Positions 1 through 64,000 of a stretch of 64,000 nucleotides of DNA are shown piece after piece. The DNA comes from Octopus bimaculoides (Eukaryota), in the NCBI RefSeq assembly GCF_001194135.2, contig NC_068983.1, forward strand, positions 115,600,632-115,664,631. Reading direction: 5' to 3'. The position numbers and the translations under genes are program-made. Below the pieces are notes generated by a model, which was given only the letters and a program-made list of their open reading frames with translations, did not search any database and was not told where the DNA came from. The number at the start of each line of letters is the position of its first letter. Positions within the stretch are counted from its first letter, which is position 1.

Positions 1-1527
1 CAAATTTGTATTTACAATCAGTTCCTTTCCATTGATGGTTAGGCACTTCCAGAAACTAACTGGTACAGTGTTATTATTAGATTTCTTGATATATTCATTC
101 AACTGAATTTGAAGCCAACGAAGAGAACAATTACACACCAGTTTATTATTGTTGAGGTCTATATTGAAATATTCCTTTTCTGGCCAGGTGAAATTATTAA
201 AAACACATTCATCCACAACTTGGAGCTGGTTGTTACTGAGTTTAATAGACTCTAAAGTGTTTTGTAGACCTTGAAATGCACCTTCCTCTAAAGTCTCTAT
301 TTTGTTGTCATTTAGCTTTATGACTTTTAGCTTTGAGTTCTTTTCAAATGCAAATGCAGCAATTACTGCTAGATTACATTTGGAAAGATCCAAGATTTCT
401 AAATGTGGTAATGTTTGAATTGCTGTCCAAAGATCTTTATTATTAAAACTATTGCCTTTTAATGATAACTTTTTCAATGTTCCACTGGTATTTTCTAACC
501 ATTTTATTTCCATAGTTCCTTTTAGATTTTGATTATCCAAATATAAAATTTCTAAGAGAGGCACTTCAGTCATTGTGGTGGCTTCAATGATCAATTGATT
601 TCTATTTAAAAATAGTTCTCTAAGATTATTTAAACCATTTAAATATGTTTTTCGCAATTTGGTAAGTTGGTTATTTCTCACAGACAAGGTGTTTAGTGTA
701 TTCATATTTTGAAATATGTCACCTGATAGACTTTTAATTCTATTGTTATCTAACTTGAGGGTTTCAAGTTTTGAAAGGTTTTTAAAATGTTTCAGATGAT
801 CATGTGTGATTTTGTTTGAACTTAAGTCTAAATGTTGCAGCTTCTTTTTTACATTTTCTAAATTTCCCATTGTTATGTCTGTGATTGCATTATTACTCAC
901 ATCAAGATACTGTATGTTGAGCAGATGCTCGAAAGCTTCTGGATGTAGCATTTTTGCCAGCTTATTATTTTTTATAGTAAGATGAGTTAAATTCTGGAAA
1001 TGTGCAAATGTATTTATGTTGATATCACAAATTTTATTATTTATTAAAGAGAGTTTTGTCAATTTAGTTAGCTTGTTAGAAGTAAAATTGTTTAAATTTT
1101 GGTTCATATAGAAATTTTCAATTTCAAGAGTTTCAAGGTTGTACAGGTTTTGAAGGGCTGTAAAATCAACTAGTTCTGTTGTATCTGTTGTTGATAGCTC
1201 TAAGCTTTTCATGAAATCTTCTTGTCCACCAAATGCATTTTTGTCAATTACTGTTAATGGATTGTCATATATTGATAAGTGTTTAATTTGAGTACCATTG
1301 AAAACATTCTCCTGTAGAGAGTGTAGATTTGTTCTGGTAAGATATAACATATACGTGCCATTGAGCTGTTCAAAGTTTAAGCGTTTGTTATGTAAATCAA
1401 TGTATTCACAGATAATTTTGAAGTTATTGATATTACAAGCATGTTTGATGTTAATTATTTCATTGAGAGCTAAAGCAGCTACCTGGAATTGTAATATCCA
1501 AATTATATGCAGTTGGTTGAATTTCAT
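1..1527 (-). CDS. LRR receptor copy A: signal peptide, LRRNT, ~16 LRRs, LRRCT; 3'-partial (runs off left edge)
   Basis: Manual translation is stop-free from ATG at 1527-1525 to base 1 (509 codons): MKFNQLHIIWILQFQVAALA...ACNINNFKIIC...LxxLxLxxN repeats...NNKLVCNCSLRWLQ. Missing from the ORF track, probably because there is no in-window stop. Clear paralog of copy B. Confidence 0.92.
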   Translation of the reverse strand, partial: MKFNQLHIIWILQFQVAALALNEIINIKHACNINNFKIICEYIDLHNKRLNFEQLNGTYMLYLTRTNLHSLQENVFNGTQIKHLSIYDNPLTVIDKNAFGGQEDFMKSLELSTTDTTELVDFTALQNLYNLETLEIENFYMNQNLNNFTSNKLTKLTKLSLINNKICDININTFAHFQNLTHLTIKNNKLAKMLHPEAFEHLLNIQYLDVSNNAITDITMGNLENVKKKLQHLDLSSNKITHDHLKHFKNLSKLETLKLDNNRIKSLSGDIFQNMNTLNTLSVRNNQLTKLRKTYLNGLNNLRELFLNRNQLIIEATTMTEVPLLEILYLDNQNLKGTMEIKWLENTSGTLKKLSLKGNSFNNKDLWTAIQTLPHLEILDLSKCNLAVIAAFAFEKNSKLKVIKLNDNKIETLEEGAFQGLQNTLESIKLSNNQLQVVDECVFNNFTWPEKEYFNIDLNNNKLVCNCSLRWLQIQLNEYIKKSNNNTVPVSFWKCLTINGKELIVNTNL

Positions 1528-1551
1528 TTTGGAATGTTTGTCTTCTGATAA

Positions 1552-1565
1552 CTGTAAAAAAAATA
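1552..1565 (-). other. Splice acceptor upstream of copy A coding exon
   Basis: Minus strand reads tttttttacag|TTATCAGAAGACAAACATTCCAAAATG; AG at 1553-1552, 24 nt before the ATG. Confidence 0.6.
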
Positions 1566-4500
1566 CATATTTTTAAAGATAGAATCTTACTGAATTCATT
1601 GTTAGCAAACATCTTATTTAAATTAGAAGCATTATTATCTTGATTATAATCAGTACATATAATTATTGTATATATTTTCTATGTTGACAGTCTTGGCTAG
1701 ATGAAGTAAAAGAGTAAATGAATTATCTTTAAAAAGAATAAGAAGAGTACCCTGTTTTCCTTTACAGTTTCTCAATTAATTTACTACAGATGAAGACTCT
1801 AAGGCCTTGGAAGTATGTGGCACGAATCCTTATAGAATAGTCTAATGTGATTAGCGCCAGCCAGGTAGAAGAGATAAATAAAATATTGGTATGTTAGCAG
1901 GTGATATTATGTATCAATCAAAGTTATGAAATCACTCAAGCTAGTGTTTTATATAACCTCACTACATTGTGACTTGCCTGTAAATAGTGAAGGCTAAAAG
2001 AATAAGATCCAGAACAGAGTTCTTAAGTAGTTTAACTCACAGTTTGTCTTCTTTTGGCATCTCTTTTTTACCAAAGGAAATCTGCCGTATATTCCCAAGA
2101 ATTTAGTGTAATTAGGTACTTGGAACAAGATATCTTGCCCAGAAATACAACAAAGCATGTTCTATGAATTTGAACTCATGACACATAAACTGAGTGAATA
2201 CAGTTCACTACCTTGTCCACTTAACCATTTGACCTCTCAACATTACAATAATTTACAATTATCAGTTCTAATATATAAGAAATTACTAAGCATATTTGGT
2301 TGCGAATAAGTTTGTATCAAATGATGCTATTATTTTAAACAAACTTTGTTGTATTTTTTCTTCTGATTAGCAACATTAGCAGATGATAGGAATTAATCAT
2401 ACAGAATTAATGAGCAATAACAGTGTCTAGTCTTGCAATAATAATATCTAGTCATCAGCATGATGACTAATTTCTAAATGCTCAACAATGTTGTTGACCT
2501 CTAAATGATGACCTTATTTAGGATCTTATGCATAGAGGTGTCTGTGCCTGCATATCCATTTGAATGTATGTGAGCGTAAACATGTTATGTATATAAGTGT
2601 GTGTTTGTGTATGTTTGTATGCATACAACATACCCTTGGACAATACATTAGACTTATATTAATATTGTTTATAAAACTGTAAATACTAGTGCAAAATAGT
2701 CATTATCGTAGCACACCAAATTCTCTAAATGAGGAACTATAATAGATATGTGTTGTAGTTATTTTGAAGTTTAACTTCAGATCAGCACTGGTTCAGTAGA
2801 GCCATTCTTTTGTTTTTCTTTTTCCTCTTTTAACTTACCCTTCATTTTATAAGATGGTACTATGTAATATTAGAGGGCACTTGGCTGCTATTTTATATCT
2901 TGTCAAGTGACCAAATGGTCTCTGCTTTGTTGACTTGAATAATGTGTGTTTCTGCACATACTAAGCATTGAAAAACACAAACATGTAGGCCACTTCATTT
3001 AAATATGGATAATAATTCCATATTGATGTTGTTGCAATAACTGCAGTGGATTCTTTGTGTTTCTTAGGTTCGATTCTAACCTAATGTAATTCAATGTATC
3101 GTAAATCTGTTTAAAACCAAGGAATTGCTTTATAAGGTAACCAAGTTTGAATTGAGTTTCAACTAAGATTTTCACAACTTCTTAGACTCCTGGAATGCCA
3201 GGAATAGTATAATGGTAAACTAAATATATAGTATTTTTTTCATCTTATTTCTGTATTCAAATTTCACTACTATTAACTTTAGCGTTCACATTATTAGTGT
3301 TTGTAAAATAACAGTAATATACTGGAGATGATCTGTTTAGTCAACTGCAACATTTTTGTTATAAATGTTGGCCATGGTGCCATATAAAATAACTTTTAAC
3401 ATTTATATAACGTGGTATATAGTCTTATAGTATTGTGTGCTTGTATTTCAGTTTCTATATTATCATATTTAAAAGAAATAAAAATTACAATTTGAACAAA
3501 ACTTTACATATATATGTATATATAGTGGTTTGAATTTTTAAATTAGAATTTGTTATGTGTATTGTAAATCTATAGCAAGTAACCTAGTTTTGATCACAAG
3601 TTGTTTTCATTTCCCTTTTCTCTCTCCCATGGAAATCTCAGCTTTTGTTTTGTTAACGTAATAAGCCAATATATTTCAGCAGTTTCAGAAGACAAATAAA
3701 GAATGCATTGAATTCATTTTTGGGTAGTGCTTGTTGTTCAACAACCATATCATGGTTCCTTTGTGTGTCTGCTATGAAGTTTGTTATTAGATATATTTGA
3801 CATCTTTTAATTTTGTTCTTAAAAATTTATTCATTTGATCATTAAACTTCCACTTATTGAATATTTCCAAATCTTAATGTCATAGATTCATATGTAAATA
3901 TATTGGAAAACAGTCTTCATTTAAATCAGTTTATTTTATTCATTAATGAAACTTGATAACTGAGAATATTTTGTGTTTGTTATGTATATAATCACTCACT
4001 TGGAAAAATAATAAGTCTGACCTGTGATAAACATTTAAATTCGAAAATAAACATAACCTAAATACATGATAAAATTGCAAGTAGGCTCCTTAATGAATGG
4101 AAACAAGGTTGAAAGGGAAATAGCATTAATAATAGTCACTTTGTATACATGTCATCTGAACAAATAACTTTGAAGTAAACACCTGTCTTGATCTAAACTA
4201 AAGCTAGCTACAGGTGAAAAACTACATTGTAAAAATAAGACCTTACTTTACCTTCTTGTCAATCTTAAAGTATAATTTATTTGTAATTTAACAATGTTTC
4301 CATTTCTATTGCAATAGTGATCATCATCCATTGTTGTAATTCATATAAATGACAAGTGGAGATTTCCTTGTACTGTAGAGGAGTATCATTAATAATTGTC
4401 TCGGCTACTTAAAATATAGTAGTAGACCAACTACCTTCTACGGTGAGGAAATAACTCTGTTGTCCTTTTATGGCAATCTAGGGTGGGCTTTGCAGGACAG

Positions 4501-6730
4501 GTAAGCTGACATAAGAAACCATTGTCAGTTGTTACCAGTCAGTTTCATCAGAATGACAAGTGCTTAGGTGTCACAAATACCAACCTTTACCTGAAATATT
4601 TTTTGTTCATTGTTCATTGATTAAATAAAGTATATAATGAACATAGTAATAATAAATTTTCTCGAATCTTTGAGAACAAAGCCTTCCTGATGTTTACAAC
4701 GAATGATCGTAAATTTATTCATACTAATATAGTCAAAGGATACATTGTGATTTACATCACTAGTGTAACAGGGCACTCTGGGTGTAAAATGGAACATAAA
4801 AAAACAAAACTTTCATTAGTTATAAAGAAAATATGCTGAAAGCTGATCTGCTGGGTGAAACAAGATGTAGGGCAGATAAGTTGGTAGCAATTGGAGAGTT
4901 TGATATTATTTTAAAATTTTATTTTAAGAAGGGACAGTGCCCATAACCTAAACTGGGAAAGTTGATGTACTTGGTATTCATTTTGAATTTCCACAATTTG
5001 ATGTATGTACAGAAAATGAGCTGGGTGCTTCAAAGGGTTTATAGTTCAAGTAAAGGTTTGAGTGAAATGATTAGAATTGTGTTTTGTGGTGAGACACAGT
5101 AGGAATGATCAAAGAGAGGCAAATGTATCCAACTTTGTTGGGGCACATGTACAGATTGGTTATTTAAAGCAAGCAAAAACCATTTGTAGTTATGCAGAAG
5201 GGACCACTATTATGTTGGTTAGAGGATGTTTCTTAATGACAGTTTACTAATCAGCCAGATGGTTTTTTTTTGTGGGGGTATGGTCTAGAATATTTGAGTG
5301 TATTTAGCAGCTATACCATTCCAACCATGTGAGCTGGCCTGAAGCACATTTGTGGTCAGAACATTCCAGTCTGATCACAGTGTCTTTGTTTGTTTTTTCT
5401 TTTTTTTTTTGGTATTGTTTATATAAGAGTATATTATCTTTCTTGAATATTTAAAGATAGTAAGACAGGGAGCTGAGAAATTTGGCTGCTATTTCAAGCA
5501 GGACAAGCATTAGTGTAGAAACACCCTTGTTGGTTTGAGTCTATGTGTTTGACCTCTACACAATGTATGATATGTGATTATGTAAAATCTGCTGTTTTGT
5601 TTTGCTTTGTTTTCTTGCGAAGAGATTGGGGTTAGGCATGATTCACCTATTCCATGCTAGACTTAATATAATTTTTTGCAGGCTAGTGTTGTTTCTTTAT
5701 GTTCATCAAATGTGATGCCTAGGAATACTAAGTATGTTTGTGCATTGTCCTGCTTTCTGAACTATGTAGTTTACACGTGAATGTTGTCCAAGTATGGTAA
5801 GCAATTCCTGGTGTTTATATTTCTTTTTGTGTTATGTGAATATGTGTGAATGATCTTTGCTCTTAATGGTGAAAAGGAAGATGGGGAATTTAGTAAATGT
5901 TGTTATTAATCTATTGTAAGACATGAAGGAGTAGTTTGAAAGAGTCTGTTACTAATACAAGATGGTCCAAATAACCACATAGGGTATTCCTCACTGACTT
6001 GGCTCATTTCACTTTTAGTTAATTGAACTGGTGGCCATAAATGACAAGAATCATTGTCACTATTTAAACAAAGATTTCATCTTCTACTCTCATTTCTCTC
6101 TCAGAACGTGAGCTTTCTCCCCTAACCCCTTCTATTCCTTCAGTGATGATTAAAGCATCTTCAAAAGCAGCATTTGTCATTTATCGAGGATGTGTATTGC
6201 AAATGTTGCAGTGGATGTTGTGTGTCCAGGATAATTATTTTATGCTCTAAGTAACAAGACTTTCATTAATACACCCAGGTTGCAAGGAACAATTCCGGCA
6301 CTATTTAATGGACTGAATAAAGTTGTCATTATTTACTGTGTGGTATATACCATAACTGTAAATATATAACTGTCCAAGTGTCCTCTTAATCATTATTATC
6401 ATCATAATCTTTTTGTAAAGTTCTATGTTGGCATCAGTTAAATGAGTCCTTATGGTAGACATAATTTTATGAATGACTTTAGGAACTTTTTTTTATTATT
6501 AGCATTACAATTTCCTGTCAGGCTGCTTCTAATTCTTTCATCATATATACACTATTTGTAACTTCTATTAGCACTTTACTGTTTCATCCAATACATCTCT
6601 GTATCTAAGCTCGAAAATCAACACAATACAATGTTTTCATTTTTAATGGAAAGTCTACATATAAACATGGACAGTCAAATAGAAATTTTAATATATAAAG
6701 ACTATTATATGCAGTTCTATATCTGGGTTT

Positions 6731-8360
6731 CCTGCACTGATGCTGTTTTTCTGGTAAGACAGCTGCAGGAGAAATACCTAGCCAAAGATAGATCTCTGTA
6801 CCTGGCTTTCGTTGACATGGAGAAAGCCTTTGACAGGGTCTCCCGATCCCTTATCTGGTGGTCAATGAGGAAACTAGGGATAGATGAATGGTTAGTGAGA
6901 GCTGTGCGAGCCATGTACAGGGACACTGTCAGTAAGGTGAGGGTTGGCAACGAGTACAGTGAAGAATTCCGGGTAGAGGTAGGGGTCCACCAAGGTTCAG
7001 TCTTAAGCCCCCTTTTATTTATCATAGTCCTCCAGGCAATAACAGAGGAATTCNNNNNNNNNNNNNNNNNNNNNNNNNNNNNNNNNNNNNNNNNNNNNNN
7101 NNNNNNNNNNNNNNNNNNNNNNNNNNNNNNNNNNNNNNNNNNNNNNNNNNNNNNNNNNNNNNNNNNNNNNNNNNNNNNNNNNNNNNNNNNNNNNNNNNNN
7201 NNNNNNNNNNNNNNNNNNNNNNNNNNNNNNNNNNNNNNNNNNNNNNNNNNNNNNNNNNNNNNNNNNNNNNNNNNNNNNNNNNNNNNNNNNNNNNNNNNNN
7301 NNNNNNNNNNNNNNNNNNNNNNNNNNNNNNNNNNNNNNNNNNNNNNNNNNNNNNNNNNNNNNNNNNNNNNNNNNNNNNNNNNNNNNNNNNNNNNNNNNNN
7401 NNNNNNNNNNNNNNNNNNNNNNNNNNNNNNNNNNNNNNNNNNNNNNNNNNNNNNNNNNNNNNNNNNNNNNNNNNNNNNNNNNNNNNNNNNNNNNNNNNNN
7501 NNNNNNNNNNNNNNNNNNNNNNNNNNNNNNNNNNNNNNNNNNNNNNNNNNNNNNNNNNNNNNNNNNNNNNNNNNNNNNNNNNNNNNNNNNNNNNNNNNNN
7601 NNNNNNNNNNNNNNNTTGAGGGAACCTGTGAAAGAGGTAGACCCAGGAAGACCTGGGATGAGGTGGTGAAGCATGACCTTCGAACATTAGGCCTCACTGA
7701 GGCAATGACTAGTGACCGAGACCTTTGGAAATGTGCTGTGTGTGAGAAGACCTGGCAAGCCAAGTGAGACCATAAACCATGGCCTATGTCAGGGGTGTAT
7801 GTCAGCCCACTTATGTGTACCTTTCCTTCATTGGACACTAAACTCTGCTTGCGAAGACCTGTTGAGGCAAGTGAAATCGAAATCGAATCAAATTCGATGA
7901 CTGGCACCCATGCCAGTGGAGCGCTAAGAGCACCATCCGAGCGTGATCATTGCTAGAGTAACTGTCTGGCTTCCTCACCAGTGGCGCATAAAAAGCACCA
8001 TTTGAGCATGATTGTTACCAGCGTTGCCCTACTGGCACGTAAAAAAACATTCGAGCGAGGTCGTTGCCAGTGCCGCTAGACTGGCTCTTGTGCAGGTGGC
8101 ATGTAAAAAACACCATTTGAGCATGGCTGTTGCCAGTACTGCCTGACTGGCCCTCGTGCCGGTGGCATGTAAAAGCACCCACTANNNNNNNNNNACTGGC
8201 CCTCGTGCCGGTGGCATGTAAAAGCACCCACTACACTCTTGGAGTGGTTGGCGTTAGGAAGGGCATCCAGCTGTAGAAACTCAGCTAGATCAGACTGTAG
8301 CCTAGTGCCGCCATCAAATTGTTCAACACATGCTAACATGGATAGTGGACATTAAACGAC
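6731..8360 (+). mobile_element. RTE-clade LINE, 5'-truncated (RT domain, gap, C-terminus, tandem-repeat 3' UTR)
   Basis: LAFVDMEKAFDRV...GVHQGSVLSPLLF and RGRPRKTWDEVVKHDL...DRDLW; the 3' UTR has ~55-nt tandem units and the ggacattaaacga tail shared with many fragments in the window. Confidence 0.9.
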
Positions 8361-10597
8361 GCTGTCAATGCCGACGCCACATCCGACGTCGTCGTCGTTG
8401 TTGAATTTCACACTTAAAAAGTTTGGAAGGCAGGAATCTATGCTTGCTTTTGTTTTATTTTTATTTAGTCATCTTTTTTTTTATATTCATATGTTTGCAA
8501 TATGAATGATGACTTGGCTGTGTCTGACTAGTTTATTATTTTCAGTTAGGTTTGAATATCTTGCAGGATGAGGTTTTCCTTCTTCAATCTGTTCTAGTGT
8601 CTCTAAATATAGGCTTAACTGAAATTAGCAAATATATTTTCAAGTCAGTAAAGGAGCCTCTATGTAATTACTTGACTAGCTAGAAAGAGCTGTCAAAACC
8701 TTACTATCTTGAAAAGATGGTACACGTTGCACAATGTAGTCATGGGTACACAATGTCTTAAGAAAAGGATGAGATAGTTATTGCTGGAATGTTAACTTTG
8801 CCCATCATTTTGTATTTCTTCAGACATAGAACATTACTTTGTTTAATGTATTCTGTTTTCTAAAGAGGAGTGTGGTAGATTATGGTTTGAGAGAGAATTG
8901 GTTTTTATTTTGAAGTCTGAGAGACCACCCAGAAGTTCACCCATTGGTTCATTAGTTGAAATAAAATGTTAAATGTAGCATTACTCTACCTCCCAGTCTC
9001 TTCTAGACTGGCAAGACTAGATAACTTTCACTCTTTCTCAATAAATTATAAAAAAAGGTAAATATTAAATAAAATGAATAAATGAACATTAAAACCAATT
9101 GTTTTTATTTTTTTAATCAATATTTATATTTTTAATCATTTGTTCAAATATTTACATGGGTTTTAACAATTGTCATTCTTTGAGATTTATACAATGGAAA
9201 CATGAAGTGTATTTTTTTTTTTTTTTTTTTTAACTGGTTTCAGTCATTGGTTGTGACCTTGCTGGGACATTTAGTTGAGTACAGACAACTGTAATATTTG
9301 CAGACTCATACTTATTTTGTTTTTCATCTGGCAAAGTTGTGCTAGGCAGGGTTTGAACTCAGAATATAATTATGTTGCCACTGACTTAATTTTTTTGTTG
9401 TTGTTTTTAGACATCTAAGTTCTTATTATGTATATCTTCATTGTGTACATTTTTGTAAGAGGTTGTTTCTTTAAGATACAGATTATTTACAGTTTAATTT
9501 CCAAAGAATCTGAATCTGTTGATTTGAAAAGATTTTCAAGTTTTAGCTTTAGCTTCTCCAATTGTATTACTTAGGATTTAAACTGAAATCCACTCAAAAG
9601 AATTTCTACATCAACATAAAAAAAAGCATTGTTCTTTTAAAAAAAGACTTTCAGCTTTTGCTTTCAACAGATTTGATCCTTTTGTAAATTTGTGCATGTA
9701 TTTCATAGCTACAGCAAAAATAGATATAGATTTCAAATTTTGGTACAAGTCCAGCAATTTTTTGGGGGAGGGGGTTACTTATTTTACTGACCCTGTAAGG
9801 ATGAAAGGTAAAGACAACCTTGGTGGAATTTGAACTCAGAGCATGAAGATAGATGAAATGCTGCTAAGCATTTCGCCCAGTGTGCTAACGGTTCTCTCAG
9901 CTTGCTGCATTGGCTACAACAAAAATAGATATTGGACGTAATTATCTTGATATTTCATTTGAAATTAAATTTATTTTCTTGATAGTAGGTTCAATTAACC
10001 ATAACATTTTAGTTACTGTATTACTTCTAGAATAACTGCTATACCATTATGATGAGTACCTAAGCATCTATTTGAGCTTCTATTTTATTAACCTGATCAA
10101 TGTAGTGGCTAAATTTCCCTTAAAAAATGTTCTAACTACTTGTAAAATAGGGTCAGGTCACATGTGTAAAAATCTAAACCATCACACAGCATGCCTACAC
10201 TAACCCTTTCGCATTCAGATTATTCTATCAAATGTAATACTTATTTATTCACACTTTTTAAAATTAGTCATGCATTATCTCATAGCTTTGAAATTTCAAT
10301 ATGAGTGTTTATTTATTTGTTATTTTCTTTTTAGAATGGCATTGTAGGGTAAGGGTAAGAGGTGGCTAGTTTGAACATAAAATGGGTAGAATATTTGGGC
10401 TGGATATTGCTATTTTAAATGCTAAAGAGTTAAAGATTGTTTAGGCATTGTTAGGATACTAATTGTATGATGATGTTAGACTGATTTGATTTTGTTAGAG
10501 ACCTATTGTCTACCTTATGAAATAGCTCAAGCAGACCACTGGTTACTTCTGAAAGAGCAAATAGCAACTTGCTTGTCCTCACAGAATTAACCAGAGC

Positions 10598-10628
<31 letters not shown>

Positions 10629-10668
10629 TGTAGTTGTAGTTGTTGTTGTTGTTGTTGTTGTTGTTGTT
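10598..10668. repeat. Compound (TAG)n(TTG)n microsatellite
   Basis: Directly visible. Confidence 0.95.
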
Positions 10669-10890
10669 GCAAGCTGGGAGGATAGTTAGCATGCTGGATG
10701 AAATGCTTAGCAGTATTTAGTCCACCTTCACATTCTGAGTTCAAATTCTGCCATGGTCAACTTTGCCTTTCAACCCTTTGGGATCGATAAATTAAGTACC
10801 AATCGCATACTGGAGTTGATCTAATTGACTGGCTTCCACTCCCACAAAAAATTTCAGGCCTTGTGCCTATAGTAGAAAGGATTATTATTA
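10668..10890 (+). mobile_element. SINE family B (gtcaactttgcctttcatccttt...gataaa central domain, Meta/Nin-like)
   Basis: B-box gagttcaaattc; other copies at about 9745-9910 (-), 11860-12075, 54070-54170, 55655-55760 and 59562-59775. The superfamily label is from memory only. Confidence 0.7.
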
Positions 10891-10929
10891 TTAAAACAAA
10901 TTATTATTGTTATTAGTTTGTTTTAAAGT

Positions 10930-11720
10930 TTAGGATTATATGGACAATATTTTATGTAGGACCTGGGCAGTTCCTATGAGCACTATTTTTTGAATTTCTG
11001 CTATTTTGGGGTTTCCTATGTAAGAATCAGCCCCTTTTGCTATCATTCCTAGGGCACCTATGACAACAGGTATTGTTTTAGTCTTGAGGTTCCACATTTT
11101 GCTGATTTCTATTTCAAGATCTTTATACTTGCTCAGTTTTTGGTTGGTCATGACAGATACATTTATGTCGGTTGGGACAGTCATGTCAATGTGGAGGCAT
11201 GATTATTGTCTGAAGCCCTTTAATATAATGTCTAGCCTATTCGCATCTATCTTTCTGTCAGTTTGAGCGGTGAAGTTACAGAGGAGTGAGATGTCATTTT
11301 CAAGCACTGAAGGTGGTTTGTGTTCTCACCAGATTTTATCATGGAGCAGGCCCAAGTTTTTGCACATTACCCAGGGAATATACTGTGCTACTCTATCATA
11401 CCTGTTGTCATACTCTGTAGGTGCAAGAAGACTACACATGGAGACAACATGATTGAATGTTTCATTTTGTTGTTTACATACATGACTTTAGGCTATTGCT
11501 GTTCTTTAATATGTCAGCCTGGTAGTTCCTTGTAGGTAGGCATTGATCTTGAGCTGCTATGATAAACCCTTCTAATTCTGATTTTAAGCCAGAATACTCC
11601 AACCATTGATGGGTAAGGGCTTTGTCAACATTAGCATTATTAGCTCTCTTTGGGTATTTGCTAAGGCAGCAGTTTTAGCATGGGTTTTCATATGCTTAAC
11701 TTTTTCTGTGCTTGTTCCCA
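10930..11720 (-). mobile_element. R4/Dong-like non-LTR retrotransposon 3' fragment (RLE domain), degenerate
   Basis: HDRVAQYI...NRLDII...IDMTVPTD...KLSKYKDLEIEISKMW...IPVVIGALG; flanked by (AAT)n tracts. Confidence 0.8.
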
Positions 11721-11776
11721 TTATTATTATTATTATCATTATCATTATTATCATTATCATTATTATCATTATCATT

Positions 11777-11841
<65 letters not shown>

Positions 11842-11858
11842 TATTATTATTATTATTA
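11721..11858. repeat. Compound (ATT/ATC)n microsatellite
   Basis: Directly visible; source of the poly-I/N/L pseudo-ORFs. Confidence 0.95.
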
Positions 11859-11859
11859 A

Positions 11860-12075
11860 GGTGGCAAGCTGGGAGAATAGTTAACATGCTGGATGAAATG
11901 CTTAGCAGTATTTAGTCCACCTTCACATTCTGAGTTCAAATGCTGCCGATGTCAACTTTGCCTTTCATCCTTTCAGGGTTGATAAATTGAGTACAAGTTG
12001 AGCACAGGTCTATGCAATTGACTAGCGCCCTCCCCCAAAATTCCAGGCCTTGTGCCTGTAGGAAAAAAGGATTAT
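11860..12075 (+). mobile_element. SINE family B copy
   Basis: First ~75 nt nearly identical to the 10668 copy. Confidence 0.72.
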
Positions 12076-13267
12076 TATTATTTGTTGTTGTTGTTGTTAA
12101 CACTAGACTTTATCTCCCATTTCTTGAATCTGTATTCTATCTAAATAGCAATTTCCAAGCAGCTTTTCATGTCTTCCTTTTTGGTTTGATTCTCATATAA
12201 TTTTTTTTAGTTTTTGATTTCTGTCTTTCTTATTATTTTAGATTATTGTTATCTAACCTCAGCTCAGCTCTGAATGAGCAGAACTATGATATGTGAACAT
12301 CTCATTTATTTTATTTTATTTTTTAGAAATTTTAATTTATTTTGCAAGCTACATTTTCTAGTCCTTTTTTAAGATGTATTAGTGTAATTTGAAAGAGATT
12401 TGACTGTTATTTCTAGTGTATCAAGTGTATATTTGTATAATTATTATGGTCGATATTAGATTATTTCTTAATTTATAAACAGCTGTGAGGAAGATTTACA
12501 ACTTTACTTTTTCATATTGTCATAAACCCGTGAACAAAATAAAATTACTTTATTGGAGCAACAGTTTGTGTTACTTTTGCATTGAACAAATTCAATTTTT
12601 TGTGAGGGATTCTACAGTTTAAATCCATTACTTGGGATATCTATGAAATAGTTTTATCTAATTTACTTTTTTACAAACCAATGATATTTAAATACATTTC
12701 AAGAAAAGAATATGAATTTCAGTTGAAAATAAAATTTAGTATTTAACTGAATGCCAGCTACTGATGAGGAACAATATTGAAGCTAAGGGGATGACATAAA
12801 ATACCATTTGAAAAATATTTTTAATTGAAATTTCCCTCTTAGTTGGAGAAGTAAATATAAATCTAGGAACAAATGTTGGCCACTTTAAAAAAATTAAGCA
12901 TTAATTTCTTTACAAGCTGAGAGAAAAGCCTGATTTTGTTGGCAAATAAGAACAATGGATATGTTTCAGTCTATTAGATCTCATCAGCATAGAATAGTCT
13001 CTTCAAGTTCGCCTGATCAGTTGACAACAAAATTCTTACACACAGTAAAAGAGTTACAAATAAATTTTAGCCAGTGTAATTTATATATAATTAAAAAAAG
13101 AAATGTGCTAAGGAAAAAAACTCAAATGGCCAGACTGTCTCCTTCCATTTTTAGCTAACAAAATCTATCCTTACTGTAGAAGTTGAACCCCCATAATGAG
13201 AATAAAGCAACACCATTCTATGTCATATAGGTTGCTATTTAGTTGCTATCAACTCTATAAAAACTGA

Positions 13268-13273
13268 TTTATT
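13268..13273 (-). terminator. Candidate polyadenylation signal for LRR copy B
   Basis: AATAAA on the minus strand about 180 nt after the TAA stop; weak because the DNA is AT-rich. Confidence 0.3.
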
Positions 13274-13453
13274 GGATATATGAAAAACATAACAACCTTT
13301 GAAAGCGACAGAACAGGAATGCAAAATAAATTATATTTCAAACTAAATTTCCTTCAATGCAGGAAATTCAAATAATAATGGACAGTATACTCACAGCTTA
13401 ATGACTAAAACTGTAAATAATACTGAAATACGATGACTTTTAAAAGTTCATAT

Positions 13454-15906
13454 TTATATATCACTTTCTCTCAGTTCGAGTGTGGTATAAATAATTACAT
13501 TTTTATTGTTTAAAATGTTACCATTTTCATTCTGTGGAAGACATGGTAAAGGTCTTTGTGCATGATTCAAATGTGATCCCCTTTGTGCAGGTATATTATT
13601 TATAGGTAATGATTGGTCTTGGAAAGTACTTTTCTTACCACCATTCCTTATATTTTCTTTATTGTCTAATGCTTTATCTTGCACAGTTTGAGGGTTCTGA
13701 ATTTCTTCATAGTTTTCACCTAGTATAAAGCTAGGGTTATCCAAATATTGATAGCTTCCTGCAGAAAGCTGTTGATCTGGCTGAAGTTGACCATGAGATA
13801 TTACAGAAACGGTTGGCTCTTTAGTTTCATTTGGTTTTTTTCTTAAATAACGTTTAGTTTTTGGTGTTAAATTGACTTGTGTCCTTGCTGAATTTGTAGG
13901 TTCTTCATATATGTGTTTCTTATTGTTTTTATGTCTTCTGTATAATACATAGCATAAAATAAGAAGGATTAAAAGTGCAACAAATACACCAATTCCAAGT
14001 CCTATCTCTAATGTATTTTTGTTGCTAGTNNNNNNNNNNNNNNNNNNNNNNNNNNNNNNNNNNNNNNNNNNNNNNNNNNNNNNNNNNNNNNNNNNNNNNN
14101 NNNNNNNNNNNNNNNNNNNNNNNNNNNNNNNNNNNNNNNNNNNNNNNNNNNNNNNNNNNNNNNNNNNNNNNNNNNNNNNNNNNNNNNNNNNNNNNNNNNN
14201 NNNNNNNNNNNNNNNNNNNNNNNNNNNNNNNNNNNNNNNNNNNNNNNNNNNNNNNNNNNNNNNNNNNNNNNNNNNNNNNNNNNNNNNNNNNNNNNNNNNN
14301 NNNNNNNNNNNNNNNNNNNNNNNNNNNNNNNNNNNNNNNNNNNNNNNNNNNNTTTCAAGTAATTAACAGATGAAATGATATCATTAGATTTCTTAATAAA
14401 CTCTTGCACCTGAACTTGAAGCCAATGAAGAGAACAATTACACACCAGTTTGTTATTGTTGAGGTCTATATTGAAATATTCCTTTTCTGGCCAGGTGAAA
14501 TTATTAAAAACACATTCATCCACAACTTGGAGCTGGTTGTTACTGAGTTTAATAGACTCTAAAGTGTTTTGTAGACCTTGAAATGCACCTTCCTCTAAAG
14601 TCTCTAGTTTGTTGTCATTTAGCTTTATGACTTTTAGCTTTGAGTTCTGTTCAAATGCAAATGCAGGGATTACTGCTAGATTACATTTGGAAAGATCCAA
14701 GATTTCTAAATGTGATAATGTTTTAATTGCTGTCCAAAGATCTTTATTATTAAAACTATTGCCTTTTAATGATAACGTTTTCAATGTTCCACTGGTATTT
14801 TCTAACCATTTTATTTCCATAGTTCCTTTTAGATTTTGATTATCCAAATATAAAATTTCTAAGAGAGGCACTTCAGTCATTGTGGTGGCTTCAATGATCA
14901 ATTGATTTTCCTTTAGAGATAGTTCTTTAAGATTACTTAAACCATTTAAATGTGTTTTTTGCAATTTAGTAAGTTGATTATTTCTCACAGATAAGGTTTT
15001 CAGTTTATTCATATTTTGAAAAATGTCACCTGATAGACTTTTTATTTTGTTGTAATTGAAGTTGAGGGTTTCAAGTTTTGAAAGGTTTTTAAAATGTTTC
15101 AAATGATCTTCTGTGATTGTGTTTAAACTTAAGTCTAAATGTCGAAGGCTGTTCTCAATATTTTGAAATGCAAATTCATCAACTTTTGAGATAGAGTTTT
15201 CTATTAAATACAAATTTTCCAGTTTTCTGTTTTCTTGCAAATTTCCCATACTTATTTCTTTGATAGCATTTTCAGTCATGTCAAGATGTTGTAAGTTGGG
15301 TAAATATTTGAAGGTTTGTGGAAGTGGTATTTTATCCAAGTTATTTTTTGTAATGTGAAGTTGAGTTAAATTCCCCAAATGTACAAAAGCTTTTGTGCTG
15401 AAGTATTGAATTTTATTATTTATTAAAGAGAGTTTTGTCAATTTAGTTAGCTTGTTAGAAGTAAAATTGTTTAAATTTTGGTTCATATAAAAATGTTCAA
15501 TTTCAAGAGTTTCAAGATTATACAGGTTTTGAAGGGCTGTAAAATCAACTAGTTCTGTTGTATTTGTTGTTGATAGCTCTAAGCTTTTCAAGAAATCTTC
15601 TTGTCCACCAAATGCATTTTTGTCAATTACTGTTAATGGATTGTCATATATTGATAAGTGTTTAATTTGAGTACCATTGAAAACATTCTCCTGTAAAGAG
15701 TGTAGATTTGTTCTGGTAAGATATAACATATATGTGCCATTGAGCTGTTCAAAGTTTAAGCGTTTATTATTTAAATCAAAGTTTTTGCAGATAATTTTGA
15801 AGTCATAAATACTACAAGCGTGTTTGATGTTAATTGTTTCATTGAAAGCTAAAGCAGCTACCTGGAATTGTAATATCCAAATTATATGCAGTTGGTTGAA
15901 TTTCAT
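13454..15906 (-). CDS. LRR receptor copy B: type I membrane protein (signal peptide, LRRNT, ~17 LRRs, LRRCT, gap, TM, 161-aa tail)
   Basis: ORF 15927/15906 to the gap at 14030-14352 gives the ectodomain. After the gap, the frame starting at 14029 reads TSNKNTLEIGLGIGVFVALLILLILCYVLYRRHKNNKKHIYEEP...GSYQYLDNPSFILGENYEEIQ...QRPLPCLPQ...VIIYTTLELRESDI* and joins ORF-track 13454-13744 without a stop. The in-frame upstream ATG at 15927 is an alternative start. Confidence 0.88.
13940..14005 (-). other. Transmembrane helix of LRR copy B
   Basis: IGLGIGVFVALLILLILCYVLY followed by basic RRHK stop-transfer residues. Confidence 0.85.
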
Positions 15907-15934
15907 TTTGGAATGCGTAATTTCCATGTGTCAC

Positions 15935-15952
15935 CTGTATAAGAGATAAAAT
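15935..15952 (-). other. Splice acceptor upstream of copy B coding exon
   Basis: Minus strand ttttatctcttatacag|GTGACACATGGAAATTACGCATTCCAAAATG; AG at 15936-15935. Confidence 0.55.
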
Positions 15953-16839
15953 GTTTTCAAGGATGCAAGTAGTATATATTTCATGTTGTATGTGTTAACG
16001 ATAGGGCCACCTGACAATTACAAATATGACTTATTATAAAACTTCAATGCGAAGCTGCTTTTAGTATATAAAAAATTTTGTACATAGTGATGAATTTACA
16101 ATATCAATATCACAAGCAGATGAGAAGCATTTGACATGGATGCCTGAACCGCCAGATCTCATAATTTCATATGTCTGCTTCTTCTGTGGCAGGTGTTTGT
16201 TCACTGCATGGCACCCAAATCTCACTGCCAACAATATATAGAATGAAAGTGACTCTTCTTTTACTGATGTCATAAATAACAAGCAGTCACTTTAAAAATA
16301 AATATCAGTGACATAAGCAGTATATGCCAAAACTAGAAATCATTATATAGGTGAAGTCCAAGCCTGATAAGATTGTCTATGAAGTAAATCAACCAATATC
16401 AATATAAGTAATCATCATAAACCACGAATCCATAAACACTTTCAACTTTATGAAAATGAAGGGCAACTGAGAATTACAAAATCCCAGGACATAAAAAATT
16501 CACAAGCAAGCATATCAAATAAACATTTCCACCATTAGCTACAAAACGGATATCTCTATGGTTTTGGAACTTGGGCAGTAGCATCAGTGTTAACAGCTTT
16601 AAAAGCATAAATGCTGCTTGGGAATCAGTTGAAATGAGCAGGAGTGAGCATATGTCCATTATGCCAATACCTGCTTATAACTACAAACATCAGTCTCAAA
16701 TTAAACAAATTAGTATTAACTTATTGTTACAAAATGGTCTCTATAAAACAAATATATANNNNNNNNNNNNNNNNNNNNNNNNNNNNNNNNNNNNNNNNNN
16801 NNNNNNNNNNTATATATATATATATATATATATATGGTA

Positions 16840-17035
16840 AATTCAAAAAAAGAAGAACAAACACAAAAGAAACCAACAACGTGAGGACGTGGTACATGTG
16901 AAGTATTAGCAGACGTTCAGGGAAGGAAAGAAAGATCGTTTTACATTTTGAGCAACGCTCTTCTTCAGAAACAGAAAAGTCCAATAGAAAGAAAGACGGA
17001 GGAAGAAAATCGCGAACAATTCACATGTGGTTACA
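16840..17035 (-). mobile_element. Penelope-like terminal-repeat fragment
   Basis: Minus strand ctgaaga-a-gagcgttgctc-aaaa-tgta, a degenerate minimal hammerhead, next to an (AT)n tract; related piece at about 29615-29690. Confidence 0.5.
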
Positions 17036-17039
17036 TTTA

Positions 17040-18440
17040 GTGCAAGGAGAAGCTATTCCATCCACAAAGCAAAATTCTGATCAAATGCCTTGGAAGTGCT
17101 TTGACAATTCCCTCCCTGACAGCAAGCAGAGGAGTGACTGAGGAGGATTGAAAGACCAGGGCTCCTAGGAAAATACAAGGCATAGCTTTATTAACACAAA
17201 CTGCTCCTAAGACTCCTGCAGTTATTGACATTGTATGCTGAAAGGTAGGAGGGTATCCCATGAAACTTCCCTTCAGTAGGCCTCTACATAAGATGTGAAC
17301 AGCTCCAATTTCCTTTGTCATCCATGGTGGAAAAATTCAAGGTCACAAAGTGTAAAGTTGTATTGATGTATGGGGAGTCCCATGATGAGCATGTCTGACA
17401 TTCATGTATTATTACCAAGGTCTGGGTGAAAGTGGATGGCCAGCACCACTGATGCAGAGGCTGAAACATGCTGAAGCTACATGATATCATTGGAATTCCA
17501 TGAACAGGATAGCAGAGTCTTAGTTCTTTTGATTTCCAACAATGGAAAAAGGCAGATACCAGAGAAAGGAGGGCCATGATACACGCAGAAGTATGACAAG
17601 AGGAGGAAGAAAGAAGGTCAAGGGCTGTGGATTTGGTTATTTTGGGGAGCCTGGACTACATGGGACTTTCCCAAAAAGAAGGTTACATGGACAGACCTTT
17701 GAAGTCCAGAAGTTTTCCGCATCTCCTTCCTGATGCGGTTGATGTGTGATACATTCCCAATGCTAACAAACCTGCACAGATGAGGTTTGAAAGGAGACCA
17801 ATTGTGTAGACTCTATGGCGAAAGAGGCATCCTGGCACACATCTTGACGGTGCAAAATAGAACTTACTCAAGGGTAAAAGAAGAAACACTACCAGCAGAG
17901 AAAAACAACACCAGCAATGCAGTTCTGGAAGAAAGGAGAGAAACCAGTGAAGACAGCAAAATTGGACAATTAGTCTACTACATGGGGCCCAATCATGGAA
18001 TAAGAAAGTAGATCTGTGGGAAAGATTACAGTTTCTCCAGTTCACCCTGACAATCCTCAGGCCAGATGTAGTTTTGTGGTATGGAAAGGCATAAAAAAAA
18101 TCTTGATTGAGCTTATAGTCTCATGGGAAGAAGGGTATGATGAAACCTTTGAATGAGTGTGCCAAGTATGAGAGCCTTCTGTAGGATTGCTCAGAAAAGG
18201 GATAGCACTCACAACTATTTCCAGTTGAAATTCTCATGTCATTTGGAATGGAGGGTGTTTGCAGTCACTGGAATAAGAGTAAAAGAGAACTATGTACAAG
18301 AAGGGTAATACAACAGAAAGAGCTTTTTGCTGGTCATGGAGCAAGAGAGAGGAGCTAAGCTGAAAGCCAGGCAGATATGATGAGCAGTGATTTGGCCATC
18401 TCTGCTGCCATGCCAGTGGGAAGGTATTGTGGTTCAGGAT
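17040..18440 (+). mobile_element. HERO-like (R2 superfamily) non-LTR retrotransposon 3' fragment with stops and frameshifts
   Basis: Broken frames give IKCLG, GLLGKYKA, SVGLYIRCEQLQFPLSSMVEKFKV, QQWKKADTRERRAM, WTTWDFP, FRISFLMR, CRLYGERGILAHIL (degenerate zinc knuckle), LRPDVVLW...LIELIVSWEE and FPVEI. Confidence 0.8.
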
Positions 18441-18555
18441 CAAAACACCTGTTGATTGTTAGATGCCATCTGATGACACCAATTCCACCTTAGCTAATGC
18501 TATATATTCAAGTGAATAGAAAAAAAGTATCTAAGTATCTTCTTTTATGTGTTAT

Positions 18556-18594
<39 letters not shown>

Positions 18595-19179
18595 NNNNNN
18601 NNNNNNNNNNNNNNNNNNNNNNNNNNNNNNNNNNNNNNNNNNNNNNNNNNNNNNNNNNNNNNNNNNNNNNNNNNNNNNNNNNNNNNNNNNNNNNNNNNNN
18701 NNNNNNNNNNNNNNNNNNNNNNNNNNNNNNNNNNNNNNNNNNNNNNNNNNNNNNNNNNNNNNNNNNNNNNNNNNNNNNNNNNNNNNNNNNNNNNNNNNNN
18801 NNNNNNNNNNNNNNNNNNNNNNNNNNNNNNNNNNNNNNNNNNNNNNNNNNNNNNNNNNNNNNNNNNNNNNNNNNNNNNNNNNNNNNNNNNNNNNNNNNNN
18901 NNNNNNNNNNNNNNNNNNNNNNNNNNNNNNNNNNNNNNNNNNNNNNNNNNNNNNNNNNNNNNNNNNNNNNNNNNNNNNNNNNNNNNNNNNNNNNNNNNNN
19001 NNNNNNNNNNNNNNNNNNNNNNNNNNNNNNNNNNNNNNNNNNNNNNNNNNNNNNNNNNNNNNNNNNNNNNNNNNNNNNNNNNNNNNNNNNNNNNNNNNNN
19101 NNNNNNNNNNNNNNNNNNNNNNNNNNNNNNNNNNNNNNNNNNNNNNNNNNNNNNNNNNTATATATATATATATATATAT

Positions 19180-19312
19180 ATATACTTTATTTAAAAGCAG
19201 CAGAAATATAACAAAAGACTGTTACTCTGAGTTTCACGTTCCCGTTCATTGGACAGTTTTGTTAGAAATGGGAAAGGAATAACAATGCAATCAAAAGTGC
19301 TTACTCTGGTAT
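19180..19312 (-). mobile_element. Penelope-like terminal fragment with degenerate hammerhead fold (19218-19257)
   Basis: Minus strand ACTGT-ccaatga-ACG ggaa CGT-GAAA-CTC a GAG-TA-ACAGT; stems I, II and III pair and the core has two mismatches to CUGAUGA. Confidence 0.45.
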
Positions 19313-19359
19313 ATATATATATATGCACGCCTATTTAGAAATATTCATATAAGTTGTAT

Positions 19360-19853
19360 GTTTGGCAGAATTTTGGTGCAAGCACTCCTATAACCCTTCA
19401 TAACTTTTTATTCTTTTGGAATTTTCAGAAAATGTTTCCAAATTTGTGTTCTACACACAGGAATTCATATGTTCATGTAAAAAATAAAAACACTTTTTTT
19501 TTTGTGTGTGATTTAAGAGCGATTTAGCTGTTATTTTTAGCACATCTCATGATCACCTGATACCTTCCTTATTTCTTTGTCACTCTGACATATATTGATG
19601 TTTTTCAATATTTTTTTCCTGCAAACACATTTAATGGAATGACGGTACACCTATTTAAAAAATAAAATTAAAAAACAGTGGAGCTTTTAAGATTTACGGG
19701 GCAGTCGTGTTAAAAAATTAAAAAGGATTGTTTTTCCATAATTGTATAAATTCCTGTTTAGAACACAAATTCACAAAACTTTTCTGAAAATCCCCAAAAG
19801 TTAGAAAAGTTATGAGTGGTTATGTAGGGTGCTTAAACTAGGATTCTGCCATA
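19360..19853. mobile_element. MITE-like element with ~110-bp imperfect terminal inverted repeats
   Basis: 19360-19470 (ggcagaattttggtgcaagcactcc...gtgttctacacacaggaatt) pairs with the reverse complement of about 19742-19853. Confidence 0.55.
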
Positions 19854-20121
19854 TATCTATACACTTTTCAAAATGTAGATATTTACTTATTAGTATACAC
19901 ACACAAGCAGATAAGAACATTTGCTAATATCCTTCTACTCTCTCTCTCACTCACATACACATAAAGAATCATTGAAATCTTACCTCATTACATTATCAAA
20001 ATTTCATTATATTGCTTAAATTTGAGATATTAAATTGTCTGTAGTGTGATCGTATTCCATTACATCCATGATTATAATTCATCTGAAGTGTATGTAGTTT
20101 TCTTTTCAGCAGGTGTAAATA

Positions 20122-20182
<61 letters not shown>

Positions 20183-20691
20183 ACAGTACACACTCACAAC
20201 TACTAAGTTGTTTTTTTGTGTCTCTGTTCCTCCCTGACTGCTCATTCACTAGGTGAATGAATACTACCTGTGGGTTGGTGATTGATAGGAAGTAAGTAGC
20301 ACACAGTCTTTTCTAGGATTAGCCTTGTCCACTAGGCAAATAGTCTACTAATTTATCATGTTTCCCATTCTCTTTGTATATATTTTATTCTCATGTAAAT
20401 TCTCAATAGTCATCAGGAGCAAATCAGTTGTTAAGAAACAGAAAACTATCAGCAATTTCTTTTTCTATTTTTTCTTTTTTTTCTTTCTTTTCTCAATACT
20501 CAAAACACAAAATAGTTTTAGTTGTTCATTAAATTTAGCTAAGTAGCTAATAGTTTTGTAGTGTCCTTAAGAAATATTTTATATGTCAACATGAGAAACA
20601 AAAAATGTTTACCACATTTTATAATTTTCTACTAAAAAGTCACTCTTTTATTTCTTTATATTCAAACGTGTATGTGTGTGTGTGTATTCTT

Positions 20692-20901
20692 TCTTTTTAA
20701 CTGGTTTCAGTCATTTTTTGACTGTGGCCATGCTGGAGCACCGCCTTGCTTTTAGTCAAAGAAATTGACCCCAGGACTTATTATTTTATTTGTTAGCCTA
20801 GTACTTATTCTATTGGTCACTTTTGCCAAAACTGTAAGTTATGGGGATGTAACATTGGTTGTGAACTGATGGTAGGGGGACAAACATGGATACAAACACA
20901 A

Positions 20902-20943
<42 letters not shown>

Positions 20944-21107
20944 TCAATGGGCTTCTTTCAGTTTCCCTCTACCAAATCCACTCACAAGGCTTTGGTCGGC
21001 CCGAGGCTATAGTAGAAGACTCTTGCCCAAGGTGTCATGCAGTGAAACTGAAGCTGGAACCATGTGGTTAGGAAGCAAGCTTCTTACTACACAGCCATGC
21101 CTGTACC
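20692..21107 (-). mobile_element. Abundant bipartite SINE with internal AT/CA microsatellite (family A)
   Basis: Head gctgtgtggtaagaagcttgcttcc...gggcaag and tail ...ggtgctccagcatggcc...gactgaaac; other copies at about 34697-36015 (-, interrupted), 37102-37480 (+), 40485-40890 (+), 45876-46222 (+) and 62985-63133 (-). Confidence 0.8.
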
Positions 21108-21218
21108 TATATATATGTATATAGTTCAAATTTACAGGAAAACAAAAGATGAAGACAAGTGAAGGAACAACAAGCAGCTAAGTTTAATGCTTAAGAAGAA
21201 TAGAAAAGTCTTTGACTG

Positions 21219-21403
21219 GTAGTTGAAATGGAACTTTTCTTAGTTGTTTTTATGAAGATTTCTAGTTTAGGTGTTGAACTTGCAGTTGAAATGGAACTTT
21301 TCTTTCTCGATTATTTTCTTGGAAGTCTCTTGTTTAGGTATTGAACTTGTAGCTGAAATGGAACTTTTCTCAGTTTTTTTCATGGCAATCTCTTGTTCAG
21401 TTT
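21219..21403 (-). repeat. Three imperfect ~60-bp tandem repeats encoding Ser/Thr/Lys-rich units
   Basis: Unit aaagttccatttca(g/a)ct... repeated three times; translates as EKSSISATSSIPKQETSKK-like. Confidence 0.75.
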
Positions 21404-21583
21404 GAGAATATACATTGCCAATAGTTAATAATTCATCTTTGCAGCAGTAACACTTATATATACAATGATACTCACCACCTATAGGGACAACAATTTTAAC
21501 ATGTTTGAATGATAGTAGGTTAAAGCAAGACCAACTGATGTAACATGTCTGTTACCAAATGATCACTGAAACCTTCTTTCCAG

Positions 21584-22272
21584 GTGCCCAATACCATCTT
21601 TCCTGCCCATGTTCCCTCCCGCACCCCTTTCCCAGTTCTCAGGGTTGGTAATGTCAATGTAGATACATTGAAAGGTAGGTCTAGTGAGATTGTTGAGATG
21701 CTTGAATGGAGGCATACTGAAGTATGCTGTATTCAAGAGGCAAGGTGGAGAAGAGCTTCACCCAGGTTCTTCACAGGCAAGGCACATAGGTATAAAATTT
21801 TCTGAGAAGGTAACAGTAATGAGGTAGATAATGTGGGCATACTTCTTGCAGAGAAATGGGTGGATACGGTCGTAGAGGTAATCAGAGTGAGCGATAAAGT
21901 GCTTAAGCTCAGGCTAGTCACAGAGACAAAGTGGTTGAGTTCCTTTTGAATGTTGGGCCTTACAGAGGCAATGACCGAGATCTTTGGCATTATGTTGTGC
22001 TTGAGAAGAAGACCCATCAAGCCAAGTAAAATCGCAGTCATGGCAGATATCGGTGTCACACAAATGGTACCCTTGCCGGTGGCACATAAAAGCACCCATT
22101 ACATTCTCGGGGTGGTTGGCGTTAAGAACTGCATCCAGCTGTAGAAACCATGCTAAAACAGACTGGAGTCTGGTGAAGCCTACCAGCTTGCCCGCCCTGG
22201 TGAAGCCTCCCAGCTTGCCAGCCCTGGTGAAACCGTCCAACCTATGCCAGCATGGACGACAGACATTAAATG
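21584..22272 (+). mobile_element. Internally deleted RTE LINE (APE endonuclease N-terminus fused to 3' end)
   Basis: LRVGNVNVDTLKGRSSEIVEML...CIQEARW...VGILLAEKW...LKLRLV runs straight into LGLTEAMT and the 3' UTR/tail of the family at 6731. Confidence 0.8.
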
Positions 22273-24033
22273 ATGATGAAATTACTCGAGTAGTTTGTAT
22301 TGTGTATCTCGTCTCAAGCTCTGATTTTCTGCCTATTCTTGTTGGAACCTTTGATATGGAGTATCAAAATTTTAATCCCTTTCACACTTATAAAATGTCA
22401 AGCAAACTTAATAATTTGTCATTACCATTTTAGCTGGGAGACCAAACTGATAGTTTGGTAACCCACTAAAATAAACATTAAAAATTGAAAGGAGAAAATA
22501 AACAGCTTTGCAAGTTTAATTCAGTGTTTATTAAAGAAGAGAGGTGAAAAATTTAAGAAGCGTTTTGTTAGAATATACATGTCTGTGAAGAGACATAAAC
22601 AAAAATAGCAAAAATCTACCATACCAAAAGAACTGGTAATACATACATTACAAGTGTTCTATGAAGAGAACATAAGATTGCTGCATAATTCACCATGAAT
22701 GTGAAACGACATTAAACATTGTATAAGGTAAATGAAGGTTTCTGTAGGAACGCTAAGTCATATTCACTTACTGAGTTTAATTGTGCAAGGATGAATCATG
22801 ATGTTGTCGTCAGCGTTAGATGCAGTAAGAGCTGGTAGTGGTGATGTTGGCAGTGATGAATTTCGTTGTCCTAATGTGGAGAAAGCGACCAATAGCTTCC
22901 TGGGGGCAAATGCAAGCTAGACTTCTTAAGCGGAGAAAAACTGATCTGTTTAAGGAAATTGCTGGGCTCCATTGTGATAGGTAGAAACAGCAAGCAATGT
23001 AAGATATGGCCTGGACCGTGATTACCAGCATGAACATCAAACTTCAAAAGTAGTTAACCATTTAATGGTTTTAGTGAATTTATACAGAAAAAGTAAGCAT
23101 TATACTGTCTAGCATAAATAAAAGTCAGCTTCATTATATATTTTCTGTAAAACCTNNNNNNNNNNNNNNNNNNNNNNNNNNNNNNNNNNNNNNNNNNNNN
23201 NNNNNNNNNNNNNNNNNNNNNNNNNNNNNNNNNNNNNNNNNNNNNNNNNNNNNNNNNNNNNNNNNNNNNNNNNNNNNNNNNNNNNNNNNNNNNNNNNNNN
23301 NNNNNNNNNNNNNNNNNNNNNNNNNNNNNNNNNNNNNNNNNNNNNNNNNNNNNNNNNNNNNNNNNNNNNNNNNNNNNNNNNNNNNNNNNNNNNNNNNNNN
23401 NNNNNNNNNNNNNNNNNNNNNNNNNNNNNNNNNNNNNNNNNNNNNNNNNNNNNNNNNNNNNNNNNNNNNNNNNNNNNNNNNNNNNNNNNNNNNNNNNNNN
23501 NNNNNNNNNNNNNNNNNNNNNNNNNNNNNNNNNNNNNNNNNNNNNNNNNNNNNNNNNNNNNNNNNNNNNNNNNNNNNNNNNNNNNNNNNNNNNNNNNNNN
23601 NNNNNNNNNNNNNNNNNNNNNNNNNNNNNNNNNNNNNNNNNNNNNNNNNNNNNNNNNNNNNNNNNNNNNNNNNNNNNNNNNNNNNNNNNNNNNNNNNNNN
23701 NNNNNNNNNNNNNNNNNNNNNNNNNNNNNNNNNNNNNNNNNNNNNNNNNNNNNNNNNNNNNNNNNNNNNNNNNNNNNNNNNNNNNNNNNNNNNNNNNNNN
23801 NNNNNNNNNNNNNNNNNNNNNNNNNNNNNNNNNNNNNNNNNNNNNNNNNNNNNNNNNNNNNNNNNNNNNNNNNNNNNNNNNNNNNNNNNNNNNNNNNNNN
23901 NNNNNNNNNNNNNNNNNNNNNNNNNNNNNNNNNNNNNNNNNNNNNNNNNNNNNNNNNNNNNNNNNNNNNNNNNNNNNNNNNNNNNNNNNNNNNNNNNNNN
24001 NNNNNNNNNNNNNNNNNNNNNNNNNNNNNNNNN

Positions 24034-36950: not shown

Positions 36951-37101
36951 GCTGTTATACTTATATATGTATGCACAAATTTTTCTTAAGTCCCTTTCAA
37001 CCCTTGCAACAAGTGTGCGCACACACACATTACATGGATCTAGCCCACTACTTCCAAATTAGTTCAGCAACACGATAGAATATTTAGAAAAGATATGTAG
37101 A

Positions 37102-37480
37102 CATGGCTGCATGGTAAGAAGCTTGCTTCCCAACCATATGATTCCAGGTTCAGTCCCACTCTATGGCACCTTGGGCAAATATCTTCTACTATAGCCTTGA
37201 GCCAACTGAAGCCTTGTGAGTTGATTTGCAGGATGGAAACTGAAAGAAGCCTGTTGTATATACATGTGTATGTGTTTGTCCCTACATCACTGCTTGTCAA
37301 CTGGTGTTGGTGTGTTGAAATTCCTATCACTTAGTGGTTCAACAAAAGGGACTGATAGAATAAGTACTAGGCTTAAAAAAATAAATAAGTCCTTGGGTCA
37401 ATTTGTTGGACTAAAACCCTTCAAGGTGGTGCTCCAGCATGGCCGCAGTCAAATGACTGAAACAAGTAAAAGAATAAAAG
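37102..37480 (+). mobile_element. SINE family A copy
   Basis: Same head, microsatellite and tail as the 20692 copy; boundaries approximate. Confidence 0.8.
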
Positions 37481-39418
37481 AATATATATGTACATATGTG
37501 CACAGGCACAGGAGTGGCTGTGTGGTAAGTAAAAGAGTAAAGAGAGTATGCCTATGTAACTCCCATATACAAGGAGTTACATGTATCAACAAATGTTTGC
37601 CTAAAGAGTTTGACAAGTTACACAAAGTGAAACTTGAGGTTTTTAGTAACTTTTAAAGTGTTTTTAGCTTAAAATATAACAATACATACATGCCTGCATC
37701 ATCATCATTTAGCATCTGTTTTCCATGCTGGCATGGGTAGGACAGTTTGACCAGAGCTGGCAAGGCCAGGGCCTGCACTAGGCCCCACTTTTCTGACATG
37801 GTTTCTACGGTTGGATGCCCTACCTCATGCCAACGACTCCACAGAACGTACTGGGTACTTTTAACATGGCACCAGCTCTGGTCTCAATTCTGCTGTAGCA
37901 GGCAGGTCTTTTTGCATACATGTATTATTATGAATGTACGTGTATTATGCAGACAGTTGTGTGGTTTAGAGGATTTGCTTTGCGACCATATGGCTTCAGG
38001 TTCAGTCTCACTGCTTAGCACCTTGGGCAAGTGCCTTCTATTATAGCTCCATGAGTGCGTTTATCCCCACACCACTTGACAACCAATGTTAGTCTATTTG
38101 TTTATGTCCCTATGACAGCCAGATCTCACCTGATGAAATGATGCAGTTATGCAATGATATGATATGTAATTATTACACAACAGCAAACTGCATCATATTA
38201 CATAGAGTATCATGTACGAAAGAAACCCCCAAAAATAAACAGACAGATCAAAACATCATTATGTGCATTTCAATAGCATGATCACTTAGTCATCATTTAA
38301 CATCCATATTTCCACGCTGGCATGGGTTGGATGGTTGGACAGGAGCTGGCAAGTTTCTCCCCCTCTCTCTCTCTCCCTCTCCTTCTCTCTCTCTCTCTCT
38401 CTCCCTCCCCCTCTCTCTCTCTATATATATATATATATCTATATATATATAGAGAGAGAGAGAGAGAGAAAATACAAGGAGTTTATGTCAGGATGACTCA
38501 GACTAATAGGTATGTATTCTGAGAGCCTGAATAATTATGCCACCAAAATTCTAGTTTGAACAGTAGTTGAAGTTATGGTTATGTGATAGTTTAGTTCAAA
38601 CTGGCTAAAAGTGGCTTCCCCTTGATTCAATAGGTGTAGGTTAAAGTAGTGAGGCAAAGCAAACATAACAAAGGCATTTAATTCAGTCTAAATTTAGCTA
38701 TATAATGAGTGGTAAAAAATAGTGGAAATAGTCTCCAACAGCTGTTTCTGGGATATCTCAGCTATTGGAGCATCATATCGAGTGAAGACTCTGTATGTTG
38801 GGTTTCCATCATTGGAGAGATATAGGTCAGACTATGGAAGAATGTTCCTCATCAGTGACATTTGTGGTTCATTATGCGCAGGAGGGTGGGAGGTTCTGAT
38901 TAAATCTAGTCAGATTGGATATTCTTTTGGCAAATCAATGATCAGAAAGAGTGGTTAAGTGGTACAGCAAGGTGAGGAGGGGAAAAAATTGTTATGCAGT
39001 ACTCCTTATTATGGCAAGGAATGACCTTCGATATACTGAATAATATATATATCCAATACAGATCTCCTACCTTTGTATTTTTGCTCTTACCAGAATATAT
39101 CTTTATTGCATGCACAATGCTGGATCTGCTAGTATTTACTTTCATTTCCTCTTAATATGGAGTACTGCATAACAATTCTGAAGAATTGCTTCATATGAAA
39201 GGATTTGGGTGATTTCAAGCCAGTTGTATGAAAATGGTTAAGTTTCTATCTCATTGGGTTTCACATCACTGAAGTGTCCAATTGTTACTTGCTCTCCTAT
39301 CAGAGGGAAACCTGTATCCTGTTACTTAATGAGAAATAGCAACCAGATCTCCATTAGCTAGCTCTCTCCCACCTTCAAAATGGAAGGACATGTATAATGT
39401 AGTATTAGATATATTATG

Positions 39419-39809
39419 TGGAGGCGCAATGGCCCAGTGGTTAGGGCAGCGGACTCGCGGTCATAGGATCGCGGTTTCGATTCTCAGACCGAGCATTGTG
39501 AGTGTTTATTGAGCGAAAACACCTAAAGCTCCACGACGCTTCGGCAGGGGATGGTGGCGGACCCTACTGTACTCTTCCACCACAACTTTCTCTCACTCTT
39601 ACTTCCTGTTTCTGTTGTGCCTATAATTCAAAGGGCCAGCCTTGTCACACTCTGTGTCATGCTGAATATCCCCGGGAACTACATTAAGGGTACACGTGTC
39701 TGTGGAGTGCTCAGCCACTTACACGTTAATTTCACGAGCAGGCTGTTCCGTTGATCGGATCAACTGGAACCCTCAACGTTGTAAGCGACGGAGTGCCAAC
39801 AGACAGAAC
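39419..39809 (+). mobile_element. Full-length tRNA-derived SINE (resembles octopus OR-type)
   Basis: A box tggcccagtgg and B-box-like gtttcgattc; 12-bp TSD agatatattatg (39407-39418 and 39810-39821). Confidence 0.88.
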
Positions 39810-40484
39810 AGATATATTATGCTTGGAAAATGTATGGTGGCCTAAAATGATAACATAGCAAGTTCCTCTACATTGAATCATTAATGTCTATATAGAGTCT
39901 TTGAGGAAGATTCTATTCAATTTTTATATCTCATCAACCAGCTTTCTGCAATCTTTAATATTGTTAACTGCCATGTTTTAATTCTCTGAATGTTTGAGAT
40001 TGTTGTTAATAAGATTATAATTACTTTGCTATTAACCTCTTTTTGTAAATGTGCCAGACACCTTAGTTGCTTGCTCTCCTACTAGAAAGGAGACTGTAAG
40101 AATGAAATAAAAGTTTCTAGTTCTACTCCAGTCTAGCAACTATTATCAACAAATAAAACAACTGATGACAAATGACTATCAAAAATGTTAAGTTGACATA
40201 AGTATACGTTTTGCTATTTTCTTAAGGTGAGGCCAATAGTTGCAATATTTATAATCTTACCCATATTTTTAGGTTCTAAATCATATGACATCAGGCCCCC
40301 ATAATAAGGTTCAACTGAAACAAATTAAAACAGCAGGGGTCTTTGTGTATCTGCAGTGAGCAAGTTTATTCAAGCAGTTTAATGAAGCTATTCAACAGCA
40401 AAAACAAGAACAACAAAATCATATCTGTAACTATAAATATTAGAATGCACAGAATGATCTATAAATAGCTTATGTATAGATTGT

Positions 40485-40890
40485 ATTGCTGTGTGGTAAG
40501 AAGCTTGCTTCTCAACCACATGGTTCTGGGTTCAGTCCCATTGCATGCATCTTGGGTAAGTACCTTCTATTATTGCCTATATATATATAGGTTATGAGTA
40601 ATAGTGGTGTCAATTAGAACCAGAGGTTTCAGATAATATATATTTACACACACACACACACACATGCACGAGTGTGTGTGTGTGTGTGTGTTTTTGTCCC
40701 CCACCACTGCTTGACAACTGGTGCTCATGTGTTTACATGCCCGTAACTTAACAGTTCGGCAAATAGGACTGACAATAAATATCAGGCTTAAAAAGGTAAG
40801 TACTGAGGTTGATGTATTTGACGAAAAAAAATTCTCCAAGGCAGTACCACAGCATGGCCACAGTCTAATGACTGGAAAAGATAAAAAATA
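40485..40890 (+). mobile_element. SINE family A copy
   Basis: Same head, microsatellite and tail; boundaries approximate. Confidence 0.78.
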
Positions 40891-40996
40891 AAGAAAGACA
40901 AACAGGCAGACACACACAAACACCCAAACACACCTCATGCACATACACATAAAGTAGGAAATTAATCTTTGCTAGTGTTGACTGTTATTTTTGCAG

Positions 40997-41169
40997 ATTC
41001 CCTATTCCTGACTTACGCAGTGAACCACAGGTAGATCGTTTGCCTTGGTGGAAACGGAATTTACGCCAAGAGGTACTTGTTTTGAAGCTAAATGGTGCAT
41101 CATTCCACACTATCTTAAATTCAAATGACAGCAGGAAAATATATGAATTGAAATGCCATTCTTTGAATG
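40997..41169 (+). CDS. ATG2: ATG2 exon, phase 2-1
   Basis: ttttgcag|(R)FPIPDLRSEPQVDRLPWWKRNLRQEVLVL...CHSLNG|gtaagt; RFPIPDLRS is a hallmark ATG2 motif. Confidence 0.93.
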
Positions 41170-41430
41170 GTAAGTATCATTAATGTCACTTTTAATCCAT
41201 TGTTTTTAAATTTTCTTTTCTATACTTATTTGCCTTGTCACTATATTTGCCTGGATAGGAAATTTTAGACCTTTTCATATTGTATTGCAAGTTTCATTTT
41301 GCTGTAGCTAAATTCCTTTCCTACAAACAACCATTCAGCCTATTAACTTGACAGCTGTAAACCTCACCTTCAGTTGCCTTTGTCATGCAACATTAACCAG
41401 AAGTAACTATATCCTGATGAAAGCACATCT

Positions 41431-41657
41431 TTAACCCTTTAGTATTTAAACCGGCCATATCCGGCCAAAATATTTAATCTGTTTTATGTTCAAACTGACC
41501 AGATCCAGGCACTCACACCTACCCTACAATGTTATTCTACATTAAGTAATTACACCATCAAGATCTTGAAGATATGAGATAATGCATGATTAATTCAAAT
41601 CAATGTGAATCAATAAGCATTATGTTTGATAGAATAATCTGAACACTAAAAGGTTAA
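41431..41657 (+). mobile_element. piggyBac-type MITE (TTAA-CCC/TTT ends); copies at 10201-10433 (-), 30736-31017 and 46875-47103
   Basis: ttaaccctttag...ctaaaaggttaa termini and a shared ~230-bp body. Confidence 0.72.
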
Positions 41658-42976
41658 CATAACTAATATCATATTACAATAACTGGCCCTTCTTTTCAAG
41701 GCCATAAGATATTTCAACCCCTAACAATTATTGATACCTTACCAAGCTTAAGAAAAGCTCTCAATAGTGTATAGCTCTCACTCCTGGAACTGCGTTACCA
41801 CTACACGCAGATATCCTGAATTGCATTCCAAAAAGGGGCACTCAACTTATTTGCATAAAATCACTTACAAACTCACTCCTGCCTCTGGGTCACAAGAGTA
41901 CTGTCCCCTCACTCTGCCTTTTTTCACTGCCACTATAAAGCTTCCACTCCTCAGAGATGGCTGGGCTCATGCCACCTCTACACATCCACTCTCATGTCAC
42001 TGCTCGCTTTTTTTTTTCCATCATCCTTGTTGTTTCTAAACCTGAGACCCACCACTAATCACTCTGTCCAGTTATTTTTTTCTCTATCCTTCTGATATTC
42101 CCTCTCTTCTCATATTTTTCCTGCAAGTGTTGACTTTCAAATGTTCAAGAGGAACATTAATGACATCAATCTGGTCCACACTCTAAAGTGGTTGGCATTT
42201 GGAAGAACAATCAGCTGTGAAAACCATGCCAAAACTGACCTCACCTGTGCTTGTACCTTGTAAAAAGCACTTAGTCCAGTCTGCTGGGTGGTTGGTGATA
42301 GGAAGGGCATCCAGCTATAAAAATCTTGCCAAAACAAACACAGAAGTCTGGTGCAGTCTTCTGCCTGGCCAGCTCCTGTCAAAATGTCCAACTCATGCCA
42401 GCAAGTAAGGTGGATGTTAAATGATGATGAATCTCACCAATCTAGGAGGGCTAGCAAAGGTCATGACCACTGCCCTTTCCTCTAAACTTGGCATTCAAAA
42501 AAAAAGAATGAGATTTCAAAATTGTAACAATGGTTCATAGGAATGTTTTTCTTAATAATGCTTGTTTAAGCAGCTTCATTATTTCTCTCTTTGGTAGAGT
42601 TTTAAAATTTAGGGGCAGTGGCACTCATTTAGGAAAATGCAATATGTATGATTTTGTCCTAGAAAATAGCTACCTTGTTCTGTTAATGTTTAAATAGTAA
42701 ATATCAGAACTAAATAACTTAATATATTAAAAATATGAGGAAAGTAGTTGAGAAAAAGTAACAGTTATTAAAGGTCTTGGGTTTTTTTTTTTTTTTTTCC
42801 ATTCATTAACTTTTATTCTTGTTTGTAACTATTTCATTTCACTCAAGTTTGTGGTACATAGTTCTTTTATTGGTACATCATACAGTGATTCTGTTTCAGA
42901 ATGTCCTGCAAGTTTCTACAGAATTCTTTACAGAATATATTTTATATTGTCTATTAATCATAATGATTTATTTTAG

Positions 42977-43073
42977 GAAGTCTTGAAGAGAGTCCAGATT
43001 CTTCTCCAGTCCACTTCATTACAGTTGAACCAGAAGATGAGTCTGCACATAGTTATGGATTCAATTGGCCCCG
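42977..43073 (+). CDS. ATG2: ATG2 exon, phase 1-2
   Basis: ttttag|(G)SLEESPDSSPVHFITVEPEDESAHSYGFNWPR|gtattt; matches GSFQEE...DFDWPR. Confidence 0.88.
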
Positions 43074-43214
43074 GTATTTATTTTACATTCATTTATAAAC
43101 TTTTAGTATTTAATTTGTGGTTGATTACTACCACAAATTCCAACCTCTTGTCATAGTTCATGTGGTGGTGGCAAAAGTCTGGGATTGCCTCATTAAGCTA
43201 TACTGTCCGATGAA

Positions 43215-44105
43215 AGAAACTTTTACTTTTTCCTGCTCTGGCAAGAAGATCATCTCTGGTAATCTGGTATGCTGATGACATAGTGCCCTTCACAGACAAC
43301 ACAAAAGATGCTGAACATTTACTCCATCTCCTGGAAAATGTTGCTGCTAATATAGGACTATATGTGAATGAAAAGAAGACAGAGTTTATTACCTTGAACA
43401 CAACACGTGAAATCAGAACCATCAAACAGAGGCCCTTGAGAAATGTCAACAAGTTTACTTACCTAGGTAGCAATATCATGTCCACTGAAAAAGATATTAA
43501 ATCTTGGGTTGCTAAGGCTCGGGCAGCTATAGACAGTCTTAGAACAATATGGAAGTCAACCCTACCAGATAAATTGCAGAGACAGTTCTTCAGAGCAGTT
43601 GTTGAATCTGTGCTTGTATATGGATCTCCAACTTGGACTCTCACCAAGAGACTCAGGTGCCTAATATGACAGAATAAGTTGAGCGGTCTTGTAAAGGCTT
43701 CGACATTAGTCTATTTAATATCTATTACACTAGTATTAAATACATTTCTTTTATCAAGGCACCCTAGCGAGTTCCCCTTCTAGGCACAAGTATGGGCAAG
43801 ATTGTTTATGGAAGAGTATTAGTCGCCCATGCATACATGCCTTGCCTCTCCATGCCACCGATATTAGCAGTGCTCAACATCTCTTGGAGGGAGCACCCAA
43901 CAAAACAATGGTTATACAGGAATGTACCAACTCTCTCATCAACTATCCAAGAGCGGAGGTTGAGGTTTGCAGGCCACTGCTGGAGAAGTAAAGAAGAACT
44001 TGTGAGTAATTTGTTGCTGTGGACATCATATCATGGTACGACAGTGGCTGGAAGACCACGGAAGACATATATACAATAGCTTGCAGATGTTGGATGTTGA
44101 AAATA
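43215..44105 (+). mobile_element. Second RTE-like LINE fragment (YADD through C-terminus), interrupted by a ~200-bp insert
   Basis: WYADDIV...IGLYVNEKKTEF...FTYLGS...FFRAVVESVLVYGSPTWTLTK and RRLRFAGHCWRS...GRPRKTYI. Confidence 0.88.
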
Positions 44106-45077
44106 CTAATGGAGGATCAGTAGGGATGGTGAAAGGTAGTCAGGCTGGCCCGGGCAATCAGCCTGTCTGGATGATGCCTTGATAAAAGAAATGTATTTAA
44201 TACTAGTGTAATAGATATTAAATAGACTAATGTCGAAGCCTTTACAAGACCGCTCAACTTATTCTGTCATATTAAAAAAATAAATACAGCACATTAGATC
44301 ATATTGTATAACAGAATGGTCACAAGTGCAATGCTGTTGATTGTGTCTTGTTCATCTGAGTCTAAACTGTAAAGAGTAAAGACCCCCTTTGGTCATGAAT
44401 GTCCATGGGATTGCACCCCAGCGAGTTCCCCTTCTAGGCACAAGTATGGGCAAGATTGTTTATGGAAGAGTATTAGTCGCCCATGCATACATGCCTTGCC
44501 TCTCCATGCCACCGATATTAGCCTAGGGAAAGGCACCAGTGACGTTGTAACTCATTTCTATAGCTGAGTAAACTGGAGTAACATGAAATAAAGTGTCTTG
44601 ATCAAGAATACAACACACAGCCCAGTCTAGGAATCAAACTCACATCCTTATGATTGTAAGCCTGATGCTCTAACCACTGAGCCATGCACCTTCACTGTCA
44701 TATGGGTATGTGAAAATGGGTATTAAAATGATCATGTGAAATCAGTTTATTGATAAGTTGTAGCAATAATTCTTTCCATTATCTTCATTGCAGTTGTTTT
44801 TTCTTTAGTTATTTTTATTTTTTGATATTTCATGTTTCCAATTATTGTTTGAGCAGTGTGTTGAACTTTAGAAAACTGGACCAACCCTGTAAAATTGCTT
44901 AGTTGTAAAAAAAATGCTTAGTTATAAAAACTGTCATTAGACATAATTATCTATTTCAGGTGAGAAATACAAGTAGGCCCACTGATAGGGAAGTTGCCTG
45001 TTTCTGTAACTAATGTCTCATGTATTGTAAAACTGTTATTCATTTATTTATTTATTTTGTTTATTCATTTTTCTCAG

Positions 45078-45279
45078 AATGGTTATCACACAGACACAAG
45101 AACTTAACTCACTTTTAGAAGAAGAAAACAATGAGTCAGATGAAAGTACAAACTTTGACTCTTTGAATGGAGCTTGTCAGTTTAAGAAGCCAGAACCATC
45201 ACCATTCTCTACAAAGAAGTTCATGTATCATAAAGAGGAAGTTTCTGACAAAAGCGAAGTGAAAAATGTCAGTGAAGAG
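45078..45279 (+). CDS. ATG2: ATG2 exon, phase 2-0
   Basis: ttttctcag|MVITQTQELNSLLEEENNES...KKPEPSPFSTKKFMYHKEE...SEE|gtagaa; matches the PSPFSS motif region. Confidence 0.9.
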
Positions 45280-45875
45280 GTAGAAATAAGCTTTTTTTTT
45301 TCACTTTGGTTATTTTTCTGGAACATTTCAGAAGAGAATGTACTGTTTAGATGAGATTAGGTGGCTGCACTGTTGATCACCTGATTACAATGAGTAACAC
45401 GATTTTTGTCCTTGGGTAGCGACTGATATTTCCTATTTGCTTAACCCTGGACAGTGTAGAAAATGGCTAATATTTTTTCAAACTTTGCTTTTCTTATATT
45501 TATTCAAATCCCAAAGAACCCCTCTCAACAGCTTGTTATGATGCTCACCAACTATTCCTGCTCATGATCAGAGATGCACATATTGTTAGCTTCTAAGAGA
45601 CATACTTAGGTTGTTATGGTCAAGCAACTTAGAAGCAAATCTGTAGTATTGAGTAGAATATTTGCTATAACAATATTTCTGCTTCAGAATCTCAGTACTG
45701 AATTTGTCTGAAATGTAATGGAAAATAAGCCAGTTTCAAAGCATTGATGTCCTGGTCAAAAAAGCAAAGTTTGAAGGGAATAGTTGTAATTTCTTTTGAT
45801 CCCTAGATAGAAGCAAATAGGAAAATAACACTTATTGACCAAAGGCAAAAACAAATTAAAATTTTGTTACACAGT

Positions 45876-46222
45876 GCAGGCATGACTGTGTGGTAAGAAG
45901 CTTGTTTCCCAACCACATGTGTAGCACCTTGGGCAAGTGTCTTCTACTCTAGCCTCAGGCCAACCAAGACCTTGTGAGTGGATTTGGTAGATGACAACTG
46001 AAAGAAGCCCGTCATATATGTGTGTTTGTGTGTGTGTTTGTCTCCCATCATCGCTTGACAACTGGTGTTGGTGTGTTTACATCCTTAACGATTTGAAACT
46101 TAGTTGTTCAGCTAAAGAGACTGATACAATGAGTACTAAGCTTAAAAAATAAGTCCTGGGGTCGATTTGTTCAACTAAAAAAACCCTTCAAGGCAATGCT
46201 CCAGCATGGCTACAGTCAAATG
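45876..46222 (+). mobile_element. SINE family A copy
   Basis: Same head and tail; boundaries approximate. Confidence 0.78.
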
Positions 46223-46408
46223 TCTGAAACAAGTAAAAGAAAGTGTTAATCATTCAAATATTTTCTACTAAGCACTTGTCTCCTTGGACAATGTACATAA
46301 CATTACTCTCTTTAATTTTTCTTGACTGACTGTGCTTTCTAATCTTTCTTCATTGTTGAATGGTTAGTTGGTGGGGTGAGCATTAAGCTTAAATATAATT
46401 GTTTCAAT

Positions 46409-46777
46409 TTGTTGGCACTCCGTCGCTTACGACATTGAGTGTTCCAGTTGATCCGATCAACGGAACAGCCTGCTCGTGAAATTAACGTGCAAGTGGCTGA
46501 GCACTCCACAGACACGTGTATCCTTAACGTAGTTCTCGGGGATATTCAGCGTGACACAGTGTGACAAGGCTGACCCTTTGAATTACAGGCACAACAGAAA
46601 CAGGAAGTAAGAGTGAGAGAAAGTTGTGATGAAAGAGTACAGCAGGGTTTGCCACCATCCCCTGCCGGAGCCTCGTGGAGCTTTAGGTGTTTTCGCTCAA
46701 TAAACACTCACAACGCCCGGTCTGGGAATCGAAACCACGAGTCCGCTGCCATAACCACTGGGCCATTGCGCCTCCAC
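46409..46777 (-). mobile_element. Full-length tRNA-derived SINE, same family as 39419
   Basis: Reverse complement of the 39419 element along its whole length; 12-bp TSD aattgtttcaat (46397-46408 and 46778-46789). Confidence 0.88.
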
Positions 46778-47653
46778 AATTGTTTCAATAAAAGCCATCC
46801 TAATATGCTAATTTTGAAAATACATATAAAATAGTTTTCAAAAATCAATAAATTTTATAATTAATTTTATTTTTTTAACTCTTTTGCATTTAAACCAGCT
46901 ATATCTGACTCAAATATTCTACCTGTTTTAGGTTCAAACTGGCCAGATCCAGCCTCTTGTGTGTATTCCTACAGTATCATTCTAGAAATATACAATCACA
47001 TCATTGAAATCTTGATGTTATAAGATAATGCATGATGAATTTATAGTGATGTGAATAAATAAGCATTTCATTTGACTGAATAATCGGAATGCTAACGGGT
47101 TAATCTTTTGTTATGAAGTTGTAAAGAACTTTATTTGTTGAATAACTTAGTACTGTAATATCAACCAAAACTGTCTTTCAGTGGCCTCAAAGCTATACTG
47201 GGACGTTCAAACAAACAATATTGTGTGACTTTTAAACTTTTAAGTTTCACATCCTGGAAGGAATCGGTGTCAGATGATCATTGAATGCCTCAGCATTTTA
47301 GTTAACATTTATTTAGATTTAACTTAGATATTTACACTCATTTACATTGGCATCCACTTACTAACACCCATGCATAAAGATAGGGTGATATATCTATCTA
47401 TCTGTCTGACTGTTCAGACAGTCAAAGAAACAGAGACAGAAACAGACCTACTTGCTTATCATTCAGGGAAGAAGAGTTCTAGTATTCCATTAAATAAATA
47501 ATATGAAATTCTCACAATGAGTTATGTGAATCTATTTTTCTGTCCCTGAAATTCTGTGCTTTATCACCCATGTCATTATGTTATAATATCTGTTGTTTTT
47601 CAAAGATCTGTTATGTTGTATTTGAAATGATTAGTTTTCATTTTACTCTATAG

Positions 47654-47796
47654 CTTATATTACCTGGTGACAAGGAAGAATTAAAAGAATTCCAAGATAA
47701 AACATCTGCAAATTCTTGCTTACTCTTTGAAATAACTGTTCCCAGTGGAAATGTCACTTTCCCAGATAAGCAGTTTTATGAACTTTTATATAACAG
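47654..47796 (+). CDS. ATG2: ATG2 exon, phase 0-2
   Basis: ctctatag|LILPGDKEELKEFQDKTSANS...PDKQFYELLYNR|gttggt; matches MPGDPVEMTEFQDK...FYEKLYNR. Confidence 0.93.
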
Positions 47797-47864
47797 GTTG
47801 GTATTTTTCATTTCAAATTTTCACTTGTATATATATATAATAATTTCTTTCTACTTATAGCTAA

Positions 47865-47897
<33 letters not shown>

Positions 47898-47989
47898 CAT
47901 ATACATATGTATATATATATATATATNNNNNNNNNNATATATATTTATATATATATATGTATATGTTAGTATGTTTGTATGCATGTACA

Positions 47990-48300
47990 TCCTCAGCTCA
48001 AACCACAAAAACAGTACAAAGACTGGCCTAAAAGGCAATCTAAAAGAACTGCAGACCAATGTAAAATACTGAGAAGAACTAGCTTTGGAAAGGGCTGAGT
48101 GGAGGAAGCATTTAGAGAAGGTTTCAAAATCTTTGAAGTGGTTCACCTTGAGCATGAAAGTTTAAAGCACTGGCTTCAGAGTGGTTTTAATTGGAACCTC
48201 AAGGAAAACATATGCTGGTGGTGTGAGACACAGTGGTTGTGTACTCCTTTCCAAGGCTGCGTATGTCAACCATCTGAAGTCCCATGAAAGATCAACTGTA
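47990..48300 (+). mobile_element. RTE/BovB-like C-terminal fragment
   Basis: YKDGLKGNLKEL...EELALERAEWRKH..EGFKIFE. Confidence 0.6.
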
Positions 48301-48539
48301 TGCAGTGTCTTTTCTTCTTGACCAGGTGATTCAACATGTGTAGTGATTGAAAGGGCTTGCAAGTCAGTTTCATGTCTGAATAGACTTATGGTGGTTCATT
48401 AGGATCATATTTCACAGAGTGATGCAATGAATCCAGTGGAAGTTATGACTTTTGTCTGTCACTTCTGCTTCAAAATCATGTAGATTTGCAACTGAAAGGT
48501 CATGGATGAAATACCACTGACAATGGGGAAGCTCAGAGA

Positions 48540-48790
48540 GATTGCAATCATCTGTCAAGCCTATGCATGTCCTCAGCAGTCACAGCCCATGTTTCACTGT
48601 CGTGTACCATGGCTGTTCACACACAGGCATCATACAATCTGCCTTTCACTCTGAGGGAGAGGCCCTTAGATACCAAAAAAAGGTAGAAGCTCTCTGAACT
48701 TTGCCCAGCCTCTTCTTGTTCTAGCAGCTACACTCTTGGAGCATCCATCTCTGCTTCTGACTTGGTTACCTAGATAACGGAAGCTATCAA
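48540..48790 (-). mobile_element. RTE fragment (post-RT region)
   Basis: YLGNQV..DGCSKSVAARTRRGWAKFRELLP..GLSLRVKGRLYDACV..HDSETWAVT. Confidence 0.75.
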
Positions 48791-49016
48791 CTACTTCTTG
48801 GTATCCCCCCCTCCTTGTATTTGATGGAGTTTATTTTCTCTACATTTCTAGTGTTTATTGTACCTGTACATCTGCCACACACAAAGACTGTTTTCCCTGT
48901 TAATCTTTCTCTCATATTACTGCTCCTCTTATGTGTCCATAATTTGCACTGGGTACATCTTATGGAGTTTCTACCTATGCATTTTCTACATATTGAGCAG
49001 GGTCAACTATCAGAAA

Positions 49017-49056
<40 letters not shown>

Positions 49057-49077
49057 CTATATATAGATATCCCTATA

Positions 49078-49220
49078 CTTAGCTTTTGTGGACTTGGAGA
49101 AAGCTTTTGACAGGGTCCCTTAATCCCTTATCTGACGGGTGATGTGGAAACTGGGGATTGACGAATGGTTAATAAGGGCTGTACAGGGCCTATACAGAGA
49201 GGCCATTAGTAAGGTTAGGG
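49078..49220 (+). mobile_element. Short RTE RT fragment
   Basis: LAFVDLEKAFDRVP*SLI..KLGIDEWLIRAVQGLY; homologous to 6801-6945. Confidence 0.8.
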
Positions 49221-50670
49221 AAATAGATAGACAGAACAGACAGGCAAATAGGTAGATAGAGGTGGAGAGACACACACACATACACACACATATCGTTGAA
49301 GAGAATTGTGTGTGTACTCAATATTAAGTGCTATGAAATTGAAATTAAATCTTCTGTGACATAGTTTTAATTACAAGTTGTTGATATTTCATTTTATTTA
49401 CATTATTAATGTTCCATGAAAAAAGTATGAACTTACAACTTATATTTTCTCGCCAGTAAAGTCAATAGACTTAAACATTGTTCAAAAGATTACTGGGATT
49501 GTGTTAGATATTTAAAATATTGTTTGGTTTGTCGATAATAAGACAGTACAGTCTTTCTAGAGCTGAGTATGTTATATCAAGCCATCTAGTTACTTAGTGA
49601 AGGTTACGTTCAAGGAAGTTAATTGAAGTATTTATTGTGTTTTTAGGTATGATATATAGATTTATGTCTCTGAAAGATATTTTGTTTCAGTTGAAATTGA
49701 ATACAAACAGGGTTTGGATCTGAATGGAGACTTCAGGGCTACCAAATATTTCTTCTTGATGTACAAAAGATATAAGCACCAAAATTTGCTTTCGCAAGCT
49801 TAGACTGTTTAGTGGAATCTGAAAAATTGATACTTGGATTGATTACAAATGATTACTTAAAACATTCTGAATAGTAGACTGCCTTGATTTCTGCACCACT
49901 CACAGTTAAATGCAACATAAAGTATAGCATACCTAATATGCTAGATTTTAGCAATAACCAAAAAACTTTTGTTTAGTGACCTCTGTATTGCAATATATAA
50001 ATATATATACATATAAATAAAATGGGCCCAATAGGTTGCTGGATCTTCTTAGATGCATCCAGATTGGATCACTTCAGAAGTATTGTAATTATTGTAAGCC
50101 AATGAAATACCAAAATCATTCAGGAATAGAGCCAGTATATTTTTTCTTTATAAATATTAGTCTAATGAATAGAACCAACTTAAGTTCTTCTTTATTTCTA
50201 GACCAGGGATAATTTGGATAACTGGGAGAAGTGTAAGCCTGGGTTGGGGTTTGTCTTCTTTTGCTGGGTGCAGATTAGTATATGGGTGAAGGTGAGGATA
50301 TATTCCAGATGGGATGAGCATATTTGTACTTTAAATAAGGTTGACTGAAACATATTTCTAAAAGATATGAGACATTATAAATACCAATCTAAGGAAAAGA
50401 GCATTAGATGCTTTGATAGTATTTCAGTGGAGAAAATAAATATGAATAATGATGTTTTGTGCATGTACGTGTGTGTGGGTGTACGTACATATATGCACAT
50501 ATACACACATGAAGTGACAATCAGAGACTGAGAGAATATAGATGTATTTATTCATAGAAAGAAGAGAGAGAGAGAAAGAAGTGCTAAATTCTTATTCTCT
50601 TTGTATGTTTGTGTATACAATGTTTAAATGATGTTTCAATTTTTCATGTCTTCTTTTTTGTATTTTGCAG

Positions 50671-50819
50671 AATCAGTAATGACTTATTGTTATGGGAACC
50701 AACAGCACCATTTCCTCTTTCCACCCAAGAGCAAAGTTTATTGCCAGGTCAAACTCTAGATAACACTTTTAGAGTGCAGTACCTTCATCCTGACTATATG
50801 TCAGAACCACGCAGCAGTA
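50671..50819 (+). CDS. ATG2: ATG2 exon, phase 2-1
   Basis: ttttgcag|ISNDLLLWEPTAPFP...SEPRSS|gtaagt; NDLLLWEPTAP is conserved in ATG2. Confidence 0.95.
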
Positions 50820-51419
50820 GTAAGTCTATATTATTTTTAATGAATGCCCTGATTAAACAGCAGACCTCTAATAGAAGGCATTGTAGCAGTGACAATCTTC
50901 TCTTTCTCGTCATAGATTATCTCAGGCTATATTATCCAATGTGCACCTTATTTTTGTCTATAAATACAATATAGTGTGTTTTTGAGGGAGACTTGGTTTC
51001 TGATTTCTAGTTGAACAACCATATGAAAACTCATTTATTGGCTTGTAACATATTGTGTGTGTGTGTGTGTGTGTGTGTGTATAAACATAAAACAAAACGA
51101 GTTAAGATAGATAACTTAAAGTAGCCAAAGAGATGTATATGAACAATATATACAAATGCAAGCATATCAAACATCATACAACAAATTCTTGGTTTATTAA
51201 AATAATCTTCACCTCCTGAGGATGTGTCACAGTTAACAAATGACAGCTGAAACCAGCCTCATATGAGAAGGAGAGACGATCTCAAGAATCAAGAATTCTC
51301 CAAAGTTCAATTCACATGCTTTTAAAGATAAGAAGATATGAGAACAATCTTGGACATGTTTCTGCCTGAGTTCAAATTCCGCTGAGGTTGACTTTGCCTT
51401 TCATCCTTTCGGTGGGGTC

Positions 51420-51834
51420 CCGTCACCTTAATGGCATTTGTGCCAGTGGCATGTGAACAAAACATTCAAGCGAGGTCGTTGCCAGCGCCGTTGGACTGAC
51501 TCTTGTGCAGGTGGCACATAAAAACACCATTTGAGCATGGCTGTTGCCAGTACCACCAGACTGGCCCTCGTGCCGGTGGCATGTAAAAGCACCCACTACT
51601 CTCTCAGAGTGGTTGGCGTTAAGAAGGGCATCCAGCTGTAGAAACTCTGCCAGATCAGATTGGAGCCTGGTGCAGCCATCTGGTTCGCCAGTCCTCAGTC
51701 AAATCGTCCAACCCATGCTAGCCTGGAAAGTGGACGTTAAATGATGATGGTGATGATGATGGTGATATATATATATAGGCAGCATATTACCTTGTTTCGC
51801 ATTTATGTGCTTACTCTGGTATGCAAAGTAGCTA

Positions 51835-51865
<31 letters not shown>

Positions 51866-52200
51866 CATCAACATTTTCAGTTAACATCAATGCTCCATGC
51901 TGGCATGGGCTGGAAGCTTTGATAGGATCCAATGGATCCAGAAGTTGCATTGTGCTCCAGTGTTTGCTTTGGCATGGTTTCTACAACTGGATGCCCTTCC
52001 TCATGCCAAACACTTTACAGTGTGTACTGGATGCTTTTTGCATAGCTCCAGCATTAATGAGGTTACCAAGCAGCTTGCAAGACTTAGATCACTTTCAACA
52101 GAGTGACCCTACAGAAGAGCAGAAGGTGACTTTATGATATGGAATGAGGGATTAAAGCAACTCAGGAGCCAGAACAGGTTTCCTGCTGTGGAGGAGCTAC
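51420..52200. mobile_element. Two RTE 3'-end fragments tail to tail (about 51420-51770 on +, about 51865-52200 on -)
   Basis: Both carry catccagctgtagaaac...ccatgc(t/c)agc...ttaa(a/c)tgatgat; further 3' ends at about 28785-29000, 34929-35007, 37700-37880, 38290-38350 and 42170-42430. Confidence 0.75.
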
Positions 52201-53055
52201 GCAACTATTCACATTATCAAAGAGAAGTGATGAGTGGTTGGAAAGGCTAAAAATCCCAGAATGCAAGGGTTGCTCATAACCACTGCTTTGATTCTTGTAA
52301 GTCAGTGGCTGCTTATGGACCTGTTAGATAATAGATTAGCCTCCTGACTTACTGACAGGGTCATCTATTGTTATATCTACAGAACCACTTCTAGGTGTAC
52401 TACTTTAAGGAATGTACAGTAGCAAGTAATATATCAAGATATCAAATTATTGCCAGATACAGAGACCTGGTCCAAATGCTTGCAACAGAGTGAACTAAAA
52501 GCACCAAAGGTTCAGGTAATTAGACTAAATTAGAGTCAATAGAAAGTTTTCAAATTCATTTCAAGCATTTTATTATATCTTTCACTCATTTTCAGGTAGG
52601 TAACAACATAATACTTTATCTGGCTGTCATATTTAAACGATGTTATTCATGATTCAGTTATAAACACCCTCACATATTATTAATAGTTATATTAGTTGTG
52701 TAGCCAAGATTCACCTGGCTCAAACAGTACTAGAGTACAATGTATCCACTGAATTTTCAAGAAAAAAATCACACATATAACATACCAGACATGTCCTGTT
52801 TGTATTTGACTTGAGGCTTCACACCATTATTTTTTTTCTTTCTTACCATTATATATATTTAAGGAGCTGATACCATTTGATAGAAAGCATGTTAGATGTT
52901 TAGTGGTGTCTGGTCTGGTACTTCCCATTTCTGATGTCAACTTCAATGACTGCCTGACAAAATTATATTTTATTTTATATCTTCATCACTTGTAGTGATA
53001 AAATAAGTATCTGTAATACATTATAATAAATTAATGATATACCTTATCTTAACTG

Positions 53056-53364
53056 GGAGGTACAATGGCCCAGTGGTTAGGGCAGTGGACTTGCGGTCGG
53101 AGGATCGCGGTTTCGATTCCTGGACCGGGCGTTGTGAGTGTTTATTGAGCAAAAACACCTAAGCTCCACGAGGCTCCGGCAGGGGATGGTGGCAACCCCT
53201 GTTGTACTCTTTCGCCCCAACTTTCATTCTTTCTTCCTGTTTCTTGAGTAATGCTGCGATGGACTGGCGTCCCGTCCAGCTGGGGGGAACATATACGCCA
53301 TAGAAACCGGGAAACCGGGCCCATGAGCCTGGCTAGGCTTTGAAAGGGCGACGTTTATCGTTAT
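53056..53364 (+). mobile_element. tRNA-derived SINE with the same head as 39419 but a different 3' half
   Basis: Shared first ~170 nt, then gcgatggactggcgtcccgtccag...; 12-bp TSD ttatcttaactg (53044-53055 and 53365-53376). Confidence 0.85.
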
Positions 53365-53743
53365 TTATCTTAACTGAAAAGTCTTTGAGGTTAATAAGAA
53401 TTGAAAAAATAATGCCATTGATGTAGTTTATGGGATACATTGTAAGAATCAAAGTAGCTTGTATATATTTTATGTCCAGACAACTAAGTAATGATTAATG
53501 GAGAGGTATATGAAATATTAATACAAAACTCATATTTTAGCTTATTATACTAATCCAAAGTTTACAGTGAACACTTTAGAGAATATTATCTAATATTGCT
53601 TGGTATTGAATTTACATTTTGAAGCTTTCTTGGACATATTTTTTATGATCATGTGATATCTATTTAATTTAACTATCAAAATATTACTGAACTCCTATAT
53701 CAAACTGAATGAAACATTCCAATTTCTCTTTCTTTTTCCACAG

Positions 53744-53907
53744 CAATGGACTCAGAGAGTGATTCTGATGAAAGTCAAAATATGAACAGCTTTCCTTCTT
53801 TAGGTCAGCGCAATTTTCATTCTAAACAAAGTACAGAACGTCAGCTGCAGAGTAAACTGTCATTAGTGTTGAACATAAGTAAATGTAAAGTCCATGTCAC
53901 TTCACAG
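53744..53907 (+). CDS. ATG2: ATG2 exon, phase 1-0
   Basis: tttccacag|MDSESDSDESQ...SKLSLVLNISKCKVHVTSQ|gtgagc. Confidence 0.85.
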
Positions 53908-54389
53908 GTGAGCTATTACAAGAACTGATCTCATTTATGAAGTTGTTTCACAATGAAATTTATAAGATTTTAGGTATTTTCAAACTGTAAATAACAGTGT
54001 AAACATATTTATCTTTAAATTTTAGCCATTATGTACATTAGTATATTTGCTAGTTCAGTTTCAATACAAGGCAGAATCGTTAGCATGCCAGGTAAAATGC
54101 TCAACAGCATTTTGTCCATTTTCACATTCTGCGATCACATTCTGCCGATGAAATTGCTAGCCTTGTGCCAAAATTTTAAATCAATATTTCAGTTTCAATA
54201 CTGTTTAGCATTTTTTCTTAAATTGCTTGAGTGTGTGTAAATTACCTTGTATTTCATCAGTTGTAAACTGTTTTCTACTTTTCCCAGTCACCTGTGTTTT
54301 AAGACATAAGCAGCAAAAGTTCCTATTGTTAGAAATATGATGTTAATGTATTTTATATCTCTTCTATTTACTTTATATTTCATCTTCAG

Positions 54390-54543
54390 ATTCCACAAGA
54401 TGTGACAAATGAAACCAATTATAACAGTGAATTATCTATTACTGCTAAGGATGCTATTCTTTTCATGGTTGTCAGTTATAATAGTGACCCTGACCTTCAA
54501 TTTATTTGCTTCCAATCAAACAAAATAGATCTTTTCCATAGCC
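54390..54543 (+). CDS. ATG2: ATG2 exon, phase 0-1
   Basis: catcttcag|IPQDVTNETNYNSELSITAKDAILFMVVSY...QFICFQSNKIDLFHS|gtaagt. Confidence 0.87.
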
Positions 54544-54698
54544 GTAAGTAGATATAGATTCCTATAAAATTAATGTGATGTTTACTTTAAAATTTCATTG
54601 TTTTGAAGCCCTGGTATAAAACTTATCATTATGCTGGAAAAATCTTGATTCTTGCATTAAATTGCTACTTAGCAGATTTAGTGAAAGAAAAAAAAGAC

Positions 54699-54865
54699 TT
54701 CTGTTGTGTCTGGGGAGAGTCATTTTCTTATTGTGCCTTAAAATTTAACACACTCACCGTTAAATTTTAGAAAAATAAAAATAAGAAATAAGTGGAAATT
54801 TTAACAGTGAGTGTGTTAAATTTTAAGGCACAATAAGAAAATGACTCTCCCCAGATGCAACAGAA
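54699..54865. repeat. Near-perfect 66-bp inverted repeat (fold-back MITE-like)
   Basis: 54699-54764 versus reverse complement of 54800-54865, 3 mismatches. Confidence 0.85.
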
Positions 54866-56217
54866 TATGCTTCAACACATGAAATCACATAAAAAATCTT
54901 GCAAACCAAATCCAAAAACGAAAAAAAAGACTATTACTTTGAATAAATATTGAAAACAAAAATGAAATCCAGAAGCTATTAAAAATGATTAAAATTTTCA
55001 AACTGAAAATTCAGAGATTTCAATTTCAAAAGAATGGGAAGAAGAACTTCCTTTTATGAAAGTGAAACATTGCTAAATAAATTTTCATAGTGTTGCAAAG
55101 ATAGCTGTGGCAAAAGAACTGAGAGATTTAAAAGTTAGATTAAAATAGAATCTAATTTAGGTTTACATTGACTGTGGGTAAATGCTGAGGATGACTATAA
55201 TTCTGGTTTCTGTAAATTTACAAAAACTTTGGGTAAAAGTTTTCTGAGACTTGGCAGATTATGGAAAGATGAGCTAAAGACAATAGAAAGGAAGGTAAAT
55301 ATTGCAATGATATTATTGGTGTTGGTAGGAGAAATAAAACTGATGGAAATGTCTTGGTTGAATAAATGATGAGGATGTCAGAACAATTTTCTTTTTCTAT
55401 GACATTTCTGAAAAATTGTTTCTATCAAATCTAAGAATGTTTTCTAGAAAAGCTTTTGTGACAATATGCCATGTGAATCTTGATGCCATTGATTAGATTG
55501 TGTGTGAGATAATTTGAACGCACATACTTTCTGCGACATTTTTAAGAGTAGGATTATTATCATTGCATTTTTGTAATTCAAAGAAAATGAATTGGACGTG
55601 GATATATGTAGAGGGTGCCATAAATAAGCTTATAAAGACAGTAAAATATCTGTCCAGGGTGGTGGATTGGCAGAATTGTTAGTGCATTTGATGAAATGCC
55701 TTCTGGTACTTGATCCAGTTCTTTGCCTTCTGGGTTCTTACATTGTAGATTTGATCTGTGGCCCTGTTTAACAACACCATTGGTGCCTTTGACAGTGTTC
55801 ACTCAGTTGCAAGCATTCAGACCTGGTCTCCAATTTAAGGAGAAATTCCTTCTTCCTTCCACCAATTTCAGAACCCCTGAAAAATTCTAGGGTCATTGGT
55901 GCAGCCTTTTTCTCTCTGAAAAAAACCCCCAAAAAAACCTTTTATGGAGATCCAGCATATTAAATTACAGACGTTGCATTCCTGATTGAATGAGAAATCC
56001 TTGGCAATTACCAAGTAACTCTGCTTAATATATGTTAACATAGATAGCTTTATATTATAAATGTTCACTTAACAGGAAAGAAATTCTTTTCTAAAAGGTT
56101 CCACATTGATTTATTTTAACGTGTAAAGAACAGTGGAGTGAAGTATATGACAATGAAATTACATGAAAGATGTATAAAAATAGCTTTTGTCAAATACCAG
56201 GCCTTATGCTCTATGCC

Positions 56218-56411
56218 AGTGTTCCACAACCTTTTTCACTTGCATCCTTTTAAAAAGACTTACATTCTTTTCAAAATTCGGTGGCACACCTGAACCAAAA
56301 ATATAACTAAAAGTATAAGGAAAAAAAGTTATATTCATCTTACACAGCGGCACACCTAGCATCGTTTTGTGACACACCAGCATGCTGCGGCAAACCGGTT
56401 ACAGAGCACTG
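56218..56411. mobile_element. Probable hAT-type MITE
   Basis: cagtgttccacaacc...ggttacagagcactg imperfect termini with internal gcggcacacc motifs. Confidence 0.4.
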
Positions 56412-56634
56412 CTCTATGTTAGTAGTAGGAAAACAAAGACAATTTTTACAATATAGACTGAGAGCAAAGTTTTGCAAAAATCATTTGGGTTGCAGCAACA
56501 AAATGTTTGATAAAGGAAATGAAATCTCTCTCATTCTTTGATAATAAATATATACAACCTTATGTTTAACTGTTATTATTCTGTCTTTGCAAACAAACTC
56601 TTCTCCCAATTTATACAAATGTTTTCTATTCCAG

Positions 56635-56873
56635 CTCCTGTAGAAAGTAACCTATCTCAGTTTATGAGTACAAGTCCTCAAATGACATCATCTACTGAAA
56701 AGAAGCCATCTAGTGTAGCAGATCTCCTACCTACTATCTATAAATCAGAATTTACTTTTGACAAAAGCAGTCGTCCTGTTGGATGTGGTCCTGATTCTCT
56801 TGATATGTTGTCTATTGCTGTCAAAGTGAAATTAGATAACAAGATGGATACCTTTAATTACCCAGCAATGAAG
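56635..56873 (+). CDS. ATG2: ATG2 exon, phase 1-0
   Basis: ctattccag|...LLPTIYKSEF...GPDSLDMLSIAVKVK...PAMK|gtatga; matches LEPTIY...DSLNMLSVAVKI. Confidence 0.92.
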
Positions 56874-56989
56874 GTATGATTTATTTCTGTTTTCCATTTT
56901 TCATCTGTCTCATATTTTGTTTTACAGTCTCCTGCCATAGAATACATTATCTAAGTTACCATTATCTACAATATACAAAATTTTAAATG

Positions 56990-57330
56990 TGAAGGTGCAT
57001 GACTCTGGTTAGAGTGTTGGACTCACAATCATGCGGTAGTGAGTTCAATTTCCGGACCAGGCTGTGTGTTGTATTCTTGAGCAAGACACTTTATTTCATG
57101 TTGCTTCAGTTTCCTCAGCTGTATAAATGAGTTGCAACTTCACTGGTGCCAAGCTGTATCAGCCTTTGCCTTATTCTTGGATAACACCAATGGCATGGAC
57201 AGGGGAGGCTGGTATGCATGGACGACTGCTGGTTTTCCATAAACAACCTTGCCCGGACTTGTGCCTTGGAGGGGAACTTTCCAGGTGCAATCCCATGGTC
57301 ATTCCTGACCAAAGTAGGGGTTTTTACCCT
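56990..57330 (+). mobile_element. SINE family D (tRNA head, cttgagcaagacacttt domain); second copy at about 44370-44700 (-)
   Basis: Mutual reverse-complement similarity; tRNA-like head tggttagagtgttggactcacaatc...gagttcaattt. Confidence 0.7.
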
Positions 57331-58026
57331 TACAAAATTTAAAATAAACACCTTCTTTGAAAGGAATGCAGTTGTGAGGATATCATTTATAACATTCACT
57401 TCGATTTGTACTATTATAATTTTCATTTTTACGCTATATATTTACCATATTTTCTCAACACTAAGTTTCAGTTGGTTTGACCTTCAGTCAACATCAGGTG
57501 TTTTATTCCTAAATAAGTCCACATAGATACAGATATGGCCAAGTGTTAAAGAAGTTTAGTTTGCAGTCATGATATTTTAGAATTGATTTCTCTGCAAGGC
57601 ATCTTAGTCAAATGTCTTTTACTATAGCTATATAGGTTGATCCAAGTCTTGTGAGGAAAACTGGAATTGATGGTAGTTAAGAAACTCAGTGGATGGCCTG
57701 TTAATGTAATTAAAAAAGTCTGGCTTTGTCAGCATAATATCACTCTGATTTTTTCTATGGCTAAAGGTGTAAGTATCTATGGAACACTCAACCACTTTAT
57801 ACTTATTCTAGGCTGTTTGGTCGATCATTTAAACTGGAAAGCCTATCTAAACCCATGAAGATCAGTTTAGTTGCAATATTTATTTTGCTTACATAGTCCC
57901 AACTTAGACTTGTGGTGGTAACCCTTTCTTTCTAATATAAAGTCATTACTAGTCTCTTTTTAAAAATAAAGCTTTCTAGTTCTGGCCTGATCTGAAACTA
58001 TTTGCATATTCAACAATAAGGCACTT

Positions 58027-58537
58027 CAGTTCTATATTTAAGAGATGAGGAATTATTTACATTATTTACATTTGACGGATATTCGTCCTCATCTTGTTTG
58101 TTGTTAACACAACGTTTCGGCTGATATACCCTCCAGCCTTCGTCATATGCTAGGACACAACAACCTCCTAAGCAGACCGAGTGCAGATATGAATAGCATA
58201 TGGGAACCGGTATTGAGGAAGGATAGAAAAATAATAGATTTATAAGCCTTAAAAATTACACCATAATTGCCCACGGGCATATGGCGTAGTGGTTAAGAGC
58301 ACGGGCTACTAACCCCAAGGTTCCGAGTTCGATTCACAGCAGCGACCTGATTAATAATAGTAATAATAATAATAATATAATATAATAATAATAATAATAG
58401 TAACATCGATAGGAATGAGAACCCAGGTTCGAAATTTCCTCAAGACACCTGACGAAGGCTGGAGGGTATATCAGCCAAAACGTTGTGTTAACAACAAACA
58501 AGATGAGGACGAATATCCGTCAAATGTAAATAATGTA
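58027..58537 (+). mobile_element. 5'-truncated Penelope-like element with inverted partial terminal repeat
   Basis: 12-bp direct repeat aataaggcactt at 58015-58026 and 58538-58549; inverted arm 58027-58145; probable ORF end GHNNLLSRPSADMNSIWEPVLRKDRKIIDL* (58153-58245); then tRNA-like module, (AAT)n and hammerhead. Confidence 0.75.
58444..58489 (+). ncRNA. Minimal hammerhead ribozyme motif (G12A variant)
   Basis: GACAC-CTGACGA-A-GGCTG-gagggtatat-CAGCC-AAAA-CG-TT-GTGTT; the inverted arm keeps GAAACGTT but is cut at the core. Confidence 0.55.
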
Positions 58538-60118
58538 AATAAGGCACTTAATGATTAGAAATCAAAACTTATTCAAATGCAGTATAATTATAAATATTGT
58601 AAATATACAGTCTAAAGATTATTAATAGCCCAGAAAATTATAATTATATCGACACTATCTCACCTGAGACATTTAGACATTTAATCATTAAATTTGGTTC
58701 TGTTTCTTAATATTGTATAAAACATTCTTGAAGAAATTCCTATTGGAATTTCCCTTCCAGTTGTATATAACAGGACTCTAGTTTTGGTGATATAGTTGAT
58801 GAGAAGAAAACTCATTATATTTAGGATTTATTGAAATTCATTTTACCTAAACAAACATATTGAATAGAATGACTTCATTGGTATTTATACATAAAGTTTC
58901 TGAAAGATTGGTGTACAGAATTTTTAATGATAATTTCAATTTCTCAGGTAAACTTCCATAACCTTGTTTTTAAATATGTTGCATGATGCTTAATAGGATA
59001 TCAATGCATATGTTGTAGGGATTAGAAAAGAGTATAAATTGGAACATTTATGAAATAGTGCTTTATTTAAATAGTATCTGCATTTAACCATACTGCACTC
59101 TGCAAACAGTTAAAATTTGATGGAACTAAGAATTAGCAGAAGAATATGTAATCAGTTGGACTTTGGAGAAATTTAGTTGATGAAAAAATAGCATGGGAAA
59201 TTTGGATATGCAAAGTATTTTTATTATTGTACCTAATGATATAGATATACAAAGAATTTAATATCACAGCAAATAATACAGAAGTATTGAGAATTTAATA
59301 TTATACTTGTTATTTTACATCTGCTTTTCCATGCTGGCATGAGTTGGACAATTTTTTAGAAGTAATTTTTTACAACCAGATGCTTTTCCTGTTCCAATTC
59401 TTTTAGTTGTCTTTATGTCATGCCAGAATGTGATGTGCCTATTCTGAAACCAGGATACACATATATCGAGGATTTATTATCATACCTGATAATACGAGTA
59501 TATTGAGAATTTACTATCAGGTTTTATAATACAGTGGATTTATTATTATATCTGGTAATAAGGTTGTGAGCTGGCAGAATTATTAGCTCACCAAACAAAA
59601 TGCTTAGCAGTATTTCTTTTTGCTTTGTTTTCTGTATTGAAATTCCACCACGGTCAACTTTGCCTTTCGTCCTTTCAGGATTGATAAAATATGTACCGGT
59701 TGAATACTGGGGTTGATGCTATCAACAAGTTCTCTCCCGCCAAATGTTAGGTCTTGTGCTTAAGTAGAAAGAATGATCATATCTGGTAATGTAGATGTAT
59801 TGAGGATTTACTGTATACAGGATAATACATACATTTAGTAGATTTATTAATATGCTTAATAATGTAGATGTAGTGGGGTTTATCATTATACCAAATAATA
59901 TATATAGACTGAGGATTTATATTACTGTGTATGAGAAGATGAAAGTAAACACCAGAGGTAATTATTAAAATTCCTAAAATTCTAATGGGACTGTATTGTA
60001 CACAAAACATGCTGTGTTTAAGATCCTCTTTCTTAAGCTTTTTAGACAATAAAAAAATGTATAATTTGGGTTCAATTTATATATTAAAGTGAAATATCTC
60101 CACTTTTATTATATCTAG

Positions 60119-60199
60119 GAATTCACTATTGCTATTGGTGTTCAAGGTGCCACATTGAAACACAGAATGACACCATCAGAGGAGAGTTGGTTTTCTCAG
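60119..60199 (+). CDS. ATG2: ATG2 exon, phase 0-0
   Basis: atctag|EFTIAIGVQGATLKHRMTPSEESWFSQ|gtataa; matches EFLIAVGLKGATLQHRM...SWHEQ. Confidence 0.93.
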
Positions 60200-60707
60200 G
60201 TATAATAATTGTAATAACTCTTCAAATATAATTATATGATTTCTTTTAATGAATTTATGTAATTGTATATGTTTGAAAAAACAAAAAACAATTTGAATAT
60301 ACTTTTGCACTACAGCTTATTTGTTCAGTATTTTTACAATTCAGCTTACATATACATTAGTTTCTTAAAGTACTGCTACATACAGTTCCATGAGCAACTG
60401 TTATAGCTCAAATAGTTAAATATGCAAAGTTTTTTTTTTAAATCTAACAAAAATATCTATTATGTAAATATTCACTTAATACATCTGTTTGAGATATTAT
60501 TAGGTCGTCAAGTATGAAATTTGTAGTAAGGTATATGGTAAACTTTGACAGCTGTTCATTTTGCGCCATTATTATATTTTGACAATCTTTATTTTTTGTT
60601 AGAAAGCTGACACATCTAAACTCATATTGCGCTTTATAAAGTATTTATAAATCGTTTTTTGCTATTGTATTTAATATTGATTGAAAATCTGTATTTATTA
60701 AAACTAG

Positions 60708-60814
60708 GCACTGGACTTTTTAAATGTAGCTGACTTTCCCATAAATGGTTATGTTCAACCCAAGATCCTTACTCAACTACATGTTCATCTCTGGAATTGT
60801 GCAGTTGATTATAG
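60708..60814 (+). CDS. ATG2: ATG2 exon, phase 0-2
   Basis: aaactag|ALDFLNVADFPINGYVQPKILTQLHVHLWNCAVDYR|gttcgt; matches HVHLWSCALDYR. Confidence 0.93.
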
Positions 60815-60923
60815 GTTCGTATATATTTACTTTTAGAATTAACTATTTAATCTGATGCTAAAGCATTTCAATCTCCTTTGTTATCATTTTTGTTTTAATA
60901 CTAAATTTTTATCTGCTTTTCAG

Positions 60924-61016
60924 ACCAATAAATTTACCAATTCATACTCTGCTTCACACCAAGTGGCTCAGTTTGTCCAGTAATATTTTTGCTGAATCAA
61001 TGTCCACTATGCTCAG
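60924..61016 (+). CDS. ATG2: ATG2 exon, phase 2-2 (last found; gene continues beyond window)
   Basis: gcttttcag|PINLPIHTLLHTKWLSLSSNIFAESMSTMLR|gtaagt; matches RPLYLPIRSLL...SSTLR. Confidence 0.92.
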
Positions 61017-61899
61017 GTAAGTAACTAAAAAATTTTGAATTAAGAAACTTTATGATTATTGATAAGTTTGTATACCATACAAAGAGGTGAGATAAGGCAT
61101 TGTGTTTACTGCTCTTCTGCACAGCACATCTTATTTTATGAATGCAAATAACTTTTTTTTTCTGATGAAAAACATCATTAGTTTTCTGAGATTTTATTTT
61201 TTCCTTTCTAATTAGTGTCTTTATTTGACAAACTGAAACTGCCTTACATGCATGACATTTTTCTCATTTTTATATTACAAACTTGGATTGTTTTGGTTAT
61301 GTGACTTAGCATGAACAAATTAATTTAAGGGGCTTTGGCATCAAAGTTGTTGATGTATTATCAGTAGAGATGACAGGCTGTATATACAGTGCTGTGAGAT
61401 ATCGAAGGAGATGCTTGTGGTAAAGGTTAGATAAAAAAAAATTAGAACATTGATCATTATAGGTGAGAGACAAGATTGTGGCACATGTAAATACAGGCCT
61501 TTCCAGTGTTTGTCAGCGTAGAAAAATAGATAAAGGAAAATTAAATCTATAAGTGACATGAACAGAAGTAATGCTAGGAATGACAGTGATCACATATTTG
61601 TCAATGAAGGGGGAAAATAGAGTTAAGTAAAAAAGAAAGTAGTTGAAAGATTAGAACTATATCATAATCATTTTCACTATTGACCTTTTTTTTATAATTG
61701 TTTCTCTTATGCAATGAATAGAGAACATACAGCCAACAGGTCAGATCCACCAAGTGTCGAAACGCACCCCTTGACCAAGTTTGCATACATGAGGCTGATA
61801 ACATCATAAGACTTGGAAGGTTGCTCCTTGAGCAACATTCTGTGTCTGATAACCTAGAATACATGCCCAAAGAAGTCACATGACTGCTGCAATGTATCA

Positions 61900-62735
61900 T
61901 CAGATGAAAGGATGAGCCTATATGAGTAGAAGACTATGCATGGATATGTTACTTGAAAGCTCTGAGATGATAGTAACATCGATCATCAGAGTAGTTTATC
62001 ATGGACCAATAGCTGCATTACTAACCCCCACCCCTATTTTGAAGGGTATGCATTTGCAATCCAGGAACAGCAAATATCAACCAAGCACCTGATGCACAAA
62101 AGGGACAGAGATGCAGGGAAAGTAGTAAAATGTGACAACCGATGCAGGTTTGTGGAGTTAAAACCGAAGATGTCACCCACATCATGAGGAGTTGTCCGAA
62201 AATGTCTTCTTCACGGTATTTTCTACTGATGAGACATGATGTTGTAACTAGGTCACTCTATAATGAAATCCGTCAGAAAGATAACCCTGAGGACAAAGAA
62301 ATAAAAACTCACAGTATGATAGAAGCCAAGCCACTCATAATAAAAAGGAATACTGGTGGAATGTACCTGTGAAGACTTTTATAAAATGTAAGCACAACAG
62401 ACCTGATATAATGATTTGGGATAGAGAAGAGAAACTGTGCACACTTGTGGAAATTAGCTGCCCAGCAGATGCTAACATAAAGCTAAAGATCAGTGAAAAA
62501 GAGAATACCTATGCTGAACTATTGAGAAATCTGCAGTTACTCTATCCAGATTACAAGTTCAGGTTTATACCTGTAATTATTGGGGCCTTGGGTATGTAAC
62601 ACACTACCTAAATACCAATCTTGAGAAATTAGGCTTCTCAAAACCAGAAAGGAGAGAACTGATTCGAAGACTACAGATCCAGTCCATTACTGGAACTGTA
62701 AAAATCTGTAAAACTTTTCAGAAGTTTATCATTGA
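61900..62735 (+). mobile_element. R4/Dong-like non-LTR retrotransposon 3' fragment (CCHC knuckle plus RLE)
   Basis: HFEGYAFAIQEQQI...CRLCGVKTEDVTHIMRSC...RHD...NRPDIMIWD...VEISCP...IPVIIGALG; frameshifted. Confidence 0.85.
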
Positions 62736-63133
62736 AATATATATGAGCATGTCTATATATGCAGCTACATGCATGAGAATACATACATAAAGCAAAACAT
62801 ACAAATCTACACATATACATTCATACATACATGCAAACAAAAATATGTTGTTACTGATGTTGAAATTCCAACGAAGGAGCCTTGAATCTAGGTTAGAAAC
62901 TGACTCTTTCTCTATTTGCAAGAAATCTTGAAATAAAACTGAACATACATATGTATGTACATACATACATACATACATACATATGACAGGCTTCTCTCAG
63001 TTTCTGTCTACCAAATCCACTCACAAGGTTTGCCTGAGGCTTTTGTAGAAGACACTTTCCCAAGGTACCACACGGTGAGACTAAACCCGGAACCATGTGG
63101 TTGGAAGCAAGCTTTTTACCACACAATTATGCC

Positions 63134-63526
63134 TGTAGAGAAGTGGTTATACACCATTAGGTGTACTCCGCTTCTGTACATTAAATTTCTTGAAGAAACA
63201 ACGGAACGCAGATTCTGAACTATCAACACAACAATATTTATTACAATAGAATTCGGCAGCACTTCGCCCTTTGGTTACTGAGACGTCGTCAATGAAGTTG
63301 CATGGTTATTTGTGTAGCTCCAGAGTTGGATTGTTGGAGAGTGGCTGCTACGACGTCTAGGCTCTTCACCGGCCAGGGTGAAAGAGAGTGAAAGAAGCGG
63401 GAACGTTTGGATATCGATGACTACGCATGCGCATGAGACTCTTCCTGTATTCCTTCCAGAACTAGTCCCTGCGCATGGGTGGATAAAAACTCCGGAAATG
63501 TCGTTTGCTATAAAGGCATCACTACA
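63134..63526 (+). mobile_element. Probable 5' LTR of an LTR retrotransposon; internal region runs off the right edge
   Basis: 393-bp CpG-rich segment bounded by TGTAG...CTACA and followed immediately by TGGCTCCCC. Confidence 0.6.
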
Positions 63527-63539
63527 TGGCTCCCCTCGA
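63527..63539 (+). promoter_or_regulatory. Primer-binding site, tRNA-Asp-like
   Basis: TGGCTCCCC-TCG versus TGGCTCCCCGTCG, the complement of the eukaryotic tRNA-Asp(GTC) 3' end as recalled. Confidence 0.5.
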
Positions 63540-64000
63540 GTGCTGAAAGCACGAAAATAGAAATTTGGAGTGGCGCCTGAGGCAAGATGGCTACCGAAAA
63601 CACCCACAAGATGTGGCACAAATATATATAAAGAAAAATCAAAGAAAGTGATGTACAATTGTGAGATACATGCATGCAATGTACAAAAGAATTGACAATG
63701 ACAAAACAACCGTGATGACAACTGTCCAGGAAACTGGAATCACGCGATGTAAAAGTCTGATTTTTTGGGTTTTTTTGAAAGGAAAGAAAATATATGAGTG
63801 CACAAGTGTGTGTGTGAGAGAAAACACAGAACATAGTAAAAGTGTCTGTAGAGAAAAACCAGTTCGTATTAAAGTTACACACAGAGAATAGAATGTTCAT
63901 ACGCAGGAAGTTGTGGTCAAGGAGCAGAGCTGTAGTTGAGCGTCGATGCTGGGACCTGTGTTACCTGGTACGGAATATTCTGGCTGGTTAGTTCTGGTCT

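What the first reader, a model, noticed from the sequence alone, without database searches (positions are those of the whole stretch)
601..1029. Hypervariable central LRR block between near-identical flanks in paralogs A and B
Hand alignment: A 121-600 versus B 14428-14907 differs at 8 of 480 nt (6 non-synonymous, 2 synonymous), and LRR1-4 are also nearly identical. Right after ...NNKI the proteins switch to 25 of 57 identical residues (CDININTFAHFQNLTHLTIKNNKLAK versus QYFSTKAFVHLGNLTQLHITKNNLDK). Such sharp boundaries point to gene conversion or unequal crossover homogenising the flanks while a central cassette of different ancestry is kept or swapped, the pattern expected of a diversifying ligand-binding surface (inference).
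Basis: partly seen in the sequence, partly recalled or inferred. Interest (0 to 1): 0.78.

Follow-up and report, generated by a model that had tools for sequence, protein, structure and literature searches.

The report
Gene-conversion mosaic in octopus LRR receptor paralogs
Two neighbouring octopus genes for leucine-rich-repeat membrane receptors keep parts of their coding sequence almost identical by copying from each other, while a three-to-four-repeat block and the cytoplasmic tail stay anciently different; this is a clean but ordinary case of concerted evolution.

Summary
The window is Octopus bimaculoides. Paralogs A and B, plus a truncated copy C, are single-exon LRR / TM genes lying antisense in an ATG2 intron.

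The orthologues of both genes in O. sinensis settle the cause. In A-cds 142-498 and 928-1407, informative sites group the copies by species (13:0 and 15:0). In the blocks between and beyond, they group by orthology (48:0, 15:0, 12:0, 120:1). Synonymous divergence between A and B is 0.01-0.07 in the near-identical tracts, about 0.10-0.14 between orthologues, and 0.7-1.1 in the cassette and tail. The breakpoints (498/499, 926/927) are the same in both species, and the non-coding flanks of A and B are unrelated.

This is recurrent interlocus gene conversion between ancient tandem paralogs, not assembly collapse or uneven constraint. The block is not hypervariable: each cassette type is conserved between species (6-7% nt, omega 0.4-0.5). 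Only LRR9-12 shows paralog differences concentrated on the concave face. The closest analogue is mammalian TLR1/TLR6. The genes lack a TIR domain, so they are not TLRs, and nothing resembles a VLR cassette system.

The parts
1..1527 (-). Paralog A, first 509 codons (ATG at 1527). The gene runs off the left edge of the window. The full 848-aa product is P0001: signal peptide, LRRNT, 17 LRRs, LRRCT, Ser/Thr stalk, beta-sandwich, TM, tail.
1030..1386 (-). A, LRR1-4 (cds 142-498): conversion tract, 2.2% different from B, dS 0.07. In O. sinensis the same tract differs at 1 nt.
   Evidence: species-grouping sites 13:0:0
835..1029 (-). A-type cassette, second half of LRR5 to LRR7 (cds 499-693): 32% nt diverged from B, dS 0.71. 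Orthologous to the O. sinensis A cassette (6.7% different).
   Evidence: orthology-grouping sites 48:0
601..834 (-). A, LRR9-12 by B numbering (cds 694-927): intermediate block, 12% diverged, dS 0.22. Differences predate the species split and are concentrated on the concave face.
121..600 (-). A, LRR13-17 (cds 928-1407): conversion tract, 8/480 differences, dS 0.02.
   Evidence: species-grouping sites 15:0:0
46..120 (-). A, LRRCT start (cds 1408-1482): unconverted, 25% diverged from B.
   Evidence: orthology-grouping 12:0
1387..1467 (-). A, LRRNT patch (cds 61-141): 16% diverged from B. It lies between the identical signal-peptide block (1468-1527) and LRR1-4.
13454..15927 (-). Paralog B (old model P0003; orthologue of O. 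sinensis XP_029634312.1, 919 aa). ATG at 15927 (MEITHSK...) or 15906 (MKFNQ...). Interrupted by the N gap at 14030-14352. Stop codon at 13454-13456.
15409..15765 (-). B, LRR1-4: conversion tract, partner of window 1030-1386.
15142..15408 (-). B-type cassette, LRR5-8, including one extra 24-residue LRR (72 nt) that is absent from A and from Argonauta but present in the distant homologue P0126.
14908..15141 (-). B, LRR9-12: intermediate block, partner of window 601-834.
14428..14907 (-). B, LRR13-17: conversion tract, partner of window 121-600.
13865..14029 (-). B, TM and juxtamembrane block: 2/165 differences from A in O. bimaculoides (recent conversion), but 10% between A and B in O. sinensis.
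13457..13864 (-). B, cytoplasmic tail: unconverted, 21-52% nt diverged from A, dS about 1.0-1.2. Orthologous to the O. sinensis B tail.
   Evidence: orthology-grouping 120:1
24034..24375 (-). Copy C: a 5'-truncated fragment (homology starts at about cds 177). LRR1-4 is 98.7% identical to A, then 25 nt of B-type cassette, then the N gap. It is a third mosaic that shares the 498/499 junction.
21303..21434 (-). Decayed relic of a B-type Ser/Thr stalk (57% aa identity to B_sin 568-611). It is conserved at the orthologous place in O. sinensis and may be the rest of an old third copy.

Best explanation
A and B are ancient tandem paralogs, same strand, ATGs about 14 kb apart. They encode a type I membrane receptor with 17 or 18 leucine-rich repeats.

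Recurrent interlocus (ectopic, non-reciprocal) gene conversion keeps four coding tracts nearly identical within each species:
- the signal peptide,
- LRR1-4,
- LRR13-17,
- in O. bimaculoides, the TM segment.

Conversion stops at the same two nucleotides in O. bimaculoides and O. sinensis. Several regions are never overwritten and keep their old, paralog-specific sequence:
- LRR5-8, where B has one extra repeat,
- LRR9-12, last homogenised before the species split,
- the LRRCT and stalk,
- the cytoplasmic tail.

Shown here: the mosaic, its statistical significance, within-species homogenisation, orthology of the unconverted blocks, and conservation of each cassette type.

Inferred: the boundary is held by two effects together. 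One is selection against hybrids that lose paralog-specific ligand binding (LRR5-12) and signalling (tail). The other is the mechanical barrier that 30% divergence and a 72-nt indel pose to heteroduplex extension. In this reading the converted parts are a shared scaffold that must co-evolve.
For: - Four-gene site patterns, species-grouping: orthology-grouping: other, by A-cds block:
  - 142-498: 13:0:0
  - 928-1407: 15:0:0
  - 1981-2145: 6:0:0
  - 499-693: 0:48:1
  - 694-927: 0:15:2
  - 1408-1482: 0:12:0
  - 2146-2544: 1:120:0
- dS between A and B is 0.07 and 0.02 in O. bimaculoides and 0.013 and 0.011 in O. sinensis in the tracts. Between orthologues it is 0.10-0.14. In the cassette it is 0.71-1.12 and in the tail about 1.0-1.1.
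- The O. sinensis breakpoints are the same: last flank difference at 489, first cassette difference at 499; last at 926, next at 945.
- Permutation tests give p about 2e-4. The unconstrained best block is window 835-1029.
- A and B share no homology upstream of -8 or downstream. Each flank is collinear at 86-92% with its O. sinensis orthologue.
- The cassettes are conserved between species with omega 0.38-0.49.
- Copy C is a third mosaic with the same junction. Sites 246, 343, 387 and 390 show reticulation among A, B and C.
- A separately produced assembly of another species, O. sinensis GCA_006345805.1, shows the same pattern.
Against: - Only two species and one individual per species were available. 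There are no population data, so ongoing conversion and tract lengths are inferred.
- The direction of transfer cannot be determined. A_bim-A_sin and B_bim-B_sin distances are equally flat, 4.4-5.3%.
- Short-read assembly in O. bimaculoides and any read-based polishing in O. sinensis could exaggerate identity inside the tracts.
- No GC3 rise is seen in the tracts, so there is no biased-conversion footprint.
- Whether selection or mere sequence divergence holds the boundary is untested.
- B is interrupted by an N gap, so LRRCT to the proximal domain of B_bim is unseen.
Confidence: 0.88

Rival explanations
1. Assembly artefact: the near-identical tracts are collapsed, chimeric or gap-filled sequence, and the true copies are more diverged.
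For: The O. bimaculoides assembly is gap-rich. B is broken by a gap at 14030-14352, and C ends 25 nt into the cassette at a gap. Identical runs of 131-154 nt could confuse a short-read assembler.
Against: The same mosaic with the same breakpoints occurs in the separately produced O. sinensis assembly. There are 28 sites where both copies of one species share a state that differs from both copies of the other species. This cannot come from collapse of diverged copies. Residual differences inside the tracts include ancestral (Argonauta-like) states in B. Each copy is contiguous with its own unique flank, which is orthologous between species.
Confidence: 0.03
2. There is no exchange. Uniformly old paralogs simply differ in constraint: the flanks are under strong purifying selection and the centre is relaxed or positively selected.
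For: LRR scaffolds are constrained, and concave-face positions vary more in all comparisons.
Against: Synonymous divergence differs 10- to 50-fold between blocks (0.02 versus 0.71-1.1). The flanks evolve at the normal rate between species (dS 0.10-0.13) yet are nearly identical within species. Site patterns switch from species grouping to orthology grouping.
Confidence: 0.02
3. B (or A) is a recent duplicate whose central cassette and tail were replaced from a third, diverged donor. The event would be a cassette swap, exon shuffling or unequal crossover, rather than homogenisation of the flanks.
For: Copy C combines an A-like flank with a B-type cassette, so junction-sharing recombinants exist.
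Against: Both A and B exist at orthologous positions in O. sinensis with orthologous cassettes, tails and non-coding flanks. Both genes and both cassette types therefore predate the species split, whereas the flank identity postdates it. A and B non-coding flanks are unrelated. No other donor lies within about 95 kb of O. bimaculoides and O. sinensis sequence examined.
Confidence: 0.04
4. A VLR-like or chicken-Ig-like diversification system: germline or somatic copying of LRR cassettes into a receptor gene to generate a repertoire.
For: Sharp junctions fall inside an LRR. A truncated copy C could serve as a donor.
Against: A and B are complete open reading frames. Only one fragment, not an array, is present. 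The cassettes are stable between species. There are two discrete cassette types, not a repertoire.
Confidence: 0.02

Closest known systems
Gene conversion between mammalian TLR1 and TLR6 (Kruithof et al. 2007, PMC2077338; see also PMC3125219)
   Same: Both are tandem LRR-receptor paralogs. In a defined region the paralogs within a species are more alike than orthologues between species. This results from independent conversion in each species with almost identical boundaries. The other LRRs stay diverged, and conversion limits divergence of a shared part.
   Different: Here two separate ectodomain tracts (LRR1-4 and LRR13-17) flank the unconverted LRR5-12. The cytoplasmic tail is the most diverged part, whereas in TLR1/6 the TIR domain is converted. 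There is no TIR domain at all. Only two species were compared.
Sequence exchange in clustered plant LRR resistance genes (NLR and receptor-like protein clusters; e.g. RPP8, PMC6771003; general knowledge for Cf-4/Cf-9)
   Same: Both show mosaic paralogs in tandem arrays, with differences between paralogs enriched on xxLxLxx solvent-exposed positions (seen here only in LRR9-12).
   Different: This is a two-gene cluster with two stable, conserved cassette types. It is not a polymorphic, rapidly reshuffled family, and there is no evidence of omega above 1 over a block.
Lamprey/hagfish variable lymphocyte receptors (established knowledge)
   Same: Both involve an LRR receptor with constant ends, a variable middle, and junctions inside LRR units.
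   Different: The germline genes here are complete. There is no cassette array and only two fixed cassette types that are conserved between species. Somatic assembly is neither needed nor indicated.
LRR + membrane-proximal beta-sandwich + TM adhesion/receptor proteins (TRIL, FLRT, ELFN, LINGO, LRIG classes)
   Same: The domain order is the same: LRRNT-LRR-LRRCT, stalk, beta-sandwich, single TM, unstructured tail.
   Different: Identity is only 25-28%, confined to the LRRs. No Pfam domain is detected in the C-terminal half. Close relatives were found only in Octopus and Argonauta, plus one 36%-identical protein of unknown source.

Membership tests
Toll-like receptor (NCBI names: 'toll-like receptor 4' for O. 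sinensis B and the Argonauta gene) | Extracellular LRR domain with LRRNT/LRRCT caps | tested here: met
   Pfam LRR_8/LRR_4/LRR_1 hits. AF2 solenoid with pLDDT 80-95. Foldseek hits TLR3, LGR and LRIG ectodomains.
Toll-like receptor (NCBI names: 'toll-like receptor 4' for O. sinensis B and the Argonauta gene) | Single transmembrane helix | tested here: met
   Hydrophobic segment LEIGLGIGVFVALLILLILCYVLY, modelled as helix 671-695.
Toll-like receptor (NCBI names: 'toll-like receptor 4' for O. sinensis B and the Argonauta gene) | Cytoplasmic TIR domain (definition as in PMC8609888) | tested here: not met
   hmmscan of the C-terminal 390 aa at E<=10 finds no TIR. No PF01582 or PF13676 in the precomputed lists for P0001-P0004, and only LRR families are listed for the B_sin gene P0271 in its locus. 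The tail is predicted disordered.
Interlocus gene conversion / concerted evolution of paralogs | Within the tract, paralogs of one species are closer to each other than to their orthologues | tested here: met
   Species-grouping sites 13:0 and 15:0. A-B distance 0.3-2.2% versus 4.4-5.3% between orthologues.
Interlocus gene conversion / concerted evolution of paralogs | Outside the tract, orthology is recovered (phylogenetic incongruence along the gene) | tested here: met
   Orthology-grouping sites 48:0, 15:0, 12:0 and 120:1. Non-coding flanks are orthologous between species and unrelated between paralogs.
Interlocus gene conversion / concerted evolution of paralogs | The drop in divergence affects synonymous sites and is statistically significant | tested here: met
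   dS 0.01-0.07 versus 0.7-1.1. Fisher p=2e-9 at synonymous sites. Run-length permutation p about 2e-4.
Interlocus gene conversion / concerted evolution of paralogs | Shared polymorphism between paralogs, or direct observation of converted alleles in a population | not testable with these tools
   No population or read-level data are available.
VLR-type somatic LRR cassette assembly | Incomplete germline receptor gene lacking the variable LRRs | tested here: not met
   A is an uninterrupted 848-codon ORF and B_sin a 919-codon ORF.
VLR-type somatic LRR cassette assembly | Arrays of partial LRR donor cassettes flanking the gene | tested here: not met
   Sensitive blastn and tblastn of both cassettes against the window and L001-L004 find only A, B and the single fragment C.
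VLR-type somatic LRR cassette assembly | Somatic rearrangement in immune cells | not testable with these tools
   This needs tissue or single-cell sequencing.
IGFALS (NCBI name of the O. sinensis A model) | Orthology to the vertebrate secreted acid-labile subunit (no TM) | tested here: not met
   The match to IGFALS covers generic LRR stretches only (best 7wrq_A, E=5e-37). The 455-aa model ends at a 1-nt frameshift, and the frame continues to a TM and tail.

The most novel reading that the evidence does not exclude
The identical conversion boundaries in two species may be held by selection. In that reading A and B form a functional pair: a shared scaffold, possibly a common partner or heterodimer interface in LRR1-4 and LRR13-17; a paralog-specific recognition module (LRR5-12, 17 versus 18 repeats); and a paralog-specific signalling tail. 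This would define a TIR-less, cephalopod-lineage receptor system organised like TLR1/TLR6. The truncated copy C would be an extra conversion partner that can move flank and cassette combinations in the germline.
Probability: 0.15. Interest if true: 0.55.

Novelty: new member of a known kind. Interest (0 to 1): 0.33.

Why it matters
The locus is a compact, well-resolved example of conversion-limited divergence in an invertebrate LRR receptor pair. The same breakpoints are used in two species, and the 'constant' and 'specific' parts are cleanly separated.

For cephalopod biology it flags an uncharacterised receptor family. Close relatives were found only in Octopus and Argonauta. The family is mislabelled TLR4 or IGFALS in databases, and it is nested antisense in ATG2.

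It also gives a direct hypothesis about which repeats carry paralog-specific function: LRR5-12, with concave-face differences in LRR9-12.

It does not reveal a new mechanism.

Tried and rejected
- I searched the protein database with an ATG2 exon to reach the O. sinensis locus through the host gene. It returned only an unrelated 98-aa metagenome protein. The B orthologue was found instead through the 90% cluster of P0003.
- P0003 itself is not on record as a called gene.
- I tried to root the duplication with Argonauta and the distant homologue P0126. There were too few informative residues (cassette 1:2:1). Whether the duplication predates the Octopus-Argonauta split stays open. A and Argonauta both lack LRR8, which B and P0126 have, and this hints that it does.
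- I first inferred that A was the donor, from the flat A_bim-A_sin distance. I withdrew this when the B_bim-B_sin distance proved equally flat.
- GC3 as a footprint of biased conversion showed no signal.
- Concave-face enrichment in the LRR5-8 cassette is absent (7/15 versus 30/59).
- Pfam on the C-terminal half gave nothing meaningful.
- Sequence and fold searches against PDB returned only generic LRR ectodomains.
- A paper search for the run accessions of P0126 found nothing, so its source organism is unknown.
- No paper describing this locus appeared in two literature searches.
Full report
**What the window is**

The window is AT-rich eukaryotic DNA with N gaps. The 509 codons read from window 1527 down to 1 are 100% identical to P0001, an 848-aa protein. 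P0001 is encoded on Octopus bimaculoides chromosome record CM046603.1 of GCA_001194135.2.

- Paralog B is window 15927/15906 down to 14353, then an N gap, then 14029 down to 13457. It matches the older O. bimaculoides model A0A0L8HK46 (P0003).
- A third, partial copy C lies at 24034-24375.
- All three are on the minus strand and are single-exon.
- They lie antisense inside an intron of ATG2. The same nesting is seen for the homologues in O. sinensis and Argonauta hians.

**Check of the observation**

- Window 121-600 versus 14428-14907 differs at 8 of 480 nt: 6 non-synonymous and 2 synonymous.
- The 57 residues after ...NNKI are 25/57 identical.
- LRR1-4 differ at 8 of 357 nt.

A-cds position p equals window 1528-p, so the reported span 601-1029 is A-cds 499-927. 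The list of A/B differences shows both edges to the base. There are none from 418 to 498, then 499, 500, 501, 502... The last is at 926 and the next at 1058.

The contrast is not chance.

- Fisher p=1e-28 for all sites and 2e-9 for synonymous sites.
- Permutation of concordant runs over variable sites gives p about 2e-4 for the two longest runs.

**Anatomy of the mosaic**

The block is composite, and the mosaic is wider than reported. Differences between A and B, by A-cds block:

| A-cds block | Region | A versus B |
|---|---|---|
| 1-60 | signal peptide | 0 differences |
| 61-141 | LRRNT | 16% |
| 142-498 | LRR1-4 | 2.2% |
| 499-693 | LRR5-8 cassette | 32%, plus a 72-nt insertion in B that adds one LRR |
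| 694-927 | LRR9-12 | 12% |
| 928-1407 | LRR13-17 | 1.7% |
| 1408-1482 | LRRCT start | 25% |
| (gap in B) | | unseen |
| 1981-2145 | TM / juxtamembrane | 1.2% |
| 2146-2271 | proximal tail | 21% |
| 2272-2544 | distal tail | about 52% |

An unconstrained two-breakpoint scan picks window 835-1029 as the most deviant block. Homology between A and B begins 8 nt before the ATG and is confined to the coding sequence. The surrounding DNA is unrelated.

The picture is therefore islands of near identity in an otherwise old paralog pair. It is not a variable island in a young pair.

**The decisive comparison**

- The O. sinensis orthologue of A (P0002, locus L002) is A-type throughout. It carries a single 1-nt deletion that truncates the annotated model.
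- The orthologue of B was not listed in the homology search. It turned up as a member of P0003's 90% cluster: XP_029634312.1, 919 aa (P0271).
- B_sin lies 19.6 kb upstream of A_sin on the same strand, again inside ATG2.

I built a codon alignment of A_bim, B_bim, A_sin, B_sin and Argonauta. Four-taxon site patterns switch cleanly along the gene.

| A-cds block | Species-grouping | Orthology-grouping | Other |
|---|---|---|---|
| 142-498 | 13 | 0 | 0 |
| 928-1407 | 15 | 0 | 0 |
| 1981-2145 | 6 | 0 | 0 |
| 499-693 | 0 | 48 | 1 |
| 694-927 | 0 | 15 | 2 |
| 1408-1482 | 0 | 12 | 0 |
| 2146-2544 | 1 | 120 | 0 |

Here species-grouping means A_bim=B_bim and A_sin=B_sin, with the two species differing. 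Orthology-grouping means A_bim=A_sin and B_bim=B_sin, with the two gene types differing.

- In O. sinensis the two tracts differ at 1 of 357 nt and 4 of 480 nt.
- The O. sinensis breakpoints are the same as in O. bimaculoides.
- Synonymous divergence between A and B is 0.01-0.07 in the tracts. Between orthologues it is 0.10-0.14. It is 0.15-0.22 in LRR9-12, 0.71-1.12 in the cassette and about 1.0-1.1 in the distal tail. The Octopus-Argonauta value is about 1.0.
- Non-coding flanks of A and of B are each collinear with their O. sinensis counterparts at 86-92% identity. A and B flanks are unrelated to each other.

**Interpretation**

The duplication is ancient. By dS it is of the order of the Octopus-Argonauta divergence. 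Defined parts of the coding sequence have been homogenised by interlocus gene conversion, independently and recently in both species.

- LRR9-12 (and probably 61-141) was last homogenised before the species split.
- LRR5-8, the LRRCT and stalk, and the tail have escaped homogenisation.
- Uneven purifying selection cannot explain a 10- to 50-fold contrast at synonymous sites, nor the species-grouping sites.
- Assembly collapse cannot explain the same mosaic in a separately produced assembly of another species, nor 28 sites where both copies changed together.
- A recent duplication with a swapped cassette is excluded, because both genes and both cassette types sit at orthologous positions in both species.
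- Unequal crossing-over is unlikely as the homogeniser. The identical segments are internal patches and the intergenic DNA is not shared.
- The direction of transfer cannot be determined. I first inferred A as donor and withdrew that when the B-B distance proved as flat as the A-A distance.
- There is no GC3 footprint of biased conversion.

**Is the block hypervariable or diversifying?**

For LRR5-8 the answer is no.

- Each cassette type is conserved between species: 6.7% nt difference for A and 6.0% for B, with omega 0.38-0.49. This is about the same as the flanks.
- A-versus-B omega in the cassette is 0.3-0.5.
- Differences are not enriched on the concave xxLxLxx positions (7/15 versus 30/59).

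The block is old, not fast. LRR9-12 is different.

- Paralog differences there fall on concave positions 10/20 times, against 8/75 elsewhere (p=3e-4).
- The O. sinensis pair shows the same (9/20 versus 9/75, p=0.002).
- Concave dN is 0.27-0.29, against a block dS of 0.14-0.22.

This is suggestive of selection for different binding surfaces. It rests on few sites. Concave positions are also the more variable class in the A-Argonauta comparison, so it is not proof.

**Copy C and other relics**

- C starts at about cds 177 with unrelated sequence upstream, so it lacks a start codon and signal peptide.
- It is 98.7% identical to A over LRR1-4.
- It continues with 25 nt identical to the B-type cassette before the assembly gap.
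- At cds 246 it keeps the ancestral G that A and B have both lost. It therefore cannot be a mix of A and B reads.
- Sites 343, 387 and 390 show every pairing of A, B and C, which means repeated exchange.
- The orthologous interval in O. sinensis lacks C.
- A decayed piece of a B-type stalk lies between B and C in both species.
- No further cassette fragments exist in the window or in L001-L004. That, together with complete ORFs and stable cassettes, excludes a VLR-like system on present evidence.

**What the genes encode**

| Feature | Position in A | Evidence |
|---|---|---|
| Signal peptide, cysteine-capped LRRNT | N-terminus | |
| 17 LRRs (A) or 18 LRRs (B) | ectodomain | |
| LRRCT | after the LRRs | |
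| Ser/Thr-rich stalk, longer in B | 515-557 | |
| Seven-strand beta-sandwich | 564-650 | |
| TM helix | 671-695 | |
| Cytoplasmic tail, about 150 aa, predicted disordered | C-terminus | |

- SYQYL and RPLP motifs in the tail are conserved in all family members.
- There is no TIR domain. The database names 'toll-like receptor 4' and 'IGFALS' are similarity labels, not family membership.
- Sequence and fold searches return generic LRR ectodomains: IGFALS, LRRC15, LRIG1, TLR3, LGR4/5 and LINGO-1.
- Close relatives exist only in Octopus and Argonauta. One 36%-identical, colinear protein (P0126) comes from Logan assemblies of unidentified runs (contigs of about 3-6 kb). It has the extra LRR like B, so the 18-LRR form is probably ancestral.

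**Comparison with what is known**

The pattern matches mammalian TLR1/TLR6. There, a defined region is more similar between paralogs than between orthologues, because of independent conversions with nearly the same limits in each species, while other LRRs diverge (PMC2077338). It differs in three ways:

- which parts are converted (two ectodomain tracts and the TM, not the cytoplasmic domain);
- the protein family;
- the phylum.

Mosaic exchange among clustered plant LRR genes is a further parallel. I found no paper describing this octopus locus.

**Verdict**

The gene-conversion interpretation is correct and now rests on a two-species test. The 'hypervariable/diversifying' and 'swapped' parts are not supported, apart from a suggestive concave-face signal in LRR9-12.

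This is a new example of a well-known process in an uncharacterised cephalopod receptor pair. It is useful as an annotation and as a pointer to the functionally specific repeats, but it is not mechanistically novel.

Noticed in passing
whole window; L001 14837-15067, 16385-16667, 19759-19893: The LRR genes are nested antisense inside an intron of ATG2. The arrangement is conserved in O. bimaculoides, O. sinensis and Argonauta hians. Conserved ATG2 exons lie just left of the window.
   Followed up: partly
window 24034-24375 (-): Truncated third copy C: an A-like LRR1-4 joined to a B-type cassette start, ending at an N gap. It carries an ancestral base at cds 246 that both A and B have lost. It is absent from the orthologous interval of O. 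sinensis (L004 2452-3367).
   Followed up: yes
window 21303-21434 (-); L004 3841-3978: Decayed relic of a B-type Ser/Thr-rich stalk (57-63% aa identity), conserved in both species. It overlaps a 67-nt tandem repeat at 21221-21384. It may be the remainder of an old third copy.
   Followed up: partly
L002 about 11355 (O. sinensis A orthologue): A 1-nt deletion (GGAATA to GGATA) truncates the annotated protein to 455 aa ('IGFALS'). The frame continues intact to the TM and tail. This is either an assembly error or incipient pseudogenisation. Between species the A tail has omega 1.07, and the TM/juxtamembrane block has 14 non-synonymous changes to 1 synonymous.
   Followed up: partly
window 14030-14352: The 323-N gap in B understates the missing sequence. 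By the O. sinensis orthologue it should hold about 204 codons, including a Ser/Thr stalk that is longer than in A by a 36-column insertion in the alignment, and the membrane-proximal beta-sandwich.
   Followed up: partly
window 6631-7767 (+): An ORF with what looks by eye like a reverse-transcriptase motif pattern (not searched against any family library), probably a retroelement, interrupted by the N gap at 7054-7615.
   Followed up: no
window 18595-19158, 35008-35841, 36537-36900, 11720-11858: Assembly gaps are bordered by (TA)n or (GA)n microsatellites. An (ATT)n array of about 140 nt lies between A and B.
   Followed up: no
L005-L008 (Logan contigs ERR3431203, SRR21372856, SRR30931884, SRR21372858): An 871-aa colinear homologue (P0126, 36% identity) on contigs of about 3-6 kb from unidentified samples. 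It has the extra LRR and B-like tail motifs, which suggests the B architecture is ancestral.
   Followed up: partly
P0001 residues 749-755 and 815-821 (left of window); B window about 13460-13800: Cytoplasmic motifs S..SYQY and RPLP..P are invariant across the five family proteins aligned, despite an otherwise fast-evolving, disordered tail. They are candidate signalling or sorting motifs.
   Followed up: no

What the first reader, a model, noticed from the sequence alone, without database searches (positions are those of the whole stretch)
13454..14029. TIR-less LRR receptor whose tail combines an ITAM-like pair, a Src-type SH3 ligand and a C-terminal ITIM
Seen: after the gap, the frame from 14029 gives a TM helix and a 161-aa, otherwise low-complexity tail. 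It contains IYEEP (13898-13912), YQYL-x10-YEEI (YEEI at 13700-13711), RPLPCLP (13535-13555) and IIYTTL (13478-13495, 7 residues from the end). Established: pYEEI is the optimal Src-family SH2 ligand, RPLPxLP is the class I Src SH3 ligand, [SIVL]xYxx[IVL] is the ITIM that recruits SHP/SHIP phosphatases, and ITAMs are YxxL/I pairs (usually 6-8 residue spacer, here 10). Inference: a Toll-like ectodomain wired to Src/SHP tyrosine signalling instead of TIR/MyD88, i.e. a candidate invertebrate immune, allorecognition or adhesion receptor class. I cannot confirm novelty without a search.
Basis: partly seen in the sequence, partly recalled or inferred. Interest (0 to 1): 0.88.

Follow-up and report, generated by a model that had tools for sequence, protein, structure and literature searches.

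The report
Mollusc LRR–FN3 receptor with docking tail
The octopus gene is a real single-pass leucine-rich-repeat receptor without a TIR domain. It belongs to an undescribed mollusc-wide family whose disordered tail carries two strongly conserved short motifs, a tyrosine motif and an RPLPxxP proline motif, that look like a Src-kinase docking site.

Summary
The window is Octopus bimaculoides. The TM and tail after the gap belong to the LRR ORF before it. A tandem paralogue in the same window (P0002) and two Argonauta genes are uninterrupted single-exon genes. Their layout is signal peptide, about 19 LRRs, LRRCT, Thr-rich stalk, FN3, TM, then a tail of about 150 aa. The gap therefore hides about 170-210 codons, including an FN3 domain.

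An exhaustive profile search found the same architecture and tail in a gastropod, oysters and other molluscs. No member has a TIR domain. Across 17 tails, the two best-conserved blocks are SAGSYQ[YF]L and RPLPxxP. This pairing resembles the bipartite Src SH2/SH3 site of p130Cas.

IYEEP and YEEI occur only in octopods. There, YQY[LF]-x10-YE.[IV] keeps an exact 10-residue spacer in 4 of 5 tails. The ITIM consensus is not enriched: 5 of 17 tails against 3.3 expected. It appears to be a local form of a conserved distal tyrosine motif. The tail also ends in a PDZ-ligand-like ESDI.

This is a phosphotyrosine/SH3 docking receptor of FLRT-like architecture. An immune role is unproven.

The parts
14353..15927 (-). 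5' part of the single coding exon of gene B: start codon (ATG 15925-15927, or the ATG at 15904-15906 that matches the start of the relatives), signal peptide, N-terminal cap, about 19 LRRs and the start of LRRCT (CNCSLHWL)
   Evidence: ORF and translation. Pfam LRR_8 E=6e-50. 100% identical to UniRef A0A0L8HK46 of O. bimaculoides.
14030..14352 (.). Assembly gap (323 N). It is inferred to hide the rest of LRRCT, a Thr/Ser-rich stalk and one FN3 domain, about 170-210 codons.
   Evidence: Gap listing. Alignment with intact P0002, P0004 and P0005. FN3 fold of the P0002 equivalent: AF2 pLDDT 88.7 and all top PDB Foldseek hits are FN3. Pfam fn3 scores above its cut-off in P0127, P0130 and P0134.
13940..14011 (-). 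Transmembrane helix LEIGLGIGVFVALLILLILCYVLY
   Evidence: Identical in paralogue P0002, where AF2 gives a helix at residues 665-694.
13457..13939 (-). 161-aa cytoplasmic tail, predicted disordered (stop codon 13454-13456)
   Evidence: Tail of paralogue has pLDDT <40.
13898..13912 (-). IYEEP juxtamembrane tyrosine motif. Octopod-specific, and lies in a gene-conversion tract shared with paralogue A.
13835..13861 (-). Basic block KTKRYLRKK (family motif KR[YF].KK)
   Evidence: Tail alignment A3; coordinates.
13790..13810 (-). VSVISHG block (family motif V.VIS.G)
13733..13768 (-). LSAGSYQYLDNP, the most conserved block of the family (SAGSYQ[YF]L). The conserved YxxL tyrosine is present in 16 of 17 tails and is proposed as the SH2 docking site.
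13700..13711 (-). YEEI, exactly 10 residues after YQYL. This is the second half of an octopod-specific ITAM-like pair and fits the optimal Src-family SH2 ligand consensus.
13535..13555 (-). RPLPCLP, class I SH3 ligand consensus. R[PK]LP occurs in 17 of 17 tails and RPLPxxP in 15 of 17.
13478..13495 (-). IIYTTL, a distal tyrosine that matches the ITIM consensus. It is the local form of the family's distal tyrosine motif (Y.[ED][IV] or YVN).
13457..13468 (-). C-terminal ESDI, which fits the class I PDZ-ligand consensus ([ST]-x-hydrophobic at the C-terminus). Other cephalopod members end in ETTI, ETQI, ETKI or ETEI.
1..1527 (-). Tandem paralogue A: codons 1-509 of P0002 (848 aa). The gene runs off the left end of the window.
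   Evidence: tblastn 100% identity. DNA identical to L004.
24035..24382 (-). 5'-truncated third copy (fragment C, equivalent to residues about 59-181) that abuts gap 23156-24033. No homology continues beyond the gap.

Best explanation
Gene B (window 13454-15927, minus strand) is one of two tandem, intron-less paralogues. Both lie antisense inside the ATG2 gene. They belong to an uncharacterised, mollusc-wide family of type I membrane proteins. The layout is signal peptide, about 19 LRRs, LRRCT, Thr-rich stalk, FN3, TM helix, then a disordered tail of about 150 aa.

Proposed mechanism (inferred, not shown). The ectodomain binds an extracellular or cell-surface ligand. The tail acts as a docking scaffold built from short linear motifs. 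The family-invariant RPLPxxP constitutively binds the SH3 domain of a Src-family kinase or another SH3 adaptor. The family-invariant SAGSYQ[YF]L tyrosine, once phosphorylated, binds an SH2 domain. Together they form a bipartite Src-docking site like RPLPSPP + YDYVHL of p130Cas. The docked kinase then phosphorylates the remaining tyrosines. In this octopus copy those are YEEP, YEEI (10 residues after YQYL) and the distal IIYTTL. In most other members they are YxN and Y.E[IV]. These sites recruit further SH2 proteins. The E[ST]x[IV] C-terminus may tether the receptor to a PDZ scaffold.

What is shown: gene structure, architecture, absence of TIR, the conservation pattern and predicted tail disorder. 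What is inferred: phosphorylation, the identity of binding partners, and the biological process (adhesion, neural or immune).
For: Family and architecture. Intact relatives P0002, P0004 and P0005 are single-exon genes in the same order inside ATG2 in O. bimaculoides and Argonauta. One relative, the A orthologue, lies inside ATG2 in O. sinensis. An exhaustive HMM search of 1.84 billion representatives returned 17 proteins. About 13 are LRR-FN3-TM proteins, including ones from Haliotis rubra and Saccostrea. FN3 is supported by Pfam and by AF2 plus Foldseek. No member has a TIR domain. The tail is predicted disordered.

Conservation. SAGSYQ and RPLPCL are the top conserved windows across 17 tails. 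R[PK]LP occurs in 17/17 tails against 0.11 expected. SYQ occurs in 16/17 against 0.7. Y.[ED][IV] in the last 16 residues occurs in 12/17 against 0.09. A class I PDZ-type end occurs in 8/17 against 0.42. The octopod pair YQY[LF]-x10-YE.[IV] keeps a fixed spacer length with variable spacer sequence in 4 of 5 tails.

Precedents. p130Cas binds Src SH2 and SH3 through YDYVHL and RPLPSPP (PMC8542790). The FLRT1 tail is tyrosine-phosphorylated in an FGFR1- and SFK-dependent way (PMC2858647). The SH3 class I, pYEEI and ITIM consensus definitions are established knowledge.
Against: There is no expression, phosphorylation or binding data. Between O. bimaculoides and O. sinensis the paralogue-A tail evolves at dN/dS of about 1.0, against 0.33 for the LRRs, and the O. 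sinensis copy carries a frameshift. Most of the tail is therefore weakly constrained, and some copies may be decaying. The Argonauta orthologue of this gene has lost even the SYQ tyrosine (SHQ) and keeps only 2 tail tyrosines. O. sinensis A has lost the second half of the PxxP motif (RPLPS-HNN). All YxxΦ motifs are also consensus AP-2 sorting signals. Family counts are not phylogenetically independent. The FN3 domain and stalk of gene B itself are unseen because they lie in the gap.
Confidence: 0.55

Rival explanations
1. Immunoreceptor reading, as proposed by the first reader. An LRR pattern- or allo-recognition receptor of haemocytes signals through Src-family kinase, an ITAM-like pair (to a Syk/Shark-type kinase) and a C-terminal ITIM (to an SHP2/Corkscrew-type phosphatase). 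This would be analogous to Draper-I/Draper-II in Drosophila or LRRC25 in mammals.
For: The pair YQYL-x10-YEEI is present, with its spacing conserved in 4 of 5 octopod tails. IIYTTL and LNYITV fit the ITIM consensus in this gene and its Argonauta orthologue. Invertebrate SFK-ITAM-Syk and ITIM-Corkscrew signalling exists in Draper (PMC4503800). LRRC25 is an LRR-TM protein with an ITIM-within-ITAM (PMC6107485). The central LRRs differ between paralogues while their flanks are homogenised.
Against: The ITIM consensus is at chance level in the family (5/17 vs 3.3 expected), with P=0.24 in this tail. The ITAM spacing of 10 is outside the canonical 6-8. The Argonauta orthologue lost both ITAM-like tyrosines. 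There are only two paralogues plus a fragment, not a diversified multigene family. No expression data exist. The FN3 domain and the PDZ-type end are more typical of adhesion molecules.
Confidence: 0.12
2. Neuronal or epithelial adhesion molecule of the FLRT, SALM, NGL or ELFN type. Its tail is used mainly for PDZ/SH3 scaffolding and for endocytic sorting (YxxΦ, NPxF), not for phosphotyrosine signalling.
For: The LRR-FN3-TM architecture. The E[ST]x[IV] C-termini in cephalopod members, including ETQI in P0122 and ESDI here. From my own knowledge, vertebrate NGLs end in ETQI and bind PSD-95. YQYL, YEEI and YTTL all fit YxxΦ, and NPSF is present at 13727-13738.
Against: The PDZ-type end is absent in 9 of 17 members. 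The near-invariance of the SYQ tyrosine together with an optimal Src-type RPLPxxP is more specific than a sorting signal would need. No homology to FLRT, SALM or NGL was detected. FLRTs are reported only in vertebrates (PMC10084454).
Confidence: 0.25
3. A decaying or functionless duplicate. The octopod-specific motifs are chance products of a fast-evolving, low-complexity tail.
For: Tail dN/dS of about 1 between Octopus species and a frameshift in the O. sinensis A copy. A truncated third copy lies in the window. The Argonauta B orthologue lost most tyrosines.
Against: The ORF is open on both sides of the gap. LRR dN/dS is 0.33. The A/B pair and its gene order are retained since the Octopus-Argonauta split. 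The conserved blocks persist across molluscan classes. The relative P0121 recurs in 11 transcript-sized contigs from several sequencing runs.
Confidence: 0.08

Closest known systems
FLRT1-3 (vertebrate fibronectin leucine-rich transmembrane proteins)
   Same: Type I membrane protein with an LRR domain plus caps, a linker, one FN3, a TM helix and a short unstructured tail. The FLRT1 tail tyrosines are phosphorylated in an FGFR1- and Src-family-dependent manner (PMC2858647).
   Different: About 19 LRRs here against 10 in FLRTs. No detectable sequence homology in the FN3 domain or the tail. FLRTs are reported only in vertebrates (PMC10084454). The SAGSYQ[YF]L and RPLPxxP blocks were found only in mollusc proteins in these searches.
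p130Cas/BCAR1 Src-binding region (RPLPSPP + YDYVHL)
   Same: An optimal class I RPLPxxP SH3 ligand is combined with a Y-x-Y-hydrophobic tyrosine motif in one disordered segment. In Cas these bind Src SH3 and SH2 (PMC8542790).
   Different: Cas is a cytosolic adaptor, not a receptor. The order of the two motifs is reversed and they are 29-90 residues apart here. This is an analogy, not homology.
LRRC25/MAPA and RP105/CD180 (vertebrate TIR-less LRR membrane proteins)
   Same: An LRR ectodomain and a single TM helix without TIR. LRRC25 carries an ITIM-within-ITAM and a YENM motif (PMC6107485). RP105 is among the structural neighbours of the ectodomain.
   Different: LRRC25 has few LRRs and no FN3. 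RP105 has an almost absent tail. There is no specific sequence relationship.
Drosophila Draper-I/II (CED-1 family)
   Same: An invertebrate receptor whose tail uses Src42A, an ITAM (to Shark), an ITIM (to Corkscrew) and NPxY (PMC4503800).
   Different: Its ectodomain is built of EGF repeats. There is no RPLPxxP block and no homology.
Toll/TLR family
   Same: A long LRR solenoid with cysteine caps and a single TM helix. The TLR3 and TLR8 ectodomains are among the Foldseek neighbours. Automated names in Argonauta say 'toll-like receptor 4'.
   Different: No family member has a TIR domain. An FN3 domain is inserted before the TM helix. LRRC15, IGFALS and LGR4/5 score better than the TLRs by sequence.

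Membership tests
Toll/TLR | Cytoplasmic TIR domain | tested here: not met
   Pfam scans of the window tail, of the C-terminal halves of P0002/P0004/P0005, and of 8 full-length members found no TIR.
Toll/TLR | LRR ectodomain specifically related to TLRs rather than to other LRR proteins | tested here: inconclusive
   The best PDB sequence hits are LRRC15, IGFALS and LGR4/5, followed by TLR13 and TLR3. Foldseek neighbours mix TLR3/8, LGR4/5, LINGO-1, LRIG1 and RP105. No phylogeny was made.
ITIM-bearing inhibitory receptors | [SIVL]xYxx[IVL] in the cytoplasmic tail | tested here: met
   IIYTTL at 13478-13495. However, P=0.24 by shuffling.
ITIM-bearing inhibitory receptors | Motif conserved as an ITIM in orthologues and paralogues | tested here: not met
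   At this position only Argonauta P0004 (LNYITV) keeps it. The consensus appears anywhere in 5 of 17 tails against 3.3 expected.
ITIM-bearing inhibitory receptors | Phosphorylation-dependent recruitment of SHP-1/2 or SHIP | not testable with these tools
   Needs biochemistry.
ITAM-bearing activating receptors | YxxL/I-x(6-8)-YxxL/I | tested here: not met
   The spacer is 10 residues. The exact 10-residue spacing is conserved in 4 of 5 octopod tails and is absent outside octopods.
ITAM-bearing activating receptors | Binding of a tandem-SH2 Syk-family kinase | not testable with these tools
   Needs biochemistry.
Class I SH3 ligands (Src type) | [RK]xxPxxP, with RPLPxxP as the optimal Src SH3 ligand | tested here: met
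   RPLPCLP at 13535-13555. R[PK]LP occurs in 17/17 tails and [RK]xxPxxP in 16/17 against 3.1 expected. Actual SH3 binding was not tested.
FLRT family | LRR, then FN3, then TM architecture | tested here: met
   Shown for the paralogue and orthologues. In gene B itself the FN3 domain lies in the gap and is inferred.
FLRT family | Sequence homology to FLRTs and 10 LRRs | tested here: not met
   There are about 19 LRRs. No FLRT appeared among the PDB sequence hits shown. The stalk-FN3-TM-tail profile search returned no protein that could be identified as an FLRT: the relatives that carry a source name are molluscan and most hits are unnamed.
Class I PDZ ligands | [ST]-x-hydrophobic at the C-terminus | tested here: met
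   The tail ends in -S-D-I. 8 of 17 family tails fit, against 0.42 expected. Binding was not tested.
Unnamed mollusc LRR-FN3 family (P0002, P0004, P0005, P0121-P0134) | SAGSYQ[YF]L and RPLPxxP blocks in the tail, behind an LRR-LRRCT-stalk-FN3-TM ectodomain | tested here: met
   Both blocks are present in the window tail. The ectodomain is 57-79% identical to octopod members.

The most novel reading that the evidence does not exclude
Octopods have rebuilt the tail of an ancient molluscan LRR-FN3 receptor into a true immunoreceptor-style switch. On top of the ancestral bipartite Src-docking site, they added a long-spacer ITAM-like pair (YQYL-x10-YEEI, for a Syk/Shark-type kinase) and, in the B lineage, a C-terminal ITIM (for an SHP2/Corkscrew-type phosphatase). 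This would be a lophotrochozoan LRR-based SFK-ITAM/ITIM recognition receptor that evolved independently of vertebrate and insect systems.
Probability: 0.12. Interest if true: 0.8.

Novelty: new variant of a known kind. Interest (0 to 1): 0.42.

Why it matters
It corrects a public gene model that lacks the transmembrane helix. It replaces misleading automated names ("toll-like receptor 4", "IGFALS", "LRIG2") with a defined family: a mollusc-wide LRR-FN3 receptor with two near-invariant tail motifs. Those motifs make a concrete, cheap-to-test prediction, namely bipartite docking of a Src-family kinase. Receptor-proximal tyrosine signalling is almost unstudied in lophotrochozoans. If the octopod-specific ITAM-like and ITIM additions prove functional, this would be an independent origin of immunoreceptor-type wiring on an LRR scaffold.

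Tried and rejected
1. Word-indexed homologue searches with the tail alone and with the 17-tail alignment returned nothing. Proteins known to contain these sequences are in that database, so I treat these as false negatives, not as evidence of absence.
2. Pfam on the tail gave only sub-threshold TM-type noise.
3. The tail profile against PDB sequences gave nothing.
4. Literature searches for cephalopod LRR+ITIM, for the UniProt accession, and for octopus LRR+FN3 found no description of this family.
5. I considered that the post-gap contig might belong to another paralogue. I rejected this because B-type LRR and B-type tail features co-occur in Argonauta P0004.
6. I considered a third functional copy at 24035-24382. 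I rejected this because it is 5'-truncated, preceded by stop codons, and has no continuation beyond the gap.
7. I could not obtain the O. sinensis or O. vulgaris orthologue of gene B. The fetched O. sinensis locus reaches only 10 kb upstream of paralogue A.
8. Which family tyrosine is homologous to the IIYTTL tyrosine remains ambiguous. It aligns with the YVN tyrosine in MAFFT. It equals the last Y.E[IV] tyrosine if counted from the C-terminus.
Full report
**Observation**

The window is from Octopus bimaculoides. The LRR ORF is 100% identical to UniRef A0A0L8HK46. On the minus strand an ORF runs from 15927 to the edge of an N gap (14030-14352, 323 N). It encodes a signal peptide, a cysteine cap, about 19 LRRs and the start of an LRRCT.

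After the gap, the frame from 14029 encodes a 24-residue TM helix (13940-14011) and a 161-aa tail ending at the stop codon 13454-13456.

Composition-preserving shuffles of the tail give these post hoc probabilities:
- RPLPxxP: P about 2e-4.
- Two YE[ED] motifs: P about 1e-3.
- YxxL/I pair with a 6-12 residue spacer: P about 0.03.
- ITIM consensus: P = 0.24.

**Is the tail joined to the LRR exon?**

This cannot be read across the gap, but three relatives settle it.
- P0002 (848 aa) is a tandem paralogue, here called A. Its first 509 codons are window 1527..1.
- P0004 (915 aa) and P0005 (839 aa) are two Argonauta hians genes.
- All three are uninterrupted single-exon genes with LRR, LRRCT, Thr-rich stalk, a β-sandwich domain, TM and tail.
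- All lie antisense inside the ATG2 gene. In Argonauta the B-type gene precedes the A-type gene, the same order as B then A in the window. The fetched O. sinensis locus holds only the A orthologue, also inside ATG2.

The window gene (B) is the orthologue of P0004. They share an extra LRR, TPKTKRY.RKK, RPLP.LP and a distal Yxx[LV] placed 10 residues from an SD[IA] end. The gap therefore hides about 170-210 codons.

The public model A0A0L8HK46 splices across the gap and omits the TM helix, so it is an artefact.

**The hidden domain**

The membrane-proximal 112 residues of P0002 fold with pLDDT 88.7 into a seven-strand sandwich, and all of its top PDB neighbours are FN3 domains. Pfam fn3 scores above its cut-off in three distant members.

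The full-length model shows a confident LRR solenoid, the FN3 domain, a TM helix and a tail with pLDDT 24-39, which indicates disorder.

**The family**

An exhaustive profile search with stalk, FN3, TM and tail against 1.84 billion representatives found only 17 proteins. About 13 of them have the same architecture and a recognisably homologous tail. Named members come from Haliotis rubra, Saccostrea cucullata and another species whose name is cut off in the record. Two others look like cephalopod transcripts, and P0121 recurs in 11 contigs of 3-6 kb from several runs. None has a TIR domain.

The ectodomain's best solved relatives by sequence are LRRC15, IGFALS and LGR4/5, followed by the TLRs. 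By structure they are a mixture of TLR3/8, LGR4/5, LINGO-1, LRIG1 and RP105. "Toll-like" therefore describes the shape only. The architecture is FLRT- or ELFN-like, with no detectable homology to those families. FLRTs are reported only in vertebrates (PMC10084454).

Motif columns are more conserved than the rest: 0.61 vs 0.35 in octopods and 0.41 vs 0.21 across molluscs.

Counts across the family against shuffled expectations:

| Motif | Tails with motif | Expected by chance |
|---|---|---|
| R[PK]LP | 17/17 | 0.11 |
| SYQ | 16/17 | 0.7 |
| [RK]xxPxxP | 16/17 | 3.1 |
| Y.[ED][IV] in the last 16 residues | 12/17 | 0.09 |
| Class I PDZ-type C-terminus | 8/17 | 0.42 |
| ITIM consensus | 5/17 | 3.3 |

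So the ITIM is not enriched.

IYEEP and YEEI exist only in octopods and are missing in P0004, the orthologue of this very gene. IYEEP of B also lies in a tract that is 100% identical at the DNA level to paralogue A. The two genes are conversion mosaics with divergent central LRRs and distal tails.

In favour of an ITAM-like reading, YQY[LF]-x10-YE.[IV] keeps exactly 10 spacer residues, of variable sequence, in 4 of 5 octopod tails from both paralogue lineages.

Gene B has none of the YxN motifs present in 15 of 17 members. The homology of IIYTTL is ambiguous: it corresponds either to the YVN tyrosine or to the last Y.E[IV] tyrosine.

**Constraint**

For paralogue A, comparing O. bimaculoides with O. 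sinensis, dN/dS is 0.33 in the LRRs, 0.55 in the stalk, 0.81 in FN3 and 1.04 in the tail. The O. sinensis copy has a frameshift, which is either an assembly error or decay. The tail as a whole is weakly constrained, as expected for a disordered region in which only short motifs matter. It also means that some copies may be degenerating.

**Mechanism (inferred)**

The two invariant blocks mirror the bipartite Src-binding site of p130Cas, in which RPLPSPP binds SH3 and YDYVHL binds SH2 (PMC8542790).

I propose that the family tail docks and activates a Src-family kinase. The kinase then phosphorylates the other tyrosines for SH2 adaptors. In cephalopods, the E[ST]x[IV] end adds PDZ anchoring.

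Precedents are FLRT1 tail phosphorylation (PMC2858647), Draper ITAM/ITIM signalling in an invertebrate (PMC4503800) and LRRC25, an LRR protein with an ITIM-within-ITAM (PMC6107485). Whether the receptor serves immunity, adhesion or neural wiring is open.

**Verdict**

This is a new variant of a known kind: an LRR-FN3 single-pass receptor with a tail of short linear motifs. It defines an undescribed mollusc-wide family. Interest is moderate.

Noticed in passing
window 13774-14368 (model P0001 = UniRef A0A0L8HK46): The public 628-aa gene model joins ...DIISS directly to PDQQLSAG... across the assembly gap. It therefore lacks FN3, the TM helix and the juxtamembrane tail. This is an annotation artefact.
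   Followed up: yes
window 1-1527 (-) and 13454-15927 (-): Paralogues A and B are mosaics. Some tracts are 97-100% identical at the DNA level (N-terminal LRRs, C-terminal LRRs, TM plus juxtamembrane). These alternate with tracts of 13-75% identity (central LRRs, distal tail). The pattern suggests gene conversion that spares the putative ligand-binding and signalling parts. The two Argonauta genes show the same pattern.
   Followed up: partly
window 24035-24382 (-): A third, 5'-truncated LRR copy (equivalent to residues about 59-181), 97% identical to A and B. It is preceded by stop codons and abuts gap 23156-24033. Nothing related follows the gap. It is a pseudogene fragment or a scaffolding artefact.
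   Followed up: yes
whole window; L001-L004: The LRR genes lie antisense within the ATG2 (autophagy-related 2) gene span. This holds in O. bimaculoides and Argonauta hians for both genes, and in O. sinensis for the one gene fetched, so it is a conserved nested-gene arrangement.
   Followed up: partly
L001 11290-11356: The O. sinensis orthologue of paralogue A changes reading frame here, which is why its model is annotated as only 455 aa. This is either an assembly indel or a real pseudogenisation. The downstream frame still encodes FN3, TM and tail.
   Followed up: partly
P0002 residues 661-700 vs L001: Across the 40 TM and juxtamembrane codons, O. bimaculoides A and O. sinensis A differ by dN 0.128 with dS 0. 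This is unexplained. The sample is small, and conversion from B in O. bimaculoides may contribute.
   Followed up: no
window 6631-7053 (+) and 43283-43669 (+): ORF fragments that look like reverse transcriptase (FVDMEKAFDRV...), probably retrotransposon remnants. Several assembly gaps are flanked by (TA)n or (TATA)n microsatellites, for example at 16811-16835 and 18560-18594.
   Followed up: no
tool behaviour: The word-indexed protein search returned no hits for the tail or the tail alignment, although identical sequences (P0001, P0002, P0005, P0121...) are in that database. Null results from it for low-complexity queries should not be trusted.
   Followed up: yes
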